Shown here: piece after piece, positions 1-64,000 of the stretch
Layout of the letters: the number at the start of each line of letters is the position of its first letter
How positions within the stretch are numbered: position 1 is the stretch's first letter
Assembly: GCA_963736875.1 (NCBI GenBank)
Contig: CAVTQH010000003.1
Span: forward strand, 65,756 to 129,755
From: Candidatus Amesbacteria bacterium
GTDB lineage: Bacteria; Patescibacteriota; Microgenomatia; CAZETR01; Amesbacteraceae
Direction: 5' to 3'
DNA length: 64,000 nucleotides
Notes under the pieces: generated by a model
What the model was told of the DNA's origin: nothing
The model's input: the letters and a program-made list of their open reading frames with translations, nothing else
Databases searched by the model: none
Program-made: the position numbers and the translations under genes

Positions 1-554
1 GACTGACGGCATATCACGAGGTGGGACACGCAGTCGTGACCTGGGCGCAGCCGGGTATGGATCCGGTACACAGAATTTCCATAGTATCCAGAGGAATGAC
101 TTTGGGGCACACACTGGTACCGCCGTCTTCGGACCGGGTGCATGAAACTAAAAAGAGGCTGATAGGGCAAATTGCGATGATGATGGGCGGAAGAGCAGCG
201 GAACAGATGGTGTTTGATGAAATGACAACGGGGGCGGCTTCCGATATCGACAAGGCTACGGAAATTGCCCGGGGAATGGTGATGGAGTTCGGAATGAGTC
301 AGTTGGGGCCGATTAATTACGGACCCAAGCAGGATATGGTGGATTGGGGCAAGACTTATTACGAACAGACGCAAATATCACAGGAAATGCAGGGAAAAAT
401 TGATACGGAAGTGAAAAAGATCATGGACACCGGTTACGAGACGGCAGTGAAAATTCTGAAGAAATACAGCAAGAAACTGGATGAAGTATCTACCAGACTT
501 CTGGAAATCGAAACCATGGACGGGGATGAATTTGAGAAGATAATGAAGGGATAA
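1..554 (+). CDS. ftsH: ATP-dependent zinc metalloprotease FtsH, C-terminal peptidase M41 domain (5'-partial; frame begins at nt 3)
   Basis: Translation begins ...AYHEVGHAVV (HEXGH zinc motif) and continues with typical M41 C-terminal helices. The CDS enters from upstream of the window; stop TAA at 552-554. Confidence 0.85.
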   Translation, partial: LTAYHEVGHAVVTWAQPGMDPVHRISIVSRGMTLGHTLVPPSSDRVHETKKRLIGQIAMMMGGRAAEQMVFDEMTTGAASDIDKATEIARGMVMEFGMSQLGPINYGPKQDMVDWGKTYYEQTQISQEMQGKIDTEVKKIMDTGYETAVKILKKYSKKLDEVSTRLLEIETMDGDEFEKIMKG

Positions 555-601
555 TACTAACTTATTGGAAAGAGTTGATGTCAATCCTATAGTATATTAT
601 A

Positions 602-1399
602 ATGCTGTGTATGTCTTTAGGTACGGAATACACCGATTCGGAATATTGTGAGAAAAGCCGAAGTTTATCTGCGGCGATGAAACAACTCGGACAGGGAATA
701 CAGGATTTAAAGCCCGGAACAGATGTATATGTTGTCGGTTCGCTGGGTAGAAGGTTGGTTGCAGCATTGATGTTGATGGAGAAAGACAAAATCAGCTTGG
801 ATGAATACTTATTAAAGGCAAAAGGATATTTAAGGCCGAGGGTTAATTTCCGTGGCAATCTGGATGTTGATATTGCCGTGTCGTCTGAGGAGGTGAACTG
901 GTCTGATTTAGCAGGGATTGCCAGGGAAATAACACATAAAAATAATGGGATTGAGATTGATCCGCATTTTGCACAAATGCAAGGTGAAAAAATAGTTTAT
1001 AAATGCGGATATAGCGGAAGTGAGGAAATTATTGATCCGGGTCAGGGTAAGGTGGATTTAGGGAACGGAACGGAAGTTCGGCCTTTAGGTTTACTTGCCG
1101 GATTACAATGTCACTTACTCCACGGCAGAATAAGAGAACAGGATTTAGGAGAGATGTATTTGATGATTTCAGTACTTCAGGAAACAAATAAATGGGATGA
1201 AGATGTAAGGGATAAATTAAGAATGATGGCTGTGGGTTATCTAAGAAGCGGAAATGTCGGCTTGGATTTAGCCAGAATGATTTACCATCAGGCAGTGCCT
1301 TTAAACGTGAGAATTGTGGTCAGTAAGATTAGACATAAAAGCCTTGTATCATTTGACAAAAAATTTAATTTTGATGAGGTTAAACCGGTTGAATTCTGA
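602..1399 (+). CDS. hypothetical protein; weak Pol-beta-like nucleotidyltransferase signature (GS...DVD)
   Basis: 265-aa ORF with 'VVGSLGRRL' followed by 'DVDIAV'. The GS-to-DxD spacing is atypical, so the function is not assigned. Confidence 0.35.
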   Translation: MLCMSLGTEYTDSEYCEKSRSLSAAMKQLGQGIQDLKPGTDVYVVGSLGRRLVAALMLMEKDKISLDEYLLKAKGYLRPRVNFRGNLDVDIAVSSEEVNWSDLAGIAREITHKNNGIEIDPHFAQMQGEKIVYKCGYSGSEEIIDPGQGKVDLGNGTEVRPLGLLAGLQCHLLHGRIREQDLGEMYLMISVLQETNKWDEDVRDKLRMMAVGYLRSGNVGLDLARMIYHQAVPLNVRIVVSKIRHKSLVSFDKKFNFDEVKPVEF

Positions 1400-1425
1400 T
1401 AAGGAATATTTAGATATATAATTGC

Positions 1426-2295
1426 GTGGTGGATAAGCTGCTATTGATTGACGGAAATGCGGTGCTGCACCGGGCGTATTACGCACTACCCGACTGGAGG
1501 AACCGCAGCGGTGAGGCGACAGCGGGGGTGTACGGATTTTTGTCGATGCTTTTAAAAGCCATTGATGAACTGAAACCCACTCATCTGGCAGTTGTTTTTG
1601 ACAGCCCGGAGCCGACTTTCAGGCATGTGATGTACGTCGGGTACCAGGCAACCCGGGAGAAAGAGAGACAGGTATCGGAAGATATCTGGGGACAGGTGGA
1701 GAAATTGAAGGTAGTGTTTGAAAAACTGAATGTACCCGTCTTTGCAGTCCCGGGATTTGAAGCGGATGATGTGATCGGGACACTGGCAAAACAGTTTAAG
1801 ACCAAGAAGGGACAATGCACGATTATTACCGGAGACAGGGATTTAATGCAGCTGGTTGATAAACAGGTGGTGCTTTTTATGCCGCAAAAAGGTTTGTCAG
1901 ACGGAATGATTGTAGATGAGGAAAAAGTAACGGAAAAGCTGGGGATACATCCGTCACAGGTGATTGACTATAAAGGGCTGGTGGGGGATTCCAGTGATAA
2001 TTATCCGGGAGCAGCCGGGATCGGGCCGAAAACGGCAATCCACCTTTTGGCGGAATTCGGAACACTGGATAATATTTACAAAAATCTGCGGAAAATTAAT
2101 GAAAAGATCAGACTGAAACTTACTGAAGGTTTTGAAGCGGCGATGCTGTCGCAGAAACTGGCAACGATTAAACTGGATACGCCGGTGACTTTGAAAATCG
2201 ATGAGGCGGTCAGTACCGGAAAAAGACAGTATGCTGTCTGTTTTGAAAGAGTTGGGATACAAAAGTCTGGTAAGAAGAATAGGGGGAAGTGTTGA
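1426..2295 (+). CDS. 5'-3' exonuclease / flap endonuclease (PolI N-terminal domain family)
   Basis: N-terminus 'LLLIDGNAVLHRAYYAL', and 'GFEADDVIGTLA', 'GDRDLMQL', 'GIGPKTA' (H3TH) motifs typical of 5'-3' exonucleases. GTG start. Confidence 0.8.
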   Translation: MVDKLLLIDGNAVLHRAYYALPDWRNRSGEATAGVYGFLSMLLKAIDELKPTHLAVVFDSPEPTFRHVMYVGYQATREKERQVSEDIWGQVEKLKVVFEKLNVPVFAVPGFEADDVIGTLAKQFKTKKGQCTIITGDRDLMQLVDKQVVLFMPQKGLSDGMIVDEEKVTEKLGIHPSQVIDYKGLVGDSSDNYPGAAGIGPKTAIHLLAEFGTLDNIYKNLRKINEKIRLKLTEGFEAAMLSQKLATIKLDTPVTLKIDEAVSTGKRQYAVCFERVGIQKSGKKNRGKC

Positions 2296-2303
2296 GGAGG
2301 AAG

Positions 2304-4176
2304 ATGACAAACAGGCAAAACTTTTTGATTAAAGCAGGTTTGGTGATAGCGGTATTGATATTGGGAATAAATTCCTGGTCGGCGGTAAACCGGCAGGGGA
2401 TTACACCTCTTGGATAATTATCAGCAGTGGGAAAGACAGGGATTGTATCCGGTGGGAGCGAGACGGCTGGGGCATATTCTGGAGACATATATCGAACCAG
2501 TCAAGTGGATAAAATTTAAAGAAGTATTGTTTAATAGTCCGTGGTTTGTTATTTTGGTGGTATTAAGCGGGGTAGTAGTGGTTGGAGAGAAAAAACTTAA
2601 TAGAGGGGGAAAAATGGGATTGTGGATGTGGGCCGGACCGATTCTGGCACTATAATTTTTACCTGGCAACTGGCAACGGTTCCTTCCGGAATTTATGTGG
2701 ATGAGGCGGTAACCGGGTATAACGCATTTTCGGTACTTTCTACCGGCAGAGATGAATATGGAAAGGCCTTCCCGATATTGTTTCGGTATTTCGGATCATG
2801 GCTGCCGTTTTTAAATATGTATTTACTGGCCCCGGTGGTAAAAATAATCGGACTTTCGGAACTGGCGGTGAGACTGCCGGCAGCGCTTCTCGGAGTGGGG
2901 GTAGTAATGGTCATGTATGTGCTTTTGAAACTGAAAACCCGATCGGAAAGTACAGCCGTGTGGGGGGCGGTGTTTATGGCAGTGATTCCCTGGATGGTAT
3001 TTAACGCCAGGCTGGGCTATGAGGAAATGATCGGATTTATTTTGTTTTCCGCAGGTATTGGACTTTTATGGAGAAGTGTGACAGTCAGAAAAAATCTGGC
3101 TTGGGCGATATTGGCGTTGTCTCTTTCAAGTTATGCGGCTCATGTGTTCCGTTACCTGGAGATTTTGATACTGCCTTTGTGGGTGATAACTAAATTGGGA
3201 GGAGGTCAGACACTGGCCGTTAAAGTGGTGGCGGATGAGTGCCGGGTGGCTTTTTGTTACCCAAATTCCTAATTTACTGGTAGCCGGAACCCCCGCTTTT
3301 TGGGTAAAACAGGTAATTTATAAGGGAGTGAGTATAGTTAAAATTGCCGGGAATTTTTGGCACCAACTGGTAACTTATTTTTCTCCGGTGACTTTATTTG
3401 TGAACGCGCCGGATATTGATCTGCAACATCAGATTCCGGGGGTAGGACTATTTTATTGGTGGATGATAGTGCCGATCATATGGGGGATTGCCGGCTGGGT
3501 GAAAAATTGGAAGCAGAATAAGTGGTGGCTGACACTTTTGGGAGTAAGCGTGATACCGGCGGCAATGTCCGGGGTATTTATTTCGGTGCAGAGGGCCTTA
3601 CCCTTACTTCTGCTCTTATCCATGGCTCTGGCAGAGGGGCTCGGGTATCTCGTTTCCGGCTGGGGGAGAGTGAAGAAGACTCTCGTTTTGACCGGCCTTC
3701 TGGGATACAGCGGACTGCTGCTTTTCAGGTCGTATTTTGTGCTTTTGCCGGGCCTGAATCAGGAAGCGTGGAATTACGGATATAAAGAATTGACCGGGGA
3801 GATTAAAAAACAACCGGATACAAAGTATGTAATCGATAATTCCCGAAATGTCAGAAATTATATTTTACCCCTGTTTTATTTACGGTTTCCGCCCGGGGAA
3901 CTGCAAAAAACCGCGGATGAGAATTTAATAGAAAATTATTATTTCTCCGGAGATCCTGTAAATGTCCATAAATATGCCAATCTAGAATTCCGGCCGATAT
4001 ACTGGAAAGAAGATGTCTGCGTCAAACAAATATTGGCAGGGGACGGTTTGGCGATATCTGAAAAGCAGGCTCTGGAACACTACCTGATTAAAAGAGGTGA
4101 AGTAAAAAGCCGGACAGGAAAACTTCTCCTGCAGTGGTGGGAAACGGATCCTAAGAAGAAGTGCGGTAAAATATGA
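2304..4176 (+). pseudogene. GT39/GT83 (PMT/ArnT-like) membrane glycosyltransferase split over three frames by two frameshifts (possibly homopolymer sequencing errors)
   Basis: ORFs 2410-2655, 2622-3272 and 3235-4176 are consecutive and in different frames. The middle one contains 'PSGIYVDEAVTGYNAFSVLSTGRDEYGKAFPILFRYFG', the extracellular-loop-1 DE motif of GT39/83. Multiple TM helices. Frame changes sit at GGGGG/AAAAA (~2605-2620) and TTTTT (~3255) runs. Confidence 0.6.
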
Positions 4177-4179
4177 TAT

Positions 4180-5286
4180 ATGAAAGTGGCTTTGGTGCAT
4201 GATTATCTGAAAGATCCGGGAGGAGCGGAGGCGGTATTAATGACTTTAAAGCAGATGTGGCCGGAGGCCCCTGTTTATACCGCGTATGCATTCCCCCGAT
4301 ATTGGGGGAGGTACGGAAAAATTCTGGAGAAGTGGAATATCCGGCAAAGCTGGGGCCGGTTCCTGCCGTTTTTACCAAAGTTATTGTCCTACTACACGAT
4401 TTTGTCCCCTTTGTTTTTTTTAAAAATGGACTTGTCGGAGTTTGACTTGGTAATAATTTCCCAAACAGGCGGTTATTTTCCCAACGGGGTGAAAGCTGGA
4501 CCGAAGACCAAAGTGGTTACGTATTGTCATACGCCGCCCAGATTTTTATACGGTTATGAAACCGCAACCAAAGAAAGATACAGATGGTATTGGCGGCCGG
4601 TTTCGGAAGTGGCAAACCATATATTGCGGATGGTGGACTTTAAATTTGCCCAAAAACCGGATTTGTATATTGCCAACTCTAAAAATGTAGCCAACAGAAT
4701 TTGGAAGTTTTACAGAAGGAAGGCTATGGTGGTATATCCACCCATAGAAATTAGTACTAAAAGCGAAGTGCTAAGTACTAAGGAGAAAAAAGACTATTTT
4801 CTTATCATCTCGCGGATTATCGGGAGCAAGAATATTGAATTGGCGGTTGCGGCCGCTAACAAATACGGATTTAAATTAAAAATTGCCGGGAAACCCGTCG
4901 GTAAAAGCGGGGAAGAAATCGCAGTAAAAATTACCGGTTCGACAGTTGAATATCTGGGAGAGGTGGATGAGATAACAAAAGTGAGGTTGTTGTCTGAAGC
5001 AAGAGCATTTCTGGCTCTGGAAAAAGATCCGGATTTCGGGATGACAGCGGTGGAACCGCAGGTTTACGGGACGCCGGTGATTGCATACAAAAATGGCGGA
5101 TATTTGGAAGCGGTGGAGGCGGATAAAACCGGAGTATTTTTTGACCAACTGACCCCGGAAGGTTTATGGGCAGGGATTCAAAAGTTTAATAAAATAAAGT
5201 GGGACCGGAAAGTAATTATCGGTAATGCCCGGAAGTTTTCCAAAGAGAATTTCATAAAGGGGATAATGAAAGCTGTTTCAGAGTAA
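4180..5286 (+). CDS. glycosyltransferase family 4 (GT-B, group 1)
   Basis: 'MKVALVHDYL...GGAE' N-terminus and C-terminal 'FGMTAVEPQVYGTPVIA' EX7E-like motif. Confidence 0.75.
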   Translation: MKVALVHDYLKDPGGAEAVLMTLKQMWPEAPVYTAYAFPRYWGRYGKILEKWNIRQSWGRFLPFLPKLLSYYTILSPLFFLKMDLSEFDLVIISQTGGYFPNGVKAGPKTKVVTYCHTPPRFLYGYETATKERYRWYWRPVSEVANHILRMVDFKFAQKPDLYIANSKNVANRIWKFYRRKAMVVYPPIEISTKSEVLSTKEKKDYFLIISRIIGSKNIELAVAAANKYGFKLKIAGKPVGKSGEEIAVKITGSTVEYLGEVDEITKVRLLSEARAFLALEKDPDFGMTAVEPQVYGTPVIAYKNGGYLEAVEADKTGVFFDQLTPEGLWAGIQKFNKIKWDRKVIIGNARKFSKENFIKGIMKAVSE

Positions 5287-5287
5287 T

Positions 5288-6139
5288 ATGCCGGAACTAC
5301 CAGAAATTGAGACAGTCAGATTACAGCTGTCCGAAGTATTACCGGGGAGAACTATCGAAAGAGTAGAAATACTCAAACAGAAATCTTTTATTGGTGATAA
5401 ACAACTGATTGAAGGAAAGAAAGTAATCGGGGTGGGGCGAAAAGCCAAGTTGTTGCTGATAGATGTTGAGGGGAAGATAGACCTGGCAATTCATTTTAAG
5501 ATGACGGGACAATTAATATACGTGGATAAAGACAGGCGGATTGCAGGCGGGCATCCGACCGTGGATTTTACAGGTGACCTACCCAGTAAACACACCCGGG
5601 TGATATTTCATCTGGACCGCGGGACATTGTATTTTAATGATCAGAGAATATTCGGTTGGGTGAAAACCGGAACAAAAGAGGAAATCCGGCAAATGAAATT
5701 TTTACGGGAACTGGGGCCTGAACCTCCGGAGATTGATGAAGCAGAGTTTCAAAAAATTCTTATAAAAATCAAAAAACCAATCAAGCTGGCATTAATGGAT
5801 CAGACGAAAATTTCGGGAGTGGGAAACATTTATGCCAATGATGCCTGCTGGGAAGCAAAAATCAATCCCAGGAGATTGGCAAATACCCTGACCCGTAAAC
5901 AATACTCGGATTTATACAATGGCGTAATCAGGGTTTTGAAAGAAGGAATTAAATACGGGGGTGCGACGGCAGCAGATGCCAAATATATCGATCTGCACGG
6001 ATTGGGAGGACATTATCAGGAACATTTCCGGGTATATGACCGGGAAGGGGAGGAGTGTCTGCGCGAGGACGGGGGGATAATCCATAAATATGCTTTGGGA
6101 GGAAGAGGAACATATTTTTGTCCCGCATGCCAGGGCTAA
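5288..6139 (+). CDS. mutM: formamidopyrimidine-DNA glycosylase (Fpg/MutM)
   Basis: 'MPELPEIETVRLQL' catalytic N-terminus (Pro2, Glu3), H2TH region, C-terminal zinc finger 'CPACQG'. Confidence 0.9.
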   Translation: MPELPEIETVRLQLSEVLPGRTIERVEILKQKSFIGDKQLIEGKKVIGVGRKAKLLLIDVEGKIDLAIHFKMTGQLIYVDKDRRIAGGHPTVDFTGDLPSKHTRVIFHLDRGTLYFNDQRIFGWVKTGTKEEIRQMKFLRELGPEPPEIDEAEFQKILIKIKKPIKLALMDQTKISGVGNIYANDACWEAKINPRRLANTLTRKQYSDLYNGVIRVLKEGIKYGGATAADAKYIDLHGLGGHYQEHFRVYDREGEECLREDGGIIHKYALGGRGTYFCPACQG

Positions 6140-6177
6140 CGCGAATTTACGGTAAGTTTCAGTATAATGTTGGAGGT

Positions 6178-7215
6178 ATGTTTATTTTAAAGCTGGGTTT
6201 GCAGAATTTCCGTAACTATAAAAAACAGAGTGTCAAATTCGGGGAAAAGACGGTGGTGGCAGGGGGAAACGGAAGCGGGAAAAGCAATCTTTTGGAGGCA
6301 ATATATATGATTGCCACCGGAAAAAGTTTCAGGGCGGACCGTGAGGATGAAGTGATTTCTTACGGGGAAAAAACCGCCAATATTGAATGCACCGCAGACG
6401 GGATGCAGCTGAGAATTTTTCTATCCGACGGCACTACCGGAGTGACAAGAAAGAGATTTGAAGTAAACGGAGTACCTAAAAGAATGATGGATTTTGTAGG
6501 TAATTTCAAAGCGGTAATGTTCGGACCGCAGGATCTGGAGTTGGTTACCGGAAGTCCGGGAATAAGAAGAAGGTACCTGGATTTTGTGATTTCCCAGACG
6601 GATCGGGAATACCGGCGCTGCCTGGTATCTTATGAAAAAGGACTGCGCCAGCGGAATAAGCTTTTGGAACGGATCAGGGAGGGACTGGCTTACCGGAACC
6701 AGTTATTTTTCTGGGACAGACTGCTTGTCAAAAACGGTGAGTATATTACAGATAAAAGAGATGAATATTTGGAAAAACTGAACAGTTTTTCCAAAACCAG
6801 TTTTAACAGTAAATATGACAAGAGTATAATTTCCGAGATCAGATTAAAACAGTACGAAGCGGAGGAGGTGGCAGCGGCGACAACCCTGGTCGGACCGCAC
6901 AGAGACGACTTTTGGGTAGAAGCCGGCGGACGGGATGTATCCAAATACGGGAGCCGGGGTGAACAGAGAATGGCGGTTTTGTGGCTGAAAGAAGGGGAGA
7001 TGAATTATCTGTCCCACAACGATTCCGCTTCGCGGGATGCGGAGCAACCAGTGTTGCTCCTTGATGATATATTTTCAGAGCTGGATCATCTGCACCGGGA
7101 TGTGGTTTTGGAGATGGTAAACATTCAGGTAAAAAACGGGGGACAGGTGATTATGACGACGGCGGATGAGCACATGACACCGGAGGGCAGGGAGTGGGTT
7201 AAAATAAAATTATGA
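6178..7215 (+). CDS. recF: DNA replication and repair protein RecF
   Basis: 'LQNFRNY...GGNGSGKSNLLEAIYMIATGKSFRA' Walker A, and SMC-like signature 'LLLDDIFSELD'. ATG 6178 is preceded by GGAGGT RBS (6172-6177). Confidence 0.85.
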   Translation: MFILKLGLQNFRNYKKQSVKFGEKTVVAGGNGSGKSNLLEAIYMIATGKSFRADREDEVISYGEKTANIECTADGMQLRIFLSDGTTGVTRKRFEVNGVPKRMMDFVGNFKAVMFGPQDLELVTGSPGIRRRYLDFVISQTDREYRRCLVSYEKGLRQRNKLLERIREGLAYRNQLFFWDRLLVKNGEYITDKRDEYLEKLNSFSKTSFNSKYDKSIISEIRLKQYEAEEVAAATTLVGPHRDDFWVEAGGRDVSKYGSRGEQRMAVLWLKEGEMNYLSHNDSASRDAEQPVLLLDDIFSELDHLHRDVVLEMVNIQVKNGGQVIMTTADEHMTPEGREWVKIKL

Positions 7216-8057
7216 ATTCTTTTACAGCGGCAGACCTGAAAAAGCTATGGAAACCCAGAGATAACAGTTCGGGGGAGGAAAACGGGCAAGTGACAATTAT
7301 CGGCGGGTCGGAACTGTTTCACGGAGCTCCGATTCTGGCTTTGAAAGCGGCTACCAGGATCGTGGATATGGTGTTTTTTGCCAGTCCGGATCCGGGTCTC
7401 GGAGAAACGGCTTCTAAAATTAAAGCTTCGTTGGGATCTTTTATCTGGGTACCTTGGGAGGAAACCGAGGAATATATAAAAAAATCGGACGCGGTACTTA
7501 TCGGTCCCGGACTGATGCGGTTTCACAGTGAAAAGTCGGAACCGGAAAAACGGGTCTTAGAATGCGATGAAGCGTGCCGGAAAACTAAAGAGATTACTTA
7601 TAATTTTTTGTTAAGGTTTCCCGATAAAAAGTGGGTGATTGACGGGGGAAGTCTGCAGGTAATGGAGCCGGGGTGGATTCCGCAAAAAGCAATTCTGACA
7701 CCAAATGCTAAAGAATACGAGATGCTCTTTAAAGAGCAGTTTACTATTGATAATCTGCAATTAAACGCCGGGAAGTATAAGTGCATAATTGTGCATAAAG
7801 GACCGACGGCATATGTAACCGACGGAGAGACGATGTATGAAATCCCGGGCGGAAATGCGGGATTGACCAAAGGCGGAGTCGGGGATACGCTGGCCGGGAT
7901 GACAGTGGGACTGGCGGCAAAAAATGAACCACTACTGGCTGCTGCCGCGGCAAGTCTGGCGGTGAAAAAGACCGCTGAAAGGTTGTATGAAAAGGTCGGA
8001 TTTAACTATAATGCCGATGATCTTTCAGAAAGGGTGTTTGAGGAATTATGGAAATAA
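7212..8057 (+). CDS. nnrD: ADP-dependent (S)-NAD(P)H-hydrate dehydratase (YjeF C-terminal / carbohydrate kinase family)
   Basis: 'GQVTIIGGSELFHGAPILALKAATRIV' and C-terminal 'KGGVGDTLAGMTVGLAA' motifs of the YjeF_C family. Confidence 0.7.
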   Translation: MNSFTAADLKKLWKPRDNSSGEENGQVTIIGGSELFHGAPILALKAATRIVDMVFFASPDPGLGETASKIKASLGSFIWVPWEETEEYIKKSDAVLIGPGLMRFHSEKSEPEKRVLECDEACRKTKEITYNFLLRFPDKKWVIDGGSLQVMEPGWIPQKAILTPNAKEYEMLFKEQFTIDNLQLNAGKYKCIIVHKGPTAYVTDGETMYEIPGGNAGLTKGGVGDTLAGMTVGLAAKNEPLLAAAAASLAVKKTAERLYEKVGFNYNADDLSERVFEELWK

Positions 8058-9400
8058 AAAAGTTTGATGCGGTGATTGTCGGGGCTGGTCCGGCGGGGAT
8101 GTTTGCCGCCTACGAAATGATAAAAATTAATCCGAAAATGAAAATCATGCTAATGGACATGGGACCGGAGGTAGGGAAAAGGAAGGAGGAAGACATGATG
8201 GCGGGTTTCGGCGGAGCCGGAACCTACTCTGACGGGAAGCTGCAGTTTACGCCGAAACTGTCACACGAGCGGACATTTCATTTAATTGAACCGGGAGATT
8301 ATCAGAAAATTCTGGATTATATTGACGGGATTTTTATGGGTTTCGGGGTAACAGGTGAAGAGTACCCGAAAAACAAAGAGGAAGTACAGCTGATGGTCGA
8401 GGAAGCGGAGCGGAAAGGAATGGAACTGATTGTCCGCCGGGCAAAACATGTGGGAACCAATAAACTCAAGGAAGTAATTGAAAAAATGGAAAAACACCTG
8501 AAAAGCAAAGGGGTGGTGCTTTTAATGGAAACCAAAGCGGCTGAATTGATTGAGGAGAAAGGCAAGTGTATAGGAATAATTGACGAACGGGGGAAAAAAT
8601 ATTTTGCCCCGAAAATACTTTTATCCGTAGGCCGGGTTTCCGCCAGATGGCTTCAGGAACTGGCTGACCGCCACGGAATCAAATACCAATATGACATGGT
8701 AGAAGTGGGCGTGAGGGTGGAATTTTTGGAATCGGTGATGAAGCGGTACGCCGAGTCTTTGTATGAAATAGTTTTCAAAATCAGAACCCCGACTTTTGAT
8801 GACGTAATGAGGACTTTTTGCACCTGCCCGAACGGGTTTGTAGCCAAAGAAACATATCAGGGATATGTGTGTGTGAACGGACATTCAAATTCCGATCACA
8901 ACAGCAGGAATTCCAATTTTGCTTTTGTAACCGAAGTCCACCTGACGGAACCGGTAGAAAATTCAATCGCTTATGCTGAATCGATTGCACAGTTAACCTC
9001 AACTATCGGCGGAGGAAAACCGATTTTACAAAGGCTTGCTGATTTACGAAAACACCGGAGGAGTACCTGGTCAAGGCTGGATAATTCTATGGTGGAGCCG
9101 ACACTTAAAGATGTAACACCGGGGGATATCTCGATGGCTCTGCCGCACCGGATTGTGGTGGATATTCTGGAAGGATTGGAAAAACTGGACGAAGTGATGC
9201 CGGGAATAAATGACGGATCGACACTTTTATATGCACCCGAGGTGAAATTCCGGTCTTCCAAAGTAACGACTACGCCGGATATGCAAACAACTTTGCCGGG
9301 AGTGTATGTAGCAGGGGACGCGGCCGGACTGTCGGGAACGATTACCGGAGCGGCGGCGACGGGGATAATGGCGGCCAGGGGGATGACAGGCAGGTTGTAA
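8048..9400 (+). CDS. FAD-dependent oxidoreductase (COG2509-like)
   Basis: Rossmann 'FDAVIVGAGPAGMFAAYEM' dinucleotide-binding N-terminus; 450 aa. Confidence 0.55.
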   Translation: MEIKKFDAVIVGAGPAGMFAAYEMIKINPKMKIMLMDMGPEVGKRKEEDMMAGFGGAGTYSDGKLQFTPKLSHERTFHLIEPGDYQKILDYIDGIFMGFGVTGEEYPKNKEEVQLMVEEAERKGMELIVRRAKHVGTNKLKEVIEKMEKHLKSKGVVLLMETKAAELIEEKGKCIGIIDERGKKYFAPKILLSVGRVSARWLQELADRHGIKYQYDMVEVGVRVEFLESVMKRYAESLYEIVFKIRTPTFDDVMRTFCTCPNGFVAKETYQGYVCVNGHSNSDHNSRNSNFAFVTEVHLTEPVENSIAYAESIAQLTSTIGGGKPILQRLADLRKHRRSTWSRLDNSMVEPTLKDVTPGDISMALPHRIVVDILEGLEKLDEVMPGINDGSTLLYAPEVKFRSSKVTTTPDMQTTLPGVYVAGDAAGLSGTITGAAATGIMAARGMTGRL

Positions 9401-9440
9401 TTACCGCAGATTTACCGTAAGATTAACGCAAGGAATTCGA

Positions 9441-10544
9441 GTGCAATGTATATCCCGAAATATACGAATCACCACACAAATTTTAAAGGATGTGGGGATT
9501 ATTGAGGCGGCCAGGGAAGTAATTGAAAATGCGCCTTTGGTACCGGCATATGAAGCCAAATTCAGGGATGAGGCAAAGCTTAAGGCGACGCATTTCGGTA
9601 CGGCTCTGGAGGGAAATGATCTGACGGAGGGGGAAGCAAAATTAATTCTGGAGCGGGAAGTCGGCAGTGTAGCGGAAGCGGAAGCGGCGGGCATTGTGGC
9701 GAGAGAACGGGATGTACAGGAAGTCATCAACTACCGGAATGTACTTGATTTTATCGGCCAAATTCCCCCCGGCGGGGAAGGATTTGAATATACCAAAGAA
9801 CTGTTGCATGAAATTCATAAATTGGTGGTAGAACGGGTAGTACCGAAAGAAGAAGCCGGGGTTTTCCGGCTGAAACAGGTCGTTTTGAAAAATTCAGTGA
9901 CCGGTGAGGTGGGTTTCAGACCACCGCCGGCTTTGGAAGTACCGTTTTTAGTAGATGATTTTCTTGCGTGGCTGAACGGCAGTGCGGGAAGAAGGGAACA
10001 TCCGGTTTTAAGAGCCGGAGTCACTCATTATGCCCTGGCTGCAATTCACCCTTATATTGAGGGCAACGGAAGAACCTCGAGGGTGATGGCGACTCTGGTG
10101 CTGTTCCGGGAGGGGTATGACATTAAGAAATTTATTGCCCTGGAGGAATACTTTGATAAACATGCGGGGGAGTACTTCGGGGCTTTAATGGAAGTGTCCA
10201 ATCAGACTTTTCGTCTGGAGGAGCGGGATTTGACTCCCTGGCTGGAGGTCTTTACCCGGGCATTGGCGCTGGAGCTTTCGCGGATTAAGGATCTGGTGAG
10301 AGAGCTGTCAGTGGATATTAAAATGAAACAGCGGATGGGGAGGCAAATTACGCTTTCGGAAAGACAACTTAAAATGGTGGAGTATTTAAATTCCAACGGG
10401 GAAATCAGCATGGCGGAAGCCAGAGGAGTACTGCCGATGGTATCCGAGGATACCATTTTAAGAGACTTGCGGTATTTGATGCAAAAAGGAGTAATAATTA
10501 AAAAAGGATCCACAAAAGCCGCTAAATATATTCTGAAAAAATAA
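9441..10544 (+). CDS. Fic/DOC family protein with C-terminal winged HTH
   Basis: Fic motif 'HPYIEGNGRTSRV' (HPFx[DE]GNGR) plus C-terminal 'MVEYLNSNGEISMAEA...' wHTH. Confidence 0.8.
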   Translation: MQCISRNIRITTQILKDVGIIEAAREVIENAPLVPAYEAKFRDEAKLKATHFGTALEGNDLTEGEAKLILEREVGSVAEAEAAGIVARERDVQEVINYRNVLDFIGQIPPGGEGFEYTKELLHEIHKLVVERVVPKEEAGVFRLKQVVLKNSVTGEVGFRPPPALEVPFLVDDFLAWLNGSAGRREHPVLRAGVTHYALAAIHPYIEGNGRTSRVMATLVLFREGYDIKKFIALEEYFDKHAGEYFGALMEVSNQTFRLEERDLTPWLEVFTRALALELSRIKDLVRELSVDIKMKQRMGRQITLSERQLKMVEYLNSNGEISMAEARGVLPMVSEDTILRDLRYLMQKGVIIKKGSTKAAKYILKK

Positions 10545-10688
10545 TATGATAGCCGAAGCCCAAATGTTTTATGTAATGCTGGCACTGCCGACTTTGTTCG
10601 GGCTGACACTGGTGGGGGAAGGGAATGTATAAAATGTGGCACTACGAGTCTGGGTGGACCAGCGTATTTTTGGGGTGCGTGTTTTTGG

Positions 10689-12083
10689 CTATTGTAACGT
10701 TTGGTTATTTTTATCTGAGGGGACTTCTATAAGAATTAAAACCATATCCCGGTCGGTTTTGAGAATCTGATAACGGGATTTGAAATCCGGTATTTGGTCA
10801 AGGCGCCACTGATGAGTGATTAAAAGAAGCGGTTTATCAAAAGAAAAGAGAGGAATCAGGCTGTCGGTTTCCGGGTAATTGACGTATTTGTCAGAGTAAA
10901 AAACGGCGGCAGGCAAAAACCGGTCGTCGATAGTCAGGGGATAAGGGTGTTTTGAAGCCTGCCGGGAAAGAATTGCCTCGTCGGATACGAAAGCGGGGAT
11001 ATCGATAAATTCCCGCCAGTTTCTGGATATCTGGGGCAAGGAAATCAGTAAAGTCAGAGTAAGGGTGAGGGAGGCTGCCAACCGGCGGGATTTTTTGGCA
11101 ATCAGGGAATAGAAAGCAGAAAGGGCAATAACGATAAGAAAGGGGAATACAGGAATCAGATGCCAGATTTGGCCGCGGGAGGAAAAAGCGAAAGGAATAA
11201 GAAATACCCCGATGAAAACCAATAAAGCAAGTATTTTTTTATTTTTAAGAAATAACAAACTTACAGGAAGGGATAACGCAGCAGGGCGAAACCAGGTTCC
11301 GATCCCGTAGTGAAGGTAGGTTTTGGTCTGAATAATATTCTGCCAGAGGGGAGTTTTTGTCTGACCTTGGGGCAGGCCGATGGCCAGATATTTGTCCGTA
11401 AAATGAGGGAAATTAAGAAGCTGTGATACTAACCAGGAGAGAATAAGGCCAAGAGTGAGGATAAGGGAGATAAAAAATTCTTTGGAAAGCAGTACCCGGG
11501 ATCCGAGAAAAATAATTATTAATGAAGGAATAATTGTGAATGGGATCATGGTTTTGGTAAGAATCAGAAACCCCAAACTTATGCCAAGGGGCGGCAGGAA
11601 ACGCCGGTTTTTGGAGGCCAGTACGGCCAGAATGAAAGTCAGAACGAAAAAGAAAGTGAGGGGGATGTCAAGATTGCCGGAACGGGCCCGGGAGATAAAC
11701 CAGGGTGATGAAGCCAGAGCTAAAACGGAAGCCAGGCCTACAGCCGGAGAACTGATCAGAAGTCCGAGAACAAAAATCAGAGCCAGAGTAAGAAATCCCA
11801 AAATAGCCGATGCCGCCCTGACCCCGAATTCGCTGATACCGAATATTTTTATAGACAGAGCCATCAGCCAGAAACCGGCGGGAGGATGATCGGCAAAACG
11901 GGAATCATTGAAGCGGAGATTTAAAAAATCCCCTGATTTAAGAATATTTTTGGCAATTGCGCCATACCAGGCTTCATCCCAGGAGACCAGGGAGGATTGA
12001 CCAAGGCGGTAAAAGAAGAGAGGGGAGAGAGCTGTAATGGTGAACAGCAACAGTAATAGATAAATATAAGATTTCTGACGCAT
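10689..12083 (-). CDS. GT39/GT83 family (ArnT/PMT_2-like) membrane glycosyltransferase
   Basis: N-terminal TM helix then 'SWDEAWYGAIAKNI' DE motif; >10 predicted TM helices. Confidence 0.7.
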   Translation of the reverse strand: MRQKSYIYLLLLLFTITALSPLFFYRLGQSSLVSWDEAWYGAIAKNILKSGDFLNLRFNDSRFADHPPAGFWLMALSIKIFGISEFGVRAASAILGFLTLALIFVLGLLISSPAVGLASVLALASSPWFISRARSGNLDIPLTFFFVLTFILAVLASKNRRFLPPLGISLGFLILTKTMIPFTIIPSLIIIFLGSRVLLSKEFFISLILTLGLILSWLVSQLLNFPHFTDKYLAIGLPQGQTKTPLWQNIIQTKTYLHYGIGTWFRPAALSLPVSLLFLKNKKILALLVFIGVFLIPFAFSSRGQIWHLIPVFPFLIVIALSAFYSLIAKKSRRLAASLTLTLTLLISLPQISRNWREFIDIPAFVSDEAILSRQASKHPYPLTIDDRFLPAAVFYSDKYVNYPETDSLIPLFSFDKPLLLITHQWRLDQIPDFKSRYQILKTDRDMVLILIEVPSDKNNQTLQ

Positions 12084-12102
12084 AAGGGAATGATATCACC
12101 GG

Positions 12103-13861
12103 GTGAGGTATAATTTCGCTGGTATGATGTTTTCCGTTCTGGCCGGCTATCTGGAAAAATTAGAGGAGACGAGTTCGAGGCTGGAGATGACGCGGGTGCT
12201 GGCACGGCTTTTAGACGAGGTGGAGCCGGAGAGAGGGGAAAGCGACAACGTATATGATTCAGGGGATGCTGGGACCGAAATACAATAATCCGGATATGGG
12301 GATGGCGGAAAAACAGGTAATTAAAGCAATTGAAAGACTGAGTGATCAGGATGTAGTAAAAGTGTTTAAATCAGAAGGAGATTTGGGGCTGACAGTTGAG
12401 AAAATCAAATTACAAAAATTAAATAATAAATCAAATTCAAAACTCAAAGTTCAGGATGTTTTTGTGAAACTGACGGAAATTGCGAAAGTAGGCGGGGTGG
12501 GGAGCCAGGAAGAGAAGATTAGGAAGTTAAGCGATTTGTTGACCGGGTTGGATCCCAAATCGGCAAAATACGCGGTGAAAATGGTTTTGGGAAGGATGCG
12601 GGGCGGGTTTTCGGATATGACAATACTGGATGCATTGTCCTGGATGACGACGGGCGATAAAAGTTTACGGCCGGAAATTGAAAGAATATACAATGTAAGG
12701 GCGGATTTGGGGGAAGTGGTGAAGATGGTTAAAAGCAGAAGACCGGAAGAGCTGAAGAATATTAGAGTTGATCCGGAAACGGGGGTACCGATTTTAGTGG
12801 CCCGGGCGGAAAGGGAAAAAACAATCGGGAAAATCTGGGAAAGATGCGGGATTTCAGCAGCCGAGCATAAACTGGACGGATTGAGAATAGAGGCACATGT
12901 CAATAAATCACAAATAACACTTTTTTCCAGGGGTTTGGAGAATGTGACAGGAATGTACCCCGATATTGTAAAAGGGCTTAAAGAGCAGGTGAGGAAAAAT
13001 TGTATTTTAGACGGAGAAATGATTGCGGTGGGCAGGGACGGTAAATACCTGCCTTTTCAGGAGACAGTACAGAGAAAGAGGAAATATGACATTTTGGAAA
13101 TGATGGCTGAAGTACCTCTGAAATATTATATTTTTGATATTTTGGCAGTTGGTCGAAAAAGCATGTTAGATGAGCCGAATGAAAAAAGGTGGGAAGAATT
13201 AACCAAAGTTCTTCAGAAAGGAGAGACGGTGAGATTGATGCCCAGAAGGATGGTGAAGTCGGAAAAGGAGATGGAAGAGTTTTTCAGGGAAGCTTTGGCT
13301 GACGGTACCGAGGGGATGGTGGTGAAAAAATTGGACGGGATTTACCGTTCCGGCAGCAGGGACTTTAATTGGATAAAGTATAAAAAAAGTTACCAGGAGA
13401 CTGGGGAAGCGGATACAATTGATGCAGTGGTTATGGGATATGACGCCGGGCAGGGAAAGCGGTCAGGTTTTGGCGTAGGCGGATTTTTGATCGGGGTGTA
13501 TGACAAAAGGAGGGATAAATTTCTGACCATTGCCAAAATCGGAACGGGATTAAAAGATGAGGAGTGGAGACAGTTGAATGAAAAATGCAAAATTTATGCC
13601 GTAAAAAGCAAACCGGATAATTATGAAGTGAGTAAACAAATGGAGTGCGACGGATGGGTAAAGCCGGAGATGGTAGTGGAAGTGAAATGTGATGAGATTA
13701 CCAGATCGCCGATGCATACCAGCGGATATGCGCTGAGATTTCCCAGGTTGATTAATTTCCGGGAAATGAAAGTGGAAGATACGGCAACTCCCGGTGAAAT
13801 AATCAGATTGTTTGAATTACAAAGTAAAAAAACGAAGGGAGGTGGAGAAGATGGCGGTTAA
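12103..13861 (+). CDS. ATP-dependent DNA ligase (one frameshift near 12235-12255, GGGG/AAA run)
   Basis: N-terminus 'FSVLAGYLEKLEETSSRLEMTRVLARLL' matches ATP-dependent ligase DNA-binding domain. Downstream frame carries the adenylation domain ('EHKLDGLRIEAH' KxDG lysine motif) and OB domain. The two ORFs (12103-12288, 12254-13861) are in different frames. Confidence 0.75.
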
Positions 13862-14204
13862 TGCAAAAGGGAATATTATTCTCGGATTGGAAGAAAATGT
13901 AGCCTGTGCAGTTTGTTATATACCGGCATTGGGGGTATTGCCGGCAATAGTTTTTCTGGTGGCGGAGAAGAATGAGAAAGTGAGGTGGAATGCCGTCCAG
14001 TCAGTAATACTGTGGGCGGCGGTGCTGGCTGCAGACGTAGTTTTGGGTGTCAGTATAATCGGCGCGTTTTTGATTCCTTTAGTTAATTTGGTGGGGATTA
14101 TCGTGATTCCGCTGATTCTGGCAATTAAAGCTAATCAGAAGGAGCAGACCAGATTACCGTTTGCGGGGGAACTGGCGGATGCTCTGATTAAAAGTCACAA
14201 GTAG
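13851..14204 (+). CDS. small membrane protein (DUF4870-like, 3 TM)
   Basis: ATG 13851 preceded by GGAGGTGGAG; hydrophobic helices; cysteines 'ACAVCYIPALG'. Confidence 0.4.
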   Translation: MAVNAKGNIILGLEENVACAVCYIPALGVLPAIVFLVAEKNEKVRWNAVQSVILWAAVLAADVVLGVSIIGAFLIPLVNLVGIIVIPLILAIKANQKEQTRLPFAGELADALIKSHK

Positions 14205-14833
14205 TGTTTCACCGGGGAGTAAATAGGCAGCAGATGCTGGAAAGGATCCGGCAGGTGGGGGTGTCTGACTCACGGGTAATGAAAGCTTTGGAGATGGCGG
14301 ACAGGAAGTTGTTTGTACCGGGGGAGTGGCAGGGGCAGGCATATGAGGACGGACCGCTACCGATCGGATTCGGGCAGACAATCTCCCAACCGTATACGGT
14401 TGCCAGGATGGTGGAGTTGTTAATTTTCAATTTTCAATTACCAATTTTCAAAGCGAAAGTGCTGGAGATCGGGACGGGGAGCGGATGGCAGACGGCCGTT
14501 CTGGCGGGACTTTTTGAGCAAGTTTACTCAGTGGAGATAATACCGGAACTATCCCGGCAGGCAAAAATAAGAATCAAGAATTTAAAATTGAGGAATGTAA
14601 GGATATTAAATGGTGACGGGAAGAAGGGGTGGCCGGAGGATGCGCCTTATGACGCGATTATCTGCGGGGCTAACGCCGGTAAAATCCCGGAGGCCTGGGT
14701 GAAGCAGGTCGCTTCCGGAGGGAGAATTGTGTGTCCGGTGAAAGGAGTGATGACGAGGATAATAAAAACTACGAATTCCAAACATTTGGAGATTGAGGAA
14801 TTCGGGGAATATAGTTTCGTACCGCTGGTATAA
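14204..14833 (+). CDS. pcm: protein-L-isoaspartate O-methyltransferase, carrying an in-frame heptamer-array insertion
   Basis: 'GQTISQPYTVARMVELL' and 'VLEIGTGSGWQTAVLA' SAM-MTase motif I. The usual '..LKPGD.' segment between them is replaced by 'IFNFQLPIFKA', encoded by ATTTTCA-type repeats. Confidence 0.8.
   Translation: MFHRGVNRQQMLERIRQVGVSDSRVMKALEMADRKLFVPGEWQGQAYEDGPLPIGFGQTISQPYTVARMVELLIFNFQLPIFKAKVLEIGTGSGWQTAVLAGLFEQVYSVEIIPELSRQAKIRIKNLKLRNVRILNGDGKKGWPEDAPYDAIICGANAGKIPEAWVKQVASGGRIVCPVKGVMTRIIKTTNSKHLEIEEFGEYSFVPLV
14423..14450 (+). repeat. 28-nt heptamer array (ATTTTCA ATTTTCA ATTACCA ATTTTCA) in-frame inside pcm
   Basis: Four tandem 7-mers read directly. Near-identical arrays occur at 48119-48146, 55578-55605, 59280-59307 and 40654-40681. 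Confidence 0.7.
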
Positions 14834-14842
14834 AATAGGGGT

Positions 14843-15373
14843 ATGAAGATAATTATCGGGCTGGGTAATCCGGGGACGGATTACCAAAATACCAGGCATA
14901 ATGCGGGAGTGATGCTTGTGGATAAGATATATAAATCAAAATTTATGAATTATGAATACGGCTTCAGAAGGAAAAAGGATATTTTTGTCTATGAATCGGA
15001 TGATTTGGTGCTGGTAAAAACCGCCAGTATATTTATGAACGAATCGGGAAGAATAATCAGGGAGGTGCTGGGCAACAGGAACTGGGAATTGGGAGATTTG
15101 TATCTGGCACATGATGATTTGGATATTAAACTGGGAGAGTATAAGGTCCAGCTCGGGGTGGGACCGAAGGAACATAACGGCTTAAAATCGGTGGAGCAGG
15201 CTTTGGGAACGGATAAGTTTTGGCGGGTGAGAATCGGAATTGACAACCGGGATGAAAAGACAAGGGCAAGTGTAAGCGGGGAGGATTATGTACTGCAGAA
15301 ATTTCTTCCGGAAGAAAAGGAAATCATAAACGAAACGGTGGACAGAGCAATTGCGGAGATTTTTAAGAAATAA
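14843..15373 (+). CDS. pth: peptidyl-tRNA hydrolase
   Basis: 'MKIIIGLGNPGTDYQNTRHNAGVMLVD' canonical Pth N-terminus with catalytic His. Confidence 0.9.
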   Translation: MKIIIGLGNPGTDYQNTRHNAGVMLVDKIYKSKFMNYEYGFRRKKDIFVYESDDLVLVKTASIFMNESGRIIREVLGNRNWELGDLYLAHDDLDIKLGEYKVQLGVGPKEHNGLKSVEQALGTDKFWRVRIGIDNRDEKTRASVSGEDYVLQKFLPEEKEIINETVDRAIAEIFKK

Positions 15374-15389
15374 TATCGGAGGAAAAGAA

Positions 15390-15641
15390 ATGAAGTCTTT
15401 GAAACAAATAATGGAGGAGAAACCAAAGACGGAAAAAAATAAGTATGTATCCAGGGAATATCAGGACTGGGGATACCGCCTGGCGATGGAACTGGGGGAT
15501 GAAAAGCATAAGTCACTATATATAAAACTGGCTAAAGAAACGGACCGGTCGATCATGGAAAAATGCCGGAGTTTTGTAAAAGATTCCAATGCTGATAATA
15601 AGGGGGCGCTTTTTATGTGGAAGCTGAAACAATTAAAATAA
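15390..15641 (+). CDS. hypothetical small protein
   Basis: 84-aa ORF from ATG 15390, charged/helical; no recognizable motif. Confidence 0.3.
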   Translation: MKSLKQIMEEKPKTEKNKYVSREYQDWGYRLAMELGDEKHKSLYIKLAKETDRSIMEKCRSFVKDSNADNKGALFMWKLKQLK

Positions 15642-15697
15642 TCCGGGAAGGTTTAAGTCTTTGACAAGGAGTTAAGATTTGGGGCATACTTAACATA

Positions 15698-16264
15698 ATG
15701 AAGGGGAAGGGGATAGATCTGAAAGTGTGGGCTTGGCGGGCGGGACCGATACTTCTGATTCTGGCGGTCAGGGTATTCCGGCAGTGGCAGGCGGGGTACC
15801 TGAACAGGATGTGGACAGGTGATCTGAATTTACTTATCGGGTGGGTATTGGGGTGGTTTTTGGCCGACGCGGATCATCTGTTTTACGCTACCATGTGCAA
15901 CCCGCAGGAATTAACCTGCCAGCGGGTGAGGCAGGAGGCGGGAAAGAGAAACTGGCGGCGGATGTGGGGAATATTGGAGGAAACCAAGGGTGAGAGAACG
16001 AAACTTCCCATCAGAAATATTCTGACCGCTTTTGTGATGACGGGAGTGGGGTGGTGGATGATTTCTTCCGGCGCGAGTCTTCTGGCTTCCGGAATGTGCC
16101 TGGGATTTTCGATAAGGCTTTTTTCTGAAATAGTAACGGACCCCGATTACGGGAGCTGGTACTGGCTTTTTGCCAGGCCATTTTCCCGGGAGGAACACCG
16201 GGGGCTGGTAATTGCCTGGGGATCGGTACTTATTTGGCTGTTTATGATGTTGGTCAGGGGGTGA
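15698..16264 (+). CDS. hypothetical integral membrane protein
   Basis: 188-aa ORF with several hydrophobic helices. Confidence 0.4.
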   Translation: MKGKGIDLKVWAWRAGPILLILAVRVFRQWQAGYLNRMWTGDLNLLIGWVLGWFLADADHLFYATMCNPQELTCQRVRQEAGKRNWRRMWGILEETKGERTKLPIRNILTAFVMTGVGWWMISSGASLLASGMCLGFSIRLFSEIVTDPDYGSWYWLFARPFSREEHRGLVIAWGSVLIWLFMMLVRG

Positions 16265-16488
16265 ATATCCGGTTTATGTTTAAGTCTAAGTCAAAAAAAA
16301 CCAGCAGAGATAATTTTTTACAGTTTTGGGCGGAGCATCCCAACTATACCGCAGCGGTACATACAATATTAGGCTTGGGAATGGGCCTTTTGGCTCAGTC
16401 GTTTTTCAGAGAAGGTTATGTAAGTGTGGTGGGATGGGCATTGGTATTTGTAGGGATGTTGGGCCATTTTTATCCATTTGTGAAGTAG
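16234..16488 (+). CDS. hypothetical small membrane protein
   Basis: 84-aa ORF, two hydrophobic segments. Confidence 0.3.
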   Translation: MAVYDVGQGVNIRFMFKSKSKKTSRDNFLQFWAEHPNYTAAVHTILGLGMGLLAQSFFREGYVSVVGWALVFVGMLGHFYPFVK

Positions 16489-16545
16489 AATTATCCAGGG
16501 TAAAAAGACTTGCGTCGTAATTGGAGTTGTGCTAGTGTGGTTGGC

Positions 16546-16866
16546 GTGGCAACTTTACATTTAACCAAAAACAATTTTGACGAAAAAATAAAAACAGGAG
16601 CGGTACTGGTGGATTTTTGGGCTCAGTGGTGCGGTCCCTGCCGGATGGCCGGGCCGGTTATCGATGAGCTGGCCGAGGAGTATAAAGATAAACTGGCTGT
16701 TGCTAAGGTAGACGTGGATTCGGAACCGGAAGTGGCTGAAAAGTTCGGAGTGATGAGTATTCCCACGGTGATTTTGTTTAAGGACGGGCAGGAAGTCGGC
16801 AGACAGATAGGGTTTGCCGGAAAAGCGGGATATATTCAGCTTCTGCAGAAAGCGGGAATACAGTAG
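16546..16866 (+). CDS. trxA: thioredoxin
   Basis: 'VLVDFWAQWCGPCRM' WCGPC active site. GTG 16546 is the likely start (the track ORF begins at 16510). Confidence 0.85.
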   Translation: MATLHLTKNNFDEKIKTGAVLVDFWAQWCGPCRMAGPVIDELAEEYKDKLAVAKVDVDSEPEVAEKFGVMSIPTVILFKDGQEVGRQIGFAGKAGYIQLLQKAGIQ

Positions 16867-16905
16867 GGATTCAGAAACTTTTTAGTGTGGGGTAGAATAG
16901 ACAAT

Positions 16906-17814
16906 ATGGCAGATATATATGATGTAATTATTATCGGGAGCGGGCCGGCGGGACTGACAGCCGGAATTTATACATCGAGAGCGGATTTGAAAACACTGAT
17001 GCTGGCCGGTGAAAAATGGGGAGGGCAGTTGCAGCTGACAACACTTGTCGAAAATTTTCCCGGTTTTGCCGACGGGATACAGGGACCGGATCTGATGGCC
17101 AATATGCGCAAGCAAGCAGAAAAATTCGGAGCTGAAGTTAAAGATGAAGGTGTAAAGGAAGTCGATTTCGGGAAAAAGCCGTTTAAAGTGAACAGTTATA
17201 GTGCCAGGTCTGTCATCATCGCCACCGGGGCGGAATTTAACTGGCTGGGACTGCCTTCCGAACAGCGACTGATAGGGAAAGGCGTATCGTCCTGTGCCAC
17301 CTGTGACGCAGCCTTCTTTCGAAGTAAAAAAGTAATCGTTGTCGGCGGGGGAGATGCGGCAATGGAGGAAGCACTGGTTTTAGCAAAATTTGCAGGTGAA
17401 GTGACAGTAGTCCATCGCCGGGACAGTTTCCGGGCGTCGAAGATTATGCAGGAGCGGGTACTGTCACACCCGAAGATTAAAGTGAAATGGAATACGGAAA
17501 TAACTGAAATAACAGGGGAGAATAAAGTCGAAGGAGTGACATTTAAGGGTGGTGAAAAAATGCCGGTGGACGGCGTATTTGTGGCTATCGGGCATAATCC
17601 GGCGACAGAGGTATTCAGAAACAAAGTTGAGCTGGATGAAAAAGGTTTTGTCAAAAAAGCGCCAAGAGACGGATTTACTATGATGACGTCGGCTCCCGGA
17701 GTGTTTACGGCAGGGGATGTGCACGACCATAATTACAAACAGGCGATTACAGCGGCGGGGTTTGGCTGCCAGGCGGCGTTGGAGGCGGAAAAGTGGCTGG
17801 AAGAGAATAAGTAA
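16906..17814 (+). CDS. trxB: thioredoxin-disulfide reductase
   Basis: 'YDVIIIGSGPAGLTAGIY' FAD site, 'CATCDAAFF' redox-active disulfide, 'VVGGGDAAMEEA' NADPH site. Confidence 0.9.
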   Translation: MADIYDVIIIGSGPAGLTAGIYTSRADLKTLMLAGEKWGGQLQLTTLVENFPGFADGIQGPDLMANMRKQAEKFGAEVKDEGVKEVDFGKKPFKVNSYSARSVIIATGAEFNWLGLPSEQRLIGKGVSSCATCDAAFFRSKKVIVVGGGDAAMEEALVLAKFAGEVTVVHRRDSFRASKIMQERVLSHPKIKVKWNTEITEITGENKVEGVTFKGGEKMPVDGVFVAIGHNPATEVFRNKVELDEKGFVKKAPRDGFTMMTSAPGVFTAGDVHDHNYKQAITAAGFGCQAALEAEKWLEENK

Positions 17815-17858
17815 ATTGGGACTTGAAAGAAAAAATATTTTTGTTTATAGTGGCCCGT

Positions 17859-18431
17859 ATGGCAGTCAAAAGAGGACCCGGTGGAAGGTTTGCACCCAAG
17901 TCGGAAAGCGGTGATTTTTGGTCTGAAACATCCAGGTCGGCAAAACCGGAAAAGAGCTTTATTGAAAAGGCCACGCCCGTATTGATGGTGCTCGTCGTAG
18001 TGATGGCATTTGCCCTGGGGTCTTTGTGGAGTAAAGTCAAATACCTGGAGCAGGGTGGATCAGGGACTGCAAAAACAGGAGAGCCGGCAGCAGCAGGGAC
18101 CGGACAAGCAGCACAAGGTCCAACGGGGAACGTCCAGGCGTTTCTTGATAAAGTAAAGGGATATGCGGCTAAAGCCGGGATGGACGGCGATAAACTGGTG
18201 AAGTGCGTGCAGTCTGGAAGTAAAAAGAACATTGTGTCCGCGGATATGAAACAGGGGGAAAATGCGGGAGTCCAGGGCACACCGGCATTTTTTATAAACG
18301 GAAAATTTTTAGGCGGAGCGTTTCCCGCAGAGTCTTTTAAAGAGCTGATTGACAGGGAATTGAACGGAACGGGATCAAAAGATTATCAGGATTATAAGGA
18401 TACAAATTTAGCAGAAGGCGGGAGCATATAA
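17859..18431 (+). CDS. membrane-anchored DsbA-family fragment: TM helix + linker + C-terminal half of the DsbA thioredoxin fold (no CxxC)
   Basis: 'ATPVLMVLVVVMAFALGSLW' TM. Then 'YAAKAGMDGDKLVKCVQSG...AGVQGTPAFFINGKFLGGAFPAESFKELIDREL', which is the helical-domain end plus cis-Pro loop (GTP) and the last strands of DsbA/BdbD. Confidence 0.55.
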   Translation: MAVKRGPGGRFAPKSESGDFWSETSRSAKPEKSFIEKATPVLMVLVVVMAFALGSLWSKVKYLEQGGSGTAKTGEPAAAGTGQAAQGPTGNVQAFLDKVKGYAAKAGMDGDKLVKCVQSGSKKNIVSADMKQGENAGVQGTPAFFINGKFLGGAFPAESFKELIDRELNGTGSKDYQDYKDTNLAEGGSI

Positions 18432-18432
18432 C

Positions 18433-18753
18433 CCGCCGGCATTTATTGCCGAACCCAAAAATATTGATGCGGGGAAATCTGCCGTTGAGGGTCCGGGCGG
18501 AGCGAAAGTGACTATTGTCGGATTTACTGATTTCCAATGCCCTTATTGCTCAAGAGGATTTGAGGTCATGAATCAAATAATGAAGGATTATGAGGGGAAG
18601 GTCAGGTTTGTGCTAAAGAATTTCCCGTTGTCTCAGATTCATCCTTATGCCCAGGCCGCAGCCGAAGCGTTTGAGTGTGCCAGAGATCAGGGGAAGGGAT
18701 GGGAACTGCATGATCTGTTGTTTCAGAATCAGGCAGAGTGGTCAGGGGTGTAG
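18433..18753 (+). CDS. DsbA-family N-terminal half with CPYC active site (no ATG; may be fused to the preceding ORF by a 1-nt frameshift)
   Basis: 'AEPKNIDAGKSAVEGPGGAKVTIVGFTDFQCPYCSRGF...KVRFVLKNFPLSQIHPYAQAAAEAFECARDQGKGWELHDLLFQNQAEW' is the N-terminal half of DsbA/BdbD. It begins 2 nt after the stop of the upstream ORF, in the +1 frame. Confidence 0.55.
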   Translation, partial: PPAFIAEPKNIDAGKSAVEGPGGAKVTIVGFTDFQCPYCSRGFEVMNQIMKDYEGKVRFVLKNFPLSQIHPYAQAAAEAFECARDQGKGWELHDLLFQNQAEWSGV

Positions 18754-18762
18754 AATCGGGTA

Positions 18763-19308
18763 ATGAAGCTGGGATCTAAAGAACTGAGAGTAAAGAAACC
18801 AACGGATAAAGAACGGGCTAAGATTGAAAGAAAGCGGATATGGATAGTTCTCGAAAATGTGATGGACACTTATAATATCGGGGCAATTTTCCGCCTGGCT
18901 GACGCGGTGGCTGCCCGGGAAATGATTTTGTGCGCTGGTACGGAAGTTCCCCCGTCTTCACGGATTCATAAAGCGGCGGTGGGGACTGAAAACTGGGTGG
19001 CATGGAAGTACTTTCCGAGTGCTTTGGAAGCCTTGTTAAATCTTAAGGTTAAAATGCCGAACCTGAAGATAATTGTAGTAGAACAGGATAGTAAAGCAGT
19101 AGATTTGTTTAAGCTGGCGTACCGGGTACCGGAAGACCAGCCGATCGCGGTAGTGGTGGGGCATGAGACGGAGGGGGTATCACAAGAAGTGCTAGATTTG
19201 GCCGATACGATAGTAGAAATTCCCATGTGGGGGGTGAATAAATCCCTGAATGTAATGGTCAGTCTGGGGATTGTACTGTATAAAATACTGGAGAATCGGG
19301 AAGGTTAG
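18763..19308 (+). CDS. SpoU/TrmH family RNA 2'-O-methyltransferase
   Basis: 'IVLENVMDTYNIGAIFRLADAV' motif 1 and 'VVGHETEGVSQEVL...SLNVMVSLGIVLY' SPOUT knot motifs. Confidence 0.75.
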   Translation: MKLGSKELRVKKPTDKERAKIERKRIWIVLENVMDTYNIGAIFRLADAVAAREMILCAGTEVPPSSRIHKAAVGTENWVAWKYFPSALEALLNLKVKMPNLKIIVVEQDSKAVDLFKLAYRVPEDQPIAVVVGHETEGVSQEVLDLADTIVEIPMWGVNKSLNVMVSLGIVLYKILENREG

Positions 19309-19314
19309 CGGGGA

Positions 19315-20811
19315 TTATTTGCCGATGGTGAGGGCGACGCTGACAGCGGCGTTTTCCTGTTTGGGAAGCTTGGCGTCCGGGGGCAGGACCAGATTTACAG
19401 AAGTAACAAATGATTCCTTTTTGCCGCTGATATCGATAGGCTCAGTAGAAATTGAGGCAGGGGGAGGAGTGTTTTCCGGAACCCAGATATCAAGTTGTTC
19501 GGGGGTGACGGTGGTTTTTTGGATACTTAAACCCCTGGCTAACTGCCCCTGGGTATGGACCTTGATACTGACCGGGGCGGAGTAATATTTATTGGCAGTT
19601 AAAAGAATAACGGAAGGTTCGACGGAGGTGACCAGAAGATTTAAGGGTTGCTTGACAATTGAAGGGGAGAGAGCCAGCTTGTTGACCCCGTTATGAATGG
19701 AGGAAGCATCAATCTCGAGAGCAAAACTGTCCCGGTCGGCCTGACTGAAAGAAATTTCACCCCGGCCGCTGACGGTAAGAGACACTTCTTTGGGACTGTA
19801 GCTTTGAATAAGGGTGTCGGGAGGAATATCGGTGAAAGTAACGGGGATGGTATAGGACTTGGTGATAATACCCGCCTGGTAGGCACTGAAAAACCATAAG
19901 ATGCCTGCAGAGAAGATAGCTGCTGTTTTTAGTCCGAAATTGTGGCTGATAAATCGATGAAACGGGGTGGAGGAGGAATCAGTGAACTTTTCCCTGACGA
20001 ATTTATTCAGTTCTTTTTCCAGGTCGGAAAAATTGTCCAGCGTTTTCATCCGGCCGTTGTGACAAACGGAAATTTTACCTTTTTCTTCCGAGACGACCAG
20101 GCAGAGGGCGTCGGAATTTTCCGAAAGACCTAATGCCGCTGAATGTCTGGTGCCATGTTTGCCGATTTCTTTGAAGTTGTTGGATAGCGGGAGATGGACG
20201 GAGAATTTGGAGACGCGGTTACTATTAATGATGACGGCTCCGTCATGGCCGTAGGAATGAGGGTCGAAAATACTTAAAATCAATTCCTCGGAAATTACCC
20301 CGTCAATGGGGAAGCCGCCTTCCAAAAGGTGGTCTAAATCATCTCTTCCCTGAAAAACGATGAGTGCGCCGATTTTATCCTGGGCCATTTTGACACAAGC
20401 CTGAAGAATTTCGGCAGTAGAGGGTGATTGGGAAATCAGGGACTTGGCCTTTATTTGCCGGGTACCGACCAAACCGACCATTTCGAAGTATTTGCGGATT
20501 TCCTGCTGGAAAATGATCACAAAGACGACAATGGAGACACCGAAAAAATATTGGAGAACCAGGGAAGTCAGATAAAGATGAAATATTTTGGCCAGACTGT
20601 AAAGAACGACGGTGGTGGCCAGACCCAATAAAATCAGGAAGGATCTGGTTTTCTGGAAAAGAAAAAACAAGGAGTAAAAAAAGACGGCGATTAAAAGAAT
20701 GTCCAAAAGATCCGTGTAATATAAGTTACCCGTGAAATGAAAAAGACCATTAGGCCCGAATAACCGGGATAAAATATTGGAGGCAAAGTTTCCCGCGATA
20801 ACAGGGTTCAT
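19315..20811 (-). CDS. cdaA: diadenylate cyclase CdaA fused to a CdaR/YbbR-like regulatory domain
   Basis: N-terminal 3 TM. DAC domain with 'GALIVFQGRDDLD', 'DGAVIIN', 'GTRHSAALGLSE' (RHR motif). The C-terminal ~230 aa has YbbR-like repeats ('TVTPEQLDIWVPE...'). Confidence 0.75.
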   Translation of the reverse strand: MNPVIAGNFASNILSRLFGPNGLFHFTGNLYYTDLLDILLIAVFFYSLFFLFQKTRSFLILLGLATTVVLYSLAKIFHLYLTSLVLQYFFGVSIVVFVIIFQQEIRKYFEMVGLVGTRQIKAKSLISQSPSTAEILQACVKMAQDKIGALIVFQGRDDLDHLLEGGFPIDGVISEELILSIFDPHSYGHDGAVIINSNRVSKFSVHLPLSNNFKEIGKHGTRHSAALGLSENSDALCLVVSEEKGKISVCHNGRMKTLDNFSDLEKELNKFVREKFTDSSSTPFHRFISHNFGLKTAAIFSAGILWFFSAYQAGIITKSYTIPVTFTDIPPDTLIQSYSPKEVSLTVSGRGEISFSQADRDSFALEIDASSIHNGVNKLALSPSIVKQPLNLLVTSVEPSVILLTANKYYSAPVSIKVHTQGQLARGLSIQKTTVTPEQLDIWVPENTPPPASISTEPIDISGKKESFVTSVNLVLPPDAKLPKQENAAVSVALTIGK

Positions 20812-20916
20812 GTTTTGAGGGTAAAGGGTAAGCGGGAAAATGTCCAGAGTGAATTTTTGACAAAAAAACAGCCGGATTTGATTCCAGAAATTTTTAGGCC
20901 TATAATTAGTCGCGTT

Positions 20917-22125
20917 ATGGGAAATGAGGAATTCAGATCGGAATATTCCGGCCGGGCAAAGGATGAGATCCGCGGAGTGGAGGCGGCAAATGAAGCCAAG
21001 CAGGCGGGGGTGGAATTACTCAAAGAGATCCACCGGCAGGTAGCCGGGAATTTCCGTCTCTGGGAGTCGGAACGACATCCGGGGGTGGCGGAGGTTTATA
21101 GTTATGTGAGCGTTTTGGAGATTATTAAAAAATTGGGAAGTGAAGAATTGAGAGGATTGGCGGCGACGGCCGGCGATGATATAGAAAAGGATGAATGGAT
21201 ACTTTTTTCCAGCAAACCGATGCAGGCGATTCTGCCGCCCCTGAATGTATTCGGTGCGGACGGAAGCCCGGTAACAGCGATGGATATTGCGATTGAGGAT
21301 TTGGGAAAAGCGATAAATCAGGTGTCCAGAAGTCTTAGAGAAGGGAAACCTGCAGATGTAGTGTGGAAACTGGTGGGAAGTCCGGTCGGACCGGGAGGGA
21401 AAGTGACGGAAGAATTTGTCAGTGATATGGAAAAGGGAAGTTATTATAAGGAATTTACGGATTTACATACGGAGATGTTAGAGCAGGAGTTGGGCAATTC
21501 CAAAGTGAAGAAATTAATATTGACCGGCCAATCTTACGGAGCATCGATGGCGGTTTTAACTGCCCGGAAGCTGGAGGAAGAAATTGGGGAGAATGATATG
21601 AAAAAAGCGGAGGTATTGGCAGATGATCCGGTGGTGGCTTATAAAGGAACAGGCGGCGGACAGAAATTGATATTGGGTTCAGTATTAGAAGCTTTTGAAG
21701 GTTTATGGCAGAGAAGGAAGGATTATGCGGCTAAATTTTGGATAACTAATGAATATAAGCGTTTTCTGGAGATAAAAGGGATAAAACCGGATGATGATCA
21801 GGAACAAACCGAACTGAAAAACAGGATGCAGAAGGTAATAGACAGAGACTTGAACGTCGGACCCCAGGTAACAATGGGGGAGGATCTGTATCCGGATAAA
21901 ATCAAAGTGTTTATCAGGCAGGGGGCTTATGACGAAACTCAGGTAGGGGAAAAATTGGTAGGGAAGCAGGAATGGGAGACCTTTAAGTTTAAGGGTACAC
22001 TGGCTCCATTTAGGCATGAAAAACATAATGTCAGAGTCTATGGTTACGGGAGCGGTCATGCGATGGATAGATTTAGAAGAATTGATAGGTTTGTCAAGGC
22101 TGCGGATTTATTGAGAAATGTTTAA
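20917..22125 (+). CDS. hypothetical protein with lipase class-3-like GxSxG elbow
   Basis: 'KKLILTGQSYGASMAVLTARKL' resembles the lipase_3 nucleophile elbow. The ORF is open from 20815; ATG 20917 is the more likely start. Confidence 0.35.
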   Translation: MGNEEFRSEYSGRAKDEIRGVEAANEAKQAGVELLKEIHRQVAGNFRLWESERHPGVAEVYSYVSVLEIIKKLGSEELRGLAATAGDDIEKDEWILFSSKPMQAILPPLNVFGADGSPVTAMDIAIEDLGKAINQVSRSLREGKPADVVWKLVGSPVGPGGKVTEEFVSDMEKGSYYKEFTDLHTEMLEQELGNSKVKKLILTGQSYGASMAVLTARKLEEEIGENDMKKAEVLADDPVVAYKGTGGGQKLILGSVLEAFEGLWQRRKDYAAKFWITNEYKRFLEIKGIKPDDDQEQTELKNRMQKVIDRDLNVGPQVTMGEDLYPDKIKVFIRQGAYDETQVGEKLVGKQEWETFKFKGTLAPFRHEKHNVRVYGYGSGHAMDRFRRIDRFVKAADLLRNV

Positions 22126-22146
22126 TCCGGACTGGGGAAAGAGTGC

Positions 22147-22175
22147 TTTACGGGGGTATACATCTGGGGTATAAT
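22147..22175 (+). promoter_or_regulatory. candidate sigma-70 promoter for the 16S gene (TTTACG - 17 nt - TATAAT)
   Basis: -35 at 22147-22152, -10 perfect TATAAT at 22170-22175, ~140 nt upstream of the 16S 5' end. A second TTGAAA-15-TATAAA lies at 22204-22230. Confidence 0.35.
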
Positions 22176-22312
22176 TGTTTTCTGCTTTATGGATATACGC
22201 TCATTGAAAATTGAGGTTGGCGTTTATAAATCTATCTTCTTGTACTTCAGGAAGTGGTATCGCATTTAATTATGCGATGCGTTGGCTGCTTTTAGCAGTC
22301 TGCGCAGGAAAA

Positions 22313-23803
<1,491 letters not shown>

Positions 23804-23981
23804 CTAGGAGTAATTGATCACGGTATCCGCGCAAAGTAATTTGCGGGGTAAGTGAACACCCTGAGATTTTGACTGTTTTCTCATTAATAAGAACAGTCCG
23901 ATAATATTGGACCGGCAACAAGTCATAGTCTGTCCAGATATTTTTTCCTACCACTTCCAGAAGTAGAAGAGATTTATTAAA

Positions 23982-24007
23982 CCCGCTTTGCAAAAGGCGG
24001 GTTTTTT
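23982..24007 (+). terminator. rho-independent terminator downstream of 16S
   Basis: CCCGCTTT-GCAA-AAGGCGGG stem (8 bp, GNRA loop) followed by TTTTTT. Confidence 0.6.
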
Positions 24008-24027
24008 GGTGGTGTTAAGATTAATAG

Positions 24028-24228
24028 GTGGATGATATAAATCAAAAAATCGTTGAGCTGGAAGAAAAACTGGCGAAGTTTAGGCCGAAATATCTGGAGG
24101 CAAAAAAGTATTTCAGGGGGGTGAGCCATGAAAATTCACTGGCTGAACTCCGGTATACACAATTCATGGTTTATAAAGATCTGGTGGAGGGATTGGAAAG
24201 AGAAATTGCACGGCTGAAGCATAAATGA
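24028..24228 (+). CDS. hypothetical small coiled-coil protein
   Basis: 66-aa ORF; AGGTGG RBS 7 nt upstream of ATG 24028. Confidence 0.35.
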   Translation: MDDINQKIVELEEKLAKFRPKYLEAKKYFRGVSHENSLAELRYTQFMVYKDLVEGLEREIARLKHK

Positions 24229-24240
24229 TAGATTAGAAGG

Positions 24241-26805
24241 GTGGAGGAGAAAGAAGAGGAAGTACTACAGACAGACGCAGTACCGGAAGTAAAGCCGTTC
24301 CGGGTAAGAAAATTTCGGGTGGGTGTGATGGCAGGTCTTTTAGTACTGGTGACCGGGCTGGCGCTGTCAATCGTTGCCGTACAGAAAAAAACAGAAACGA
24401 AAGGAAAAGCTGCTGGGATCGATACTATACTGGAAGTAGAACAAGCTGTCGGTTTGGCGGACCTTATTTATACCGGGAGTGAGAACAACCTGAATGTAAC
24501 GAATCCACAAAGCGGGGTGTATGTACTAAAGGCCAATGCTTTTGCCTGTACACCCGGGACACAGAATTGTGATCCGGACCGGTTTGAAATCAGGTGGAAC
24601 TCCAAAATCAACAGGGTATACGGCTTGGGGGTACAGCCGGCGGTGAATCAGGTGGAACTGGAGGATTTTCTGGATGAACAATTCAGCTTCGGACATTGTC
24701 TGGGAAACCGGAAAGACGGGGTAAAAATGGAAGCTTATGCGGAGGGGGGTTGCCGGTTGAGAACTCCGATTATGGTCTTTCCGGAAAAAAACACACTGGT
24801 GGCATATATTCAGCCGGAGATAAAGAGGCTGAGGCTGACCAGAAACGGGCAATACGGCTGTCCAGCAAACAATACCTGTGTAGTAATGAAAAAACATGAA
24901 CAATTTCCGGAAGGGCAGCCGGGCGCGTTCATAATTATTAAAAGGGATACTTTAGCCCAGACATACCAGGCGTATTATCAATACCTGAAATCAATAGGCA
25001 GGTATATGAAGGAACCAAACTACAACGCGTTCGGAGTTAATTGGGAGACCTTTGATGAATTTAAATGTGAAGCCACCAAGTCGGATGTATTGAATGCCGT
25101 TCAAAATTATAAAAATAAGGGAATTAAGCTGGGAACCGTAACTATCGGTTCCGGATACTGGCAATCACAGGCTTTAGTGGGATGCGGACATATCCAAACA
25201 GAATATTTCGGGTTACCCACAACGGATACTCTGGCAGTGGATTCGGTGAAGTATCCGTATGACGGTGGAAATGGGAACGGTCTGAATCAATTATTCATGA
25301 CATTAAGAAACCAGGGAATACAGCCGATGATCGGGATGAGGCATCAGATACAACCCGGGAATGCAGGTTTTGACAATATCGCGGCCATACAGTCCAAGTT
25401 TTCGGGAAAGGGAATAAACGGAAACATATTCGTATCAGCCAATTTGAATGATCCGGCAACCAAAATGCCCATGATTATTGCCGATTACTACAAACTGAAT
25501 AACAAAAATTATTTTCAGTATCATTATCTTTTAAGAACTGATGACAGCAGGATCACTGATGCCTGGATTGATTTGATAAGGGAAGCTTACGGGGATTTCA
25601 GCGGTATAAAACACGATGATATGACGATATCCGATCAGAGAACAGCGCTGGTGAAAATGACGAATTTATCATTTTTCCGTACCTTGAGTCCGACACCGAT
25701 TCAGGCTGTTGGGGTCAGAGGAAACGGCGGCGATGATTATTCAACCAGAATTTTTGAAAGGTATGTTCAAAAAATAGGTCAGAATAAGGCGATTATTTTT
25801 ACAGATAACGATTGGTTTTCCGTCGGCGGTGACGGTGAGGAGCAGGACGGATTGGTTGAACATTATCCGAATATGAATCCTCCGGCAAGTTGGACCGGAT
25901 ACGGGTTTAAATATTATCTGGATAACAATCTGACCCGGGTATTTTCGGGTTATCCGAATCCGATGAATATCATCGGACCCAAGTGGTTTGGGGATTATAT
26001 CTGGGAAGGGTATAAGCTAAAGACGATAAAGTCACCGGTGCAGTATTTAAGAGCCAATCAGATAGCGACATTTTTACCGGTGGAAACCATTTCGGCTGGT
26101 TTCTGGCATTTATCCACTACGGAATACCAGGGGACGGCGGTGTGGTATCTGCAGCTGCGAAACAGACTACAGCAATATTTTTACGACCAGGCGATGAAAT
26201 GGTATCAAACCGGCGAACCCTGGGCCATGCGACCTCTGACTTTGGACTGGGGTAATGATGCCAATGTCGATCAGTTGTATTCATGGACAACGGATGCGAA
26301 TACGATCAGGGATGAGTTCATGAGCAGGGAATGCGTTATTGATCAGACCGGTGTTTACCGAACCCGCATCGGGAAAGGTGTCCGTGTATTTTCCCAGAGG
26401 AAGTGGCTGCCATTAATCAGCAAACCAAATACCATATCCAGGGTGTACGGTGATACTGCAGGCGGGAGGTATGAGGATTACACCATACCCAGTCTGAGCT
26501 CGGGAACTGTGGGTGACAGAATTGATTACCCGGTATTTATTAAAGAGAAGGAGCTATTAATTATCGGTGATGCGACTGATCCGGTAAAACTCAAGGGTTA
26601 TGTGTTTTTGGATTCCGGTGAATCAAATATTTATAAGTTTTATAACAAAAATACCAAAACAAAATATGAACTGAAAGCTATATATACCAACGGGAGTGTA
26701 AAATTGCGTAATATTACTACCGGAGTTGAACTAACGTCGTGTACAAAGAATAGTACAAAGCTGTTTTGGGATTGCTCTAACGTCAATTCAATTATCGGCT
26801 ATTGA
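24241..26805 (+). CDS. large (854 aa) membrane-anchored/secreted hypothetical protein; possible TIM-barrel glycoside-hydrolase-like region
   Basis: N-terminal TM 'VGVMAGLLVLVTGLALSIVAV'; extracytoplasmic body rich in G/N/Y/W. A weak 'DAWIDL' resembles the GH31 'W.DMNE' motif, so no function is assigned. Confidence 0.5.
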   Translation: MEEKEEEVLQTDAVPEVKPFRVRKFRVGVMAGLLVLVTGLALSIVAVQKKTETKGKAAGIDTILEVEQAVGLADLIYTGSENNLNVTNPQSGVYVLKANAFACTPGTQNCDPDRFEIRWNSKINRVYGLGVQPAVNQVELEDFLDEQFSFGHCLGNRKDGVKMEAYAEGGCRLRTPIMVFPEKNTLVAYIQPEIKRLRLTRNGQYGCPANNTCVVMKKHEQFPEGQPGAFIIIKRDTLAQTYQAYYQYLKSIGRYMKEPNYNAFGVNWETFDEFKCEATKSDVLNAVQNYKNKGIKLGTVTIGSGYWQSQALVGCGHIQTEYFGLPTTDTLAVDSVKYPYDGGNGNGLNQLFMTLRNQGIQPMIGMRHQIQPGNAGFDNIAAIQSKFSGKGINGNIFVSANLNDPATKMPMIIADYYKLNNKNYFQYHYLLRTDDSRITDAWIDLIREAYGDFSGIKHDDMTISDQRTALVKMTNLSFFRTLSPTPIQAVGVRGNGGDDYSTRIFERYVQKIGQNKAIIFTDNDWFSVGGDGEEQDGLVEHYPNMNPPASWTGYGFKYYLDNNLTRVFSGYPNPMNIIGPKWFGDYIWEGYKLKTIKSPVQYLRANQIATFLPVETISAGFWHLSTTEYQGTAVWYLQLRNRLQQYFYDQAMKWYQTGEPWAMRPLTLDWGNDANVDQLYSWTTDANTIRDEFMSRECVIDQTGVYRTRIGKGVRVFSQRKWLPLISKPNTISRVYGDTAGGRYEDYTIPSLSSGTVGDRIDYPVFIKEKELLIIGDATDPVKLKGYVFLDSGESNIYKFYNKNTKTKYELKAIYTNGSVKLRNITTGVELTSCTKNSTKLFWDCSNVNSIIGY

Positions 26806-26855
26806 GTTGAGGGATTGGAGAAGGAAATCAGGGAGCTGAAGAAATCTGCCGGGAG

Positions 26856-27407
26856 TCAGGGAATGTAATGCTGGTTAATAATAATTATTTCTCCCCCTAT
26901 AACCGTAATATTGAAGGGGGATTTGGATATCCAATTATCCGGTGATTTCGGGTCCTGAAAGATATTCCGGAGTTGGGACGGGGTGATGGTTTTGTAAGGT
27001 TTTGATTTAGGGTTTGTTTCATCCCAATCAGGGTTTAATATTAAAGTTCCGATTTTGGTAAAGGAAGCTATCGGGTAAGAGGTGGCCTTAGGATCGGAAT
27101 TTTGGATATAGTATCCATCCGGAACACAGGATTTGGTGATCGGGAGTGAGCACCCGGAACATATTTTGTCCATCGCACAGGCAATGGATGCCGGAAATTC
27201 GGTATTTGTGTCTTTTAACCACCGGGCGGGGTCAAAATCCAGATAGACGGATTTGTTTTTTGTGTAGACACTGGTGATATAACCAAAAAGAACTCTGGTG
27301 GGGGAAACCGGGGAGGGAGTAAGGATAAAAATTATCAGGCAGGCGGCAATAATTACTACTACCAGGACCAGGGTGAAGGAGAAAGTAAATTTTTCCGATT
27401 TGTCCAT
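26856..27407 (-). CDS. hypothetical membrane-anchored protein
   Basis: 183-aa ORF with N-terminal TM 'FTLVLVVVIIAACLIIFIL'. Confidence 0.4.
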   Translation of the reverse strand: MDKSEKFTFSFTLVLVVVIIAACLIIFILTPSPVSPTRVLFGYITSVYTKNKSVYLDFDPARWLKDTNTEFPASIACAMDKICSGCSLPITKSCVPDGYYIQNSDPKATSYPIASFTKIGTLILNPDWDETNPKSKPYKTITPSQLRNIFQDPKSPDNWISKSPFNITVIGGEIIIINQHYIP

Positions 27408-27706
27408 GATTGAGACGGTTGGTTTAGTAAATTATAAACCCATTATGGACTGCAGCGCGAAAGTGACCACATATGAGGATGGGTGATGGTGGATGCGCAA
27501 GGAATATCAAAGCAGAGCTTTTCTTTGTAATTGTGGTGGGCTGCCTAGGAGTCGGACCTAGCATCTCCTTCTTATCAGGAAGGCATTCTACCGCTAAACT
27601 AGCAGCCCTTTTTGAGTATTTGAATTATATCGCAGGCGGGGGATTTGAGCGAGAGTAAGAGATATGACACTTGACATGTTAAGTATTGAAGGTTTAAGAT
27701 TTCCCG

Positions 27707-28159
27707 ATGTTAGGTGAAGTATTTGACGGAATTCCGGGAGTGAAGTTACACAAAGCGGCTTTTCTTATGGCTAAAAGAGTGGAGCGGGAATTGGTGGCTC
27801 GGACGGAACTGACATTTCACCAATTTATGATGCTGGTAATGGTAAAACATAAAGAACATTGCAAGCAGATGGAGATGGCCCGAATGGGGCATTTAACCGA
27901 AGCGGCTATATCGCGGATGGTAGGGGGAATGGTAGAAAAGGGATTGGTAACAAGGAAGGAGAACCCAAAAAGCCGGAGGGAACACGCAGTAGCTTTGACG
28001 GAAAAAGGAAAAAAAAGTCTGGAAAAAGGAATGGAGGTAGCCAAGGAGAGTTTGGGGGAGGTGTTGGATATCTTAACAGCGGAAGAGAAGGAGAAATTGG
28101 ATCTATTATTAGATAAAATATTGAGGTTTGTTTATACTGACAAAGAGAGTTATGCGTAA
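27707..28159 (+). CDS. MarR family transcriptional regulator
   Basis: 150 aa; 'LTFHQFMMLVMV...MARMGHLTEAAISRMVGGMVEKGLVTRKENPKSRREHAVALTEKG' winged-HTH typical of MarR. Confidence 0.7.
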   Translation: MLGEVFDGIPGVKLHKAAFLMAKRVERELVARTELTFHQFMMLVMVKHKEHCKQMEMARMGHLTEAAISRMVGGMVEKGLVTRKENPKSRREHAVALTEKGKKSLEKGMEVAKESLGEVLDILTAEEKEKLDLLLDKILRFVYTDKESYA

Positions 28160-29153
28160 GTATCTGACCAGAAGAAACGTCATTATTGCGATTGTAGTGG
28201 TGTTTATATTGGGATGGTGGTGGAACGGAAGGCGGGCAGCGGATAAAAAAAACGGATCGGTGAAAACTACCGAGGTAACAAGAGGGAAAGTAGTCTCGTA
28301 TCTTTCGGTTTCCGGGCAGGTAAAAGCCGATCAGCAGGCTGTTCTGAACTTTCCGGCTCCCGGGAAACTTTCTTATATCGGAGTAAAAGAGGGGGATTTG
28401 GTCAAATCTGGCAAGTTGTTGGCATCATTGGATTTGGGAGATTTGCAGACGGCATGGAACAGGGCTTATTACCAATATTTGGCAGCTGATGCCAATGCGA
28501 AGCTGGTGGAAGATCAGGTGAAGGATCATGATAAAGATGAATCGTTTGTACAAAAAAATACCAGAGTAGCCGCCCAAACAGCCAGAGATATGGCATATGA
28601 TACGATGCTGGCTGCGGAGCGGGCAATCAATAACGCCAAACTCACCGCTCCTTTTGAAGGAATAGTAACTACTGTTACAGCTACGGCTGTCGGAGATACG
28701 GTAAGCGTGACCGACGGGGTGACGGTGGTTAATCCGAAAAGTCTTTATTTTTCGGCCGAAGTAGATGAATCGGATGTGGGGAAAGTCAGTCAAATTCAAA
28801 AGGTGGAAGTGAATCTGGACGCATATCCCGGCGAGAAATTTTCGGCAAGTATCGGGGAAATCGGATTTGTATCACAATTATCGTCAACCGGAGCAACGGT
28901 TTATCCGGTGAAGTTGCGTTTTCCGCCGGAGGTCTTATCCAAACTGAGAATCGGTATGAACGGGGATGCAAAAATAATTTTGGCAGTAAAAGAAAATGTA
29001 CTGAAACTGCCGGTGGAAGCGATAGTAGACGGAGAAGTGATATTGGATGGTCAGGAGAAGAAAAAGATAAAAGTGGTGACCGGGCTTGAGGGGGATATGG
29101 ATACGGAAATAGTCAGCGGAATAAATGAGGGCATAAAGGTGGTTATCCAGTGA
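28152..29153 (+). CDS. HlyD/MacA-type periplasmic adaptor (membrane fusion protein) of an ABC efflux system
   Basis: N-terminal TM 'VIIAIVVVFILGWWW', coiled-coil region, beta-barrel/lipoyl-like C-terminus; overlaps the marR end. Confidence 0.75.
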   Translation: MRKYLTRRNVIIAIVVVFILGWWWNGRRAADKKNGSVKTTEVTRGKVVSYLSVSGQVKADQQAVLNFPAPGKLSYIGVKEGDLVKSGKLLASLDLGDLQTAWNRAYYQYLAADANAKLVEDQVKDHDKDESFVQKNTRVAAQTARDMAYDTMLAAERAINNAKLTAPFEGIVTTVTATAVGDTVSVTDGVTVVNPKSLYFSAEVDESDVGKVSQIQKVEVNLDAYPGEKFSASIGEIGFVSQLSSTGATVYPVKLRFPPEVLSKLRIGMNGDAKIILAVKENVLKLPVEAIVDGEVILDGQEKKKIKVVTGLEGDMDTEIVSGINEGIKVVIQ

Positions 29154-29166
29154 ACAGGAAAGTGAT

Positions 29167-29876
29167 ATGACGAAAGCAGTTCCGGTCATAGAATTTGTAA
29201 ATGTGGGGAAGGAATACGGAGATCCCAATGAAGGGGGGACGGTGGTGGAGGCGTTGGCGGAGGTAATTTAGGGTCCAAAAAGGGGAATTTGTAGCCATAA
29301 CCGGACCTTCGGGGAGCGGAAAATCTACTCTTTTGCATCTTATTGGTCTTTTGGATAAACCAACTTCCGGAAAAATTTTTGTAGACGGAATAGAAATTTC
29401 AGATTTGTCGGAAAACAGAATGGCTCAAATCTGAGGAATGAAAAAATCGGTTTTGTTTTTCAGCAATTTAACCTGCTGTCTAAAGACAGCCGCTATTATG
29501 AATGTGGAACTGCCTCTTATATACCGGGGCATGGGTCAAAAAGAGAGACATGAGAAATCAAAAAAAGAACTAATGGCAGTTGGCCTTGGGGGATAGATTG
29601 AATAACAAGCCGTCACAGTTATCCGGCGGACAACAACAGAGGGTGGCTATTGCCAGGGCACTAGTGACAGAACCGTCTCTTCTTTTGGCTGATGAACCGA
29701 CGGGAAATCTGGATACCAAATCAGGAATAGAAATTATGAAAATACTTGAGGATTTGCACGAGAATGGGGTAACGATAATTTTAGTGACCCATAATCCGGA
29801 GTTAGCTGATCAGGCAGACAGGCAGTTAATTATCAGGGATGGCAGAATTGTCAAAGATACGGGAGGTAAAAAATAA
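29167..29876 (+). pseudogene. ABC transporter ATP-binding protein (MacB/LolD-type) disrupted by >=5 frameshifts
   Basis: Joining frames gives 'IEFVNVGKEYGD...[36 protein letters not shown]...NEKIGFVFQQFNLL...[15 protein letters not shown]...[12 protein letters not shown]' (Walker A, Q-loop, signature, Walker B). These segments lie in at least five different frames between 29167 and 29580. Confidence 0.7.
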
Positions 29877-31089
29877 TGGACCAGACAGAACTATTCCGAT
29901 CGTCAATTAGGGCGATTATCACGAATAAAACCAGATCGGCTCTGACGGCATTGGGAATAATTATCGGTGTAGCGTCGGTGATATTGCTGGTATCTATCGG
30001 TAGTGGCCTGGAGCGGTACGTGACCAAGCAATTTGAAAGTCTGGGAGCGAATCTGGTATTTGTGGCACCGGGAAAAATAAAACTTATCCGGCGGCGGCGG
30101 CGGGGACCCCCGACGGGTTTTACTTCCAAGTTTACTTTTGATGATGTCAGGGAACTGGAGAGGTTGGGAGACCCGATTTCGGGAGTAAGCGGGATACTAA
30201 CGAAATCCGGAACTGCTAAATACGGAAGCAAATCATATGACGTAACAATTATGGGTATAGATGAAAAATATCCGAATATGTCTAACATTAAGCCTCAAAA
30301 AGGACAGTCTATTACCAAATCAATGGTAGAAAGATCACAAAATATTACAATGGTAGGACCGAAAGTTGTAGAAAATTTATTTCCTTCGGGAGCTGATCCT
30401 ATCGGCAAACAAGTAGACCTGGCAGGAAGGAAGTATGTAATAGGCGGGAGTGACAGAATCTAAGGGTGGAGGTATAGGGGGGAGCGGGGATCGGGACAGT
30501 ATTGTGTTTATACCGGTAACAACTGCCCAAAAAATGATGGGTACAAAAAGTCCGGCGATCGATAATTGTCCAAGCTAGCTCTTCTGATGGTGTGGCGGTG
30601 GTAACCAGGGAAATAAAGAGATATTTTTACAGGAGGAAATTGACTGATGATGATTTTACCGTTTTGGAGCCGAAACAAATATTGGAAACTGTAAATTCAT
30701 TTTTGGGAGTGATTACTGTAGCGTTGTCGGGAATTGCTGCTATTTCACTGGTGGTGGGGGGAATCGGAATTGCCAATATCATGTTTGTATCAGTTACCGA
30801 AAGAACCAGGGAAATTGGTTTACGTAAAGCTCTGGGAGCAACAAAAAGAGATATCCTGATGCAATTTTTAATTGAATCGCTAACTCTATCAATATTGGGG
30901 GGAGGGGTAGGAATTCTTATTGGGGGAGGGCTTTCGATACTGATGAATAAATTTATTGAGACGTATGTAACATTGAACTCAGTTATCCTATCTTTCGGGA
31001 TTTCGGCAATAGTGGGAGTTGTATCCGGAATTGCTCCGGCAATCAGGGCGGGGAACCTAAATCCGATTGATGCACTGAGGTATGAATAA
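29876..31089 (+). pseudogene. ABC transporter permease (MacB/FtsX family) with two frameshifts
   Basis: ORF 29876-30463 (TM1 + periplasmic domain) and ORF 30592-31089 (FtsX 3-TM domain ending 'PIDALRYE') sit in different frames. A third frame in between encodes 'GGGIGGSGDRDSIVFIPVTTAQKMMGTKSPAIDN'. Shifts at a G-run (~30446) and ~30565. Confidence 0.65.
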
Positions 31090-31222
31090 ATTTGGTGGTC
31101 TGACAAGGTTCTTAGGGCGAGGTAGGATACGGTTACCTTTTTGAGGGTGCTTTTTTCCATGAGAATCTTGCAAATAACCTATTTTTTTACCAGCCAGTAG
31201 TTTATTGGCTAGCAAGCTTCTG

Positions 31223-31246
31223 GAATTAAGCCCCCAATAGGGGCTT
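31223..31246 (+). terminator. rho-independent terminator after the permease gene
   Basis: GCCCCC-AATA-GGGGGC hairpin followed by TTTTTT. Confidence 0.5.
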
Positions 31247-31272
31247 TTTTAAAATTTTGGGACAGAGCGTTG

Positions 31273-31345
31273 GGGCCCGTAGTTCACCTGGTAGAACACT
31301 TCGTTTGCAACGAAGAGGTAAGCGGTTCGAGTCCGCTCGGGTCCA
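31273..31345 (+). tRNA. tRNA-Ala (anticodon TGC)
   Basis: Acceptor stem GGGCCCG/CGGGTCC with the G3:U70 alanine identity pair. Anticodon loop TTTGCAA, T-arm AGCGG-TTCGAGT-CCGCT, discriminator A; CCA is not encoded. Confidence 0.9.
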
Positions 31346-31459
31346 CTGATTTGGTTGTCAGTCCCGGTCCCGCTTTGTACGGGATCGAGATTGACAACCA
31401 AAATACCGGTTGCTCTTTGAAAAGTGAAGAAAATAAAGTAGTAGAGCCGTATTTTTTAT

Positions 31460-34737
<3,278 letters not shown>

Positions 34738-34794
34738 CGACACTCTATTACTAAAATTTTCTTCACCTTTCAGGGAGCAAAGAAGGCAAGTTTT

Positions 34795-34912
34795 TCCCGG
34801 TCATCTGAGCGGCGTGGAACTACCTCTTCCCATTCCGAACAGAGCCGTAAAATGCGCCAGCGCGGACAATAGCTAAGTCGCGAGACTTCGTGAAGATACG
34901 TCATGGCCGGGA
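34795..34912 (+). rRNA. rrf: 5S ribosomal RNA
   Basis: Helix I CCCGGTCAT / ATGGCCGGG; internal 'CCCATTCCGAACAGAG...GCGCCAG' loop-C/helix-III region. Followed by a T8 run (34922-34929). Confidence 0.8.
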
Positions 34913-34945
34913 ATAACTTGCTTTTTTTTGGAGTAAAATCGGGGA

Positions 34946-35929
34946 ATGAAATGGTGGATGGGATTATTGGCGGGATTTGTCATCGGATTGGGGGTGGGAT
35001 ATGAGATTTATGTTACGCGGTCTGTTAGTAATTACCCGGGACAGTTAAGTCAGAAAGAAGCGGAAAGACCGCTATTGAAGTATACGATTGAGAGTTTGGC
35101 GGGGAGGGAATATAGTTCCAAAATTATTTTGGATGGAATAGTCGCTACGGAAGCGGCTTTTTTTGTGCAAAGATTTCACTTCGATTCCGACGGGAAAGCG
35201 GTGACCGGTCTGGCTCATATGCCAAGGTCTTGTGAGAAGTGTCCGATTATCATCCAATACCGTGGTTACGCAGAGTCTGAGAAGTATTATCAGGGATACG
35301 GAACCAAACACAGTGCGGAAACATTTGCGGCTCGCGGATTTATCTCGTTGGCTCCCGATTTTTTGGGATACTGGAAATCGGCCAGCCCTTCGGCAGATGT
35401 GTTTGAGGCCAGATTTGAAACATACACGACGGCCCTTAATATATTGGCGGCTGCTGAAAATTGGGAGATGGGAAACGGAAAGATAGGAATTTGGGGGCAC
35501 AGCAACGGCGGGCAGATTACATTGACTGTGTCGGAGATATCACAAAAAGATTATCCGGTCGTGTTGTGGGCTCCGGTATCGGCGGGTTTTCCGTATTCGA
35601 TACTATATTATATGGACGGAAATGAAGAAGGGGATAGAGAATTAAGAAAGAAACTGGTTGATTTTGAAAATGTATATGATACCGGATTGTTTAATTTAAT
35701 AAATTATTTAAACAAAATAAATGCACCGATTCAATTACATCAGGGAACAGGTGATAAATCAGTACCGGAGGATTGGAGTAGAAGGCTGATTGAGAGACTA
35801 AACAGTTTGAAAAAGAAAGTAAATTATTATGAATATCCGGGGGCAGATCATAACCTGATTCCGGATTGGGGTTTGGCTGTGGAAAGAGACGTCCAATTTT
35901 TTATACAAAATTTGGGATTGACGGAATAG
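34946..35929 (+). CDS. alpha/beta-hydrolase (dienelactone hydrolase / S9 peptidase-like)
   Basis: N-terminal TM; 'IGIWGHSNGGQI' nucleophile elbow, 'HQGTGDKSVP' and 'GADHNL' catalytic Asp/His motifs. GGAG RBS upstream. Confidence 0.7.
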   Translation: MKWWMGLLAGFVIGLGVGYEIYVTRSVSNYPGQLSQKEAERPLLKYTIESLAGREYSSKIILDGIVATEAAFFVQRFHFDSDGKAVTGLAHMPRSCEKCPIIIQYRGYAESEKYYQGYGTKHSAETFAARGFISLAPDFLGYWKSASPSADVFEARFETYTTALNILAAAENWEMGNGKIGIWGHSNGGQITLTVSEISQKDYPVVLWAPVSAGFPYSILYYMDGNEEGDRELRKKLVDFENVYDTGLFNLINYLNKINAPIQLHQGTGDKSVPEDWSRRLIERLNSLKKKVNYYEYPGADHNLIPDWGLAVERDVQFFIQNLGLTE

Positions 35930-35952
35930 GGTTTTACCGGTAATAATGGTCG

Positions 35953-37617
35953 GTGTCTTCAAATAAAGTGACGAAATTTATCTTTGTATCAGGAGGGGTA
36001 ATATCCGGCTTGGGGAAGGGGATAACCGCGGCTTCGCTGGGATTATTGCTGGAGTCAAAAGGGATAAGAGTAACGAATGTCAAAATCGACATGTATCTTA
36101 ATGTGGATGCGGGAACCATCCGACCGGCGGAGCACGGAGAGGTGTTTGTAACTGACGACGGGATTGAGACGGATCAGGATATCGGCCATTATGAGAGATT
36201 TTTAAACAGATCACTGAGGCGCGAGAACTATATAACCACAGGTCAGGTATATAAAACTGTGATTGAGAAGGAAAGGGCATTTGCTTATAACGGGGAAGAT
36301 GTGGAAGCCATACCTCATGTAACGGATGAAATTATTTCCCGGTTGAAAAAAGCGGGAGAAGTGAATGAAGCGGGGGCGGTGATCGTAGAACTGGGGGGGA
36401 CTGTGGGGGAATACCAGAACGCCATATTTTTTGAAGCCAGCCGGATAATGAAATTGAAACAACCGGAAAACGTAATCCACGTTCATGTGACTTATCTGCC
36501 GGTGATCAGAAGTATAGGGGAGCTAAAAAGTAAACCGGCACAACAGTCGGTGCAGAGATTAAATTCAATGGCAATTCAGCCTGATATGCTGGTAGCCAGA
36601 AGCGAAAGGGAGATTGACCAGAGAAGACGGGAACGTCTGGCATTATTCTGCAATATGCGGGACGGGGATATTATTACCAATCCTGATTTAAGCAATATTT
36701 ACGAAGTGCCTTTACATCTTGACGGGCAGAGACTGGCGGAAAAAATAATAAAGAAGCTGGGATTAAAGGCTAAAGATCGGGGTTTGCGGGAGTGGCATAA
36801 TTTTGTCAGGGCGCTGCAAAGAGGGGAGAAGAAAGTCAAAATTGCATTAGTAGGTAAATATTTTGCCACGGGGGATTATACTTTGTCGGATTCGTATATT
36901 TGTGTAGTAGAAGCCTTAAAACATGCCTCGGCCAGATGGAATGTAGTACCTGATCTGCATTGGATAAATTCCGATGATGTAGTAAATAACAAGGCAGGAA
37001 AGTATTTGAAGGGATTTGACGGATTGATTGTACCCCAGGGCTGGGGAAGCCGTGGGGTGGAAGGGAAGATTACAGCTATAGAATTTGCCAGGAAAAACAG
37101 AATTCCTTACCTGGGATTATGTTTCGGGATGCAGATGGCAGTGATTGAATTTGCCAGGAATGTTTTAAGTTTGGCCGGTGCCAATTCTGAAGAAGCAGAT
37201 GCCAAAACCCGGGATCCGGTAATACATGTGATGCCGGACCAGAAAAAATATTTAAAAGAACATCAATACGGGGGGACCATCAGACTGGGCTCATGGCCTT
37301 GCCTGGTTAAACCCGGATCAATATTAGAGGGTGCATACCGGAGTTACGGAAAGAAGCCAAACATGATCAGCAAAGGAATTGTTAACGAGAGGCACAGGCA
37401 CAGATATGAGTTGAATAATAAATACAGGGAAGAACTGGAAAAATCCGGCTTGATAATTTCAGGTACCAGCCCGGACGGAAAATTGGTGGAAGCAATAGAA
37501 TTATCCGCAAAAGTTCACCCGTTTTTTGTGGGGACACAGTTTCATCCCGAATACAAAAGCCGGCCGCTGTCACCACATCCGTTGTTTGTAGCTTTTATCA
37601 AAGCAGCTTTGAGATGA
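35953..37617 (+). CDS. pyrG: CTP synthase
   Basis: 'KFIFVSGGVISGLGKGITAAS' and the C-terminal glutamine amidotransferase 'LGLCFGMQMAVIEFARNV'. Start is GTG 35953 or 35968. Confidence 0.9.
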   Translation: MSSNKVTKFIFVSGGVISGLGKGITAASLGLLLESKGIRVTNVKIDMYLNVDAGTIRPAEHGEVFVTDDGIETDQDIGHYERFLNRSLRRENYITTGQVYKTVIEKERAFAYNGEDVEAIPHVTDEIISRLKKAGEVNEAGAVIVELGGTVGEYQNAIFFEASRIMKLKQPENVIHVHVTYLPVIRSIGELKSKPAQQSVQRLNSMAIQPDMLVARSEREIDQRRRERLALFCNMRDGDIITNPDLSNIYEVPLHLDGQRLAEKIIKKLGLKAKDRGLREWHNFVRALQRGEKKVKIALVGKYFATGDYTLSDSYICVVEALKHASARWNVVPDLHWINSDDVVNNKAGKYLKGFDGLIVPQGWGSRGVEGKITAIEFARKNRIPYLGLCFGMQMAVIEFARNVLSLAGANSEEADAKTRDPVIHVMPDQKKYLKEHQYGGTIRLGSWPCLVKPGSILEGAYRSYGKKPNMISKGIVNERHRHRYELNNKYREELEKSGLIISGTSPDGKLVEAIELSAKVHPFFVGTQFHPEYKSRPLSPHPLFVAFIKAALR

Positions 37618-37907
37618 ACTTTTTTAAGGAAGTTTACGAAGTGGTGAAGAAAATCCCCGCCGGCAAAGTAATGACTTATGGTCAGGTGGCCGGGGTGGTG
37701 GGAAGCAGGGATGCCAGAAGGGTGGGACAGGCACTGCATGCCAATAAGGATCTGAATGTACCCTGCCACCGGGTAGTGTTTGCCGACGGGAGCCTGGCTC
37801 CGGGTTTTGCTTTCGGGGGCATGGAAAGACAGAGAGAAAAACTGAAGAAAGAGAAAGTGATGTTTGCGGGTTTGAGAGTGGATATGTTAAAATCCCGTTA
37901 CTCTTAA
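37614..37907 (+). CDS. methylated-DNA-protein-cysteine methyltransferase DNA-binding domain protein (MGMT family, active-site PCHRV)
   Basis: 'PAGKVMTYGQVAGVVG...NVPCHRVVFADGSL' carries the PCHR acceptor-cysteine motif. 97 aa; start overlaps the pyrG stop (ATGA). Confidence 0.7.
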   Translation: MNFFKEVYEVVKKIPAGKVMTYGQVAGVVGSRDARRVGQALHANKDLNVPCHRVVFADGSLAPGFAFGGMERQREKLKKEKVMFAGLRVDMLKSRYS

Positions 37908-37928
37908 AGAAAGCGAGGAAAATGAAAA

Positions 37929-39071
37929 TTGACTACCAAGAAGACTACTGTAACTAAAACGTCAGGCACACCGATAACAATGGGGGAGCTTCTGGCCAAA
38001 ACCGGATACAAGCTGAGAGGATTTAAAAGAGGGGAGAAGGTCAAGGGAACTATCGTGGAGGTCACGAATAAAACCGTCTATATAGATGTGGGGGGGAAAG
38101 CTGAGGCGGTGGTTTCCGAACAGGAATATGATTTGGCCAGAGACTATTTCAGAGTCCTGAAACCGGGTGAGACGGTAGAGGGAATAGTGTTGATTCCGGA
38201 AAACGATGCCGGCCAGGTTATTTTGTCTTTACGAAGAGCGGCAATTGACACCAAATGGGGCAGTCTGGAGCAGGCGATGACTGAAGAGAAGGATATTCCC
38301 GTAAAAGTACGGGAGGTGACAAAAGGAGGTTTACTTGTGGATGCGGACGGAGTGTTTGGGTTTATTCCGACATCCCAGCTCGGGAAAGAGTGGGAGGGGA
38401 ATTTAACTTCTGCAGTAGGTAAAGAAATCCGGGCTAAAGTGCTGGAAGTTGACCGGTCACAAAACAGGCTGGTTTTATCAGAAAGGGCAGTATCGGAAGT
38501 GGAGGAAATTGCTGGGCGGAAGAAGGCTTTGGGCGCGGTAAAAGTCGGCGGAGATTATGAAGCAATGGTGGTGGGAGTGGTACCTTTCGGGGTGTTTGCG
38601 GAAATCGAGATACCTGCCGGTTCGGGAAAAAAGCAGGATAAGCAGGCAGAGCAGACCAAATTAGAGGGGCTGATTCATATCAGTGAATTGTCCTGGGAGA
38701 AAATCGACGATGTGAACCGGGCGGTTAAGGTGGGAGACAAGATTAAAGTTCAAGTGATAGGTATTGATGAAGATAACGGTAAGTTGGCCTTGTCGGTAAA
38801 AAGGCTGACTGATGATCCCTGGGGAGTGGTGCAAAAGAAATTTAAAACTGACAGTAAGCATTCGGGAGAAGTTGTGAAAGTTGCACCATACGGGGTGCTT
38901 GTCAGGCTGGATAAAGGTATAGAGGGATTGATTCACGCATCCAAAATGCCAGGTGAAATGGCTTTTGCGGAAGGTCAGAAAGTGGAAGTGTTTGTGGAAT
39001 CAGTGGATTTGGAGAAAAGAAGGTTATCACTGGGAGTAATTTTGTCGGCAAAACCGGTGGGGTATAAGTAA
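37929..39071 (+). CDS. rpsA: 30S ribosomal protein S1 (four S1 domains)
   Basis: Repeated S1 OB-fold motifs ('GEKVKGTIVEV', 'VKVREVTKGGLLVD', 'YEAMVVGVVPFGVFAEI', 'HSGEVVKVAPYGVLVRL'). Start uncertain (TTG 37929 or ATG 37980). Confidence 0.8.
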   Translation: MTTKKTTVTKTSGTPITMGELLAKTGYKLRGFKRGEKVKGTIVEVTNKTVYIDVGGKAEAVVSEQEYDLARDYFRVLKPGETVEGIVLIPENDAGQVILSLRRAAIDTKWGSLEQAMTEEKDIPVKVREVTKGGLLVDADGVFGFIPTSQLGKEWEGNLTSAVGKEIRAKVLEVDRSQNRLVLSERAVSEVEEIAGRKKALGAVKVGGDYEAMVVGVVPFGVFAEIEIPAGSGKKQDKQAEQTKLEGLIHISELSWEKIDDVNRAVKVGDKIKVQVIGIDEDNGKLALSVKRLTDDPWGVVQKKFKTDSKHSGEVVKVAPYGVLVRLDKGIEGLIHASKMPGEMAFAEGQKVEVFVESVDLEKRRLSLGVILSAKPVGYK

Positions 39072-39092
39072 GGTCTGTGATATTATTTAGAT

Positions 39093-39299
39093 ATGGGTAC
39101 GGATAAGTGGAAAGTGGAGTGGTCACAGAATCTGGGGTGGGAGAGGATGTTGTTGTGGTTTGTGCCGTGGGTGATGATTGTTTTTTTGGTAGTCCTGTTT
39201 TCGAATAAAGTGGAGGAGTTGAAGTGGAGTGTTGCCGGTCTGGAACGGGAAAATATCCAGTTGGTAAACCAGCTGAAGTTGCTGCGGGGGAATAATTAG
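39093..39299 (+). CDS. small single-pass membrane protein with C-terminal coiled coil (FtsB/DivIC-like?)
   Basis: 'LLWFVPWVMIVFLVVLF' TM followed by the 'VEELKWSVAGLERENIQLVNQLKLL' heptad pattern. Confidence 0.3.
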   Translation: MGTDKWKVEWSQNLGWERMLLWFVPWVMIVFLVVLFSNKVEELKWSVAGLERENIQLVNQLKLLRGNN

Positions 39300-39321
39300 C
39301 GGTTTGTGGTATAAATAGGGC

Positions 39322-40626
39322 GTGTCAAAATCCCGGTCTTCATATGTTTGCCAGCAATGCGGATATACCCAGTCCCAGTGGGCGGGGAGGTGTCCGAATT
39401 GTGATATCTGGAACAGCCTGGTGGAAACCATATCACCGGGACGGGAGTCGCAGGGACGGAGCCGGGACTTTACATCCAAAGTCATAAAACTGTCCGAAAT
39501 AATTGTTACGAAGCAGGAAAGAATAAAGACCGGTGAAAATGAACTTGACAGTGTTTTGGGGGGAGGATTGGTTCCGGGAATGGTGGTTTTGGTGGCCGGA
39601 GAGCCGGGTATAGGCAAATCGACTTTACTGACCCAGCTGGCCCTGAATTTAAAAAATAAAAAAGTACTTTATGTCTGCGGTGAGGAATCAGCCGATCAGG
39701 TGGCTTTGAGGGTAAAAAGATTAAAGACCAAGGGAGAGATGATGCTGTTTGAAAGTACCGATGCAGATGAAATTGTGGCCAAAATTGAGACCGAGAAACC
39801 GGACCTGGTGATAGTGGATTCTGTTCAAACACTGACTACGGTTGATCTGACAGGGACTTCGGGATCAGTAGGGCAGGTCAGAGAATGTGCCCAGAGACTG
39901 ACAAATTTGGCCAAAAGGACGAATACCCCGTTATTTCTGGTCGGACATGTGACCAAGGAGGGTAATATTGCCGGGCCGGCGGTTTTAATGCATGTGGTGG
40001 ATACGGTATTGTGGTTTGAGGGGGAGAGGAGCCAGTCTCTGAGAGTTATCCGGGCGGTAAAAAACCGGTTCGGACCGACTGATGAAGTCGGGGTTTTTGA
40101 AATGACGGACATCGGGCTTCTGGGTGTAAGTGATCCTTCCAGGGTGCTTCTGGCTGAAAGGGTAAAAGGAGTTGCCGGAAGCGTGGTATCGGTAGTGATG
40201 GAAGGTAAACGACCCTTGCTCGTGGAAATTCAGGCACTGACGACCCCTTCACAACTGGCAGTACCCCGGCGGGTGGCTATGGGAGTGGATTTTGCCAGAT
40301 TGCAGATGCTGGTGGCGGTTTTAATGCGGCGGGCCAATCTGCACCTGAATGAGGCGGACATTTTTGTAAATGTCACGGGAGGAATCAAGCTGGCCGACAG
40401 GGGGGTGGATTTGGCGATCTGTCTGGCAATTGCTTCGGCGTTTCTGAATAAAACCCTGTCCGCCGATGTAGCTGCGGTGGGAGAAGTGGGACTTTTGGGG
40501 GAGGTGCGCAAGGTACAGGGTTTGGATAGGAGAGTTAAGGAAGCAAAAAAGTTGGGTTACCGGGTGGCTTCAGCGGAATCCGGAAGATCGGTGGCAGCGG
40601 CCTTGAAGAAATTGCTTACGGACTAG
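39322..40626 (+). CDS. radA: DNA repair protein RadA/Sms
   Basis: N-terminal zinc finger 'CQQCGYTQSQWAGRCPNC', Walker A 'GEPGIGKSTLL', 'KNRFGPT' motif, Lon-like C-terminal domain. GTG start. Confidence 0.9.
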   Translation: MSKSRSSYVCQQCGYTQSQWAGRCPNCDIWNSLVETISPGRESQGRSRDFTSKVIKLSEIIVTKQERIKTGENELDSVLGGGLVPGMVVLVAGEPGIGKSTLLTQLALNLKNKKVLYVCGEESADQVALRVKRLKTKGEMMLFESTDADEIVAKIETEKPDLVIVDSVQTLTTVDLTGTSGSVGQVRECAQRLTNLAKRTNTPLFLVGHVTKEGNIAGPAVLMHVVDTVLWFEGERSQSLRVIRAVKNRFGPTDEVGVFEMTDIGLLGVSDPSRVLLAERVKGVAGSVVSVVMEGKRPLLVEIQALTTPSQLAVPRRVAMGVDFARLQMLVAVLMRRANLHLNEADIFVNVTGGIKLADRGVDLAICLAIASAFLNKTLSADVAAVGEVGLLGEVRKVQGLDRRVKEAKKLGYRVASAESGRSVAAALKKLLTD

Positions 40627-40637
40627 TTCTCCACGAG

Positions 40638-40697
40638 TTATACACATTGTTCAATTTCCGATTTCTAATTCCTAATTACTATATAAACTTATCCACA
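40638..40697 (+). promoter_or_regulatory. two consensus DnaA boxes (TTATACACA 40638-40646; TTATCCACA 40689-40697) flanking a 28-nt heptamer array (40654-40681)
   Basis: Both 9-mers fit TTATNCACA exactly and lie in the same orientation 51 nt apart. The sequence between them is ATTTCCG ATTTCTA ATTCCTA ATTACTA. Confidence 0.4.
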
Positions 40698-40722
40698 AAA
40701 GGCTATTTAAAGCCATATTCAC

Positions 40723-40753
40723 TATATGATATCCCACTATGGGATATCATATA
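40723..40753. repeat. perfect 14-bp inverted repeat (TATATGATATCCCA-CTA-TGGGATATCATATA) followed by a (TCGC)n microsatellite
   Basis: Read directly; arms 40723-40736 and 40740-40753. CTCGCTCTCGCTCGCT at 40755-40770. Confidence 0.6.
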
Positions 40754-41241
40754 TCTCGCTCTCGCTCGCTATAGGCTTGAAATATTTGACAGAAAATGTT
40801 ATAAACCCGGTGAGGGTTACGAGAAGCAATGAAAAAACTGCTCAAATGGTTACGGGGTGAGTCTGTCCCCGAAAAGAGGAGGATTAGGCGGGTGTTTAAG
40901 AGTTCAAACCCCTGGATGCGGCAGCAGCTGAGAAAAATGAGTTCTATGAATCAGGAGATTATTTCAGTTCGGGCCGGAAGGTAATTACTCCGGCAAAAAA
41001 AGAAGCATCGCTAACGCTAGCTTGAGGGCCACGAGTAGCAATGCCTCTTTGAGATAAAAACGCCTGGACAGAATGGGCGCCTTCACTTAATTTAAGGTGA
41101 TAACATTCGCCCGTTTTTTTGTCAAGAAAAAAATCTGCCCAATAAGCGCACTTTTTTAAACTTTTTAGCTATACTGATAAATTGTTTAAAATGCATCTTG
41201 AAACGGGGGGTGGTGGGTAGGGCAGGCCTACCACTTCCCGT

Positions 41242-42111
41242 TTGAGGATGTATATGAAAACAAATAATTTGCGGTCGGTGATCTTTGGTGCAGCCTTGTT
41301 TACAGGCTTATTATTTTTGGGATCCGGACCGGTTGAGGCCAGGATGGATTACGGTTCGGGATATTATGTGAATTTATGCGACAGCGGTACCGCAGCCACA
41401 TACTACAATTGTGATCCGGGATGTGATCCCCGGACCGGGTCCTGTACCAGCATTAACAACGGTGTGGTCAAATGGGTGTGTCTGGGTAAGTGGAATCAGT
41501 GCCTGGAATCTGAAAGTCAGTGGACAAACTATGAACAGGTCGATAATGTCGGATGCGGTTACACAGTGCAATTGTCACTATTTGATAAAAAATGCCGCAG
41601 GGAGGACGGGAGCTGGGATGCCGGATGCAGATTATTGGGATACATGGTTTGGTATTCAGGGGAGTGTTGGGAAGCGGGGACGATGGTAACACCCAAACCC
41701 AGTCCGACCAAGGTACCGATTGCCACAGTCACGCCGACGATTAAACCGAAAATTAACCCCACGGCGGTGATTGTATCCAAATTTACCAATCAGGCGGCAT
41801 CTTCTCCGGCCAAATTGACTCCGACACCGACTGCGGCACCCGTGGTCAAAATGTGCGGGCAAAAATGTCAGCAGGCGGCGGATTGTCAGGCAGGTTTTGC
41901 CTGTATTGAAGCCGTATGCCGCAATCCGGGATGTCCTTCCGATAAAACCTGTTTTTGCCAGGGTGGATCGGCTTCAGCCTCCGCGGTGTCAAAAATGAAT
42001 CCGGATACCGGAGTGGAGACCTGGCTGGGGATGGCCGGTATGGCAGCTTTGGGGGCTTTGGGAATGAAGCTGAAACGGGTAGCTAAAAAGGTATGGCGGG
42101 GGAGATCTTGA
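41242..42111 (+). CDS. secreted Cys-rich protein with Pro/Thr-rich stalk and C-terminal sortase sorting signal (NPDTG + TM + basic tail)
   Basis: Signal peptide 'MKTNNLRSVIFGAALFTGLLFLGSGPVEA'. 16 Cys in the N-terminal domain and a second Cys cluster 'CGQKCQQAADCQAGFACIEAVCRNPGCPSDKTCFCQ'. C-terminus 'SASASAVSKMNPDTG-VETWLGMAGMAALGALGM-KLKRVAKKVWRGRS'. Confidence 0.6.
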   Translation: MRMYMKTNNLRSVIFGAALFTGLLFLGSGPVEARMDYGSGYYVNLCDSGTAATYYNCDPGCDPRTGSCTSINNGVVKWVCLGKWNQCLESESQWTNYEQVDNVGCGYTVQLSLFDKKCRREDGSWDAGCRLLGYMVWYSGECWEAGTMVTPKPSPTKVPIATVTPTIKPKINPTAVIVSKFTNQAASSPAKLTPTPTAAPVVKMCGQKCQQAADCQAGFACIEAVCRNPGCPSDKTCFCQGGSASASAVSKMNPDTGVETWLGMAGMAALGALGMKLKRVAKKVWRGRS

Positions 42112-42143
42112 CAAAATCAGGATAATATCCTATAATATGGGGT

Positions 42144-42884
42144 ATGAAATTGAACTTTTTGGTAATTTTAGGCTTGATTTGGGGAATGGTTTTGGCTTTG
42201 GCTTGGCCTCAGAGGGTCGTGGCTGCCTGGCCGAAGCTGAAAATTGAGTACACGGCCAGAAATCTGACAAGCGGATCTGCGTGGGGGGAAAGCCTGGATG
42301 CCAATACGGGAGACAAACTGGAATTAAAAGCGGTATTGAGTAATACCGAACCCGGATCGACAATACAGGATGTGAAGATAATGGTGCCGCTGTCCGATGA
42401 AAGGCTGGTTTTACACCAGCGCTTCCATCTGCGGGCTTTAAATTCGGGGAGTCTGGATACGGAAGTTGCAGTCAGTGTGCCGTCCGGGTATATGGTTATG
42501 GAGTATCTGCCCGGGACTTCAAAATTGACTGCCGGGGGGAATAGCCGGGGGATTTCTCCGGATACCGATTCCACCAATATCACAACCCAGGAAATTGCGA
42601 TAGGGAATATCCCCTACGGGGACGGGAATGCGGTTACCATCACGTATCAGGTGCAGATAATGGAGAGTAAAAAAGAGGCTTCCGGTTCCGGATCGAAAGC
42701 GGCCGCGGAAGGAGCGATAGGCGGATCCGGTACAGCCAGTGCATCCGCGGTTGCTAAATCAAATCCAGAAGCCGGTATCGGTGACTGGGTATCGTCACCG
42801 GCTTTGAGGTGGTTGATGGTGGGAGTTTTCGGGGTGGGCTTGAAAACCTGGGGAAGAAAGATCCGGGAGCAGACTTTGGTGTAA
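42144..42884 (+). CDS. secreted protein with C-terminal sortase sorting signal (NPEAG + TM + basic tail)
   Basis: Signal peptide 'MKLNFLVILGLIWGMVLALAWPQRVVAA'. C-terminus 'GSGTASASAVAKSNPEAG-IGDWVSSPALRWLMVGVFGVGL-KTWGRKIREQ'. Confidence 0.55.
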   Translation: MKLNFLVILGLIWGMVLALAWPQRVVAAWPKLKIEYTARNLTSGSAWGESLDANTGDKLELKAVLSNTEPGSTIQDVKIMVPLSDERLVLHQRFHLRALNSGSLDTEVAVSVPSGYMVMEYLPGTSKLTAGGNSRGISPDTDSTNITTQEIAIGNIPYGDGNAVTITYQVQIMESKKEASGSGSKAAAEGAIGGSGTASASAVAKSNPEAGIGDWVSSPALRWLMVGVFGVGLKTWGRKIREQTLV

Positions 42885-42894
42885 AGTTAAAAGT

Positions 42895-43650
42895 GTGAAG
42901 AAAGGAATAATTTTTCAAAAAGGGTTACCTACGGAAGAAGTGAGAATATCATCGGCAGTGGCAATACTTAGAACGGCGGCCAGGGTTGTCAGTTGGATCG
43001 GATCGGCTCTGATAATGATTTCGGTATCGGGGCTGGTATTTGTGTATATACCGCTCGGGATAGCCGAAGTGCGGTATACATTTTCAAAAACCCAGTTGTC
43101 CAGGGCGATTCAAAATACGCGAAACCAGGCCTGGACACAAAAATTGAATGAAAATAAAACCGGAGGACGGTCTGTGAGTAAACCACCGGAAGATAATTTA
43201 CCCAGAGACTGGGCAGTTCCGGATACGAATTATTCGATATACATTCCCAAAATTTATGCAATTTCCCGGGTAATTCCCAACGTGGATGCGGGAGATCCGA
43301 AAGTCTATTTACCCGCTTTGAAAACGGGGGTAGCGGAAGCTTTGGGACTGTCCCATCCGGGGCAGACGGGAACGACTTATTTATTTGCACATTCAGTGGG
43401 TACGAGGTGGGATTTTGCAAGATATAATGCGGTATTTTACCTGCTGGAAAAATTGGAGATAGGAGACAGGGTGGAAATTGTGTACGGCGAAAAACTTTAT
43501 AAATACGAGATGGCGGAGCGGGAAATTCTGGCAGCTTCCGATACCAAATACCTGATACCCCAGACAATTTCGGAGAAGCTGGTTTTAGCCACCTGCTACC
43601 CTCCGGGGACAACCTGGAAGCGGCTGGTGGTAGTGGCTAAAAGAATTTAA
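42895..43650 (+). CDS. sortase family transpeptidase (membrane anchored)
   Basis: N-terminal TM; catalytic His 'TYLFAHSVG', Cys in 'LVLATCYPPG' (TLxTC motif) and Arg 'WKRLVVVA'. Immediately downstream of the two NPxxG substrates. Confidence 0.75.
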   Translation: MKKGIIFQKGLPTEEVRISSAVAILRTAARVVSWIGSALIMISVSGLVFVYIPLGIAEVRYTFSKTQLSRAIQNTRNQAWTQKLNENKTGGRSVSKPPEDNLPRDWAVPDTNYSIYIPKIYAISRVIPNVDAGDPKVYLPALKTGVAEALGLSHPGQTGTTYLFAHSVGTRWDFARYNAVFYLLEKLEIGDRVEIVYGEKLYKYEMAEREILAASDTKYLIPQTISEKLVLATCYPPGTTWKRLVVVAKRI

Positions 43651-43746
43651 GGCAGGCAGGTATTGACAGGTAAAGAGCGGATGCTATACTAGCTCTTAGC
43701 CTTCGGGTTCTTGGAGGAAAAGTTTAAGATTTGAAACCCCTGATTT

Positions 43747-45093
43747 TTGTATATGGCCGATGATAAGCCAAATGTAGTTGGAGATATGTTGCAAGATGAC
43801 TCGGTGATGGTCAGGCCGGGGGTGCGTTCAGTGATGCGACCCGGGGTGGTAAAAATTGTGGGGAGGGTTGCCCCCCGACCCATGGGACGGGGGATAAGGC
43901 CTGCCTATACTTCTGCCCCGTCGTATCCGGTTGCCGAGGGACGCAGTTTTGACGGAGTGGTGGATGACCGGGTGTTGCCGGATGCCGGTTGGCCGACAGA
44001 ATATGTAGAGGGATTTTTGGATATTACCCCCGACGGACACGGTTATTTGCGACCGAAGATGATTCCGTCCAGTAAAGATGTGTATATTTCCGCTTCCCAG
44101 GTACGAAGATTTAATTTAAGACCCGGGGATATGGTAGGCGGACAGGCCAGGGAACCCAAAGACAATGAAAAATATTGGGGGCTTCTGAAAGTCGAGAAAG
44201 TGAATGAGTTGCCGGCGGAGGAAGCGGCCAACAGACCCGACTTTGACGCTCTGACTGCAATTTTTCCGGAAGAGCAGTTACGGATGGAGACAACACCCGA
44301 GGTGTTATCGACCAGAATTATTGACTTGATTGCCCCGATCGGGAAAGGGCAAAGAGGACTGATTGTGGCGCAACCCAAAGCCGGAAAAACATGGCTTTTA
44401 CGTGAAATTGCCGAGGCTTTATCGCAAAACTATCCCGATATGCATCTGATGGCGGTTTTGATCGGTGAACGGCCGGAGGAAGTAACCATGATTTCTCGGA
44501 GCTTAAAGGGGGAGGTGGCGGCTTCGCATTTTGATGAACCTCCGCTGGAGCAGGTCCGGATAGCGGAACTGGCTCTGGAGCGGGCCAAGCGGCTGGTGGA
44601 AATGAAGAAAGACGTGTTTGTGCTGTTGGACTCGATTACCCGGCTGGCCAGAGCCTATAATATGATTACATCTGACTCTGGTAAGACGCTTTCAGGCGGT
44701 TTTTCAGCTGCGGCCATATATCCTGCCAAGAAAGCCTTCGGAGCCGCCAGGCGGTGCGAGGAGGGCGGATCCTTGACGATTATGGGGACATGTATCGTGG
44801 ATACCGGATCCCGGCAGGATGACCTGGTTTATGAGGAATTTAAAGGGACCGGAAACATGGAGCTGCATCTGGACCGGAAGCTGGCTGACAGGCGGATTTT
44901 CCCGGCATTTGAACTGATCCGGTCCGGGACCCGCGGGGAAGAAAAGTTATTGGGAAAGAGGCTGGATAAAGTAATTCAACTGCGGCGGATGCTGGATATG
45001 CTGGACGATGATGAACGGACGGAACTTTTGATTACCAAGATGAAGAAAACTAAAAACAATGATGAGTTTTTGGAGAGTCTGACGAAAAGCTAA
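43747..45093 (+). CDS. rho: transcription termination factor Rho
   Basis: RNA-binding OB region 'RFNLRPGDMVGGQAREPKD', Walker A 'GLIVAQPKAGKT', Q/R loops, 'RIFPAFELIRSGTR'. Confidence 0.9.
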   Translation: MYMADDKPNVVGDMLQDDSVMVRPGVRSVMRPGVVKIVGRVAPRPMGRGIRPAYTSAPSYPVAEGRSFDGVVDDRVLPDAGWPTEYVEGFLDITPDGHGYLRPKMIPSSKDVYISASQVRRFNLRPGDMVGGQAREPKDNEKYWGLLKVEKVNELPAEEAANRPDFDALTAIFPEEQLRMETTPEVLSTRIIDLIAPIGKGQRGLIVAQPKAGKTWLLREIAEALSQNYPDMHLMAVLIGERPEEVTMISRSLKGEVAASHFDEPPLEQVRIAELALERAKRLVEMKKDVFVLLDSITRLARAYNMITSDSGKTLSGGFSAAAIYPAKKAFGAARRCEEGGSLTIMGTCIVDTGSRQDDLVYEEFKGTGNMELHLDRKLADRRIFPAFELIRSGTRGEEKLLGKRLDKVIQLRRMLDMLDDDERTELLITKMKKTKNNDEFLESLTKS

Positions 45094-45105
45094 TGGGACA
45101 TATCG

Positions 45106-45837
45106 GTGAACAAGAATTTAACACTGATTAAGCTGGGAGGGGGATTGATTGCCCCTAAAGAATGGGGGGAAGAAACTGCGGATTTGAGTGTGATCAGAAG
45201 GCTTGTGGAAGAGATAAAAGAAAGCGGACGGACGGTGGTAGTGGTATCAGGCAGCGGGAATTTTGGTCATACCGCTGTGAGAAAATATGGTATAGCAACA
45301 TTGGAAGGAGTGAGGAAAGTCAGAAAAAGTGCCGGGAAAATCGGGGAAATTGTGGCGAAGGAAATGCGGGAATCAGGTTTTCAAACGCAATTAATCGCGG
45401 CACATAAATTTTTTGGTAAAAAGGCAGACTGGGATTTAAATATGACACCTGTTTTTTACGGGGATGTGATGGATTTACCTAACGGGGGGTGGATGGTTTA
45501 TTCAGGGGAAAAAATAATTGAATTATTAGTACCAATTTTGTCAGCCCACGGACGGAAAGTGGAAAAGATAATTCAGGTTAGTAAAGAACAGGGGGTTATG
45601 GATGAGAATGGTACGCCGGTGCCGGTAATCAATACCCGAAATTGGAAAGAAATAAAAAAGAATGTATCGGGAGCTGCGGGGACGGATGTAACGGGCGGAA
45701 TGCTGCATAAAGTGGAAGAGAGCCTGGAAATTGCGAGAAGATACAAAGTTGAAACGGTAATAATCAGCGGAAAAATCGCCGGGAGATTAAGAGAGGCATT
45801 GTCAGGAGCTGAAGTTTCGGGAACTATGGTGCGTTAA
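45106..45837 (+). CDS. amino-acid-kinase-fold protein, isopentenyl phosphate kinase-like
   Basis: 'LTLIKLGGGLIAPKE', 'VVVVSGSGNFGHTAV', 'TPVFYGDVMDL', 'GTDVTGGM' align with the conserved IPK motifs (KLGGS, GGGxFGH, HGD, DVTGGM). Confidence 0.55.
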   Translation: MNKNLTLIKLGGGLIAPKEWGEETADLSVIRRLVEEIKESGRTVVVVSGSGNFGHTAVRKYGIATLEGVRKVRKSAGKIGEIVAKEMRESGFQTQLIAAHKFFGKKADWDLNMTPVFYGDVMDLPNGGWMVYSGEKIIELLVPILSAHGRKVEKIIQVSKEQGVMDENGTPVPVINTRNWKEIKKNVSGAAGTDVTGGMLHKVEESLEIARRYKVETVIISGKIAGRLREALSGAEVSGTMVR

Positions 45838-45840
45838 AAA

Positions 45841-45861
45841 ACCACCTTTCGGTGGTCGGAC
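45841..45861. terminator. hairpin terminator (AAAAAACCACC-TTTC-GGTGGT), T-run on the minus strand
   Basis: On the minus strand the stem is followed by TTTTTT, positioned to terminate the alr-murF transcript. It may also serve the plus-strand kinase gene. Confidence 0.45.
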
Positions 45862-45951
45862 CCTCCTTAATCCGGACTATCAGCGGATTACATTTTCAAG
45901 TATACCCCGGGACTTGTATCAAGTCAAGTTTTGGCGATACAATGGCAAAAT

Positions 45952-46203
45952 ATGGATTTAACCAAACTTGAGGAACAACTGAAAAATATGCGGGACCAAT
46001 TGTATAAATTGGAAACGGTGGAGACGGAAAAAATCCGGCAGAAGCGGATTCTGGCGGATATGGGGGATGACTTCCGGGAGAACGAAGGCGCGAAGATGGT
46101 AATGGAAGATCATCAATTTCTGCATTTAAGAACGGCAAATCTCAGGCGGGAGATGCTCGAAATAAAGAAGAAGATTATTGCGACCCGGAAACGAGCCGGG
46201 TAA
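45952..46203 (+). CDS. standalone GreA/GreB N-terminal coiled-coil domain-like protein (83 aa)
   Basis: 'LADMGDDFRENEGAKMVMEDHQFLHLRTANLRREMLEIKK' parallels the GreA NTD 'GDLKENAEYHAAREQQ...'. There is no C-terminal FKBP-like domain. Upstream TTGTAT-18-TACAAT. 3' end overlaps murF convergently. Confidence 0.4.
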   Translation: MDLTKLEEQLKNMRDQLYKLETVETEKIRQKRILADMGDDFRENEGAKMVMEDHQFLHLRTANLRREMLEIKKKIIATRKRAG

Positions 46204-47380
46204 CCAGATTTTCCATCTGCCAGGAATGGGAGCCTTTGATGAGAATACAGTACTTAGAGTTGTGAATGGAAAGTCCGGATATAAAATCGGAGAGTGCATC
46301 CAAATCTTCGAAATACCGGCCGACACCTGCGGCAGCGATGGTAAATTTGGTGGCCGGGCCAAGACAGTACAAATGTTTAATGCCCAGTTTTTTGATTTCC
46401 GAACCGGTTTCCTTGTGGGCAGATTCTTCGTATTTACCCAGTTCGTTCATCTGACCGAAAACAAAAACAGGCACCAAAGACTGGGCTGCAGAGACAAGAG
46501 ATAAAGTTTTGAGGGATTCGGAGACTGAAAGGGGATTGGCATTGTAAGTGTCGTCGATAATAATGCTGCCGTTTTTTAACCTGATGGGCTGAAGGCGATG
46601 AGCCGGATGGGGAGTGGTTTCCAAGCCTTTTTTAACGATCTCCGGGGGAATTTTCAAAAGAAAGGCGGCAGCAGCTACCGCGGCGGCATTTTGACCGAAT
46701 TGAGGCCCGAGAAAAGGCAGGGTCAGGTTTTGCGGATCCTGATTAATAAGAAGATTAACCTGGGTAGTCAGATTGGGTACGATCTGACTTTTTACAATCC
46801 GGACCAGAAAATTGGCTTTACTGCCGAATTTATAAACCGGAGACGGGGTATCCGGAGAAATATCGGGTTCGTCGCCGTTGACGATTCCCACCTGTGAGCG
46901 GATCAGAAGTTTGGACTTTTCGGCGGCAATCTCCGATAACGAACCCAGAAATGAGGAATGGACCGGGCTTAAATTGAGAAAAATTCCGATGTCGGGGTGA
47001 GCCAGCCAGGTATAGAAATCCATATCTCCCCGGTATTCCACACCCATTTCCAAAATCAGAAATTTTGTATTCGGAGTGCATCTCAAAATCGTGGTGGGAA
47101 TATTGTAGGTGCTGGTTACCGAGTCGGCAGTTTTGACAGCAGGACCTGCCAGTGAACAGACGGAAAAAAGCATATTGGAGGTGGTGGTTTTTCCGGTACT
47201 GCCGGTCAAAGCGATGACTTTAAGACCGTAAAAGTGCCGGAGAAGCAGCAGGTAGTATTTAGCCAGATGGCGCTTCACAGGATGAATAAACCAGTGGAGA
47301 AAGGGATCGATTTTCCGGTTCGGGTAAAGTTCCTCGGCAGGAAGCGGTCCGGTCCAGAGACGTAAGAAGTCGATTGTCAT
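46175..47380 (-). CDS. murF: Mur ligase family protein, probably UDP-MurNAc-tripeptide--D-Ala-D-Ala ligase
   Basis: 'VIALTGSTGKTTTSNML' P-loop, 'DDTYNANP' motif, C-terminal Mur ligase domain; adjacent to alr. Confidence 0.65.
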   Translation of the reverse strand: MTIDFLRLWTGPLPAEELYPNRKIDPFLHWFIHPVKRHLAKYYLLLLRHFYGLKVIALTGSTGKTTTSNMLFSVCSLAGPAVKTADSVTSTYNIPTTILRCTPNTKFLILEMGVEYRGDMDFYTWLAHPDIGIFLNLSPVHSSFLGSLSEIAAEKSKLLIRSQVGIVNGDEPDISPDTPSPVYKFGSKANFLVRIVKSQIVPNLTTQVNLLINQDPQNLTLPFLGPQFGQNAAAVAAAAFLLKIPPEIVKKGLETTPHPAHRLQPIRLKNGSIIIDDTYNANPLSVSESLKTLSLVSAAQSLVPVFVFGQMNELGKYEESAHKETGSEIKKLGIKHLYCLGPATKFTIAAAGVGRYFEDLDALSDFISGLSIHNSKYCILIKGSHSWQMENLVTRLVSGSQ

Positions 47381-47385
47381 CAGGA

Positions 47386-48471
47386 CTATTTTACAATTAT
47401 TCGGGGGATTTGGGGATTTAGGCGGGAAACAACTTCGTAATTAATGGTGCCGGTTTTGGCGGCGATTTCGTCGGCGGTGACGTGAGGACCGATCAGTTCG
47501 ACGATATTTTGCGGTTTTATAACGGGCTTTGGGATATTTATCATGGTGAAGTTCATGGCGACCCGGCCGATTACCGGAAGATATTTGCCTGCTGACCAAA
47601 CCCTGCCGTTATTACTTAATTTGCGGTCGTAACCGTCTGAGTAACCGACGGGTAAAACTGCCATCATGCCGGGTTTTTTGCAGATATAGGCGGAGCTGTA
47701 ACCGACGCTTTCACCGGTTCGGATACTGCGGATTTGGACCGGGTGACATTTCCAGGAAAGAACCGGTTTTAGTTTTTTTGGGGGAGAGTGTTTTTTAACA
47801 TACGGGTCCGGCCAGAGACCGTAAAGAGAAATTCCGATCCTGATCATGTCCAAGTGGGTTTGGGGCCAGAGGATCGCGGACGAAGAGCTGCTGCAGTGGG
47901 CCAGAATCCGGGGGAAATAAAATTTGGTTTGGAAAACGGCCTGATTAAAAATATCCAGCTGTATCAGGCTTTGGGGGGAACCTTCATCGGAACTGTGGAA
48001 GTGGGTATAGATTCCTTCCGGGATCAGTTTTTGATGATGGCGTAAAAGGCTTAATGCTTTGAGCAGATCGACAAGAGATAATCCCAGACGGTTGGTCCCG
48101 GTGTTAACTTTCAGATGAATTTTTAATTTTAAATTTTTAATTTTTAACAAATAATCCAAAGAATGAACACAAAGCGAAATGTTGTTTTTGGAGGCGAGAG
48201 AAAAATCAGATGCGGAAATTGGAGCAGCTATTAGGATTTTAGAATTGCTAATTTTCTTTACTTCCAATGCTTCTTGAATGGTGTTGACAGCAAAGAATTC
48301 AACACGATGATTGAGAATTTCCACTACTTCTTTCAGGCCGTGGCCATAGGCGTTGGCTTTGACCATGACCATTATCCGGGTGGCGGGGGAGACTAAATTT
48401 TTATATTGGGATAGGTTATGCACAAGGGACCTTCGGGAAATTTCCAGCCAATGGAGATATGAATTGACCAT
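47386..48471 (-). CDS. alr: alanine racemase, carrying an in-frame heptamer-array insertion
   Basis: 'VKANAYGHGL' PLP-lysine motif, 'KIHLKVNTGTNRLGL'. The preceding 'LKIKNLKL' is encoded by the 48119-48146 heptamer array. Confidence 0.85.
   Translation of the reverse strand: MVNSYLHWLEISRRSLVHNLSQYKNLVSPATRIMVMVKANAYGHGLKEVVEILNHRVEFFAVNTIQEALEVKKISNSKILIAAPISASDFSLASKNNISLCVHSLDYLLKIKNLKLKIHLKVNTGTNRLGLSLVDLLKALSLLRHHQKLIPEGIYTHFHSSDEGSPQSLIQLDIFNQAVFQTKFYFPRILAHCSSSSSAILWPQTHLDMIRIGISLYGLWPDPYVKKHSPPKKLKPVLSWKCHPVQIRSIRTGESVGYSSAYICKKPGMMAVLPVGYSDGYDRKLSNNGRVWSAGKYLPVIGRVAMNFTMINIPKPVIKPQNIVELIGPHVTADEIAAKTGTINYEVVSRLNPQIPRIIVK
48119..48146 (+). repeat. 28-nt heptamer array (ATTTTTA ATTTTAA ATTTTTA ATTTTTA) inside alr (minus-strand gene)
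   Basis: Read directly; same plus-strand orientation as the other copies. Confidence 0.65.
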
Positions 48472-48500
48472 TTTACCGGGTATGATACAATGTTTACTTC

Positions 48501-48674
48501 ATGAATAATACTGAAAGTCCGCGATGGCCGGTGGCGTATAAAGTTAAAGGCCGGACATTTGTGGCGGGAAATTCCGAGGAAAAGAAACTGATAGAACAAA
48601 TGCTGAACCGGGGAGAAAATGTTTTTGAGGCACTGGCGGGATTGGGATTGGTTGAACCCGGAGAGAAGAAATAG
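48501..48674 (+). CDS. possible small protein (57 aa) between alr and murB
   Basis: ATG 48501 to TAG 48674; not in the supplied track (<60 aa). Confidence 0.2.
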   Translation: MNNTESPRWPVAYKVKGRTFVAGNSEEKKLIEQMLNRGENVFEALAGLGLVEPGEKK

Positions 48675-48676
48675 GG

Positions 48677-49711
48677 CTAAACGACAACAACTTCATATTC
48701 CAGATCGATGTCAAAGTTTTTTAAAACGTCTTCGCGCATAGACTGTGCAAATTTGTATACTTCCGGTCCGGTTGCCCCCGGATAAGTTACCAGAGTCAGT
48801 GCGTGGCCCGGGAAAGTGCCCACATTCCCGATTTTTTTACCGCGCCAGCCCAGTTCGTCCAGGAGTCTTCCGGCGGGAACTTTAACCACTTCGGTTTTTT
48901 CCAGCCATGCGGATTCATCTTCATATTTGAGTTGTTCGGGCGGATATGCCTGTAATCCGGAAATCCGGGATTTGAGGGTAAGATAATGAGTTTTGGAAAT
49001 CAGCGGATTTTTAAAGAAACTGCCTGCGGTCCCGATGATTTTCGGATCCGGGAGTTTTTCGGTGCGCATTTTGACGACGGCGTTAAAGACATCCCTCACG
49101 GTGTACGGTTCTTTGGCGATTTCCCGGAGGGTGGGTAAAAGTGAAGCGTGCCGGGAGGCATGATATGAAAGTTCCAGACGGGCTATTTTGGATAATTTGT
49201 AAGTGACTGATGTAACCAGATAGTCTCCGGGATTTTTTTTTAAAACACTCTCGCGGTATGCAAATTTCATATCATTTTTAGTGAAGACTTCCGTTTTTCG
49301 GGATTTTAAGTTAACCGTCTCAAGTGAGACAAAAACATCTTCCTGATTTTGACCGTAAGCGGCAATATTACCTATGGCAGCTGCACCAATTTTACCGGGT
49401 ATCAAAGCCATATTTTCCACACCCGACCAGTTGTTTTCGACGGTATGGGAGACAAAGTCATGCCAGTTTTCCCCGGCTCCGAGTTTGATGATCACAAAGT
49501 CTTCTGAATCATCGATGATTTTGCGGCCGGTAAGTTTTACCAGAGCGACAGTGCCGGGATAGTCGTTTATAAAAAGGATGTTTGCTCCCAACCCCAGGAA
49601 TAAAACGTTCTCCCGGGAAAGCCGGTTGATATCCGATTCAGTTATTATTTCCGTTAAATTTTGGGCTTTGGCAGGAAGGCGAAGTGTGTTGCAGCCGGAA
49701 AGATCAACCAT
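48677..49711 (-). CDS. murB: UDP-N-acetylenolpyruvoylglucosamine reductase
   Basis: FAD-binding 'LFLGLGANILFINDYPGTVA' N-terminus and MurB C-terminal domain. Confidence 0.85.
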   Translation of the reverse strand: MVDLSGCNTLRLPAKAQNLTEIITESDINRLSRENVLFLGLGANILFINDYPGTVALVKLTGRKIIDDSEDFVIIKLGAGENWHDFVSHTVENNWSGVENMALIPGKIGAAAIGNIAAYGQNQEDVFVSLETVNLKSRKTEVFTKNDMKFAYRESVLKKNPGDYLVTSVTYKLSKIARLELSYHASRHASLLPTLREIAKEPYTVRDVFNAVVKMRTEKLPDPKIIGTAGSFFKNPLISKTHYLTLKSRISGLQAYPPEQLKYEDESAWLEKTEVVKVPAGRLLDELGWRGKKIGNVGTFPGHALTLVTYPGATGPEVYKFAQSMREDVLKNFDIDLEYEVVVV

Positions 49712-49783
49712 TACTTAATTTTAACATCAGACAATAACAGACCAAACAATTGTTTTTTTGAAAAAACATAATAAAATATCGAG

Positions 49784-50074
49784 ATGACGGAAAAAATCGA
49801 CGGGAAGGTATCAGTAAATATTGATTTCCAGCCGGCCTGCAGTCTTTTTGTGACGGACGGGGGTGGTTATTCCAGGAGTGTACGTTTTAATCCGGAATTG
49901 CCAGAAACGGAGATTACGTGTCCGACGGGTTCAAACGTGCTGGTTTCCACAGAGTTGGAGTCGGATATCCGGAGTAAAAATGATACCGTTATTGCTGTGA
50001 TATGCCGAGGGTGTATGTTTCGGAATAAGGGGTTTGTTTCGGAGCTTAAAGGGAGAATCGGACGGACTGGATAA
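49784..50074 (+). CDS. hypothetical protein (96 aa)
   Basis: ORF only; Cys pairs (C..C at both ends) could bind metal. Confidence 0.3.
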   Translation: MTEKIDGKVSVNIDFQPACSLFVTDGGGYSRSVRFNPELPETEITCPTGSNVLVSTELESDIRSKNDTVIAVICRGCMFRNKGFVSELKGRIGRTG

Positions 50075-50079
50075 AATTG

Positions 50080-51372
50080 CTAATTGTGATCTGTGGTTCG
50101 TTGTATTTTGGCACCCAGGGCAGCAAAGCGGGCGGCGGGGTCTTCGTAGCCGCGTTCGATAATTTCGGCGTGATCTATCACACTTTTTCCCGTGGCGGCG
50201 AGGGCGGCAATCAGAATTGACATTCCCGCGCGGATATCGGGGGATGCCAGATGACGCCCGACCAGGGGAGTGGGACCGGTAATCAGGCAGCGGTGGGGAT
50301 CGCAGATGGTGATATTGGCTCCCATGGCTACCAGTTTGTCGGTAAAAAACATCCGGGTTTCATACATCCAGTCGTGCATTAAAACCGTACCTTTGGCTTG
50401 TGTAGCCAAAACAATCAGGGGGCTTAACAGGTCGGTCGGGAAACCCGGCCATGGACGGACCTGGAATTTCTGCCGGATGCCCAACTTTTCGGGGTCGGCG
50501 GATAAGTCCGACGGAAATATTTCCAGAGTATTATCTTTAGGCCACGAATACTTAACTCCCAGGCGGGACAGATACAGAAGAGTCATTCTTAAATCGGCTT
50601 TGTCAGCGGGAGAAATGGTAATGTGGCCACGGGTGGCGGCTGCGGCAATGGCGAATGTGCCGGCGTCCATATGATCGGGGCAAACGGCATGAGTGGCTGA
50701 TTTAGGATGCGGAGTACCGGTGACGGTGATAATACCCGATCCGAGACCGGTGATGTTTGCCCCCATTTTTATCAGGAATTCTCCGAGATTTTTGACATGA
50801 GGTTCACAGGCGGCATCTTCGATAGTGGTGGTAATGGGAAGGGACGAGGCCATGATGAGGGCATTTTCAGTGGCAGTGACAGAAGCTTCGTCAAGGAAGA
50901 TATTGACATCGGATTTAACCGGGTTTAGAGTGCCGGAAATTGTTTCGGGAGTGATTTTAAATTTTGCACCCAATTTGCTTAAGGCATCCAGGTGGGTGCC
51001 GATGGCGCGTTTGCCGATAACATCTCCGCCCGGGAAACCGATTTCAACTTTTTTGAACCGGGCCAGAAGGGGTGACAGAAACAGAATAGAGGAGCGGACC
51101 TGCCGGGAAAGATCGGGGTCGATTTGCCATTTATTAACTCCGCCGGGGTCGATGACCAGTTTGGATGTTCCGGCACCGGTAACTTTAGCCCCCAGAGATT
51201 CCATAATTTTGACCATGACCGTGACGTCGTGAATATTCGGGACGTTGGTTAAAGTGACGGGGGAAGAAGCCAGAAGTGAGGCGGGAATAAGCTTAAGGAT
51301 GGCGTTTTTGTTGCCGGAGATGCTGACGTGGCCGGACAGGGGAGTGCCGCCGGTAACTTCAAATTGAGCCAT
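50080..51372 (-). CDS. murA: UDP-N-acetylglucosamine 1-carboxyvinyltransferase
   Basis: 'MAQFEVTGGTPLSGHVSISGNKNA' N-terminus, catalytic Cys region '...TIEDAACEPH'. The ORF extends to 51402; ATG 51372 is the likely start. Confidence 0.9.
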   Translation of the reverse strand: MAQFEVTGGTPLSGHVSISGNKNAILKLIPASLLASSPVTLTNVPNIHDVTVMVKIMESLGAKVTGAGTSKLVIDPGGVNKWQIDPDLSRQVRSSILFLSPLLARFKKVEIGFPGGDVIGKRAIGTHLDALSKLGAKFKITPETISGTLNPVKSDVNIFLDEASVTATENALIMASSLPITTTIEDAACEPHVKNLGEFLIKMGANITGLGSGIITVTGTPHPKSATHAVCPDHMDAGTFAIAAAATRGHITISPADKADLRMTLLYLSRLGVKYSWPKDNTLEIFPSDLSADPEKLGIRQKFQVRPWPGFPTDLLSPLIVLATQAKGTVLMHDWMYETRMFFTDKLVAMGANITICDPHRCLITGPTPLVGRHLASPDIRAGMSILIAALAATGKSVIDHAEIIERGYEDPAARFAALGAKIQRTTDHN

Positions 51373-51401
51373 TGTAATGGATATTATACCTGTATATCGC
51401 A

Positions 51402-51899
51402 ATGTATAATCAAGATGTGAAATTTATCCCCTGGAAAAAATATCAGAAAACCATACCAAAGAAGCGGATGTCGGCGGGGGTGCTGTTTTTTAATAAAGAG
51501 GGAATGATATTGATACTGAAACCTTCTTACAAGGATAATTGGACTTTACCCGGCGGGGCATGTAACAAAAACGAGTCTCCCAGACAAACCGGAGAAAGGG
51601 AGGTTAAAGAGGAGATTAATATTGAAGTGAATCTGAAGCGGTTGGTAGCGGTTATCTATAATTGGGCTAAGGGTGATGTTGACGAGAATGTAATGTGGTG
51701 GTTTTATGGCGGGATATTAGACGAAAGACAAACCAAGCAGATAAAAGTGGATGGAGAAGAGATTTTAGAATACCGGTTTGTAAAACCGGAGGAAGCGAAT
51801 AAACTGGCTAGAAGGAATTTAATTAAATTGATGCCGGTTATAACAAAGGCGATTAAAACAAAAATTCCGGTATATTTGGAAAATTGGGAGGAAATCTGA
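51402..51899 (+). CDS. NUDIX hydrolase
   Basis: Nudix box 'GGACNKNESPRQTGEREVKEEINIEV' (GX5EX7REUXEEXGU). Confidence 0.75.
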   Translation: MYNQDVKFIPWKKYQKTIPKKRMSAGVLFFNKEGMILILKPSYKDNWTLPGGACNKNESPRQTGEREVKEEINIEVNLKRLVAVIYNWAKGDVDENVMWWFYGGILDERQTKQIKVDGEEILEYRFVKPEEANKLARRNLIKLMPVITKAIKTKIPVYLENWEEI

Positions 51900-51900
51900 G

Positions 51901-52620
51901 ATGTATAGCCTACCGGGATTGGAGAAATTTCCCGAACTGGTGTCTGGAGTGTCAATGGCGGATGAAGGAAATATGTCACAAAGATGGGGAGATTCGGAAA
52001 GTGTAAGGAAAAACAAGCGGAATTTTTTGCGCAAACTAAATATCAAACCCGAGGATTGTGTAGCAGTGTCGTTGCTTCTGGGAACAAAAATCAGGATAGT
52101 CGGAGAAAAAAACAAAGGGAAACTTGTGAAAGGTGATGCCCTGATAACGGCGAAACCCGGTGTGGGCTTGTGGATGCTAACTGCGGATTGTTATGCGGTT
52201 GTGGTCTATGATGCGAAGAAAAAAATCCTGGGACTGGTGCATCTGGGCAGACAGGGAGCGGACGGGGGACTGGCGGAAAAAGTGGTCGGGCGGTTTAAAG
52301 ATCTGGGGTCCAAACCCGAAGATTTAGTTGTCAGTGCAGGTCCGGGAATTAGACAGAAATCTTATGTTTGGGAGGGGAAATTACCGTTTAAAAAAGACTG
52401 GGGCGGGTTTGCCGTGCAGTCAGAGGTGAATAAATGGCAGATAAACATCGGGGGATTTTTGTGTTCACATTTTATAAATAATGGCATTAGAGAGCAAAAT
52501 ATTAGGATTAGCGAGGTGGACGTTTTTAACGATCCCAGATTTTTCTCGCATGTCCGGTCGGTGAAGACGGGTGAACCTGAAGCCCGGTTTGCAACCGTGG
52601 TGATGATGAGATCAAAATAG
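51901..52620 (+). CDS. pgeF: peptidoglycan editing factor PgeF / YfiH (laccase-domain, DUF152)
   Basis: 'GVSMADEGNMSQRWGDSESVRKNKRNFLRKLNI' N-terminal region and conserved Cys/His positions typical of YfiH. Confidence 0.7.
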   Translation: MYSLPGLEKFPELVSGVSMADEGNMSQRWGDSESVRKNKRNFLRKLNIKPEDCVAVSLLLGTKIRIVGEKNKGKLVKGDALITAKPGVGLWMLTADCYAVVVYDAKKKILGLVHLGRQGADGGLAEKVVGRFKDLGSKPEDLVVSAGPGIRQKSYVWEGKLPFKKDWGGFAVQSEVNKWQINIGGFLCSHFINNGIREQNIRISEVDVFNDPRFFSHVRSVKTGEPEARFATVVMMRSK

Positions 52621-53232
52621 CTCCGTCAGGGAGTGAATGGTTTTAACGGTCGGGTGGGTGGCGTCGTCTTTACGGTTTAACCAGACAGGAGTGATGTTGG
52701 GGTAAGGGATCAAACCGGAAATCATCTCTGGCCGGTCGTCAACGATAACAGAATCATTAGGAAGGCAGTTAAGAACGGCCGGATCGATTTTACGGCGGTG
52801 GATGTGCATCAAATCCGGATTAAAGTAATCCAGGATTCCTGAAAGTCTGAGTTTGGTTGTCTGAAACTCCCGGTAGCCTTCGGAGTAAATTCCCAGGCTG
52901 CGGCCGGGAAAAAGTTTTTGTAACCCGGGTACCGTATCCGGATAGAGAGCGTTTATGAAGTTCTGTGGATTGAAAAAAGTATTGTAAAGTTGCTGAAAAG
53001 GAAAAGAATGGTCTTTAGCGATATGTCTGAGAAATCTATTGGGGAGAAAGTCAGAGGATTTTTCCAGGGCGTTGGTATAAGCGGCCAGAGTCCCGTTAAA
53101 TTCCGGTAAAGAGATTTTTATGGTTTCGGCCAATCGGGGATAGACATTTAGGCGGAACAGATCTGCGTCGAAAAGAGTCAGGTCAATATCAAAGAGAATT
53201 GATGGCTTGTTTGTATTGTTCATATTCGTCAC
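52612..53232 (-). CDS. HAD-superfamily hydrolase
   Basis: Motif I 'ILFDIDLTLFD' (DxDxT), motif III/IV 'VIVDDRPE'. Confidence 0.7.
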   Translation of the reverse strand: MTNMNNTNKPSILFDIDLTLFDADLFRLNVYPRLAETIKISLPEFNGTLAAYTNALEKSSDFLPNRFLRHIAKDHSFPFQQLYNTFFNPQNFINALYPDTVPGLQKLFPGRSLGIYSEGYREFQTTKLRLSGILDYFNPDLMHIHRRKIDPAVLNCLPNDSVIVDDRPEMISGLIPYPNITPVWLNRKDDATHPTVKTIHSLTELF

Positions 53233-54454
53233 GGTAATCTTTGAACATAGTAAAACTGGGAGCGGCGGGGGATAACAGGCAGATTTTTCCCGCGGCGGTA
53301 TGTTTGTGAGCCAGCCTTACGGCTTCGGACATGCTTTTGGGATGAAAATATTTGATTTTAGGGTGGATTTCCAGTTTTTGGATTTCCTTCCAGATCCGGG
53401 GCCCGGTGGCGGGAAAAACGATCAGGGTTTTAATGTGACTATCCAGAATTTTGCCGGCTAAAAGGGAATAATCCTGTTTGCGTTCATGACCGCCGGCGAT
53501 CAGAGTTGCGATATCCGGAGCCAAAGCGTCAATGGCGGCGATGGTGGCTTCGGGGATGGTGGCCAGGGTATCGGCGTAGTATTTGATGCCTTTTTTGGTA
53601 CCTGCCAGATCCAGCCGGGTTTCCAATGGCTTAAAAGAGGCAATTGACCGGTAAACAGCATCTTTCGGCAGTTTCATAATACCGGCAATTTTAACAGCCG
53701 GGAGAATGTTGTATTTGTTGTGATTTCCCAAAAGTTGGGTGGAGATTTGCCGGTCGTAATCCAGAAGGGAGAACGGAAGTTTGCGGGCGGGAGTCAGTTC
53801 CGCGGTTTGAGCGGGAAGGGGAAAGTCGTTGTTGTAAATAAAATAGTCGTTCCGGGTTTGGAAACGGGCGATATTTCTTTTGGCTTCGACATATTCGGCA
53901 AAAGATTTGTGATAATCAAGGTGGTCGCGATAGATATTCTGCAAAACCGCAATATGGGGGGAAACGGTCAGATCCATAAGCTGGTATGAGGAAAGCTCCA
54001 TTACCACCCAGGTTTCTTTGTCAATTTCCGGTAAAAAGTCCAGAGCAGGACGGCCGATATTGCCCACCAGAACGGATTTGATCTTATTTGCATCCAGCAT
54101 ATGGTGAATCAAAGATACGGTAGTGGATTTACCCTTGGTACCCGTCACCCCGATAATTTTTTGACAGGGACAAACCTCGAAAAAGATTTGGGTATGGGAA
54201 GTAATAATAACTCCTTCTTCTGCGGCTTTTTCGATTTCAGGTTTGTGAGGTGAAATTCCCGGGGTTTTGATAATTAATTTAAAATCCTGAAGATGTTTCA
54301 AATAATCCGGACCGTCTTTTTGGTCGGCGGTTGCGATTTTGAGACGGGGGAATCGGGTATGAAGAAAGTTAAAAGTGGACTGACCTTCCCGGGCAAAACC
54401 CAGGATGAGAATTTTATCCAGTTTGGATATCCGGTTAAGAATGGGTGACGGCAT
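53189..54454 (-). CDS. murD: UDP-N-acetylmuramoylalanine--D-glutamate ligase
   Basis: 'ILILGFAREGQSTFNFL' Rossmann N-domain and 'VIGVTGTKGKSTTVSLIHHML' P-loop. Start is ATG 54454 (the ORF is open to 54499). Confidence 0.85.
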   Translation of the reverse strand: MPSPILNRISKLDKILILGFAREGQSTFNFLHTRFPRLKIATADQKDGPDYLKHLQDFKLIIKTPGISPHKPEIEKAAEEGVIITSHTQIFFEVCPCQKIIGVTGTKGKSTTVSLIHHMLDANKIKSVLVGNIGRPALDFLPEIDKETWVVMELSSYQLMDLTVSPHIAVLQNIYRDHLDYHKSFAEYVEAKRNIARFQTRNDYFIYNNDFPLPAQTAELTPARKLPFSLLDYDRQISTQLLGNHNKYNILPAVKIAGIMKLPKDAVYRSIASFKPLETRLDLAGTKKGIKYYADTLATIPEATIAAIDALAPDIATLIAGGHERKQDYSLLAGKILDSHIKTLIVFPATGPRIWKEIQKLEIHPKIKYFHPKSMSEAVRLAHKHTAAGKICLLSPAAPSFTMFKDYRDEYEQYKQAINSL

Positions 54455-54737
54455 ATTTGAGGATTTTACTAAATTTTTCCGGCAGATTGGGATTATCAAG
54501 CCAGGAGGCGAGGATTTCTTTTAAACCCTGTCCGGTATAGGCAGCCCGGGCTTCGGCGCGGGTTAAAACACATTCGAAAGGTTTGACGGGATTATTACCT
54601 ATTAAATCATCGAGAATTTTTTGGTTTTCGGGCAGATCGGGAGGATAAGTGCCCATAATTTCCGTCACTTTTTCTTTGCTGATAAAGCAGGCAAGCATCA
54701 GGGCAGTGGAAACACATTTGGGACAGTGCGGCACCAC
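54435..54737 (-). CDS. hypothetical Cys-containing fragment, possibly the C-terminal remnant of the upstream disrupted PP-loop gene
   Basis: 'MVPHCPKCVSTALMLAC' resembles the QueC-type C-terminal CxxC(x)nC zinc site. Preceded by two other short minus-strand ORFs in different frames (55189-54992, 55023-54607). Confidence 0.25.
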   Translation of the reverse strand: MVPHCPKCVSTALMLACFISKEKVTEIMGTYPPDLPENQKILDDLIGNNPVKPFECVLTRAEARAAYTGQGLKEILASWLDNPNLPEKFSKILKYAVTHS

Positions 54738-55136
54738 AATTTGTTCGGTTGCTGTAGCCGATTGCCAGTTTAAAGTTGTGGTTACAGCTGGTAAAAATAT
54801 TTGAAAAATATTGGGGATATTGGCAGAAAAGTTTGGTAATTTGCAGTTCTATAAAGGCGGTCTTAAAAAACGAAAAGCAATTTACGCGGTACAGGATAAT
54901 GATTTGAGATAAGCATTTAAGATCCGATTCGAATTCAAGGGTTTTGGAATATTGGTGGTTGATTTCATGACCCAGATAGGTGGTATTGCCTTCACCTGCT
55001 AGAGCGCTCATTGGAAAAGGCAATGGCAGAGGAACCGGAAAGATGTGCCGTTAAGAGGGAAGCGAAAGAGTAGAAAGCGGAAACCGGAACGTGGCCGTTT
55101 AAATATCCCTTTTGGTTTAGTTCAAGCAAGTACGGA

Positions 55137-55745
55137 TCAAGAAGGCTTTTTGCAACGATATGGTTTGAGACCGGCGGTTTGGCAGACATTTAACATTATA
55201 GGGACGGGATTAATAATAAAGGGAATAACTTTAAAATGAGGTTTGAGAAGTTCCAGAGTGACGATGGAGTCTTTGCCGCCGCCTACCGGAACCAATACTT
55301 TGTGCTCGCTACCTGGTCGTTGCCTGGATCCAGCTGCGCGCGATGTTTGAGACGCCTCCGTCTGCTCGCCTATTATTATTTGAAGAAAGTCATTATCTGT
55401 GAAATCTATTTGGTTTTGGTAAAAATATTCACCCATGCCTTTTATAAATAATTTTTCCCAGAATTTGATCTGATTTACCGATAGGTTTCCGGCGGTAATT
55501 TCAATAACCGGGGAACAGGTGAGTTTCCAGTAGGAGGGCATAAGGGAGAGACCGACGTGGAAAACGAGGTTGTCCAAATTTTCAATTTTCAATTTACAAT
55601 TTTCAATTATTATTCTGTGGGTGAATTTATGATCAGGGGGAATTGAGAAGAAATATTTAATTTCCAAATTGTCATTTACGATTTCATATTCACACTTTTC
55701 GTAAATAAATTTTGGATATTTCCGAAGAACATCTTGAAATTTCAT
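55137..55745 (-). CDS. PP-loop (SGGxDS-like) ATP pyrophosphatase superfamily protein with unknown N-terminal domain; probably 3'-truncated by frameshifts
   Basis: 'KVLVPVGGGKDSIVTLELL' PP-loop near the C-terminus of a 202-aa ORF. The next frame continues with 'NGHVPVSAFYSFASLLTAHLSGSSAIAF', reminiscent of QueC-family 'FVPGRNILFLTLAAIYA'. Contains the heptamer array at 55578-55605. Confidence 0.4.
   Translation of the reverse strand: MKFQDVLRKYPKFIYEKCEYEIVNDNLEIKYFFSIPPDHKFTHRIIIENCKLKIENLDNLVFHVGLSLMPSYWKLTCSPVIEITAGNLSVNQIKFWEKLFIKGMGEYFYQNQIDFTDNDFLQIIIGEQTEASQTSRAAGSRQRPGSEHKVLVPVGGGKDSIVTLELLKPHFKVIPFIINPVPIMLNVCQTAGLKPYRCKKPS
55578..55605 (+). repeat. 28-nt heptamer array (ATTTTCA ATTTTCA ATTTACA ATTTTCA) inside the minus-strand PP-loop gene
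   Basis: Differs from the pcm copy at only 2-3 positions; encodes 'ENCKLKIEN' in the host gene frame. Confidence 0.7.
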
Positions 55746-55764
55746 ACCATGCTATTATAAGCCC

Positions 55765-56430
55765 ATGGAAGGACCCATCGATAATGAATCCCCTGATTTG
55801 ATAAGAGCAAAAGACATTAATATTATAAAAATAGAAGATCCGGGTCAGAAGCAGAAAATAACGGTGATATTACATGAAATGATCAAGGATTCAGAAACCC
55901 ATCCTATACAAGGAATCGTACCCAAGGAAATGACAAAAGAAGAGATTGAAAAAGCAACCTCAAGTTTAAAGATATTTTCCGGAGTCAATGGTTATGAAAA
56001 GTGGTATACAGAGAACGTCAACCCTTTGAGTAAGAAGGATAAATTTAAACTCCGGTTATCTTTTTTGGGTGCCGGAGCCGTATTAGCAACTGATCAGGGG
56101 GATAAGGATAAAAGCAGTTGCATAATATTATTAGAACCTAAAGTTAAGTATTTACTGCATGAGTTGAAGCATTTTGCCGACTATACGGTTTTTGGTAAGG
56201 AATATGTTGATAAAACTGCAAATTTACCATCGCCTATACCCTGGAGAATTATCCAGACAGCATTGTCGATATCCGGTCCGATAATAGGTGTGAAATATCC
56301 GGAAACAGGATTGTATATCAGTTCTTTGGCCTTAGGATTGTTAGCAATTAGTTTGATTGTAGAGTCTAAATATCGTTTAAATACAGGAGAACGGAGATCC
56401 TCTAAGGCAGAAGAGAAATTCTTAAACTGA
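55765..56430 (+). CDS. hypothetical protein (221 aa, C-terminal TM)
   Basis: ORF only; hydrophobic 'LYISSLALGLLAISLIV' near the C-terminus. Confidence 0.35.
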   Translation: MEGPIDNESPDLIRAKDINIIKIEDPGQKQKITVILHEMIKDSETHPIQGIVPKEMTKEEIEKATSSLKIFSGVNGYEKWYTENVNPLSKKDKFKLRLSFLGAGAVLATDQGDKDKSSCIILLEPKVKYLLHELKHFADYTVFGKEYVDKTANLPSPIPWRIIQTALSISGPIIGVKYPETGLYISSLALGLLAISLIVESKYRLNTGERRSSKAEEKFLN

Positions 56431-57682
56431 TTCCAGTATTTGTTTTGCAAGTTTGTAAGAGTTACCGGAACCCATGACAACTACGATGTCAAGACCGGAT
56501 TTATGGGAGACGAGATATGAAACAATTTCATTAAATTCCGGAATATAAATGGCGTTGGGGTGGTGCATGGCTTTAATGATGTCAGCTCCGGTAAAATCTC
56601 CCGGATCTTTTTCCCGGGAGGCGAAAATTTTTGAGACTATCACGCCATCTGCTTTTCTTACAGCTGTCGGCAGTAGGTCTGACATAACCCTGAGACGGGA
56701 GAAGGTGTGGGGTTCAATAATAACAGTCAATTTTTGACCGGGATAGAGTTCCTTGATTGCAGAAATGACAGCGGCAAAAGATGAGGGATGGTTGGCATAG
56801 TCGTCATATACCTTAATGCCGTTTTTTTCACCCAGAAAATCCAGCCTGCGTTCAAGGCCCCGGAAGTTTTTGAGGGCGGAAGTTAAATCCCGGCCGGAAA
56901 TTTTTAAAACTTCGGCAAGTTTGATTATCGCCAAAGCATTCGATTTGTTGTGGTTGCCGGGCTGGGAGAGGATCAGGTTTTCGGGAAAGTCAGATAAACG
57001 GTAAGGGACGGAGTTTTCAGGAAATTTCAGTTTACGGGAAAGCGGGGAGTCGGCGTTGAAAATTACCACTCCTCCCGGTTTGAGACGGTTGATAAAACGC
57101 TGGTAACAGGAAAGCATGTTTTTAATGGTGCCGAAATATTCGGGATGATCGTATTCCACCAGAGTCAGAAGAATTACGTCAGAATGATAGGTGGCAAAAT
57201 TATCATGGAATTCATCGGCTTCGCAGATGAAATACCCGGATTTTCCGATACGGACATTGTTCTGCCAATCTTTTACCGTGGCTCCCTACTTCAACTGTAG
57301 GATCGAGACCCGCTTTTTCCAGAAGAAGTCCTGCCATGGCTGTGGTGGTGGATTTGCCGTGGGTACCTGCGACGCAAATGACATATTTATCCCGGTGGAG
57401 GTATTTACCCATAAAGTCCTGCCATTTGGTTAATATACCTTTTTCTTTTCCCAGGGCTGTTTCCGGGTGGTCGTCGTTTTGGTAAAAAACTGCGGGAGTG
57501 ACAGCCAGAATATCCGCATTATCCAAATGGGCCGGGCTGTGACCGGAATAGAGTTTGATACCCGGTTTTCTGACTTTTTCAATGTAAGGCGTATCCAGTG
57601 AGAGGTCGCAGCCGGAGATTTGGTAGCCTTGGGAGCGGGCAATCTGGGCGACGGCGGACATGCCGGAGCCGCCGATGCCCAT
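56422..57682 (-). CDS. murC: UDP-N-acetylmuramate--L-alanine ligase with one frameshift (~57278-57284, GGG run)
   Basis: N-terminal ORF (57682-57212) 'MGIGGSGMSAVAQIA...YVICVAGTHGKSTTTAMAGLL'. Its tail reads '...EVGSHGKRLAEQ*', whereas the -1 frame reads 'GATVKDWQNNVRIGK', the expected MurC sequence. C-terminal ORF (57159-56422) 'VEYDHPEYFG...DDYANHP'. Confidence 0.8.
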
Positions 57683-57689
57683 GAAGTGA

Positions 57690-58784
57690 ATGTGTTTGGT
57701 TTTGGCTTCTATATGCGTATTATATCGCCACCCGCGATATAATAATCTGGTGCATTATTATTTGGGGTGGGTGCTCATCTCGTTTGCCGTAACTTTCGGA
57801 TTGATGATTCCTTTCATCAATCTATTGTATAAACTGAAATTTCAAAGAGGAAAAGAGACCGAGGAAATCAGGAAGGACGCGACCAAGAACTTTTATAAGA
57901 TCCGGGAAATGCATGCTGTCAAGGCCGGGATTCCGACGGGAGGGGGAATAATCGTGGCGTTTGTGGTGACGGTTTTATTTGTGGCGGTTGCCGGGGTGAT
58001 GATTTCCAGGGGACAGCTGTTTTCGGGACATCCGATGTGGTGGGAGCTGGCGGTGCTGTTTTATACATTGACGGGTTTTGGCCTTCTGGGCCTTTATGAT
58101 GACCTGATGAAAATATTCGGTTTTGCCAAAACCGGTTTTTTCGGTCTGAGAATGCGGCATAAACTGATACTGCAGGTTTTATTGGGGATCGGGACGGCTG
58201 TAATGCTTTATTGGGGACTGGGGATAAATTTTATCAATATCCCGTTTGTGGGACTGGTGCGGCTCGGGTGGTGGTATTTGCCGATGGCAGTGGTTCTGGT
58301 AGTGGGATTTGCCAACTCATTTGATTTTACGGACGGATTGGACGGACTTTCATCCGGACTTCTGATGGTGTGCCTGTGGGCGTTCTGGGTAATTTCGTTT
58401 CAGGATCTGGACCATGTGCTGTCGCTTTTTATTGCCATTTGGCAGGGAGCGGTGATTGCCTACCTGTATTTCAATATCTTTCCGGCCCGGTTGATGCTGG
58501 GCAACGTCGGCGGGCTGTCTTTTGGTGCGGGATTGGCGGTAATCGGTCTGTTATCAGGGAAAATTGTGGCACTTCTAATTATCGGGGGAGTGTTTATTGC
58601 CGAAGGAATGAGCAGCCTGCTGCAGCTTTTTTCCAAAAGATTTATGAAGCGGAGGATTTTTCCGATTGCGCCGCTGCACCACTGGCTGCAGCTTATGGGC
58701 TGGGAGGAGCCGAAGATTGTGGCCCGGGCATGGCTGACCGGAGCGGCATTGGCGCTTTTCGGGGTTTGGCTGGCGATGCTATGA
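57690..58784 (+). CDS. mraY: phospho-N-acetylmuramoyl-pentapeptide transferase
   Basis: 'KAGIPTGGGIIV', 'DDLMKIFG', 'NSFDFTDGLDGL' (DDxxD and aminosugar motifs). The true start is probably a GTG/TTG near 57760-57780; the 5' part of the ORF is promoter sequence. Confidence 0.85.
   Translation: MCLVLASICVLYRHPRYNNLVHYYLGWVLISFAVTFGLMIPFINLLYKLKFQRGKETEEIRKDATKNFYKIREMHAVKAGIPTGGGIIVAFVVTVLFVAVAGVMISRGQLFSGHPMWWELAVLFYTLTGFGLLGLYDDLMKIFGFAKTGFFGLRMRHKLILQVLLGIGTAVMLYWGLGINFINIPFVGLVRLGWWYLPMAVVLVVGFANSFDFTDGLDGLSSGLLMVCLWAFWVISFQDLDHVLSLFIAIWQGAVIAYLYFNIFPARLMLGNVGGLSFGAGLAVIGLLSGKIVALLIIGGVFIAEGMSSLLQLFSKRFMKRRIFPIAPLHHWLQLMGWEEPKIVARAWLTGAALALFGVWLAML
57718..57744. promoter_or_regulatory. 11-bp perfect inverted repeat (TATTATATCGC-CACCC-GCGATATAATA) in the divergent murC / mraY promoter region; contains a TATAAT -10 hexamer
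   Basis: Read directly. TATAAT at 57738-57743 is oriented for mraY and its mirror for murC. Confidence 0.4.
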
Positions 58785-59968
58785 TCAGAAAACTTAAGAA
58801 TTTATATCATTTGTTTAATGCGGTTTACTGGACGTATCGGTGCGGATATCCGGCGAAGAAACTGTATATCATCGGAGTGACGGGAACCGACGGAAAAACG
58901 ACTACCTGCACCCTGATTTATGAAATACTTAAAGCCGCAGGGATTAAAGTCGGACTGTTGACAACCGTGGCGGCTGTTATCGGCGGTGAGGAAATCGAGA
59001 CCGGGCTGCATACCACCAATCCCGACCCGAGTCTTTTGCAGCCGATTCTGAAAAAGGCCGCGGAGAAAGGGATAACCCATATGGTTTTGGAAGTGACCTC
59101 CCACGGTCTGGACCAGAACCGGGTCTGGGGATGCAATTTTCAAATCGGGGTTCTGACCAATGTTACTCATGAGCATCTGGATTACCATGGGTCGTTTGAG
59201 AAATACCGGGAAGCGAAACTGAAATTGTTCAGAAATGTCAAATATGCAGTATTGAACCGAGATGACCCTTCTTATGATAATTTTCAATTTTTAATTTCCA
59301 ATTTTAAATCAATTCCTAAAATTAAAATTTTCAAATATACAAAAACGAAAATTGAAAATATCAGTCCGGAGCTGGCGGGGGATTACAACGGGCATAATAT
59401 TGCGGCGGCGGAGATGGTTTGCAGGATCCTTGGAATTAATCAGGGGGTGATAGCCAAGGTGATAAAAGAATTCCGGGGAGTTCCCGGCAGGAGAGAAGAG
59501 GTTAAAGCGGGGCAAAATTTTAAAGTGTATGTGGATTTTGCCCATACACCGAATGCTTTGGAGGCGGTTTTAACCCAGCTTAAAAAAGAGCTGCCCAAAG
59601 GCAAAAAACTGGTTGCGGTATTCGGGGCTACCGGTGAGAGGGATAAAGAAAAAAGACCGATGATGGGGGAAATTGCGGCCAAACTGGCAGATGTAATGAT
59701 AATTACCTCGGATGATATCCGAAGCGAGGATCAGGATGAGATTGCCGCCCAGATTATGAGCGGAATACCCGAAACTCAATTAAAAGATATCAAAGTATTT
59801 AAGGAGAATGACCGGAAGAAAGCGATAATAATGGCTATAAAAATGGCTAAAGCGGGGGATATTGTTCTGCTGGCCGGGAAAGGCCACGAAAAAACAATTC
59901 TTTTGGGGAAAACCGAATATCCCTGGTCGGATGCGGAGGTCGCCAAAGAATTGCTGACTGACAGATAA
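58781..59968 (+). CDS. murE: UDP-N-acetylmuramoyl-L-alanyl-D-glutamate--2,6-diaminopimelate (or L-Lys) ligase
   Basis: 'IIGVTGTDGKTTTCTLIYEIL' P-loop, 'VTHEHLDYHG', C-terminal 'FGATGERDKEKRP'. ATG 58781 overlaps the mraY stop (ATGA). Contains the heptamer-array insertion 'NFQFLISNFKSIPKIKIFKY'. Confidence 0.85.
   Translation: MIRKLKNLYHLFNAVYWTYRCGYPAKKLYIIGVTGTDGKTTTCTLIYEILKAAGIKVGLLTTVAAVIGGEEIETGLHTTNPDPSLLQPILKKAAEKGITHMVLEVTSHGLDQNRVWGCNFQIGVLTNVTHEHLDYHGSFEKYREAKLKLFRNVKYAVLNRDDPSYDNFQFLISNFKSIPKIKIFKYTKTKIENISPELAGDYNGHNIAAAEMVCRILGINQGVIAKVIKEFRGVPGRREEVKAGQNFKVYVDFAHTPNALEAVLTQLKKELPKGKKLVAVFGATGERDKEKRPMMGEIAAKLADVMIITSDDIRSEDQDEIAAQIMSGIPETQLKDIKVFKENDRKKAIIMAIKMAKAGDIVLLAGKGHEKTILLGKTEYPWSDAEVAKELLTDR
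59280..59307 (+). repeat. 28-nt heptamer array (ATTTTCA ATTTTTA ATTTCCA ATTTTAA) inside murE
   Basis: Read directly; same family and orientation as the other copies. Confidence 0.65.
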
Positions 59969-60024
59969 AGCCGGTCATCGGATTTTTGATTTAGGGGTTT
60001 TATTATGCTATTTTGGAGAAATCT

Positions 60025-61116
60025 ATGAAAGAGGTACGCCGATTTTGGCATGAGTTCAGAGAGTTCGCAGCCGGGTGGCGCAGGTTTTGGTACTGGAGGC
60101 TGTATCAGGCTTTTTCCCGGTTTGAAAAAGTAAAAGACGTGGTTGTGCAGCTACTGTACCGGCAGCGGGGCAGATTTGCCCGGCCGTTTGTGCATACAGC
60201 CATGGGAGGGCTGGTAACCATGGCGGTGACTCTGGCTCCGGTTTTGGCCTCGTCGTTTCCCGGGGTGGAGAAAGAACTGTCGGAAGAAGTGATACCTTCC
60301 ACTCAGATACTGGAAGTCCGGTCGTCAGACACAACGACCCAGATATCGGACAAAGTCCGGGATCAGGTAGTGGAATACACGGTGCAGTCGGGGGATACGG
60401 TATCGGAAATTGCCGATAAATACGGAATTTCCACTGATACTATCAGGTGGGAGAATAATCTGGCATCCCTAAATGCCATCAAGCCGGGACAGACATTAAA
60501 GATTTTGCCCGTATCCGGAGTACGGCACAAGGTAAGCCGGGGAGAAACGATTTATTCAATTGCCAAGAAGTATGATGCCAACTCGCAGGCCGTCGTTGAT
60601 TTTCCCTTTAATACTTTTGCGGATAACGAAACATTTGCCCTGGCGACCGGGCAGGATTTGATTGTTCCTGACGGAAAGAAGCCCAATGCAGTGCTCTGGT
60701 CCCCGAGTAAATATATTGCTCAAAATACGCCAAATGCAGGAGCAATATCAGCTATTGGTAAATTCGTTTGGCCGATTGGCGGGCGGATTACACAGCGGTT
60801 TGCCTGGTACCACCGGGGGCTGGATATTTCTACGGCTTTCGGGACACCGGTTCTGGCTGCCGATTCCGGAACGGTAACGGTAGCCGGCTGGCCGGATGGT
60901 TCCGGCTACGGGAACCGGGTGGTAATTGATCACGGGAACGGATATGTGACCTGGTACGGGCATTTGTCCAGATTTGCAGTCTCGGCGGGACAGACGGTTG
61001 GCCGGGGGAGTGTGATTGGTTATGAAGGGTCGACCGGCCGGTCTACCGGTCCGCATCTGCATTTTGAAATCCGCCGGGGCGGAGTGCCGGTTAACCCGCT
61101 GGAGTATTTGAAATAG
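60025..61116 (+). CDS. LysM-domain M23 family metallopeptidase (peptidoglycan endopeptidase)
   Basis: N-terminal TM. Two LysM repeats ('YTVQSGDTVSEIADKYGIS', 'HKVSRGETIYSIAKKYDA'). M23 'HRGLDI...' with HxxxD and 'GPHLHFEI' HxH motifs. Confidence 0.8.
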   Translation: MKEVRRFWHEFREFAAGWRRFWYWRLYQAFSRFEKVKDVVVQLLYRQRGRFARPFVHTAMGGLVTMAVTLAPVLASSFPGVEKELSEEVIPSTQILEVRSSDTTTQISDKVRDQVVEYTVQSGDTVSEIADKYGISTDTIRWENNLASLNAIKPGQTLKILPVSGVRHKVSRGETIYSIAKKYDANSQAVVDFPFNTFADNETFALATGQDLIVPDGKKPNAVLWSPSKYIAQNTPNAGAISAIGKFVWPIGGRITQRFAWYHRGLDISTAFGTPVLAADSGTVTVAGWPDGSGYGNRVVIDHGNGYVTWYGHLSRFAVSAGQTVGRGSVIGYEGSTGRSTGPHLHFEIRRGGVPVNPLEYLK

Positions 61117-61281
61117 GAACATCTTATTTTTTAGTGTGCGATCTGAATAATTCCGAAGTATATACAAAACCGGGAAAATGTTTTGATATCAGCAGGAGCA
61201 GAATAACAAGGATAGAGTAGAGAAGGAGAATGAGCTGATTCAGGGAAAATCAGGAAATTGTAAATAGGAACGTTTTAAGAC

Positions 61282-62563
61282 TCAGTTGCTTTTATATATT
61301 ATTTTTTGATCCTTTTTAACATTTTTACTTTGATTTTCGAATAAATCCGGATTGTAAACCGGACCGGGATTTTCCTTTATTAATTGTTGAATATATTTTT
61401 CAGGATTTTGAGATAACCGGTGGAACATTCTATCAAAGTATCTTATTTCGTCTCTCGTTAAAAGAGATTTATCATAATTTTTATCGAATTCGCTCATCGA
61501 CCAGAACATAAAGAAGGTGGCGAAAGTTTCATTTATTGTTCCGTAAGATGCATAAGGATCCAATCTGATTTTTCTGTTTTGTATTTCACCCCAAAGTTGC
61601 GGATCCCTGTCCCAGACAGGCCAAGCTGCTTTACCAGGGTTAGAAATTACGAGTTCTTCAGATGTTTGTTTGCCGAGGTCACCCCATTGAGTTAAATAGT
61701 CACGATAAGCCACCAGCTTCCATCCATTCACTTTAGCAAATGAGGATAAAATCGGATGGTATGTATCCAGAGGAATCCCTCCGAAAATTGACATACCTGA
61801 AGCGTAATAATCGATTTTTGGATCATGGTTTGCTTTAACTTCTGTGGCGTACTCTTTTACTCCATGACCTCCCAATTCGTGAATGGTTATTTGTTTAAGC
61901 CTTTCTCCGTAGGTAGTCCAAGGATAATCTACCCGGTTGTTAGGTTTTAAGCCAATTTCATTTAAACTGGCCTCACTTAACACAGGTAAAAAATTTGAAT
62001 CATTTGTAACCGGGGGTAATGTTCTCTTGGGGATTACAATCTGACAGAGTTAATGTAGCTGCGGATATTTTACTTAAATATATATCTTGAGGGTATTTGG
62101 GGTATTTTGAAGGATCGAGAAAATATTCCCAATTATGTCCCCACATTCCACCTCCTCCAATGGCGTCGCTGGATTTGTCCCTGAATGGAATTAGAAGCTG
62201 TACGTATGTTCCAACAGAGGGTATTCCTGTTAGGGAATCTCTGATTAAGATAGCCTCCTCCTTGGTGATTTCCGTGTTTTTTTCTCCTGTTCCACACCTC
62301 TGAATCCGGTTATTTGAATCAAAGCAAACCTCGTTCTTAATAAATTCGCCTTCTGTCGAGGGTATGTAAACACCGTTATTAATCCTGATCTGCTCAAGAA
62401 TATCAGCCAGAATTTCATCCTGATCAGTACTAAAGGCGTTAGTTGACTCAGGAGTTTTCATTGCGATCAGGGCAGCACAGCCTGCAGCCAAACCCAGTTC
62501 AATAAACTGCCGCCGGCCTATCTTAATTTGTCCGGAGGCAGATTCCTTTTCATTAATTGGCAT
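61282..62563 (-). CDS. Tat-signal secreted zinc metalloprotease (HExxH), two ORFs probably joined by a 1-nt homopolymer indel
   Basis: Upstream ORF (62563-62000) starts 'GRRQFIELGLAAGCAALIA' (twin-arginine signal). Downstream ORF (61983-61282) carries 'IHELGGHGV'. Removing one C from the CCCCC run at 62014-62018 (minus-strand sense) reads through as '...NITPVTNDSNFLPVLSEASLNEI'. Confidence 0.5.
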
Positions 62564-62632
62564 ATTGTTTCTATTTAAGGCCCTATTTTAGCATATGTGT
62601 ATATTAATTTCAAAGTCTAAAATCATGATTGA

Positions 62633-63253
62633 TTGATTAATATAATATGTTTATTATTAGTGGTGATGAGTATTCCAGGTCGTGTGACAAATGAGGAGAT
62701 TGATTCAAATGTTAAGAACAAAAAGAATCCCAAAAGAACAGCACTAAAGGTTGTGCTTTCATTGATAATATTATTTTTGGGATTTATCGGGTATATTTAT
62801 TTTAGGAATATAAAGTCTGCCTCTGTAGGGTATAACAATATTCAGAAATCGATATTAAATAAGAAAATTGCAGGTTACGATATAAGATTGGTAAAATTTT
62901 TTTTTAGTACAAAAAAAATAACAGAGGAACAAATAATTAACCTGGCGAAAAATAATTGTTATGAAAATAAGGTTGTTCGATATCCGGGTAGCGTTCAATA
63001 CTACGATACCTATATTAGAAATATGAATAACAGGTTTTTGTCAAAGTTAGGTTTAGATTCAAAAAAAGCAGAGGGAATTTTATACTATTATCAAAAAGTC
63101 CCGGAGACTGATCAATGCTGGTTGATTTGGGCGTTTGGCACAAACGGTTATGGAATTGTGGGTTATGACGACAGAAACAGCGAAATTAAGATATTTCATT
63201 CGGTTTTAAATAAAGAAGTATTAAATAAAATCATGCAGCAAATAAATAAATGA
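62633..63253 (+). CDS. hypothetical membrane-anchored protein in an AT-rich block
   Basis: 206-aa ORF, Lys/Asn/Ile-rich, two N-terminal hydrophobic segments. Local composition is much more AT-rich than the window average. Confidence 0.35.
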   Translation: MINIICLLLVVMSIPGRVTNEEIDSNVKNKKNPKRTALKVVLSLIILFLGFIGYIYFRNIKSASVGYNNIQKSILNKKIAGYDIRLVKFFFSTKKITEEQIINLAKNNCYENKVVRYPGSVQYYDTYIRNMNNRFLSKLGLDSKKAEGILYYYQKVPETDQCWLIWAFGTNGYGIVGYDDRNSEIKIFHSVLNKEVLNKIMQQINK

Positions 63254-64000
63254 AGCAATATAAGAATTTTTTAAAAGTGCTGTTATTGTTGTTGGTACTC
63301 TTTTATATATTTTCCGTTAAGAAAATTGCTGCGCAAAGTTGTTATTGCGGTGGTACTTATTGTTTTGCTGAATGTACGTTTTGTTCTCCCTATCCGCAAA
63401 ATCAATATTCCGCATACCGGTATCTCGGACCACATGGGGGATGCACCGACGGGATGATGTGTCATTACGGACCCGGAGGGGGAATGAATATCGCTAATTG
63501 TGAATCATTGACCTGGGAGACTGATATCCTGTGCGGAAGTTGTACCGATGGTTACTACTGGGACGCTAATCAGGCGATTGATTTAAATTATTTCGATTCG
63601 TGGATGTGTCTTGATTACAATATGTGCGCTGGGGGGGGTGAACCAGGATGTTATCCAAGGCAGGAGCGGGGATGTGGCGCAAACGGGTGCCAGGATGATA
63701 TGCAGTATTTTTCACAATGGTGCCCGAGTGGTACGACTTATTGGTGTGATTCACCTGTCTCGCCTCGTATTTGTTCGTGCGAATCCGGGATTGGCTTAAG
63801 GAGGATAGAATATAACGATAGCAGTTCACTGGGAGGATTGAGCAGTTATTCCTACCGAAGGAGCGACGTTTCCTTGGATGGCAGCAATCGGGGTGTAGTG
63901 AATTATGAGAGTCATTTTGAACCAAGTGATGACGGCACTTGTGACGGAGAAACAAGCCAGCGCAGGATGAGTTGGGGAGGATTAATCTACGATCAAACAG
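63250..64000 (+). CDS. secreted Cys-rich protein (3'-partial; absent from the supplied ORF track because no stop is reached)
   Basis: ATG 63250 overlaps the upstream stop (ATGA). Signal peptide 'MKQYKNFLKVLLLLLVLFYIFSVKKIAAQ'. 250 codons to the window end with no stop, ~30 Cys with (CxxC, C..C) spacing and Gly/Tyr/Trp-rich. Confidence 0.5.
   Translation, partial: MKQYKNFLKVLLLLLVLFYIFSVKKIAAQSCYCGGTYCFAECTFCSPYPQNQYSAYRYLGPHGGCTDGMMCHYGPGGGMNIANCESLTWETDILCGSCTDGYYWDANQAIDLNYFDSWMCLDYNMCAGGGEPGCYPRQERGCGANGCQDDMQYFSQWCPSGTTYWCDSPVSPRICSCESGIGLRRIEYNDSSSLGGLSSYSYRRSDVSLDGSNRGVVNYESHFEPSDDGTCDGETSQRRMSWGGLIYDQT

Follow-up and report, generated by a model that had tools for sequence, protein, structure and literature searches.

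Tandem heptamer arrays lie in frame within conserved genes of an Amesbacteria-like lineage

Microsatellites are normally hypervariable. Among those built of heptamers, the STRR repeats of cyanobacteria were reportedly described by Mazel in 1990, and arrays of this type are mostly intergenic and often lie within larger dispersed repeats with shared flanks. The GGGGAYT and GGGAATC heptamer repeats of Nostoc and Xanthomonas (Rehm 2015, PMC4692102) are likewise mostly intergenic. The heptanucleotide LSSR of prokaryotes (Mrazek, Guo and Shah 2007) show, in the account given of them in PMC4679880 and PMC4692102, an excess of period 7 for which polymerase slippage was proposed; of the long microsatellites in bacteria, heptanucleotide repeats, known since 1990 and 2007, are the most over-represented. 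The TAACTGA direct repeats of Beggiatoaceae, Cyanobacteria, and Bacteroidetes occur in sets of 2-6 copies (MacGregor 2015, PMC4679880), mostly just upstream of start codons, where a translational role has been suggested; their coding occurrences are restricted because one orientation has stops in all three frames. The hmw promoters of H. influenzae carry heptanucleotide phase-variable contingency loci (PMC8262952), slippage-prone 7-nt repeats that vary in copy number by strain and switch the expression of surface genes.

The 64,000-nt stretch of Candidatus Amesbacteria DNA analyzed here (the window; contig CAVTQH010000003.1) contains arrays that are heptanucleotide simple-sequence repeats, a known class, here embedded in coding DNA (Table 1). 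Like the LSSR as they are described in the two accounts above, these arrays consist of head-to-tail 7-nt units, with period 7 far above the neighboring periods; however, LSSR whose units are not a multiple of three are there mainly intergenic and hypervariable, while the arrays of this lineage are short (4-5 units), conserved in nucleotides across species, and nearly all in frame within conserved housekeeping genes. The first-pass annotation of this DNA had not placed its repeats in the heptanucleotide class. The STRR, Nostoc, and Xanthomonas repeats are also tandem but differ in their mostly intergenic setting, and G-rich heptamers of the STRR type can form quadruplexes, which AATTTTC cannot. 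The TAACTGA repeats share with the window arrays the unit length, a patchy phylogenetic distribution, and restricted coding use; they differ in their position upstream of start codons, and their rare coding cases fall at protein ends or in hypothetical proteins rather than in conserved loops of essential enzymes. Unlike the hmw-type loci, the window arrays are invariant in length and lie in essential metabolic genes. A phase-variable contingency locus was therefore rejected, the hosts being pcm, alr, murL, and murE and the array length being identical in orthologues. What is unusual here is the coding location, the conservation at the DNA level, and the exact stop-removing substitutions in minus-strand genes.

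Two systems without heptamers also bear comparison. The palindromic elements of Rickettsia (RPE), said to have been reported by Ogata in 2000 as inserted in frame, resemble the window arrays as short repetitive DNA tolerated in frame in the surface loops of housekeeping proteins, but they are palindromic insertions of 100-150 bp with clear empty sites, and the arrays are 30 bp, non-palindromic, and tandem. The DNA uptake sequences (USS/DUS) of Pasteurellaceae and Neisseriaceae are single 9-12-mers found about once per kb in either orientation, each species having a single specificity. Like the arrays, they are motifs gained inside genes by substitution at tolerant sites and kept at orthologous positions, with species 'dialects'; the arrays, by contrast, are heptamers in tandem, and one genome has several types of unit. 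A literature search for heptanucleotide repeats in CPR or Microgenomates found none.

Table 1. Host genes and period-7 tracts of the window, with units as read on the + strand
Feature	Coordinates	Strand or orientation	Units	Identification or peptide
pcm, protein-L-isoaspartate O-methyltransferase	14234..14833	+		Pfam PF01135, E = 4e-55; P0001 100% identical
Array in pcm	14422..14452	T-rich on +	AATTTTC AATTTTC AATTACC AATTTTC AA	IFNFQLPIFK
alr, alanine racemase	47386..48471	-		Pfam PF01168 + PF00842; P0121
Array in alr (- gene)	48118..48147	T-rich on +	AATTTTT AATTTTA AATTTTT AATTTTT AA	LKIKNLKLKI, from coding strand TTA AAA ATT AAA AAT TTA AAA TTA AAA ATT
murL-like, UDP-MurNAc-L-Ala-L-Glu epimerase family	54435..55745	-		tblastn with L247/L248 MurL
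Array in murL (- gene)	55577..55612	T-rich on +	AATTTTC AATTTTC AATTTAC AATTTTC AATTATT	ENCKLKIEN
murE-type Mur ligase	58781..59968	+		Pfam PF08245 + PF02875; P0245 100% identical over 395 aa
Array in murE	59279..59309	T-rich on +	AATTTTC AATTTTT AATTTCC AATTTTA AAT	NFQFLISNFK
Fifth, more diverged period-7 array	40654..40682	T-rich on +	ATTTCCG ATTTCTA ATTCCTA ATTACTA	
Degenerate A-rich period-7-like tract (+ gene 12254-13861)	12401..12448	A-rich on +	AAAATCA AATTACA AAAATTA AATAATA ...	KIKLQKLNNKSNSKLK

Period-7 tandem arrays with the unit AATTTTC/T were confirmed at all four places where the first-pass annotation had put them, with agreement between a pattern search, Tandem Repeats Finder, and shuffles. 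When the window was searched for (ATTTTCA)x4 with no more than 3 mismatches, all matches were on the + strand, at 14423-14450 (2 mismatches), 55578-55605 (1 mismatch, with one more register extending it to 55612), and 59280-59307 (3 mismatches); the alr array, with units ATTTTTA/ATTTTAA, has 4 mismatches at 48119-48146. The same search gave 0 matches in 100 dinucleotide-preserving shuffles. Tandem Repeats Finder assigned period 7 to all four arrays (4.3-4.6 copies; matches of 79-92%), and assigned the degenerate tract at 12401-12448 period 13, with 72% matches. An autocorrelation scan of the window at lag 7 returned the four arrays and the fifth, which lies just 3' of the radA stop (40626) and is probably in non-coding DNA, and at the same threshold other lags returned no arrays. 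On the DNA side AATT is phased at 7 bp over 4-5 units, and three or more copies of AATTNNN occur in the window at the four arrays only. An Rfam search of the window matched only rRNA and tRNA genes, with no match at the arrays.

The reading frame is open through the array in all four host ORFs, as first described, but the compensating flanks thought necessary for a 28-nt array are not needed, because the periodic tract is 30-35 nt when partial units are included. The 'PP-loop gene' of the earlier description (55137-55745) is actually the N-terminal part of murL, the reading frame of which is broken between ~54760 and 55140 by frameshifts away from the array; its identity is drawn from the orthologues in L247-L249, to which Pfam PF26299/PF26298 were assigned. 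The start of murE was corrected to the one given in Table 1. In the AlphaFold model of Pcm, the array peptide connects helix 53-63 to strand 75-80 as a loop with lower pLDDT than the neighboring segments.

The specificity for period 7 extends well beyond the window. A lineage sample, 154 kb of Amesbacteria-like DNA, contains 23 arrays of period 7, 10 of period 6, and 0-1 for each of periods 8-12, while local shuffles of the same DNA yielded 0 arrays of period 7; the density in the lineage is approximately 1 per 4-6 kb, and a single genome can have several unit types. Across 887 kb of DNA surrounding AATTTTN arrays in many phyla, 197 arrays have period 7, compared to 0-8 for periods 5, 6, and 8-11, and the unit in ~86 of the 197 is another heptamer (for example, TAACTGA or CCCCAGT). 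Metagenome loci totaling 770 kb contributed 203 more period-7 arrays, and many Nostocales, Bacteroidota, and Patescibacteria proved to have (AATTTTG/C)4-5 arrays when genomes were scanned. Period-7 arrays are also found in non-coding DNA, and the length distribution of the arrays breaks off near 5 units, with no long tail.

The arrays are a feature of the DNA and not of the protein, as the first-pass annotation had proposed. Given the encoded peptides, the joint probability of the observed codons is 10^-2.3 to 10^-4.6 per array (the genome frequencies of codons used in the arrays include TTA 0.19, CAA 0.37, TTC 0.28, and CCA 0.07), and the arrays are far better conserved in nucleotides than the surrounding genes. 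Between orthologous arrays nucleotide identity is 87-97%, compared to 62-72% in the rest of the gene, and codons for the same amino acid are identical in 30/31 cases inside the arrays but only ~50% outside. For example, the alr array matches its orthologue in L125 at 29/30 nt (72% in the remainder of the gene), the murE array matches that of L248 at 28/30 nt (66%), and array conservation is also high in the pairs L163/L166 and L207/L231. Within 18 kb, L125 contains one 30-mer at three sites, and the window has it too. The codon test largely refutes the proposal that protein-level selection for low-complexity or heptad-like loop peptides (LKIKNLKL, IFNFQFS), encoded by the commonest AT-rich codons, produced the arrays incidentally. 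Native Alr and Pcm segments do have similar peptides, a 7-nt period in DNA gives a 7-residue period in protein, and arrays of the wider, lower-GC CPR sample are A-rich on the coding strand in 43 cases compared to 15, as K/N/I/E-rich proteomes predict; however, the peptides that one DNA unit specifies on its two strands are unrelated, synonymous positions stay fixed from species to species, and the same arrays occur in non-coding DNA, leaving protein-level selection very improbable.

Coding sequence nevertheless constrains the arrays through a reading-frame filter. Every frame of a perfect TGAAAAT array contains TGA, and because of this filter arrays read on the A-rich strand always have one stop-removing substitution: in murL the ATTTACA unit converts an in-frame TGA to TGT, and in alr the TTTAAAA unit avoids an in-frame TAA.

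The evidence on insertion, as first supposed, differs between the genes. Both pcm and murE are longer than some orthologues by 7 codons, which is three units: the array-less P0039 is 7 codons shorter than Pcm, and the closest MurE orthologues, P0246-P0248 (81-82% identical in alignment), are exactly 7 codons shorter at the site. In alr, however, the array is absent at equal length from L126 (87% identical), and there is no length difference from the 85%-identical orthologue; the changed block is exactly the 29-30 nt of the array, and the flanks are alike. The added codons, together with a patchy presence among orthologues, could mean that a small mobile element (RPE/REP/MITE-like), possibly mobilized as ssDNA by a Y1 transposase, inserted in frame or left its footprint there. 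Transposition of a single strand yields a strand-specific orientation, the relatives L247 and L249 encode a Y1_Tnp protein, and murL of L247 has a REP-like palindrome in frame twice, once in the loop that holds the window array, which is a real example of the RPE type. A mobile element is still improbable, since alr has no net insertion, a change of all units together at a fixed site is unexplained by insertion, a perfect array landing in a minus-strand gene would bring a stop codon, and there is no Y1_Tnp gene within the window. The ssDNA-targeting element suggested earlier finds no match in the anatomy of the arrays, which have neither terminal inverted repeats nor other mobile-element features. 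A search for inverted repeats found none flanking the arrays of pcm and alr; murL has a weak 12-nt pair only, and the inverted copy at murE is K-rich, native, and conserved sequence that folds weakly (z = -2.3). The MITE or hairpin reading was rejected for three of the four arrays on the lack of terminal inverted repeats, hairpins, or target duplications.

The comparison of orthologues also bears on the age of the sites. The same peptide in distant orthologues, which according to the first-pass annotation would speak against insertion, is found in part: Pcm, Alr, and MurE orthologues only 55-74% identical carry arrays at the same sites, and the murE site is occupied in many orthologues (e.g., NFQFSIFNFKS), but the closest relatives of alr and murE have no array there. 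The native sequences at the alr sites and at a second Pcm site are already like the array peptide. Unit change is concerted, with some orthologues differing in every copy of the unit. At the same codons as the window array, the pcm orthologue of L001 has a perfect ATTTTCA x4.7 and that of L002 has ATTCGAA x3 + ATTTGAA; in murE the unit is CAATTTT in the window and L248 but CAGTTTT x3 in L249. Single-unit indels occur in non-coding relatives: L188 and L213, contigs that are ~90% identical, differ in their non-coding arrays by one 7-nt unit and by presence or absence of an array. The coding arrays are unchanged in length across array-bearing orthologues and near-identical contig pairs. Several frameshifts in the neighboring mur genes indicate that the assembly of the window is not error-free, and an assembly, primer, or chimera artefact was a concern from the first; the chance of one is negligible, given that the same codons are occupied in independent assemblies from other studies (ENA, JGI, Logan, NCBI) and that arrays are also present in isolate genomes of other phyla.

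A single orientation of the arrays, regardless of gene direction, had been reported for the window, and this is true of the 5 clear arrays, which are T-rich on the + strand; the degenerate tract at 12401-12448 is the sole opposite case. Within the lineage, arrays in genes on the C-rich strand are in the stop-prone orientation with a stop-removing substitution, and orientation therefore follows the chromosome strand and not the gene, a rule that rests on ~8-9 independent sites. The rule is reversed in one related genome, L002, and was absent when looked for in a wider CPR metagenome sample, with 24 arrays reading T-rich and 44 reading A-rich on the G-rich strand. Composition was rejected as the cause of the T-rich orientation because four-fold sites on the + strand are A-rich, so that the arrays run against the neutral A>T skew. 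A KOPS/Chi-type oriented oligomer was also rejected, the single heptamer AATTTTC being skewed the other way outside the arrays (9 on +, 27 on -).

The orientation seen in the lineage, against both coding convenience and neutral skew, speaks for a selected DNA-level signal, with AATT phased every 7 bp over ~30 bp. Such a signal could be bound by a putative protein (cf. the heptad operators of ribbon-helix-helix proteins) or could be an oriented chromosome, replication, or uptake signal, written into any tolerant coding sequence, with a unit that co-evolves with each species' factor. This is the main rival explanation, though an unlikely one. It agrees with nucleotide conservation of the arrays far over that of synonymous sites, with the recurrence of one 30-mer in L125 and the window, with the confinement of phased AATTNNN in the window to the four arrays, with a size held to ~4-5 units, and with arrays that arise without length change at already similar sites, like DNA uptake sequences. 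Unit flavor is also strongly shared within contigs (30:6 vs 2:16), although this test is confounded by contig GC content. However, the units of L002 differ widely (AAATTCG, AAAATCA, GATCTCA, CATCYAG), those of L249 include CAGTTGN and GATGCTA, and with such different units in one genome a single binding specificity is unlikely. Neither L002 nor the wider CPR sample obeys the orientation rule, the single heptamer shows no skew toward the array orientation, the closest relatives manage without the alr and murE arrays, and no candidate factor was found. The fuller proposal, that the arrays are no passive microsatellites but a selected signal of ~30 bp that CPR write into the loops of essential genes, oriented by replication strand in the lineage and near-invariant in its DNA as the host genes diverge, is slightly more doubtful. 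If true, it would imply a protein or process that reads heptads, in chromosome organization, lagging-strand priming, or DNA uptake, and could account for the over-representation of heptamers among periods in bacterial genomes.

The best explanation is a period-7 drive of slippage or transient misalignment, filtered by the reading frame and by the tolerance of loops, although belief and doubt in it are about evenly balanced; we infer both how misalignment would act and why the unit is 7 nt long. Replication-linked misalignment with a strong preference for a 7-nt register would make tandem heptamers and keep homogenizing them, either by slippage of one unit or by transient misalignment and realignment that copies a neighboring unit without length change. 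The starting material would be AT-rich proto-repeats, such as native segments of the L-K-I-K-N-L-K or I-x-N-F-x-F type. In genes, selection would retain arrays only in tolerant surface loops and linkers, with length changes of 0 or 21 nt (three units, 7 codons) and no stop codon, and ongoing homogenization within arrays would leave orthologous arrays either near-identical in DNA or changed in all units together. Counted in favor of the misalignment drive are the period specificity, the published excess of heptanucleotide repeats and proposal of polymerase slippage (PMC4679880, PMC4692102), the concerted unit change, and the slippage signature of L188/L213; the stop avoidance and the length differences of 0 or 7 codons; and the native array-like peptides (alr and the second Pcm site) and low-pLDDT Pcm loop. 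Counted against it are the position of the arrays among the best-conserved DNA of their genes, where microsatellites usually vary; the burden that they should impose on essential genes, in which a one-unit slip is lethal; the length cut-off near 5 units and the unit flavor that loci of one genome tend to share; and the T-rich orientation in the lineage on a strand with A-rich neutral sites. These points fit a selected DNA signal at least as well.

The essential-gene setting is informative because frame, stops, and orthologues reveal what acts on the arrays, and metagenomic reads together with closed CPR genomes offer a direct test of whether a period-7 mutational drive or a selected DNA signal is at work. 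Through the arrays, CPR proteins gain low-complexity loops specific to the lineage, and in assemblies the arrays may be hotspots of frameshifts.

Two further candidates were set aside. In the A-rich variant TTGAAAATTGAAAATTTAAAATT, the spacing of TTGAAA-TAAAAT, judged by eye, is ~10 nt, too short for an internal sigma-70 promoter. A DGR or retroelement origin was dropped, with no template repeat or reverse transcriptase nearby and with housekeeping genes as targets. The relative L249 has genes for ComEC and ComEA. In a scan of viral contigs, the matches listed were mostly AT-rich tandem repeats of giant viruses.

The heptamer arrays in the window, whose host genes are pcm, alr, murL and a murE-type ligase, are not a new kind of element; they belong to a known class, the heptanucleotide long simple-sequence repeats. 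Related repeats include the cyanobacterial heptamers, GGGAATC of Xanthomonas, and TAACTGA of Beggiatoaceae, Cyanobacteria and Bacteroidetes (PMC4679880, PMC4692102). No paper on heptanucleotide repeats of candidate phyla radiation (CPR) genomes, or lying in frame within essential genes, was found in the literature, and the coding context of the arrays turns an old puzzle about heptamer repeats into a testable one.

The first-pass annotation described four sites, and the sequence, a pattern search and Tandem Repeats Finder (TRF) bear that description out; the host it labelled a PP-loop gene is murL, as judged from orthologues in relatives. A search of the window for (ATTTTCA)x4 with three mismatches or fewer matched the pcm, murL and murE arrays, all on the plus strand, and gave no matches in 100 dinucleotide-preserving shuffles; the alr array, with units ATTTTTA/ATTTTAA, has four mismatches to the pattern. 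TRF reported period 7 and 4.3-4.6 copies at all four, and AATT is phased at 7 bp within them. A lag-7 autocorrelation scan of the window recovered the four arrays plus a more diverged fifth, and lags 4-6 and 8-12 yielded no arrays in the window at the lag-7 threshold.

Coordinates of arrays, genes and neighbouring features in the window and in loci of relatives
Feature	Locus	Coordinates	Strand or orientation	Remark
pcm array	window	14423-14450	T-rich on +
alr array	window	48119-48146	T-rich on +
murL array	window	55578-55605	T-rich on +	extends on to 55612
murE array	window	59280-59307	T-rich on +
Fifth, more diverged period-7 array	window	40654-40682	T-rich on +	directly past radA stop; found by lag-7 autocorrelation
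Degenerate A-rich heptamer-like tract	window	12401-12448	opposite	sole candidate of opposite orientation in the window
Dyad-symmetric, repeat-rich stretch cactatatgatatcccactatgggatatcatatat	window	40700-40760		TRF period 15; intergenic, downstream of radA; adjoins 40654 array
16S rRNA gene	window	22314-23803
tRNA-Ile	window	27534-27608	-
23S rRNA gene	window	31456-34736
Further rRNA-region feature	window	34796-34912
murL	window	54435-55745	-	N-terminal frame stops at 55137, 55122, 55008, 54999, 54882, 54849
Mur ligase	window	56422-57682	-	frame change near 57281-57285
Glycosyltransferase gene	window	57690-58784
murE, upstream excess of mechanical ORF	window	58370-58784
murE start	window	58781		by database protein P0245 (395 aa)
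Complex intergenic repeat	L188	1555-1690		CGCGAAT...CACGAATTT units, period ~24
Two heptamer arrays in SpoU-methylase gene	L002	9590-9700		40 nt apart
murL with REP-like copies	L247	4700-6081
Mur ligase orthologue	L247	6078-7376
Y1_Tnp (PF01797) protein	L247	18351-18995
Y1_Tnp (PF01797) protein	L249	15539-16216

Period 7 also dominates elsewhere. In 154 kb of Amesbacteria-like DNA there are 23 arrays of period 7, ten of period 6 and none or one for periods 8-12; local shuffles contain none. Nearly all of the heptamer arrays lie within long ORFs. A scan for ATTTTNAATTTTNAATTNNNAATTTTNA with one genome per species gave at least 120 matches, those listed falling in Nostocales, Bacteroidota and many Patescibacteria lineages, and some even in genomes with 60-66% GC. 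The 887 kb around the listed matches hold 197 period-7 arrays versus 0-8 for periods 5, 6 and 8-11, and about 86 of the 197 have other heptamer units, including TAACTGA and CCCCAGT. The stop-free A-rich variant occurs at least 121 times in a metagenome scan (65 of those listed are in ORFs of 100 codons or longer, in the LKI[KE]NLKLKI frame), and a further 203 heptamer arrays, roughly one every 4 kb, lie in the listed metagenome loci. Nostocales loci (L017, L023, L084, L090, L106, L115 and others) differ in that their (AATTTTG)4-5 arrays, with conserved flanks TTCTTT...GAATTGATTTGTCTCC or ...GAGCGAAGCG, are a component of a larger dispersed repeat family.

The arrays are a feature at the DNA level, as the first-pass annotation had proposed: the codons are improbable given the peptides, and the peptides on the two strands are unlike (IFNFQLPIFK and NFQFLISNFK in plus-strand genes, LKIKNLKLKI and ENCKLKIEN in minus-strand genes). 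By window codon usage, the joint probability of the array codons, with the peptides given, is 10^-2.3 to 10^-4.6, and rare codons such as TTA (0.19 among Leu codons) and CCA (0.07 among Pro codons) are present. A perfect TGAAAAT array has TGA in all frames; one ATTTACA unit in murL turns the in-frame TGA into TGT and one TTTAAAA unit in alr avoids an in-frame TAA. The arrays thus come as close to perfect as an open frame permits. Between orthologue pairs, nucleotide identity outside the arrays is 62-72% and codons for the same amino acid are identical in 42-56% of cases, while inside arrays sharing a unit the corresponding values are 27/30, 29/30, 26/30 and 28/30 nucleotides and 30/31 codons. 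Selection on the encoded peptides is contradicted by these conserved synonymous codons and by the improbable codon choice, and an artefact is contradicted by the conservation of the arrays across assemblies; other contig pairs (77-89% identity) have perfectly conserved AATTTTC-type arrays between diverged flanks.

Where orthologous arrays differ, their units change together. In L249, a contig of a relative, three consecutive units of the murE array share an A-to-G change (CAGTTTT x3). The pcm array of L002 is (ATTCGAA)x3 + ATTTGAA, with every unit changed at the same site and length as the perfect (ATTTTCA)x4.7 of L001; an orthologous array is thus either nearly unchanged or altered in concert. 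Non-coding arrays of related contigs vary by one 7-nt unit or by presence and absence, both seen in the two intergenic arrays of L188 and L213, between which L188 also has a complex repeat. Array lengths fall sharply above about five units. The paired arrays in the SpoU-methylase gene of L002 have GC-richer, GATC-containing units (GATCTCA x3; CATCTAG/CATCCAG).

The orthologues also bear on whether the arrays were inserted, as first proposed. Pcm proteins of 57-70% identity have related twelve-residue segments at the array position (IFNFQFSIFNSK, IFNSKFSIFKSK, IQNSKFEIRNLK, IENGELRIENSK, IRDSRFKIQDLR); at this point the Amesbacteria protein P0039 lacks exactly 7 residues, and proteins from outside the CPR lack 5. 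In an AlphaFold model (pLDDT 92) the peptide, modelled less confidently than its neighbours, connects helix 53-63 to the first Rossmann strand (75-80). The Alr array peptide occurs in the window protein and in P0125, which is 74% identical. P0122, at 85% identity the closest relative, has SRLKKYHLH with no difference in length, and the DNA alignment shows a sharply bounded block of 29-30 nt (13/30 identical) in flanks that otherwise resemble the array-less relative. The related contig L125 has the near-identical 30-mer TTAAAAATTAAAAATTTAAAATTAAAAATT three times: at the alr array site, in the Mur ligase gene that follows, and at a second alr site, where the native EALxIRKLKLKN of other relatives is already similar to the array peptide. 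At the array position of MurE, segments like NFQFSIFNFKS occur in many orthologues of 55-67% identity; the closest, P0246-P0248 (81-82% identical in alignment), are without the segment and exactly 7 codons shorter. In the three comparisons the length thus changes by nothing or by 21 nt, which equals three units. Insertion does not hold as a general rule, since the alr block is of equal length, although pcm and murE are 7 codons longer than some orthologues. Mobile insertion is contradicted by this equal-length block and by the lack of inverted repeats flanking the pcm and alr arrays; an inverted partial copy at murE is native, conserved K-rich sequence with a weak fold. Other in-frame insertions of 10-35 residues, mutually dissimilar and in fixed loops, occur in Alr (P0125, P0129, P0134, P0135), Pcm (P0013 and P0016, both with the long SPLLIQERGKGRG) and MurE (P0256, P0257, P0259, P0268); repeat-derived inserts of more than one kind are apparently tolerated in the housekeeping proteins of this lineage.

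The arrays are best supported as heptanucleotide microsatellites. Misalignment with a period of 7, by slippage or by a transient form in which a neighbouring unit is copied and the length kept, would make and homogenise them. In genes, arrays would pass a filter only in a tolerant loop, with the frame open and the length changed by 0 or 21 nt. Misalignment with such a filter would explain the period specificity, concerted unit changes, stop-removing substitutions, the replacement of a whole block in alr and the single-unit indels of non-coding arrays. It fits less well with how strongly the nucleotides are conserved, with the limit on array size, with the unit flavour common to several loci and with the strand orientation. 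These four features leave standing a less probable second explanation, a selected DNA signal of AATT phased at 7 bp; the several unit types inside single genomes argue against one specific factor.

The first-pass claim of a single chromosomal orientation stands only within this lineage. All five clear arrays in the window are T-rich on the G-rich plus strand, as are 20 of 27 in Amesbacteria-like loci (18 of 20 without L002), although many of these are orthologous and represent about 8-9 independent sites. Ten of the 12 arrays in C-rich-strand genes have the stop-prone orientation. Background composition is ruled out as the cause, because A exceeds T at four-fold degenerate sites of the plus strand (G 0.41, A 0.24-0.28, C 0.18, T 0.13-0.17, regardless of gene strand); the single heptamer outside arrays is three times commoner in the opposite orientation. 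However, L002 is reversed, and among the listed matches of a wider metagenome sample A-rich arrays outnumber T-rich ones on the G-rich strand (44 vs 24) and on the coding strand (43 vs 15). The strand rule is real in this lineage but weakly founded, and it is not general.

Names on homologues place the source of the window as a CPR bacterium close to Candidatus Amesbacteria; its GC content is 0.45 and GC skew is strongly positive throughout (0.12-0.42 in every 2-kb window). Its four-fold degenerate sites show a very strong purine skew on the plus strand that does not depend on gene orientation. Two genes of one peptidoglycan cluster are broken. murL aligns end to end with its orthologues, its middle ~140 codons being out of frame, away from the array, which indicates at least two frameshifts in either a pseudogene or an assembly with indel errors; the Mur ligase is split into two ORFs. 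The mechanical murE ORF begins 137 codons too far upstream, overlapping the glycosyltransferase gene, and the start set by P0245 gives a 4-nt overlap with the upstream stop. A palindromic REP-like element (CCCTCTCCTAAATTAGGAGAGGG..., peptide PSPKLGEG..GEV) is present twice in frame in the murL of L247, a contig of a relative, with one copy in the loop that holds the heptamer array in the window; a third copy is at the gene end. The Y1_Tnp proteins of L247 and L249 are in syntenic position. The 16S and 23S rRNA genes are unlinked: 7.6 kb separate them, a stretch that includes protein genes and tRNA-Ile, and tRNA-Ala is directly upstream of 23S. The 23S match (3281 nt vs a 2925-nt model) exceeds the model by about 350 nt, the extra sequence being an intervening sequence or intron.

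Follow-up and report, generated by a model that had tools for sequence, protein, structure and literature searches.

The 64-kb window (the whole stretch of DNA that was analysed) contains two reading frames that together make up a DsbA-type oxidoreductase with its halves in reversed order, which raises the question of whether this locus encodes one protein or two, and whether the order of the halves is genuine. The first open reading frame (17859-18431, 190 aa) encodes a transmembrane (TM) anchor and the C-terminal half of the fold, with no CxxC, and the N-terminal half lies in the +1 frame. The initial annotation proposed a circularly permuted thioredoxin fold ordered TM, C-half, N-half, and the analysis bore this out through Pfam matches, 98 homologues, an AlphaFold2 (AF2) prediction, and the engineered structure 1un2. 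As set out below, it is very likely that the locus encodes one protein, a natural circular permutant belonging to a family conserved in Patescibacteria and Chloroflexota, and that it looks like two ORFs because of one extra G.

The domain content of the two frames was evaluated by comparison with Pfam models. It was found that residues 99-165 of the first ORF product match positions 98-164 of 165 in PF13462 (Thioredoxin_4; E 2.9e-10) and positions 125-190 of 191 in PF01323 (DSBA; E 4.3e-11), with the G-T-P motif present. In the +1 frame, open from 18409 to 18753 without an ATG, the match is to PF13462 positions 5-93 (E 7e-16), and CPYC is present. The two half-matches therefore abut as first described, and on sequence comparison they are complementary within PF13462 to a degree far beyond chance. 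The fused window protein exceeded the curated cut-offs of both PF13462 (96.7 bits; cut-off 23.2) and PF01323 (74.4 bits; cut-off 25.6), and when the halves were re-ordered in silico (N then C), a single contiguous PF13462 match resulted, covering positions 5-164 of 165 at 105.6 bits. Each part of PF13462 is present once, with none lost or doubled, and so this is a clean circular permutation. The canonical order, in which the CxxC half precedes the cis-Pro half, is absent, and both the window gene and 98 homologues have the reverse order. The window gene is thus a permuted variant of the DsbA/BdbD-type oxidoreductases and not a canonical member.

A search with the fused sequence yielded 2,248 homologues, the top of which was dominated by single polypeptides of ~236-320 aa. 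These included 85 homologous 90%-clusters of 236-319 aa, each aligned once over 80-100% of the fused query, and the homologues P0001-P0119 likewise gave one alignment each, with 86-100% of the window protein covered. Half-domain HMMs made from the alignment were used to sort proteins and loci by half order, and identified at least 98 C-then-N proteins, 16 single N-C units, and 721 units in (N-C)x2-6 arrays. The order common to the 98 permuted proteins is anchor, C-half, linker, and N-half, on one polypeptide of 250-320 aa in every case, and none is split. The search for relatives with the same order thus succeeded, and orthologues in the normal order, proposed initially as a sign of artefact, did not emerge. 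Many assemblies and sources contributed the permuted proteins, among them contigs of 0.2-1.2 Mb, and the named sources comprise Gottesmanbacteria, Amesbacteria, Levyibacteriota, Woesebacteria, and Kerfeldbacteria among the Patescibacteria (CPR), and Dehalococcoidia, Thermoflexus, and Anaerolineaceae among the Chloroflexota.

The break point is the same in the CPR and Chloroflexota proteins, all of which end a few residues past the '...LF.NQ..W' helix, and the linker motif ELxG(T/S)xS..(D/E)Y is common to the CPR core and the Chloroflexota groups. The CxxC motif is CPYC in 68 of the 98 permuted proteins, CPFC in 29, and CSFC in 1. In the 85-sequence alignment, the two cysteines (C249/C252 of P0001) are invariant, as are T163 and P164 of P0001 in the cis-Pro loop. 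P0001, encoded on contig L001, is an intact relative that is 93% identical to the repaired window protein. The source annotations of the relatives read 'protein-disulfide isomerase', 'thioredoxin domain-containing protein', 'DsbA family protein', or 'hypothetical protein', and no NCBIfam model was found to cover the permuted architecture end to end. Labels that are blind to domain order, such as 'DsbA family protein' and 'thioredoxin domain-containing protein', conceal this architecture.

The features of the locus, and of other window genes that bear on its interpretation, are listed in Table 1. Only 7 nt separate the promoter-like site from the ATG, and the cpDsbA (circularly permuted DsbA) mRNA is thus possibly leaderless, with a start at 17859. 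The 43 nt 5' of this ATG are the same in the window and L001, with zero differences despite a coding dS of ~0.7, and in L090 and L086 a -10-like hexamer is likewise located 7 nt before the ATG. The anchor corresponds to an AF2 helix at P0001 residues 56-86, and the tether that follows differs in length and sequence among homologues. The C-half contains the last helices of the helical domain, the cis-Pro loop, the last two β strands, the final helix, and Cys116, whereas the N-half contains the core strand, CPYC, helix 1, the next strand, the first two helices of the helical domain, and Cys273.

Table 1. Coordinates of the permuted dsbA gene, its parts, and other window genes discussed in the text.
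Feature	Position	Strand	Remarks
trxA	16510-16866		Upstream of trxB
trxB	16885-17814		Directly before cpDsbA
Promoter-like site TTGAAA-17-TATAGT	17823..17851	+	10/12 consensus positions matched; putative function
cpDsbA gene, circularly permuted DsbA family	17859..18753	+	297 aa without base 18411; stop codon 18751-18753
N-terminal tail, aa 1-37, 8 Lys/Arg	17859..17969	+	Read from sequence; predicted cytoplasmic by the positive-inside rule
Single transmembrane anchor, aa 38-57 (ATPVLMVLVVVMAFALGSLW)	17970..18029	+	Hydrophobic stretch; kept in homologues
Low-complexity Gly/Ala/Thr-rich tether, aa 58-90	18030..18128	+	pLDDT ~50 at equivalent P0001 residues
DsbA-fold C-terminal half, aa 91-170	18129..18368	+	PF13462 98-164; PF01323 125-190; AF2 secondary structure
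Structural Cys116	18204-18206	+	In C-half; Cys co-occurrence
G-T-P (predicted cis-Pro loop)	18276-18284	+	In C-half
Linker from ancestral C-terminus to ancestral N-terminus (GTGSKDYQDYKDTNLQKAGAYNPPAFIAEPKNIDAGKSAVEGPGGA)	18369..18504	+	Contains frameshift; conserved motif
Extra G breaking frame	18411..18411	+	Sole indel relative to L001
DsbA-fold N-terminal half, aa 216-297	18505..18750	+	PF13462 5-93; AF2
CPYC active site	18538-18549	+	In N-half, start of helix 1
Structural Cys273	18676-18678	+	In N-half
SpoU-type methyltransferase	18763-19308		After cpDsbA
MacB-type ABC ATPase	~29201-29876		At least 4 frameshifts
FtsX permease paired with MacB-type ATPase	29876-31089		2 frameshifts
Secreted 289-aa protein, 18 Cys, NPDTG-type C-terminal sorting signal	41242-42111		Directly upstream of sortase
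Sortase	42895-43650		
MurC, split by one-base insertion	57212-57682 and 56422-57285	-	Frames match MurC residues 24-153 (numbering of 1gqq) and ~154-458 (numbering of 9ir5)

To evaluate the fold of the permuted chain, AF2 was run on the intact relative P0001, instead of the window sequence, with the 85-sequence alignment as input. This fold test, suggested initially for the fused sequence, gave a single compact domain with a pLDDT of ~98 over residues 110-319, in which the linker, including a short helix, was also modelled at pLDDT ~98. In this model, the permuted fold is predicted to unite a thioredoxin core and an inserted helical domain in one compact domain; the active-site geometry we infer. 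When the model was compared with the PDB by Foldseek, the best match was 1un2 (E 1.2e-5, 203 aligned columns, target-normalised TM 0.64), whereas the native DsbA, BdbD, ScsC, and DsbG structures aligned over only ~90-100 columns, or one half. In a profile search of PDB sequences, both C. diphtheriae DsbA/TsdA and BdbD of B. subtilis were matched in two separate stretches, and the alignment of 7unn with the permuted profile had its two stretches in swapped order. Residues 104-159 of E. coli DsbA corresponded to profile positions 68-123, and because position 68 lies a few residues into the domain, the first structured residue of the natural domain would be at about E. coli DsbA residue 98-100, in the loop that is cut in 1un2.

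Beyond CPYC, two cysteines are invariant, C138 and C295 of P0001, which correspond to Cys116 and Cys273 of the repaired window protein. Both were found in 97 of the 98 permuted proteins; among 737 normal-order units, 115 had both, 620 had neither, and only 2 had one. Near each of the two new termini, a helix carries one of these cysteines. It seems probable from this pattern that a conserved Cys116-Cys273 disulfide staples together the N- and C-terminal helices of the cut helical domain.

The gene order trxA-trxB-cpDsbA-SpoU recurs around relatives of 46-54% identity (L086, L088, and L089, and in part L090), and more distant permuted members adjoin an MFP-ABC-FtsX exporter. None of the ~58 scanned ORFs of the window encodes VKOR, DsbB, or CcdA, and none of these three was found beside eight related genes.

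We addressed the two-ORF appearance of the locus by comparing window positions 17804-18800 with L001. In this 1,041-nt alignment, the nucleotide identity was ~90%, and the sole indel was an extra G in the window at 18411, in the context AATTTA[G]CAGAAG and outside any homopolymer. The one-base indel proposed initially as the cause of the split is thus a single event, although it is not at the proposed site: any one-base deletion within 18409-18431 would join the two frames, and deletion of 18411 gives NLQKAGAYNPP, the same as in P0001, with the family-conserved 'AGA' retained. An indel in the GGCGGG run (~18417-18422) or its GGG, as first suggested, gives NLAEGGAYNPP, with loss of 'AGA' and 6 DNA mismatches compared to 1, and this placement was rejected. 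Without base 18411, the repaired ORF encodes 297 aa, instead of the ~305 aa first estimated. The dN/dS value relative to L001 was 0.058 upstream of the shift and 0.024 downstream (dS ~0.7), and so the CxxC half has been selected in its own frame. Both halves are under strong purifying selection, and both motif sets, CPYC and G-T-P, are intact, as first observed. An exact look-up of the product of the first ORF in a contig index returned no record, and scans of metagenome DNA for a frameshift-spanning pattern with or without the extra base, and for a conserved upstream 41-mer, gave 0 matches and hence no second, independent copy of the sequence.

The extra G is not the only such lesion in the window. 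At least seven further single-base frameshifts were found in conserved genes, namely MurC, the ABC ATPase, and the FtsX permease (Table 1), and 7 of the 8 shifts, counting that at 18411, insert one base, in several cases within a short run of G. MurC is a cell-wall gene that is normally essential. Because MurC is hit and nearly all of the shifts are one-base insertions, the split is probably technical, and we consider it likely that the extra G at 18411 is an assembly or sequencing insertion error. The assembly of this genome carries several more single-base insertions, and we suggest that the two-ORF locus be annotated as a single gene whose frameshift is probably a sequencing error.

The frameshift could instead be real, in which case a permuted DsbA gene was recently inactivated, and this young pseudogene would yield only the anchor and the C-half without CxxC. 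The base is present in the given sequence and does not lie in a homopolymer. Six of the remaining frameshifts fall in one ABC-transporter operon, and if this operon is a genuine pseudogene, its heavy frameshifting would reflect decay in the same window and not a general error rate. However, the CxxC half downstream has a dN/dS of 0.024 and no more lesions, a normally essential MurC gene also has a one-base insertion, a predominance of +1 insertions is the usual pattern of technical error and an unusual one for natural decay, and all 98 of 98 relatives are intact. Recent inactivation is therefore unlikely, though it deserves to be kept in mind.

It is very improbable that the locus encodes a two-piece DsbA, as the initial annotation had offered as an alternative, with the two ORFs translated apart and assembling non-covalently into one thioredoxin fold. 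Although both motif sets are intact and GGAG lies 5 nt before a GTG at 18508, the second piece lacks a signal peptide, an anchor, and an ATG, and would stay in the cytoplasm while the first piece is outside. This GTG, the only start candidate, sits inside the first core strand, and its use would truncate the linker strand; the codon is not conserved, being GTA in the 93%-identical relative, and none of the 98 homologues is split. Programmed +1 ribosomal frameshifting is just as improbable: at UUA-G-CAG, such a shift at position 18411 would yield exactly the conserved protein, but the extra base is absent from the nearest relative, the other relatives are single ORFs, the site has no slow codon, stop, or known +1 slippery motif, and similar +1 insertions occur in unrelated window genes. 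Finally, although normal-order and tandem DsbA genes exist in related phyla, there is next to no chance that local misassembly, or an artefact of tandem duplication, has reversed the halves of a normal-order dsbA gene. This reading is refuted by orthologues with the same permuted order, which comprise 98 independent proteins of varied assembly origin. In addition, the trxB-cpDsbA-SpoU synteny around the gene is conserved, and AF2 folds the permuted chain of P0001 at the pLDDT of ~98 given above.

Returning to the interpretation of the locus as a single permuted gene, its product would be one membrane-anchored, extracytoplasmic thiol-disulfide oxidoreductase of the DsbA/BdbD/MdbA type (PF13462). 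The single hydrophobic helix has a Lys/Arg-rich stretch on its N-terminal side, and the positive-inside rule predicts an N-in topology. The chain would then run from a cytoplasmic tail through the TM helix and a flexible tether to the second half of the helical domain, the cis-Pro loop, and the last strands and helix, and continue through a linker of ~45 residues to the CPYC β-α-β unit and the first half of the helical domain. The best reading of the sequence is an N-in, C-out disulfide oxidase of the BdbD/MdbA kind, the redox direction being surmised, which most likely would oxidise cysteine pairs of secreted proteins. The secreted 18-Cys protein encoded upstream of the sortase gene is a plausible client. 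The CPYC motif is also found in the isomerases/reductases DsbG and ScsC, and in view of this and of the linkage to trxA-trxB, the permuted DsbA could have a reductive or isomerase role.

As to the origin of the permuted form, it most plausibly arose, in one or more events, from tandem DsbA arrays by loss of the outer half-domains. Such arrays abound in Myxococcota, with further examples in Chloroflexota, and in a profile search of representatives, the best 150 matches were swamped by tandem arrays in which the C-to-N junction aligned contiguously, as fits a route of duplication followed by truncation. In an analysis of nearest-neighbour identity, the ten-nearest-neighbour purity was 0.97, and the permuted members from Chloroflexota and Woesebacteria/Kerfeldbacteria were about equally similar to some normal-order units and to the CPR core.

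Disulfide formation is the textbook role of DsbA, which was also one of the earliest proteins to be randomly circularly permuted in the laboratory. The natural family has the topology of that construct and is maintained by purifying selection in two large groups of bacteria. Full-text literature searches for a natural permuted DsbA/BdbD/MdbA or thioredoxin fold returned only engineered DsbA and general permutation-detection papers, and so the natural, conserved permuted family appears to be undescribed, whereas the enzyme family, the concept of permutation, and the engineered topology are already known. A broader and tentative proposal is that this is an ancient, widespread, undescribed permuted family, derived from tandem arrays, cut as in cpDsbA_Q100T99, stapled by a disulfide, and perhaps with a partner other than DsbB/VKOR. 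According to this proposal, the tether would enter via the helical domain and not the thioredoxin core, so that the active site would be presented differently to substrates and the re-oxidant, and the partner may differ. The natural family offers a test case for circular permutants arising from tandem repeats, would show which cut sites evolution tolerates, and allows one to ask whether a moved membrane tether alters the contact of an oxidoreductase with its substrates and partners.

Among known systems, the closest solved relatives are BdbD of B. subtilis (3eu3), the DsbA/MdbA-type protein of C. diphtheriae (4pwo), and TsdA (7unn), with E values of 1e-26 to 3e-23. As in the permuted family, these proteins have a CxxC, a Thr-cisPro loop, and a helical-domain insert, and they are membrane-attached or extracytoplasmic, as is predicted for the permuted family, but their order is N-half then C-half. 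Tandem multi-DsbA proteins, (N-C)x2-6, of Myxococcota, Chloroflexota, and others consist of whole domains in the normal order and are what one would expect as intermediates if permutation proceeded by duplication and then truncation; their C-to-N repeat junction aligns contiguously with the permuted protein (profile ~70-263), but most of them are missing the Cys pair of the helical domain, unlike the permuted family.

The permuted family very probably falls within fam000318, which has been described as a CPR-enriched family of MdbA-like, membrane- or wall-anchored CxxC thiol-disulfide oxidoreductases (Meheust et al. 2019, PMC6744442). In the passages of that paper that describe the family, pilin oxidation is proposed and VKOR adjacency is reported in 88 of 750 genomes, and a permuted order is not mentioned (PMC6744442). 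Whereas fam000318 is thus sometimes VKOR-adjacent, VKOR adjoined the permuted gene in 0 of 9 contexts (the window and eight related ones).

The system most similar in architecture is an engineered one. Circular permutants of E. coli DsbA were made by Hennecke, Sebbel & Glockshuber (1999), as cited in passages of PMC3281007 and PMC13552848. The crystal structure of one of these, cpDsbA_Q100T99 (1un2), was the only PDB match that aligned across the whole domain, at 18% identity to the natural family. The topology is the same: a linker bridges the old termini, and the chain begins and ends in the helical domain, at or beside the loop near DsbA residues 99/100. However, 1un2 is a laboratory construct of a soluble periplasmic protein with a CPHC active site, whereas the natural family has an N-terminal membrane anchor and CPYC/CPFC. 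Furthermore, the linker of 1un2 is reportedly about 5 residues, compared to the partly structured linker of ~45 residues that, together with an additional conserved, probable disulfide, distinguishes the natural proteins from the engineered one.

The intergenic region between trxB and the circularly permuted DsbA-family gene cpDsbA contains 43 nt that are identical to the corresponding sequence of L001, the contig encoding an intact relative of the cpDsbA protein with 93% identity, despite a dS of about 0.7 in the coding sequence. Within this region we found the arrangement TTGAAA-17-TATAGT, which ends 7 nt upstream of the ATG, and the same layout, with a -10-like hexamer 7 nt upstream of the ATG, was present in L090 and L086, two other loci that encode relatives of cpDsbA. 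The conservation of these 43 nt and the hexamer spacing, together with its recurrence, suggest that cpDsbA may have its own promoter and be transcribed as a leaderless mRNA.

When the family profile of the permuted proteins was searched against a library clustered at 50% identity, 12,075 representatives were obtained at E ≤ 1e-30, and the majority of the top matches listed were tandem DsbA arrays. Proteins with two to six tandem DsbA domains, with sizes up to about 1,200 aa, were very numerous (loci L011-L079; proteins P0121-P0269) and came mostly from Myxococcota and Chloroflexota. No literature on such two- to six-domain arrays was found.

Features of the window by position and strand
Feature	Position	Strand
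ATP-dependent DNA ligase	12254-13861	+
trxB-cpDsbA intergenic region	17815-17858	
CdaA-DAC-YbbR protein	19315-20811	-
16S rRNA gene	22314-23803	
MFP-ABC-FtsX (MacB-type) exporter operon	28128-31089	+
Exporter ATPase	~29201-29876	
Exporter permease	29876-31089	
tRNA-Ala, 23S and 5S rRNA genes	31456-34912	
Two secreted-protein genes and sortase	41242-43650	+
MurC	56422-57682	-

The MurC (UDP-N-acetylmuramate--L-alanine ligase) gene is broken by one +1 frameshift near 57285, probably caused by an extra G within a GGG run. Upstream of the shift, the reading frame corresponds to residues 24-153 of MurC (1gqq); in the frame downstream of it, the match resumes at about residue 154 (154-458 in 9ir5). 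Of the exporter genes, that for the membrane-fusion protein is intact; at least four frameshifts lie in the ATPase and two in the permease, with the conserved motifs still readable. The operon is either affected by a local assembly error or decaying.

The sortase gene is directly preceded by two genes for secreted proteins with C-terminal sorting signals (NPDTG in the first and NPEAG in the second), and both signals lead into a hydrophobic segment and a basic tail. The 18 cysteines of the NPDTG protein make it a candidate for receiving disulfide bonds outside the cytoplasm.

The ATP-dependent DNA ligase has N-terminal, adenylation and OB domains, and PCMT methyltransferase and peptidyl-tRNA hydrolase genes lie downstream.

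About 7.6 kb of protein-coding genes separate the 16S rRNA gene from the tRNA-Ala, 23S and 5S genes. For 23S, the match extends over 3,281 nt, compared with 2,925 nt for the model, which suggests about 350 nt of inserted sequence; unlinked rRNA operons with insertions are typical of CPR bacteria (Patescibacteria).

A single protein of 498 aa combines the CdaA N-terminal membrane domain, a diadenylate cyclase (DAC) domain and a YbbR domain, and the same fusion is present in L086. Firmicutes instead have CdaA as a protein separate from CdaR, the regulator that carries the YbbR domain.

Follow-up and report, generated by a model that had tools for sequence, protein, structure and literature searches.

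Three predicted transcription units

The rRNA genes of a Candidatus Amesbacteria genome (contig CAVTQH010000003.1) probably form three separate transcription units, predicted from sequence signals, with an old unlinking of 16S from 23S, a stepwise gain of genes between them and a MacB-type efflux system in decay. Within the window, the whole 64,000-nt stretch of this contig that was analysed (features lie on the + strand unless marked −), 16S is followed by 7.5 kb of mostly other genes and then by tRNA-Ala, 23S and 5S. Canonical rrn operons run 16S–tRNA-Ile–tRNA-Ala–23S–5S, as in E. coli rrnA, rrnD and rrnH, with ~0.4 kb between 16S and 23S. The window resembles them in retaining this gene order, in its anticodons (GAT and TGC), in boxA-like elements before 16S and 23S and in stems that bracket the large rRNAs, but it is not a linked operon of that kind: its tRNA-Ile is inverted, the gap is 7652 nt (23803 to 31456), a terminator follows 16S and tRNA-Ala has a separate promoter and leader. 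The gap exceeds the thresholds for unlinked rRNA genes, namely an ITS > 1500 bp (Brewer et al. 2019/2020, 10.1101/705046) or > 2000 bp with intervening genes that preclude an rRNA operon (Lui et al. 2021, PMC8172020), and two spacer genes lie on the opposite strand (tRNA-Ile, 27534–27608, −; a 183-aa ORF, 26856–27407, −); by these definitions the genes are unlinked. A preliminary description of this DNA had reported the split between 16S and a tRNA-Ala(TGC, G3:U70)–23S–5S group, which the Rfam and ARAGORN calls bear out, and had implied that tRNA-Ile was missing, which its presence inside the interval contradicts.

The first unit would comprise a promoter, a boxA, 16S within a processing stem and a terminator. 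A sigma-70-like site (TTTACG-17-TATAAT, 22147–22175; 10/12, the best score in the region) lies 139 nt upstream of the 16S start, and this position is the main argument for it, as promoter-like sites in the region are no more numerous than chance predicts (21 found against 18.9 expected). It is followed by a boxA-like element (CGCTCATTGAAAA, 22198–22210), identified by sequence similarity only and resembling motifs that relatives have in their 16S leaders. The 16S gene (22314–23803; Rfam RF00177, 1303.9 bits, full length) is flanked exactly by an inverted repeat, I2, whose 22-nt arms (22238–22259 and 23949–23970) are 91% complementary and have similar sequence in the related locus L095. A predicted intrinsic terminator follows (23982–24007; CCCGCTTT-GCAA-AAGGCGGG, then T6); the GNRA-loop terminator of the preliminary description thus stands, and the fold of a 76-nt stretch around it has an energy of −24.1 kcal/mol (z = −3.3). 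L095 has a homologous hairpin, and 10 of 20 relatives, including the compact loci L019 and L034, have a hairpin plus T-run 137–192 nt 3′ of 16S.

The second unit would be the opposite-strand tRNA-Ile and a −10 element of its own, and may also include the 183-aa membrane protein gene that lies downstream. tRNA-Ile(GAT) (ARAGORN and Rfam, 57.2 bits) is antisense to all rRNA genes, and its predicted −10 element (TATAAT, 27625–27630, −) lies 16 nt upstream; a −10-like hexamer (TAAAAT or TATAAT in most cases, often with TGn in front) is found ~10–35 nt upstream of tRNA-Ile in 14/14 relatives having sufficient upstream sequence. tRNA-Ile is likewise antisense in L094, L095–L097, L015–L017, L019, L026, L034, L036 and L052, and on the same strand in L032, L057/L092, L072 and L077, which implies that its orientation changed more than once.

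The third unit would consist of a promoter, a structured leader, tRNA-Ala, a hairpin, a boxA, a stem-bracketed 23S and then 5S. The predicted promoter (CTGACA-17-TAGGAT, 31100–31128; 9/12) has weak hexamers in the window, and relatives have strong ones (TTGACA-17-TAATAT or TATTAT) at the equivalent place; positions 31100–31272 are homologous to the promoter and leader upstream of tRNA-Ala in relatives, in agreement with the earlier suggestion that 23S–5S has its own promoter region. tRNA-Ala(TGC) (31273–31346; ARAGORN and Rfam, with the G3:U70 pair visible in the sequence) is separated from 23S by a 22-bp hairpin (inverted repeat I3, 31350–31402; −35.3 kcal/mol, z = −7.5). The 23S gene (31456–34736, 3281 nt; Rfam RF02541, 2065 bits) is bracketed by the 25-nt arms of inverted repeat I1 (31410–31434 and 34756–34780, 88% complementary), and no Rfam intron family was found in its extra ~350 nt; 5S (34796–34912; Rfam RF00001, 68.6 bits) follows. 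E. coli boxA is TGCTCTTTAACAA. Inside the 5′ arm of the 23S stem lies a boxA-like TGCTCTTTGAAAA (31411–31423), part of a motif, TTGyaCTTTaACAAGTGAAGA, that is conserved in relatives; this element, those at 22198–22210 and 31244–31268 and their counterparts in relatives resemble boxA by eye only.

The separateness of the 16S and 23S–5S units is thus read from predicted signals, the terminator at 23982–24007 and the promoter and leader at 31100–31272, both conserved in relatives; that these and the other promoters and terminators of the window function as such is a prediction from sequence. An alternative is one giant operon, in which a boxA-modified polymerase from the 16S promoter reads through the terminator and 7.5 kb of genes into 23S–5S, internal promoters being minor. 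Transcription of this kind would run head-on into the antisense tRNA-Ile and the membrane protein gene on the minus strand, a strong promoter is conserved upstream of tRNA-Ala in relatives, and many relatives, including most metagenomic loci, have tRNA-Ala–23S without a 16S within 4–12 kb upstream; moreover, in Borrelia burgdorferi, with a comparable layout, RT-PCR found independent transcripts for a 16S unit, tRNA-Ile alone and a 23S–5S unit (Bugrysheva et al. 2011, PMC3037291). The boxA-like elements before both 16S and 23S, and the lack of a terminator from the MacB stop codon to the leader, are in keeping with a giant operon, as is cc66, a gene that starts 20 nt past the 16S terminator with no promoter space, so that some read-through is likely there; overall we consider such an operon very unlikely and retain three units. 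We infer local read-through expression for cc66 with the GH31-like gene behind it, and for the hydrolase gene after 5S, since gaps of 20 nt and 34 nt from the respective upstream units leave no space for promoters of their own.

Integrity of the assembly

Misjoining of 16S and 23S contig ends to an unrelated gene block would produce a similar picture, and rRNA genes are classic break and misjoin points in metagenome assemblies. No retrieved independent assembly covers either join (~24008–24027 and 31090–31099), and exact-protein look-ups of the 854-aa, 183-aa, 66-aa and 165-aa products matched no contigs. However, the 180 nt after 16S, terminator included, are homologous in L095 and lead there, too, into cc66, antisense tRNA-Ile and MarR–MacAB, an arrangement seen in three separate JGI assemblies; the conserved leader takes up the 170 nt before tRNA-Ala; and linkage of the GH31-like gene with the membrane protein gene, tRNA-Ile and MacAB is seen independently in L094. 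Two independent contigs from Logan run ERR12040022 match the window, L093 at 100% identity from the 5′ part of tRNA-Ile into MarR and L007 at 99.97% over 34814–37933, and composition is uniform, with no discontinuity in GC content or GC skew through the spacer interval. A chimeric join is therefore an extremely remote explanation, and we treat the split locus as genuine.

Probable stepwise gain and decay of spacer genes

The spacer encodes a 66-aa coiled-coil protein, an 854-aa protein with an N-terminal transmembrane segment, the 183-aa membrane protein (−), a MarR regulator, an HlyD/MacA-like protein, an ABC_tran ATPase and a MacB_PCD plus FtsX permease; ORFs and Pfam here agree with the gene list of the preliminary description. 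The bacterium is a CPR member of Microgenomates type. Across the 85+ related loci compared, 16S usually has a predicted terminator of its own, tRNA-Ile has a separate −10 element and is often antisense, and tRNA-Ala–23S–5S is preceded by its own predicted promoter and a conserved leader. A blastp comparison of the window's spacer proteins with the ORFs of 20/35 16S-selected loci gave no hits, a result that would mislead on its own because those genomes have only 75–83% 16S identity; closer relatives were found through a MacA search. Spacer content varies by lineage (AhpC, a PF20603 hydrolase, LAGLIDADG endonucleases, RNHCP and HicA), and compact relatives (L019, L026, L034 and L036) have 16S–23S gaps of ~1.3–2.8 kb.

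The most informative relative is L095, whose 16S is 88.9% identical to that of the window. It shares, in window order, CdaA, 16S, the terminator, cc66, antisense tRNA-Ile, the MarR promoter, MarR, MacA and MacB, read up to MacB, inside which the contig ends. Because L095 already has 16S, terminator, cc66, antisense tRNA-Ile and MarR–MacA–MacB in this order, the arrangement is, on this comparison, ancestral at about family level and not a recent insertion. In common with the window, L094 has the GH31-like gene, the 183-aa membrane protein gene (88% identical orthologue; none in L095), tRNA-Ile and intact MacAB; after MacB it has an 812-aa gene instead of the leader, and its contig end is a leader-like promoter. 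Fragments of tRNA-Ile that might be integration scars are absent from the window, and only L094 has any.

The cc66 gene (24028–24228), a 66-aa coiled-coil ORF with no Pfam family, has homologues adjoining rRNA-associated tRNA genes in L095 (73% aa identity) and in L057/L092 (48–58% aa). Its 3′ end carries the left copy (24184–24219) of a 36-nt direct repeat, D4 (72% identity, spacing 2622), whose right copy (26806–26841) opens a remnant of what would be the original cc66 3′ end (26806–26868), encoding VEGLEKEIRELKKSAGSQGM and a stop; the translated remnant is a closer match to the L095 cc66 C-terminus (VEGLEKEIMRLKKREGS) than is the present end of cc66. Between the copies lies the gene for the 854-aa protein (24241–26805), which is membrane-anchored and distantly GH31-like: the protein itself has no match in Pfam or PDB, and its homologues, 33–43% identical, carry PF21365 and in one case also PF01055. 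The gene is present in L094 and absent from L095. Marked as it is by the repeat and the remnant, the 854-aa gene is a lineage-specific insertion into the 3′ end of cc66 that left a 36-nt duplication. Loci L001–L006, with homologues of the 854-aa protein at 35–43% identity, had no nearby rRNA genes by blastn with the window's rRNAs only; they are too distant to inform on close relatives.

Beyond tRNA-Ile, a predicted promoter (TTGACA-18-TAAGAT, 27671–27700) whose sequence is nearly unchanged in L095 ends 6 nt before the ATG of an intact MarR-family regulator (27707–28159; Pfam PF01047, 2.6e-11), present in L095 and absent in L094. The MacA/HlyD-like membrane fusion protein (28128–29153; Pfam HlyD_D23 1.3e-14, HlyD_3 6.5e-10) is intact as well, its ORF uninterrupted and an identical 333-aa protein being on record; among its 654 homologues, the few hits with a named organism come mostly from Microgenomates or Woesebacteria. 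Of a MacAB system, the membrane fusion protein is thus intact, and the ATPase and permease are not. The ABC ATPase pseudogene (29167–29873) has four frameshifts and the MacB-type permease pseudogene (MacB_PCD plus FtsX, 29876–31089) has two, none at long homopolymers, whereas the ATPase is intact in L094 (235 aa) and L095 (232 aa) and the permease in L094 (403 aa); the L094 orthologues each align to the window in three frames, which upholds the frameshifts already reported. These frameshifts look local, since the rest of the window is tightly filled with long ORFs, and on these comparisons the decay of the MacB ATPase and permease is specific to the window's lineage.

The preliminary description had proposed that a single efflux and secreted-protein cassette was recently inserted into an intact operon, displacing 16S, with 23S–5S driven by an acquired promoter or by read-through. 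What remains of this proposal is that the canonical order has been stretched: tRNA-Ala still stands directly before 23S, relatives with spacers of 1.3–2.8 kb exist, and the GH31-like gene is indeed a later insertion with a flanking duplication. The inserted material is not one segment, however, as the antisense tRNA-Ile divides the spacer into at least two blocks of different history. Nor would insertion have caused the unlinking, as the 16S terminator, the tRNA-Ile promoter and the 23S promoter and leader also occur in relatives with closely spaced rRNA genes, and the 16S terminator and the 23S promoter and leader in relatives that lack the cassette. The same description had set relatives with the same genes between unlinked rRNA genes against its own proposal, and L095 (89% 16S identity), up to its contig end in MacB, is largely such a relative; its cc66, antisense tRNA-Ile and MarR–MacAB largely refute a recent cassette, and the even GC content and GC skew also argue against one. 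We therefore regard recent insertion of a cassette as improbable and favour a stepwise history. In this history, functional unlinking would be old, common to the sampled Microgenomates subclade and earlier than the gene gain, and the unit boundaries would then have acquired genes one step at a time. The common ancestor with L095 would already have had cc66 and MarR–MacA–MacB, the GH31-like gene would have entered cc66 at its 3′ end later, the 183-aa membrane protein gene would have been gained in the lineage of the window and L094, and the MacB ATPase and permease would be decaying in the window's own lineage.

Comparison with known arrangements

The split layout itself is already documented for CPR, including Microgenomatia at the same distances, and adds little. 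Unlinked rRNA genes occur in 27/34 circularised CPR genomes (Lui et al. 2021, PMC8172020), and the window resembles CPR and Microgenomatia cases in having 16S and 23S–5S on the same strand and, spanning a few kb between them, tRNA and protein genes of which some lie on the opposite strand. An efflux and secreted-protein cassette in the former spacer had been called unusual, but the layout is not so for this lineage: its 7652 bp fall within the range of 16S–23S distances given for Microgenomatia (2872, 8467, 8974 and 8985 bp; S1 table of Lui et al. 2021, PMC8172020). The Brewer and Lui papers classify by distance and strand only, and an antisense tRNA-Ile, a 16S terminator, a 23S promoter and leader or a stepwise history are not described; 'tRNA-Ile' and 'Ile' are absent from the supplementary tables of both (PMC8172020 and 10.1101/705046). 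Borrelia burgdorferi has one 16S and an opposite-orientation tRNA-Ile between 16S and 23S in kilobases of spacer (Bugrysheva et al. 2011, PMC3037291) and is in this respect like the window, but its tRNA-Ala stays with 16S, whereas that of the window heads the 23S unit, and it has two tandem 23S–5S sets. Since Borrelia belongs to a different phylum, the likeness is best read as convergent. The value of the present locus is as a dated stepwise example, in which unlinking would precede the gain of genes at the boundaries between units (in one case with a 36-nt target duplication) and decay of the cargo would follow; with own conserved signals for each unit, the co-ordination of 16S and 23S synthesis becomes a concrete, testable question in these organisms.

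A structured leader before tRNA-Ala and 23S

The 23S leader may be the part of the locus that is new: we found no report of a 23S leader with a mini-ORF, here within a helix that would compete with a terminator-like hairpin, and no Rfam family matches the leader or the spacer at E ≤ 5. The putative mini-ORF (MRILQITYFFTSQ and a stop, 31159–31200) starts at an ATG that is invariant in alignment A1, and an ORF of 13–19 codons from this ATG is present in 26/26 non-redundant leaders, against 17% per sequence in shuffles; all three stop codons are used. Part of the conservation of the ORF could, however, reflect RNA structure, since in the group-B leaders its stop codon is paired with the triplet that precedes the ATG. 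Downstream lies a terminator-like hairpin (GCCCC/GGGGC plus T6, then boxA-like AAAATTTTGGGACAG; 31230–31250), its T6 ending 22 nt upstream of tRNA-Ala. The 41-nt stretch containing it folds at −12.3 kcal/mol, no better than shuffles (z = −0.6); an equivalent hairpin plus U-run, picked manually, lies ~8–82 nt before tRNA-Ala in 13/13 group-A leaders. This hairpin falls within the promoter zone proposed in the preliminary description, where it was overlooked. A role merely as the terminator of the MacB cassette is weakened by relatives in which the promoter precedes the corresponding hairpin. Only 3–5 nt separate the T-run from tRNA-Ala in L083, L077 and L092, which leaves no space for a promoter between them.

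RNAalifold predicted no pairs on MAFFT leader alignments, probably because helices are out of register, and was replaced by per-sequence duplex tests and pair counts on a named structure. Leader complementarity exceeded that of shuffles (Fisher p = 6e-4, from related sequences and hence non-independent tests). In the minimum-energy folds of the window, L052 and L060 leaders, a rod sequesters the 5′ arm of the terminator-like hairpin. Group-B leaders have a helix enclosing the ORF and lack the U-run terminator; a covariance model built from them, R1, matches 22 sites, all upstream of tRNA-Ala, and gives nothing at E ≤ 1 in the window, the leader of which is a different variant, group A. Treatment of groups A and B as one family was dropped, as R1 misses the window leader.

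One tentative and on balance doubtful reading is that the leader (31129–31250) is a translation-sensing attenuator of rRNA synthesis. With the mini-ORF untranslated, its start region and an SD-like segment would pair with downstream sequence into the long rod, which would hide the 5′ arm of the hairpin and U-run and let RNA polymerase continue into tRNA-Ala and 23S; free ribosomes translating the mini-ORF would open the rod, and the terminator would form and stop 23S–5S transcription. Leader-peptide transcription attenuators are known from the trp, his, thr and ilv leaders, and leader peptides also from erm and cat. The window leader resembles these in having a putative ORF of 13–19 codons whose start region would pair downstream, and a hairpin and U-run whose 5′ terminator arm would be masked by an alternative pairing. 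What it precedes is an rRNA/tRNA operon and not genes for amino acids or resistance, and its putative mini-ORF has no evident run of regulatory codons. Any regulation of rRNA transcription by the leader would be control of a new kind; as an attenuator, the leader would form a cis-acting 'ribosome feedback' loop, through which 23S might be kept in balance with 16S, which is transcribed separately. A hairpin and U-run resembling that of the 23S leader also lies ahead of boxA in the 16S leader of many relatives.

Organization of the rRNA region

The canonical rRNA gene order is kept in the window and stretched, as the preliminary description had reported: Rfam and ARAGORN place 16S rRNA at 22314-23803 (+), tRNA-Ile(GAT) at 27534-27608 (−), tRNA-Ala(TGC) at 31273-31346 (+), 23S rRNA at 31456-34736 (+) and 5S rRNA at 34796-34912 (+), with 7652 nt between 16S and 23S. 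That description overlooked the minus-strand tRNA-Ile and was otherwise a real observation. It also called the layout unusual, whereas 27 of 34 circularised CPR genomes are unlinked in Lui et al. (PMC8172020), with Microgenomatia distances of 2872-8985 bp and with spacers that contain protein genes as well as genes on the opposite strand. Unlinked rRNA genes, defined by a spacer of >1500 bp, are common in Patescibacteria (Brewer et al., 10.1101/705046), and in Borrelia burgdorferi, where an oppositely oriented tRNA-Ile lies between 16S and 23S-5S as in the window, RT-PCR revealed three separate transcripts (PMC3037291). Given these precedents, the window is a further case of a known kind of unlinked rRNA genes. 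The split layout has been documented for this lineage before and is probably ancestral, not recent, so its interest as first stated is modest; the single feature that may be new is the leader of the 23S unit. In the literature searched, coverage of which was incomplete, we found no description of an antisense tRNA-Ile in CPR or of a leader before tRNA-Ala-23S.

The 23S gene, at 3281 nt, extends ~350 nt beyond the bacterial model of 2925 positions, and a search for introns and other Rfam families inside it (31456-34736) at E ≤ 1 found none; group I introns with LAGLIDADG genes occur in 16S and 23S of the related loci L016, L019, L026, L034 and L036.

The protein genes between 16S and tRNA-Ala matched the earlier account: cc66, encoding a 66-aa coiled-coil protein (24028-24228) without any Pfam family; a GH31-like gene (24241-26805), whose 854-aa product has a membrane segment at its N terminus; a gene for a 183-aa membrane protein (26856-27407, −); MarR (27707-28159); an HlyD/MacA-like gene (28128-29153); and an ABC ATPase followed by a MacB_PCD/FtsX permease, whose stop lies at 31089. 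The reported frameshifts in the last two genes were also found, four in the ATPase and two in the permease, none at a long homopolymer. Since intact orthologues from a close relative (235 and 403 aa) each match the window across three frames, and the remaining ORFs of the 64-kb window are long and tightly packed, the two genes look like local pseudogenes and not general sequencing noise. Between CdaA and the 16S promoter, bordering the rRNA region, is a 436-aa lipase-like gene (20815-22125; weak Lipase_3 match); L095, a close relative, lacks it at the equivalent position, which marks it as another lineage-specific gain.

Signals of the separate units

The terminator ascribed to 16S was confirmed as a hairpin, CCCGCTTT-GCAA-AAGGCGGG, followed by T6 (23982-24007); for a 76-nt segment that includes it, the predicted folding energy is −24.1 kcal/mol (z = −3.3). 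Each large rRNA is exactly bracketed by one of the region's two longest inverted repeats, 16S by 22238-22259 with 23949-23970 and 23S by 31410-31434 with 34756-34780, and these predicted stems look like processing stems. Among the region's promoter-like sites, the top-scoring one (TTTACG-17-TATAAT, 22147-22175) lies 139 nt upstream of 16S and is followed by a boxA-like CGCTCATTGAAAA (22198-22210). A candidate −10 element of tRNA-Ile, TATAAT, is found 16 nt upstream of that gene on the minus strand (27625-27630). Promoter-like sites number 21 across the region against 18.9 expected, which is chance level, so promoter assignments rest on position and conservation and not on the scan.

That 23S-5S needs its own promoter had been anticipated, and a candidate (CTGACA-17-TAGGAT, 31100-31128) does lie between the MacB stop and tRNA-Ala, in a leader region with homologues in relatives. 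It is followed by a short ORF of 13 codons (31159-31200) and by a GCCCC/GGGGC hairpin with T6 (31230-31250), then a boxA-like stretch before tRNA-Ala; tRNA-Ala itself is followed by a 22-bp hairpin (−35.3 kcal/mol, z = −7.5) and by TGCTCTTTGAAAA.

Within the interval, the predicted MarR promoter (TTGACA-18-TAAGAT, 27671-27709 region) ends 6 nt 5′ of the ATG, which would imply a leaderless or nearly leaderless mRNA; the promoter is nearly identical in L095 (8728-8768). The start of cc66 lies 20 nt past the 16S terminator (gap 24008-24027), and an alpha/beta-hydrolase gene, preceded by a U8 tract, begins 34 nt past 5S (gap 34913-34945). Because neither gap would fit a promoter, both genes may be expressed through read-through from the rRNA promoters.

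History of the interval in close relatives

Close relatives were found through homologues of the MacA-like protein, and two were examined. The first, represented by three JGI assemblies (L095, L096 and L097, a lineage that includes JGI 3300062532 and 3300063041; MacA 68% and 16S 88.9% identical to the window), has the order CdaA(−), 16S, a terminator sequence as in the window, a 94-aa ORF, cc66 (73% amino-acid identity), antisense tRNA-Ile, a GT87 gene(−), the MarR promoter as in the window, MarR, MacA, an intact ATPase and a MacB running to the contig end. This argues against the recent insertion proposed earlier: because L095 shares it, the presence after 16S of cc66, MarR-MacAB and an antisense tRNA-Ile is ancestral at roughly family level. 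Homologues of cc66 adjoin tRNA-Ile and rRNA units in three separate lineages (L095:7325-7525, L057:2888-3067 and L092:5372-5485), which makes the gene syntenic with the rRNA region.

The second relative, L094 (ENA ERZ25039461), is closer (MacA 89% identical; nucleotide identity 83-91%) and carries, in this order, a GH31-like C-terminus, the 183-aa gene(−), antisense tRNA-Ile, MacA, an intact ATPase, an intact permease and an 812-aa gene without any homologue in the window; MarR is absent from this locus. The final sequence of its contig, TTGACA-17-TAATAT-gagaatac, resembles the beginning of a 23S leader. Around its real tRNA-Ile (1367-1439), L094 has partial copies of the gene (1301-1341, 1495-1517 and 1570-1583) that look like recombination or integration scars at the tRNA; there are none in the window.

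A single cassette had been proposed for the interval. This does not hold, given the antisense tRNA-Ile inside it and the separate arrival of the 854-aa gene, which is flanked by a 36-nt direct repeat (24184-24219 and 26806-26841). The stretch past this gene (26806-26868) translates to VEGLEKEIRELKKSAGSQGM*, matching the C-terminus of L095 cc66, VEGLEKEIMRLKKREGS; the 854-aa gene thus entered cc66 at its 3′ end, and duplication of the target by that insertion explains the repeat.

An assembly chimera would place unrelated sequences side by side and is very unlikely. Composition and GC skew are unbroken across the interval, and two contigs from an independent run (ERR12040022) match at 100% over 27574-28886 and at 99.97% over 34814-37933, stretches that do not include the two joins.

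rRNA units in distant relatives

Searches with a 28-nt 16S signature and with a tRNA-Ala signature yielded 35 genome loci (16S 75-83% identical to the window) and 50 metagenome loci, respectively. Where the titles of the 35 loci name a plausible taxon, it is mostly a Microgenomates one (Woese-, Beckwith-, Davies- and Cerribacteria); many of the titles tell nothing useful or name an implausible taxon. Several records whose 16S clearly falls within Microgenomates bear titles of the form 'uncultured Pseudomonadales' or 'Gammaproteobacteria' bacterium (L008, L010, L014, L018, L020-L022, L024, L027, L034, L035, L040 and L041), which look like placeholder or wrong taxonomy and are untrustworthy.

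Spacer lengths in these relatives form a continuum. The 16S-23S gap is ~1.3-2.8 kb in L019, L026, L034 and L036 and 4.4 kb in L032; seven loci have no 23S within 4-6.6 kb after 16S, and at least ten have no 16S within 4-12 kb before tRNA-Ala-23S. A hairpin with a T-run lies 137-192 nt 3′ of 16S in half of the relatives (10/20), compact ones included, so that a predicted terminator of its own tends to accompany 16S. The tRNA-Ile gene is antisense in L015-L017, L019, L026, L034, L036 and L052 and on the same strand in L025, L029, L032, L033, L037, L057/L092, L072 and L077; with a −10-like hexamer ~10-35 nt upstream in all 14 relatives with enough upstream sequence, it is, by predicted signals, an independent unit. 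tRNA-Ala-23S(-5S) is kept as a unit across relatives, and most loci with sufficient upstream sequence show a strong TTGACA-17-TAnnnT promoter and a leader ahead of it. Spacer proteins vary by lineage and include a peroxiredoxin, a PF20603 hydrolase, RNHCP, HicA, unknown secreted proteins and LAGLIDADG endonucleases in group I introns.

The preliminary description had the insertion displace 16S. We consider it quite probable instead that the rRNA genes made up three transcription units, distinct from one another even when they still adjoined, as the terminator-like hairpin after 16S in compact relatives suggests; the boundaries between these units would later have accumulated genes, part of which (MacB) is now decaying in the window's lineage.

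Leaders of the 23S and 16S units

The window leader (31100-31272) has a clear homologue in L052, in the sequence preceding tRNA-Ala, and resembles the leaders of L058, L060, L063/L083 and L045 (group A); it matches no Rfam family. In the leader alignment a CATG is invariant, and every one of the 26 non-redundant leaders has a 13-19-codon ORF starting at its ATG (mean 15.9, s.d. 1.5) and ending in TAG (11), TAA (11) or TGA (4). ORF lengths in the other two frames are scattered, and shuffled sequence reaches 13-19 codons 17% of the time.

All 13 group-A leaders have a hairpin and T-run 8-82 nt upstream of tRNA-Ala. In three of them just 3-5 nt separate the T-run from the tRNA, leaving no space for a promoter between them, and transcription of the rRNA genes therefore has to run through it. 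For the leaders of the window, L052 and L060, the predicted minimum-energy fold is a long rod; in this rod the segment upstream of the ATG pairs with, and hides, the 5′ arm of the hairpin; the remaining group-A leaders are predicted to form the same pairing when cut before the 3′ arm. Duplex tests against shuffles gave Fisher P = 6e-4 for the 5′-arm pairing and 2e-7 for a helix around the ATG, values that overstate the evidence because the sequences are related. Such a leader might serve antitermination of the boxB/boxA type, might be a structure for processing, or might act as an attenuator that senses translation.

Another set of leaders upstream of tRNA-Ala-23S, larger than the first (group B, among L043-L089; for example, L043:1380-1484, L075:2538-2645 and L048:1300-1405), would encode peptides of the form MLKxFQ...AP*. 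Here a 10-16-bp helix (−11 to −21 kcal/mol; Fisher P = 1e-20) exactly encloses the 16-17-codon ORF and a GC hairpin, with both-side changes at 12 of 16 pairs and a covariation score of 0.254 versus 0.154 ± 0.019 in shuffles. The covariance model built from this group (R1) matched 22 sites, each of which precedes tRNA-Ala; neither the 16S loci nor the window gave a match. We caution that RNA structure alone could explain part of the ORF signal, because the group-B stop codon pairs with the triplet directly 5′ of the ATG.

The 16S leaders of many relatives (L009, L012, L016-L019, L026-L028, L036, L042 and L015/L034) contain a promoter, a hairpin with a U-run and then boxA (for example, GCGCTTTAACAAGTGAATA); this hairpin and U-run before boxA are absent from the 16S leaders of the window and L095. 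As such hairpins occur in many relatives' 16S leaders as well as in 23S leaders, a terminator-like hairpin within predicted rRNA leaders seems to be a habit of the clade.

Follow-up and report, generated by a model that had tools for sequence, protein, structure and literature searches.

We describe here a locus of an Amesbacteria (Microgenomates/CPR) bacterium that is probably a cell-wall protein-anchoring cassette. The cassette is a lineage-specific variant of the anchoring of surface proteins in Gram-positive bacteria. It lies in the 64,000-nucleotide stretch of DNA that was analysed as a whole (the window), on the plus strand like all the features of the locus given below, and comprises P1, the core sortase substrate (41254-42111), P2, an accessory substrate (42144-42884), and, as the next gene, a membrane-anchored sortase of 251 amino acids (42895-43650). 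The three reading frames, the signal peptides of the first two products and the PF04203 domain and catalytic triad of the third bear out the original prediction of a sortase with two adjacent secreted substrates. We propose that P1, and also P2 in the subclade of the window, would be exported by Sec via their N-terminal signal peptides and retained in the membrane through a C-terminal hydrophobic stretch and Lys/Arg tail. The neighbouring type II membrane sortase would then cut between the Thr (Ala in P2) and the Gly of [T/S/N]P[D/E/K][T/A]G by means of its Cys234/His166/Arg243 triad, the acyl-enzyme intermediate would be resolved onto the amine of a peptidoglycan precursor, and the disulfide-rich head of P1 would be displayed atop a Pro/Thr stalk, where it may serve as an adhesin. 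CPR bacteria (Patescibacteria) account for much of bacterial diversity and are mostly uncultivable; to our knowledge, how their surface is built and how it mediates attachment to partners is largely obscure beyond type IV pili. The locus provides a concrete pair of sortase and substrate whose signal is defined and non-canonical, of a kind that standard LPXTG detectors miss.

The sortase has an N-terminal transmembrane helix (about 42991-43074, about residues 33-60) and belongs to the sortase superfamily, as it scores above the curated thresholds of both Pfam PF04203 (E 9e-17, 61.5 bits for a cut-off of 26.6) and TIGR01076 (43.6 bits for a cut-off of 39.35). Its catalytic residues, His166 (codon 43390-43392, in LFAHS), Cys234 (43594-43596, in the TLxTC-like LATCYPPG) and Arg243 (43621-43623, in WKRLV), are unchanged in 26/26 orthologues, and the enzyme is predicted to act as a transpeptidase on the signal proposed below. 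Assigning it to one of the classes A-F by profile search, as had been planned, was unsuccessful, since all the class-specific cut-offs of NCBIfam were missed: class A models matched neither the window sortase nor its 26 orthologues; class B models gave nothing at E <=1 for the window enzyme or at E <=0.01 across the orthologues; and the window sortase reached only 38.1 bits with the class C model (cut-off 160), 42-47 bits with the class D models (cut-offs 140-165), 23.7 bits with the class E model (cut-off 160), 18.8 bits with the class F model (cut-off 166) and 23.4 bits with the class GN model (cut-off 158). The closest solved structures are class C sortases, with an alignment (E 1e-7) confined to the last ~70 residues, and even at E <=10 none of the PDB matches carries the label sortase B or class B. 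An exact-sequence look-up of the enzyme returned no match. We propose that it is a member of a Microgenomates sortase lineage that lies outside classes A-F. Very probably it belongs to fam000526, a sortase family described as near-ubiquitous in Microgenomates (Meheust et al. 2019, PMC6744442); the passages of that paper on fam000526 give its distribution only, and substrates, signal variants, synteny and leader RNA are absent from them. The enzyme had been regarded as a dedicated sortase, a view that is not upheld, as its gene has its place in the core genome, flanked by radA and rho. Because of this location and of the near-ubiquity of the family, it may be the general sortase of the cell, with one syntenic partner. 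Other sortases and substrates were looked for within the 64-kb window; a regular-expression scan for the TLxTC/TCYPP motif found no second sortase there.

P1 is listed as an open reading frame from a TTG at 41242; the ATG at 41254 is the likelier start since it follows the Shine-Dalgarno sequence GAGGA (41244-41248) and agrees with a 285-aa database protein (P0121). From this start, P1 is composed of a signal peptide (41254-41340, MKTNNLRSVIFGAALFTGLLFLGSGPVEA), a Cys-rich head (41341-41673) in which 10 Cys are kept throughout the P1 family, a Pro/Thr stalk (41674-41844) that links the head to an 8-Cys module (41845-41964), the sorting signal NPDTG (41998-42012, within ...GSASASAVSKM-NPDTG-), and a hydrophobic stretch followed by a basic tail (42013-42108, VETWLGMAGMAALGALGM then KLKRVAKKVWRGRS). 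P2 has a signal peptide, an all-beta body, a Gly/Ser/Ala linker, the sorting signal NPEAG (42762-42776, within ...GTASASAVAKS-NPEAG-) and, after 42776, the hydrophobic stretch IGDWVSSPALRWLMVGVFGVGL and the basic tail KTWGRKIREQTLV. Both proteins carry the tripartite signal (pentapeptide, hydrophobic stretch, basic tail) together with a signal peptide; the general form of such a signal has Pro at position 2 and Thr-Gly at positions 4-5 of a pentapeptide that is placed 17-45 residues before the end of the protein. Neither hydrophobic stretch is long, and both are only moderately hydrophobic, with a best 15-residue Kyte-Doolittle mean of about 1.45-1.5. BLASTP aligns P1 with P2 over 45 C-terminal residues only (40% identity, E 9e-6), which confirms that they have a non-canonical sorting signal in common, SASAV-x-K-x-NP[DE][TA]G followed by the short hydrophobic stretch and Lys/Arg residues. 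A recent gene conversion between the two tails was rejected, as the common residues differ in their codons. A third candidate substrate in the window, the open reading frame 55765-56430, has YPETG and a hydrophobic stretch at its end but no signal peptide, and was judged a chance match.

Structure prediction of the Cys-rich head had been suggested, with disulfide-rich lectin or adhesin folds in mind. AlphaFold2 models the head and the 8-Cys module of P1 with confidence (pLDDT about 88-90, with a disordered linker), yet Foldseek found no fold in the PDB at E <0.2, and the head has no similarity to characterised adhesins detectable by Pfam or PDB fold searches. The C-terminal module gave a mildly suggestive Foldseek match to 24 residues of a cyclic cystine-knot peptide. 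A P1 profile matched 733 representative clusters and, among the best 150, most matched via the Cys-rich head, a module that recurs at the N-terminal tip of many surface proteins, those with PKD, DUF11, CARDB and SpaA/SdrD-B stalk domains among them. This placement favours, if only indirectly, the idea that the locus may serve host attachment in a putative episymbiont. The head is therefore a widespread domain that has had no annotation until now. As for disulfide machinery, the sole thioredoxin-like CxxC protein that a regular-expression scan found in the window (16504-16866, WCGPC) is apparently cytoplasmic.

It is unlikely that the substrates are processed and then transferred to an acceptor other than peptidoglycan, such as water (which would release P1 into the medium), an S-layer or glycolipid acceptor, or another protein. 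The CPR cell envelope is atypical and poorly characterised, so that the acceptor may differ from classical lipid II, and the enzyme fits no characterised class. In one related locus, with a QPxTG substrate, an L,D-transpeptidase (YkuD) gene lies 3' of the sortase gene, a hint of non-standard wall chemistry. [quoted passage not shown]

Anchoring to the wall as single proteins also has to be weighed against assembly of a pilus, in which P2 as the shaft or base and P1 as the tip adhesin would be polymerised by the sortase into a covalent fibre. Class C sortases polymerise pili in Gram-positive bacteria, and class D sortases are responsible for spore-associated LPNTA anchoring. Two substrates next to a sortase gene recall pilus operons, and the Amesbacteria enzyme resembles class C and D sortases in its catalytic core; its best matches, albeit weak, are to the models of these two classes and to solved class C enzymes. 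In addition, a GBS104-like Ig domain, typical of a tip pilin, is matched by 5/8 members of the all-beta P2 family. This match, the sole pilin-related signal, is below the Pfam threshold (best E 1.8e-4), and the five members are close kin and not independent. The AlphaFold2 model of P2 was built on a five-sequence alignment (pLDDT 57), and its Foldseek matches to GFP-like barrels and galectins were set aside as meaningless given the low confidence of the model; a profile of the P2 family found no solved relative among PDB sequences. Only in the closest clade (L001-L003) are P1 and the sortase gene separated by a P2 homologue, and P2 is missing from most of the genomes that retain P1 and the sortase. 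Above all, no Lys is invariant or nearly so in the alignments of 40 P1 (A2) or 8 P2 (A4) proteins, hence there is no candidate for the nucleophile of a pilin motif, and the suggestion that the substrates are pilin-like finds no support. The window enzyme remains far from both classes (38-47 bits against cut-offs of 140-165, and the class C structures aligned over only about 70 residues), and the motif is not LPxTA. A pilus is very unlikely, primarily because P1 and P2 lack an invariant Lys.

The anchoring of P1 by the neighbouring sortase is favoured by the constraints on its tail. Among 56 distinct tails of the P1 family, Pro is conserved in all, Thr in 55 and Gly in 52, and the pentapeptide is 26-32 residues from the C-terminus in every one, amid variable flanking positions, so the motif is more than a chance resemblance. 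Its first position is T in 26 tails, S in 17, N in 5, L in 2 and P in 1, which makes [TS]P[ED]TG the consensus of the clade, the third position being chiefly E or D. Members of the P2 family differ in that Ala, not Thr, precedes the Gly in 4/8 tails, an uncommon state among sortase signals. The proposed extended element related to ASASAV was also recovered, as [AS][VI][ATSV] precedes the pentapeptide in 37/66 tails whose first motif residue is N, A, S or T versus 2/50 L- or Q-type tails. The order S1-radA-P1-(P2)-sortase-rho is kept in L001-L014 and L017, about 15 Amesbacteria-like genomes, with the P1 family directly 5' of the sortase gene in each, which supports the pairing of enzyme and substrate. 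Proteins with other N-terminal parts and the same C-terminal module are encoded in the radA-rho slot, directly upstream of the sortase gene, in L086 (P0307) and L089 (P0274), and upstream of sortase and rho in L081 (P0303). Head-domain proteins that end in a QPxTG signal are encoded directly 5' of a sortase gene in 3/3 loci tested, and the same is true of the MPKAG version of the head protein in L035 and of its LPKSG version in Woesebacteria L025; the contigs of P0190 and P0211, on neither of which a sortase is visible, are too short to show adjacency.

It is most improbable that the tails are plain, uncleaved membrane anchors, with a sortase that acts on proteins encoded elsewhere and an adjacency that is merely historical: the standard LPXTG-anchor models of Pfam and NCBIfam miss both tails (none is listed for P1 or P2, and NF033846, the Rumino_NPXTG tail model of NCBIfam, matches below threshold, 14.6 bits for 23.5), but plain anchors would not hold Pro, Thr and Gly near-invariant, and equally far from the protein end, amid changing flanks, the otherwise unrelated P1, P2, P0303, P0307 and P0274 share one tail and are all encoded beside a sortase gene, and the adjacency holds across lineages that differ in the flavour of the motif. 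We propose, from comparison of the tails, that the first position of the motif has drifted between lineages, to L, Q, M or T/S/N. This natural series of flavours, each with its own sortase variant, would be useful for the study and engineering of sortase specificity. Related lineages pair their own sortase with QPxTG, MPKAG or LPKTG substrates. Amesbacteria-type sortases have GVAEA, xHPG and KYLxPQ versus GxAHA, xFPG and SWL/FL in L- and Q-type sortases, differences that are wholly confounded with phylogeny and are a lead only for specificity-determining residues.

Class B sortases act on NPQTN or NPxTG substrates, as in the Isd locus of S. aureus or B. anthracis. As in the Isd locus, the Amesbacteria enzyme is encoded beside its substrate, and the motif of the window begins with NP. 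The signal had been considered closer to class B NPxTG than to LPxTG or LAxTG, which the family does not support: N is a minority residue at position 1 and position 3 is mostly E/D, unlike the class B motif NP(Q/K)(T/S)(N/G/S), the locus has no haem-uptake context, and a class B signature is absent from the enzyme. A further parallel is provided by C. difficile SrtB, a single membrane sortase with SPKTG, PPKTG, SPSTG and SPQTG substrates that it cuts between T and G (PMC4155245). The two systems have in common a residue other than Leu at position 1 (S in 17/56 and P in 1/56 of the P1 family) and a tripartite tail. They differ in that C. difficile SrtB is class B by sequence whereas the Amesbacteria enzyme has no class B match, in that T dominates position 1 in the P1 family, and in that the Amesbacteria substrate gene is always beside the sortase gene, in the radA-rho core slot.

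P1 appears to be under post-transcriptional control. The leader of P1 forms a hairpin (41191-41253; MFE -50.6 kcal/mol, z -8.6) with a conserved 9-nt loop, UAGGGCAGG, in which GGGCAG is invariant. The Shine-Dalgarno GAGGA is paired with the 3' arm of the hairpin, which stops 1 base short of the start codon, and the hairpin would therefore occlude the ribosome-binding site. In an ungapped alignment anchored on the loop alone, compensatory changes affect 8/8 inner pairs, 89.9% of the cells are paired versus <=54% when the arms are slid, and covariation scores 0.81 versus 0.26 for shuffles (0/500). A scan of 0.95 Mb on both strands, covering 21 sequences (20 loci plus the window), found the loop and stem in exactly one copy per sequence, always 5' of the substrate gene adjacent to the sortase gene, Woesebacteria L025 included. 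Rfam 15 gave nothing at gathering score for this hairpin or for the RNA described below, and its only matches at E <=10, to miRNA precursor, sRNA and snoRNA models, were chance ones that fell well short of the gathering scores. The leader hairpin with the conserved loop is a previously undescribed RNA element; it marks the cassette and suggests that display is regulated. A precedent for such a leader exists in C. difficile, in which sortase substrates are under the control of a c-di-GMP riboswitch (PMC4591827). Both are structured RNAs 5' of a sortase-substrate gene, but the Amesbacteria leader matches neither GEMM nor another Rfam family, and its form, a long hairpin whose 9-nt loop is conserved, is more in keeping with a site bound by protein or RNA than with a metabolite aptamer.

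Further upstream, a second structured RNA candidate of about 120 nt (RNA 1, 40993-41111) is predicted to form a long irregular helix and two small hairpins. Its DNA is 75-84% identical among genomes whose P1 proteins share just 45-55% identity. The RNAalifold consensus has 22 pairs, with two-sided changes in 13 of them and 94.5% of the cells paired versus <=48% with slid partners, both values coming from an alignment fitted to the model. A covariance model (R1) gave one match per locus, on the plus strand, also in loci on which it had not been trained (71 bits in L014, 56-59 in L015, L017 and L018, 40 in L089 and 37 in L088), and L008, L010 and L081 have a paired insertion at the apex of the helix. 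RNase P RNA, SRP RNA and tmRNA were considered for this RNA and dropped, as Rfam gave them no backing and ARAGORN detected no tRNA or tmRNA. RNA 1 is preceded by a conserved partner of the cassette, a small basic Arg-rich open reading frame of 51 aa (40829-40984, MKKLLKWLRGESVPEKRRIRRVFKSSNPWMRQQLRKMSSMNQEIISVRAGR), which matches no Pfam or NCBIfam family; homologues of 43-57 aa with the motif WMRxQLxRMxKMNQGxISMxxGR occupy the same position in L001-L004, L006-L012, L017, L018, L048 and L081. A broader model is possible, although we regard it as rather doubtful: the Microgenomates enzyme would be a distinct sortase class whose position-1 specificity has been re-tuned in each lineage (L, Q, M, T/S/N), with the Amesbacteria enzyme also reading the upstream A-V, and together with the disulfide-rich head it would form a core-genome display cassette and the principal attachment module of the cell, switched by a new riboregulator with the UAGGGCAGG loop that the small Arg-rich protein possibly binds.

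Two promoter-like elements complete the locus. The first, TTGTCA-17 nt-ATAAGC (41119-41147), has an invariant core, GTCAA, that is unchanged in the 17-sequence alignment A6 and is located 6-8 nt past RNA 1 in 20/24 loci, usually with a TAnAtT-like hexamer 17 nt further on; it is a putative P1 promoter. The second is a perfect sigma-70 consensus read directly from the sequence, TTGACA-17 nt-TATAAT (42108-42136, 12/12 matches), which could be an internal promoter giving a leaderless P2 mRNA; it overlaps the P1 stop codon and ends 7 nt 5' of the P2 ATG.

The three ORFs described in the original prediction are present in the window, all on the + strand. P1 was listed from a TTG at 41242, but the ATG at 41254 is the likelier start, because it is preceded by GAGGA and matches the start of P0121, a database protein (285 aa, on a 193,912-bp contig) that is 100% identical to P1. 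P1 is composed of a signal peptide, a head with ten Cys that are kept across the family, a Pro/Thr linker, an eight-Cys module and the tail GSASASAVSKM-NPDTG-VETWLGMAGMAALGALGM-KLKRVAKKVWRGRS. P2 (42144–42884) likewise begins with a signal peptide; its tail is GTASASAVAKS-NPEAG-IGDWVSSPALRWLMVGVFGVGL-KTWGRKIREQTLV. In BLASTP the alignment of P1 with P2 is confined to the 45 C-terminal residues (E 9e-6), and the residues common to both tails are encoded by different codons, so their similarity is kept at the protein level and does not reflect a recent copy. The sortase (42895–43650; Pfam PF04203, E 9e-17) has an N-terminal membrane helix, and its residues H166, C234 and R243 are invariant across 26 orthologues. 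We consider it likely that this system works like sortase anchoring in Gram-positive bacteria: the substrates would be exported via Sec, held in the membrane by their tails, cut by the adjacent sortase at the bond that joins T/A to G and transferred to the wall, the disulfide-rich head being displayed on its Pro/Thr stalk and expression being controlled post-transcriptionally by a leader hairpin.

The closest named relatives of the three proteins belong to Candidatus Amesbacteria (Microgenomates, CPR), and the flanking genes are housekeeping genes, encoding ribosomal protein S1 and RadA upstream and Rho downstream. Among 80 loci around sortase relatives in species-representative genomes, the order S1–RadA–P1–(P2)–sortase–Rho is found in every Amesbacteria-like locus (L001–L014 and L017), so the predicted association of a sortase with an adjacent secreted substrate holds in related genomes. 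When every ORF in these loci was scanned for a tripartite tail, practically the only credible candidates were the gene or genes immediately preceding the sortase. At the end of the window ORF 55765–56430 (+), YPETG precedes a hydrophobic stretch and a charged tail; the ORF lacks an N-terminal signal peptide, and its likeness to a sorting signal is probably due to chance. A near-perfect promoter consensus, TTGACA-16 nt-TG-TATACT, lies at 43663–43690 (+), between the sortase stop and rho. Farther downstream are genes for an amino-acid kinase, a Mur ligase, alanine racemase, MurB and a MurA-type enzyme, and these wall-precursor genes make peptidoglycan a plausible acceptor; transfer to another acceptor, or release to the medium, keeps a small probability in our estimate.

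A search of 1.84 billion representative proteins with a P1 profile yielded 733 relatives, 248 of them with E <=1e-10. The head recurs as a modular domain at the N-terminus of proteins of 114–1369 residues, and the head-bearing proteins that were scanned carry PKD, DUF11, CARDB or SpaA/SdrD-B-like stalk domains. Surface adhesins that bind through a distal head are built in this way, which suggests that role for P1. AlphaFold2, run on P1 with 40 homologues, gave a pLDDT of about 90 for the head (residues about 55–140) and about 88 for the C-terminal Cys module, with a disordered linker between them; a Foldseek search with this model, the structural check proposed at the outset, found no significant fold match in the PDB. 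The model of P2 reached a pLDDT of only 57; at such low confidence its fold matches carry no meaning and were discarded. Pilus assembly, suggested by the term 'pilin-like' in the original prediction, would find some support in a sub-threshold match of P2 (five closely related sequences) to a GBS104-like Ig domain, with no other pilin signal; it is nevertheless unlikely, with a still smaller chance than another acceptor, as neither family alignment contains an invariant or near-invariant Lys and as P2 is dispensable in most genomes, its homologues being confined, among the loci compared, to the closest clade (L001–L003).

The composition of the signal was determined on 56 distinct P1-family tails. 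Position 1 is T in 26, S in 17, N in 5, A in 3, L in 2, and V, P and Q in one each; P occupies position 2 in all 56; position 3 is E in 22, D in 16, K in 6 and other residues in the rest; T occupies position 4 in 55 and G position 5 in 52, with A in the other 4. The stretch following the motif is 26–32 residues long in all of them. From this composition the clade consensus is [TS]P[ED]TG, and the NP of the window belongs to a minority. In 37 of the 66 tails with N, A, S or T at position 1, and in just 2 of the 50 L- or Q-type tails, the motif is preceded by an [AS][VI][ATSV] element; the predicted 'SASAV' prefix is a real accompaniment of the signal type. The tails of relatives come in lineage-specific flavours: [TSNA]PxTG accompanied by the A-V element, QPxTG, LPKTG with LPxAAW and a long tail behind it, and LPKTG preceded by VLGA. 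Where the genomic context was readable, the gene directly upstream of the sortase encodes a QPxTG substrate in 3/3 loci tested (L082, L084, L085), a [TA]PKTG substrate with differing N-terminal parts in L081 and L086, a VLGA...LPKTG substrate in L089, an MPKAG substrate in L035 and an LPKSG substrate in L025, a Woesebacteria locus. Since this adjacency recurs across flavours, substrate and sortase remain paired while the first motif residue drifts, and no other available argument speaks as strongly for the tails being sortase signals; that they are membrane anchors left uncleaved appears as improbable to us as a pilus. In L082, a gene for a 464-aa YkuD protein (L,D-transpeptidase; 9859–11253) follows the sortase gene, which hints at a link of the sortase family to non-classical peptidoglycan cross-linking. 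The C-terminal Cys module and tail of P1 also occur alone at the end of other proteins. Relatives of this module (P0247, P0271, P0279–P0282, P0292, P0294, P0316 and P0319) have a different ending, PTPK[IT]PV[SA]GSG and a hydrophobic stretch ending in LLLLGLAL with no basic tail, possibly a separate sorting signal or system attached to the same Cys-rich module.

The signal had been proposed to be closer to class-B NPxTG, a view that the minority status of NP and the properties of the enzyme do not support. In an NCBIfam-type class check only the generic sortase model exceeded its cut-off: class D models scored 42–47 bits (cut-offs 140–165), the class C model 38 bits (cut-off 160), class E, F and GN models were all far under theirs, and no class A or B model matched the window sortase or the 26 orthologues. 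Among solved structures the best profile match is a class C pilus sortase (E 1e-7, last 70 residues), and even at E <=10 none of the matches bears a sortase B or class B label. Judged by sequence models and curated thresholds, the enzyme is thus outside class B, and outside classes A–F. The nearest system in signal type is C. difficile SrtB, with its (S/P)PXTG substrates (PMC4155245), but the window enzyme is not a class B sortase. Sortases are already known in Microgenomates: Meheust et al. (PMC6744442) report a near-ubiquitous Microgenomates family, of which the window sortase is very probably a member. In the literature we found no description of substrates of this family nor, as far as found, of a syntenic Cys-rich substrate, lineage-specific signal flavours, a core-genome radA–rho cassette or the leader RNA. 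Amesbacteria-type and L-/Q-type sortases differ at three sites (GVAEA versus GxAHA, xHPG versus xFPG, KYLxPQ versus SWL/FL), which are candidate specificity positions confounded with phylogeny.

The radA–P1 spacer contains a block with 75–84% DNA identity, against only about 50% for the P1 proteins of the same genomes. It includes a small basic Arg/Lys-rich ORF of 51 aa (40829–40984, +), kept in most Amesbacteria loci, with the motif WMRxQLxRMxKMNQGxISMxxGR and no family in Pfam or NCBIfam. Directly 3' of it is a candidate structured RNA, about 120 nt long (40993–41111, +), with three helices and, in three lineages, paired insertions at one apex. Its covariance model, R1, gives one + strand match per locus, including loci outside the training set, and also matches the distant loci L089 and L088 (the latter not beside radA) and, weakly, L035; in the R1 alignment, which was fitted to the model, 94.5% of cells are paired compared with <=48% with slid partners. 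A promoter-like box with an invariant GTCAA follows (41119–41147, +). The P1 leader then forms a predicted hairpin (41191–41253, +; loop UAGGGCAGG, GGGCAG invariant; MFE -50.6 kcal/mol, z -8.6), whose 3' arm base-pairs to GAGGA, the ribosome-binding site, and stops a single nucleotide short of the start codon, so that in the window the Shine-Dalgarno sequence is predicted to be sequestered. In an ungapped alignment with the loop as sole anchor, compensatory changes are seen at all eight inner pairs; the paired cells amount to 89.9% (<=54% when slid), and covariation scores 0.81 compared with 0.26 in shuffles. A single copy of loop plus stem is present in each of the 21 sequences that have it, namely the window and 20 loci (L001 4313–4337, L025 3035–3059, L088 2499–2523, L089 4755–4779 and 16 others); a scan of both strands over 0.95 Mb found no other. 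Every copy lies in the leader of the substrate gene next to the sortase, and one of these genes encodes the Woesebacteria LPKSG protein. These spacer elements match neither an Rfam 15 family nor a tRNA or tmRNA. We infer that P1 translation is gated by the hairpin, perhaps via a loop-binding factor, for which the small Arg-rich protein is, speculatively, a possible candidate. A perfect TTGACA-17-TATAAT consensus (42108–42136, +) overlaps the P1 stop and ends 7 nt 5' of the P2 ATG. The P2 start has no Shine-Dalgarno sequence at proper spacing, and the mRNA translated into P2 may be leaderless.

Elsewhere in the window, the 16S rRNA (22314–23803) is separated from the 23S (31456–34736) and 5S (34796–34912) by ~7.6 kb containing protein-sized ORFs and tRNAs, and the 23S match is 3281 nt long for a model of 2925 positions, suggesting that it contains an insertion or an intron. 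All 2-kb bins of positions 1–64000 have positive GC skew (0.12–0.42) and the + strand carries most large ORFs; this recalls the strand compositional disparity that the title of PMC7143001 reports for another Microgenomates genome.
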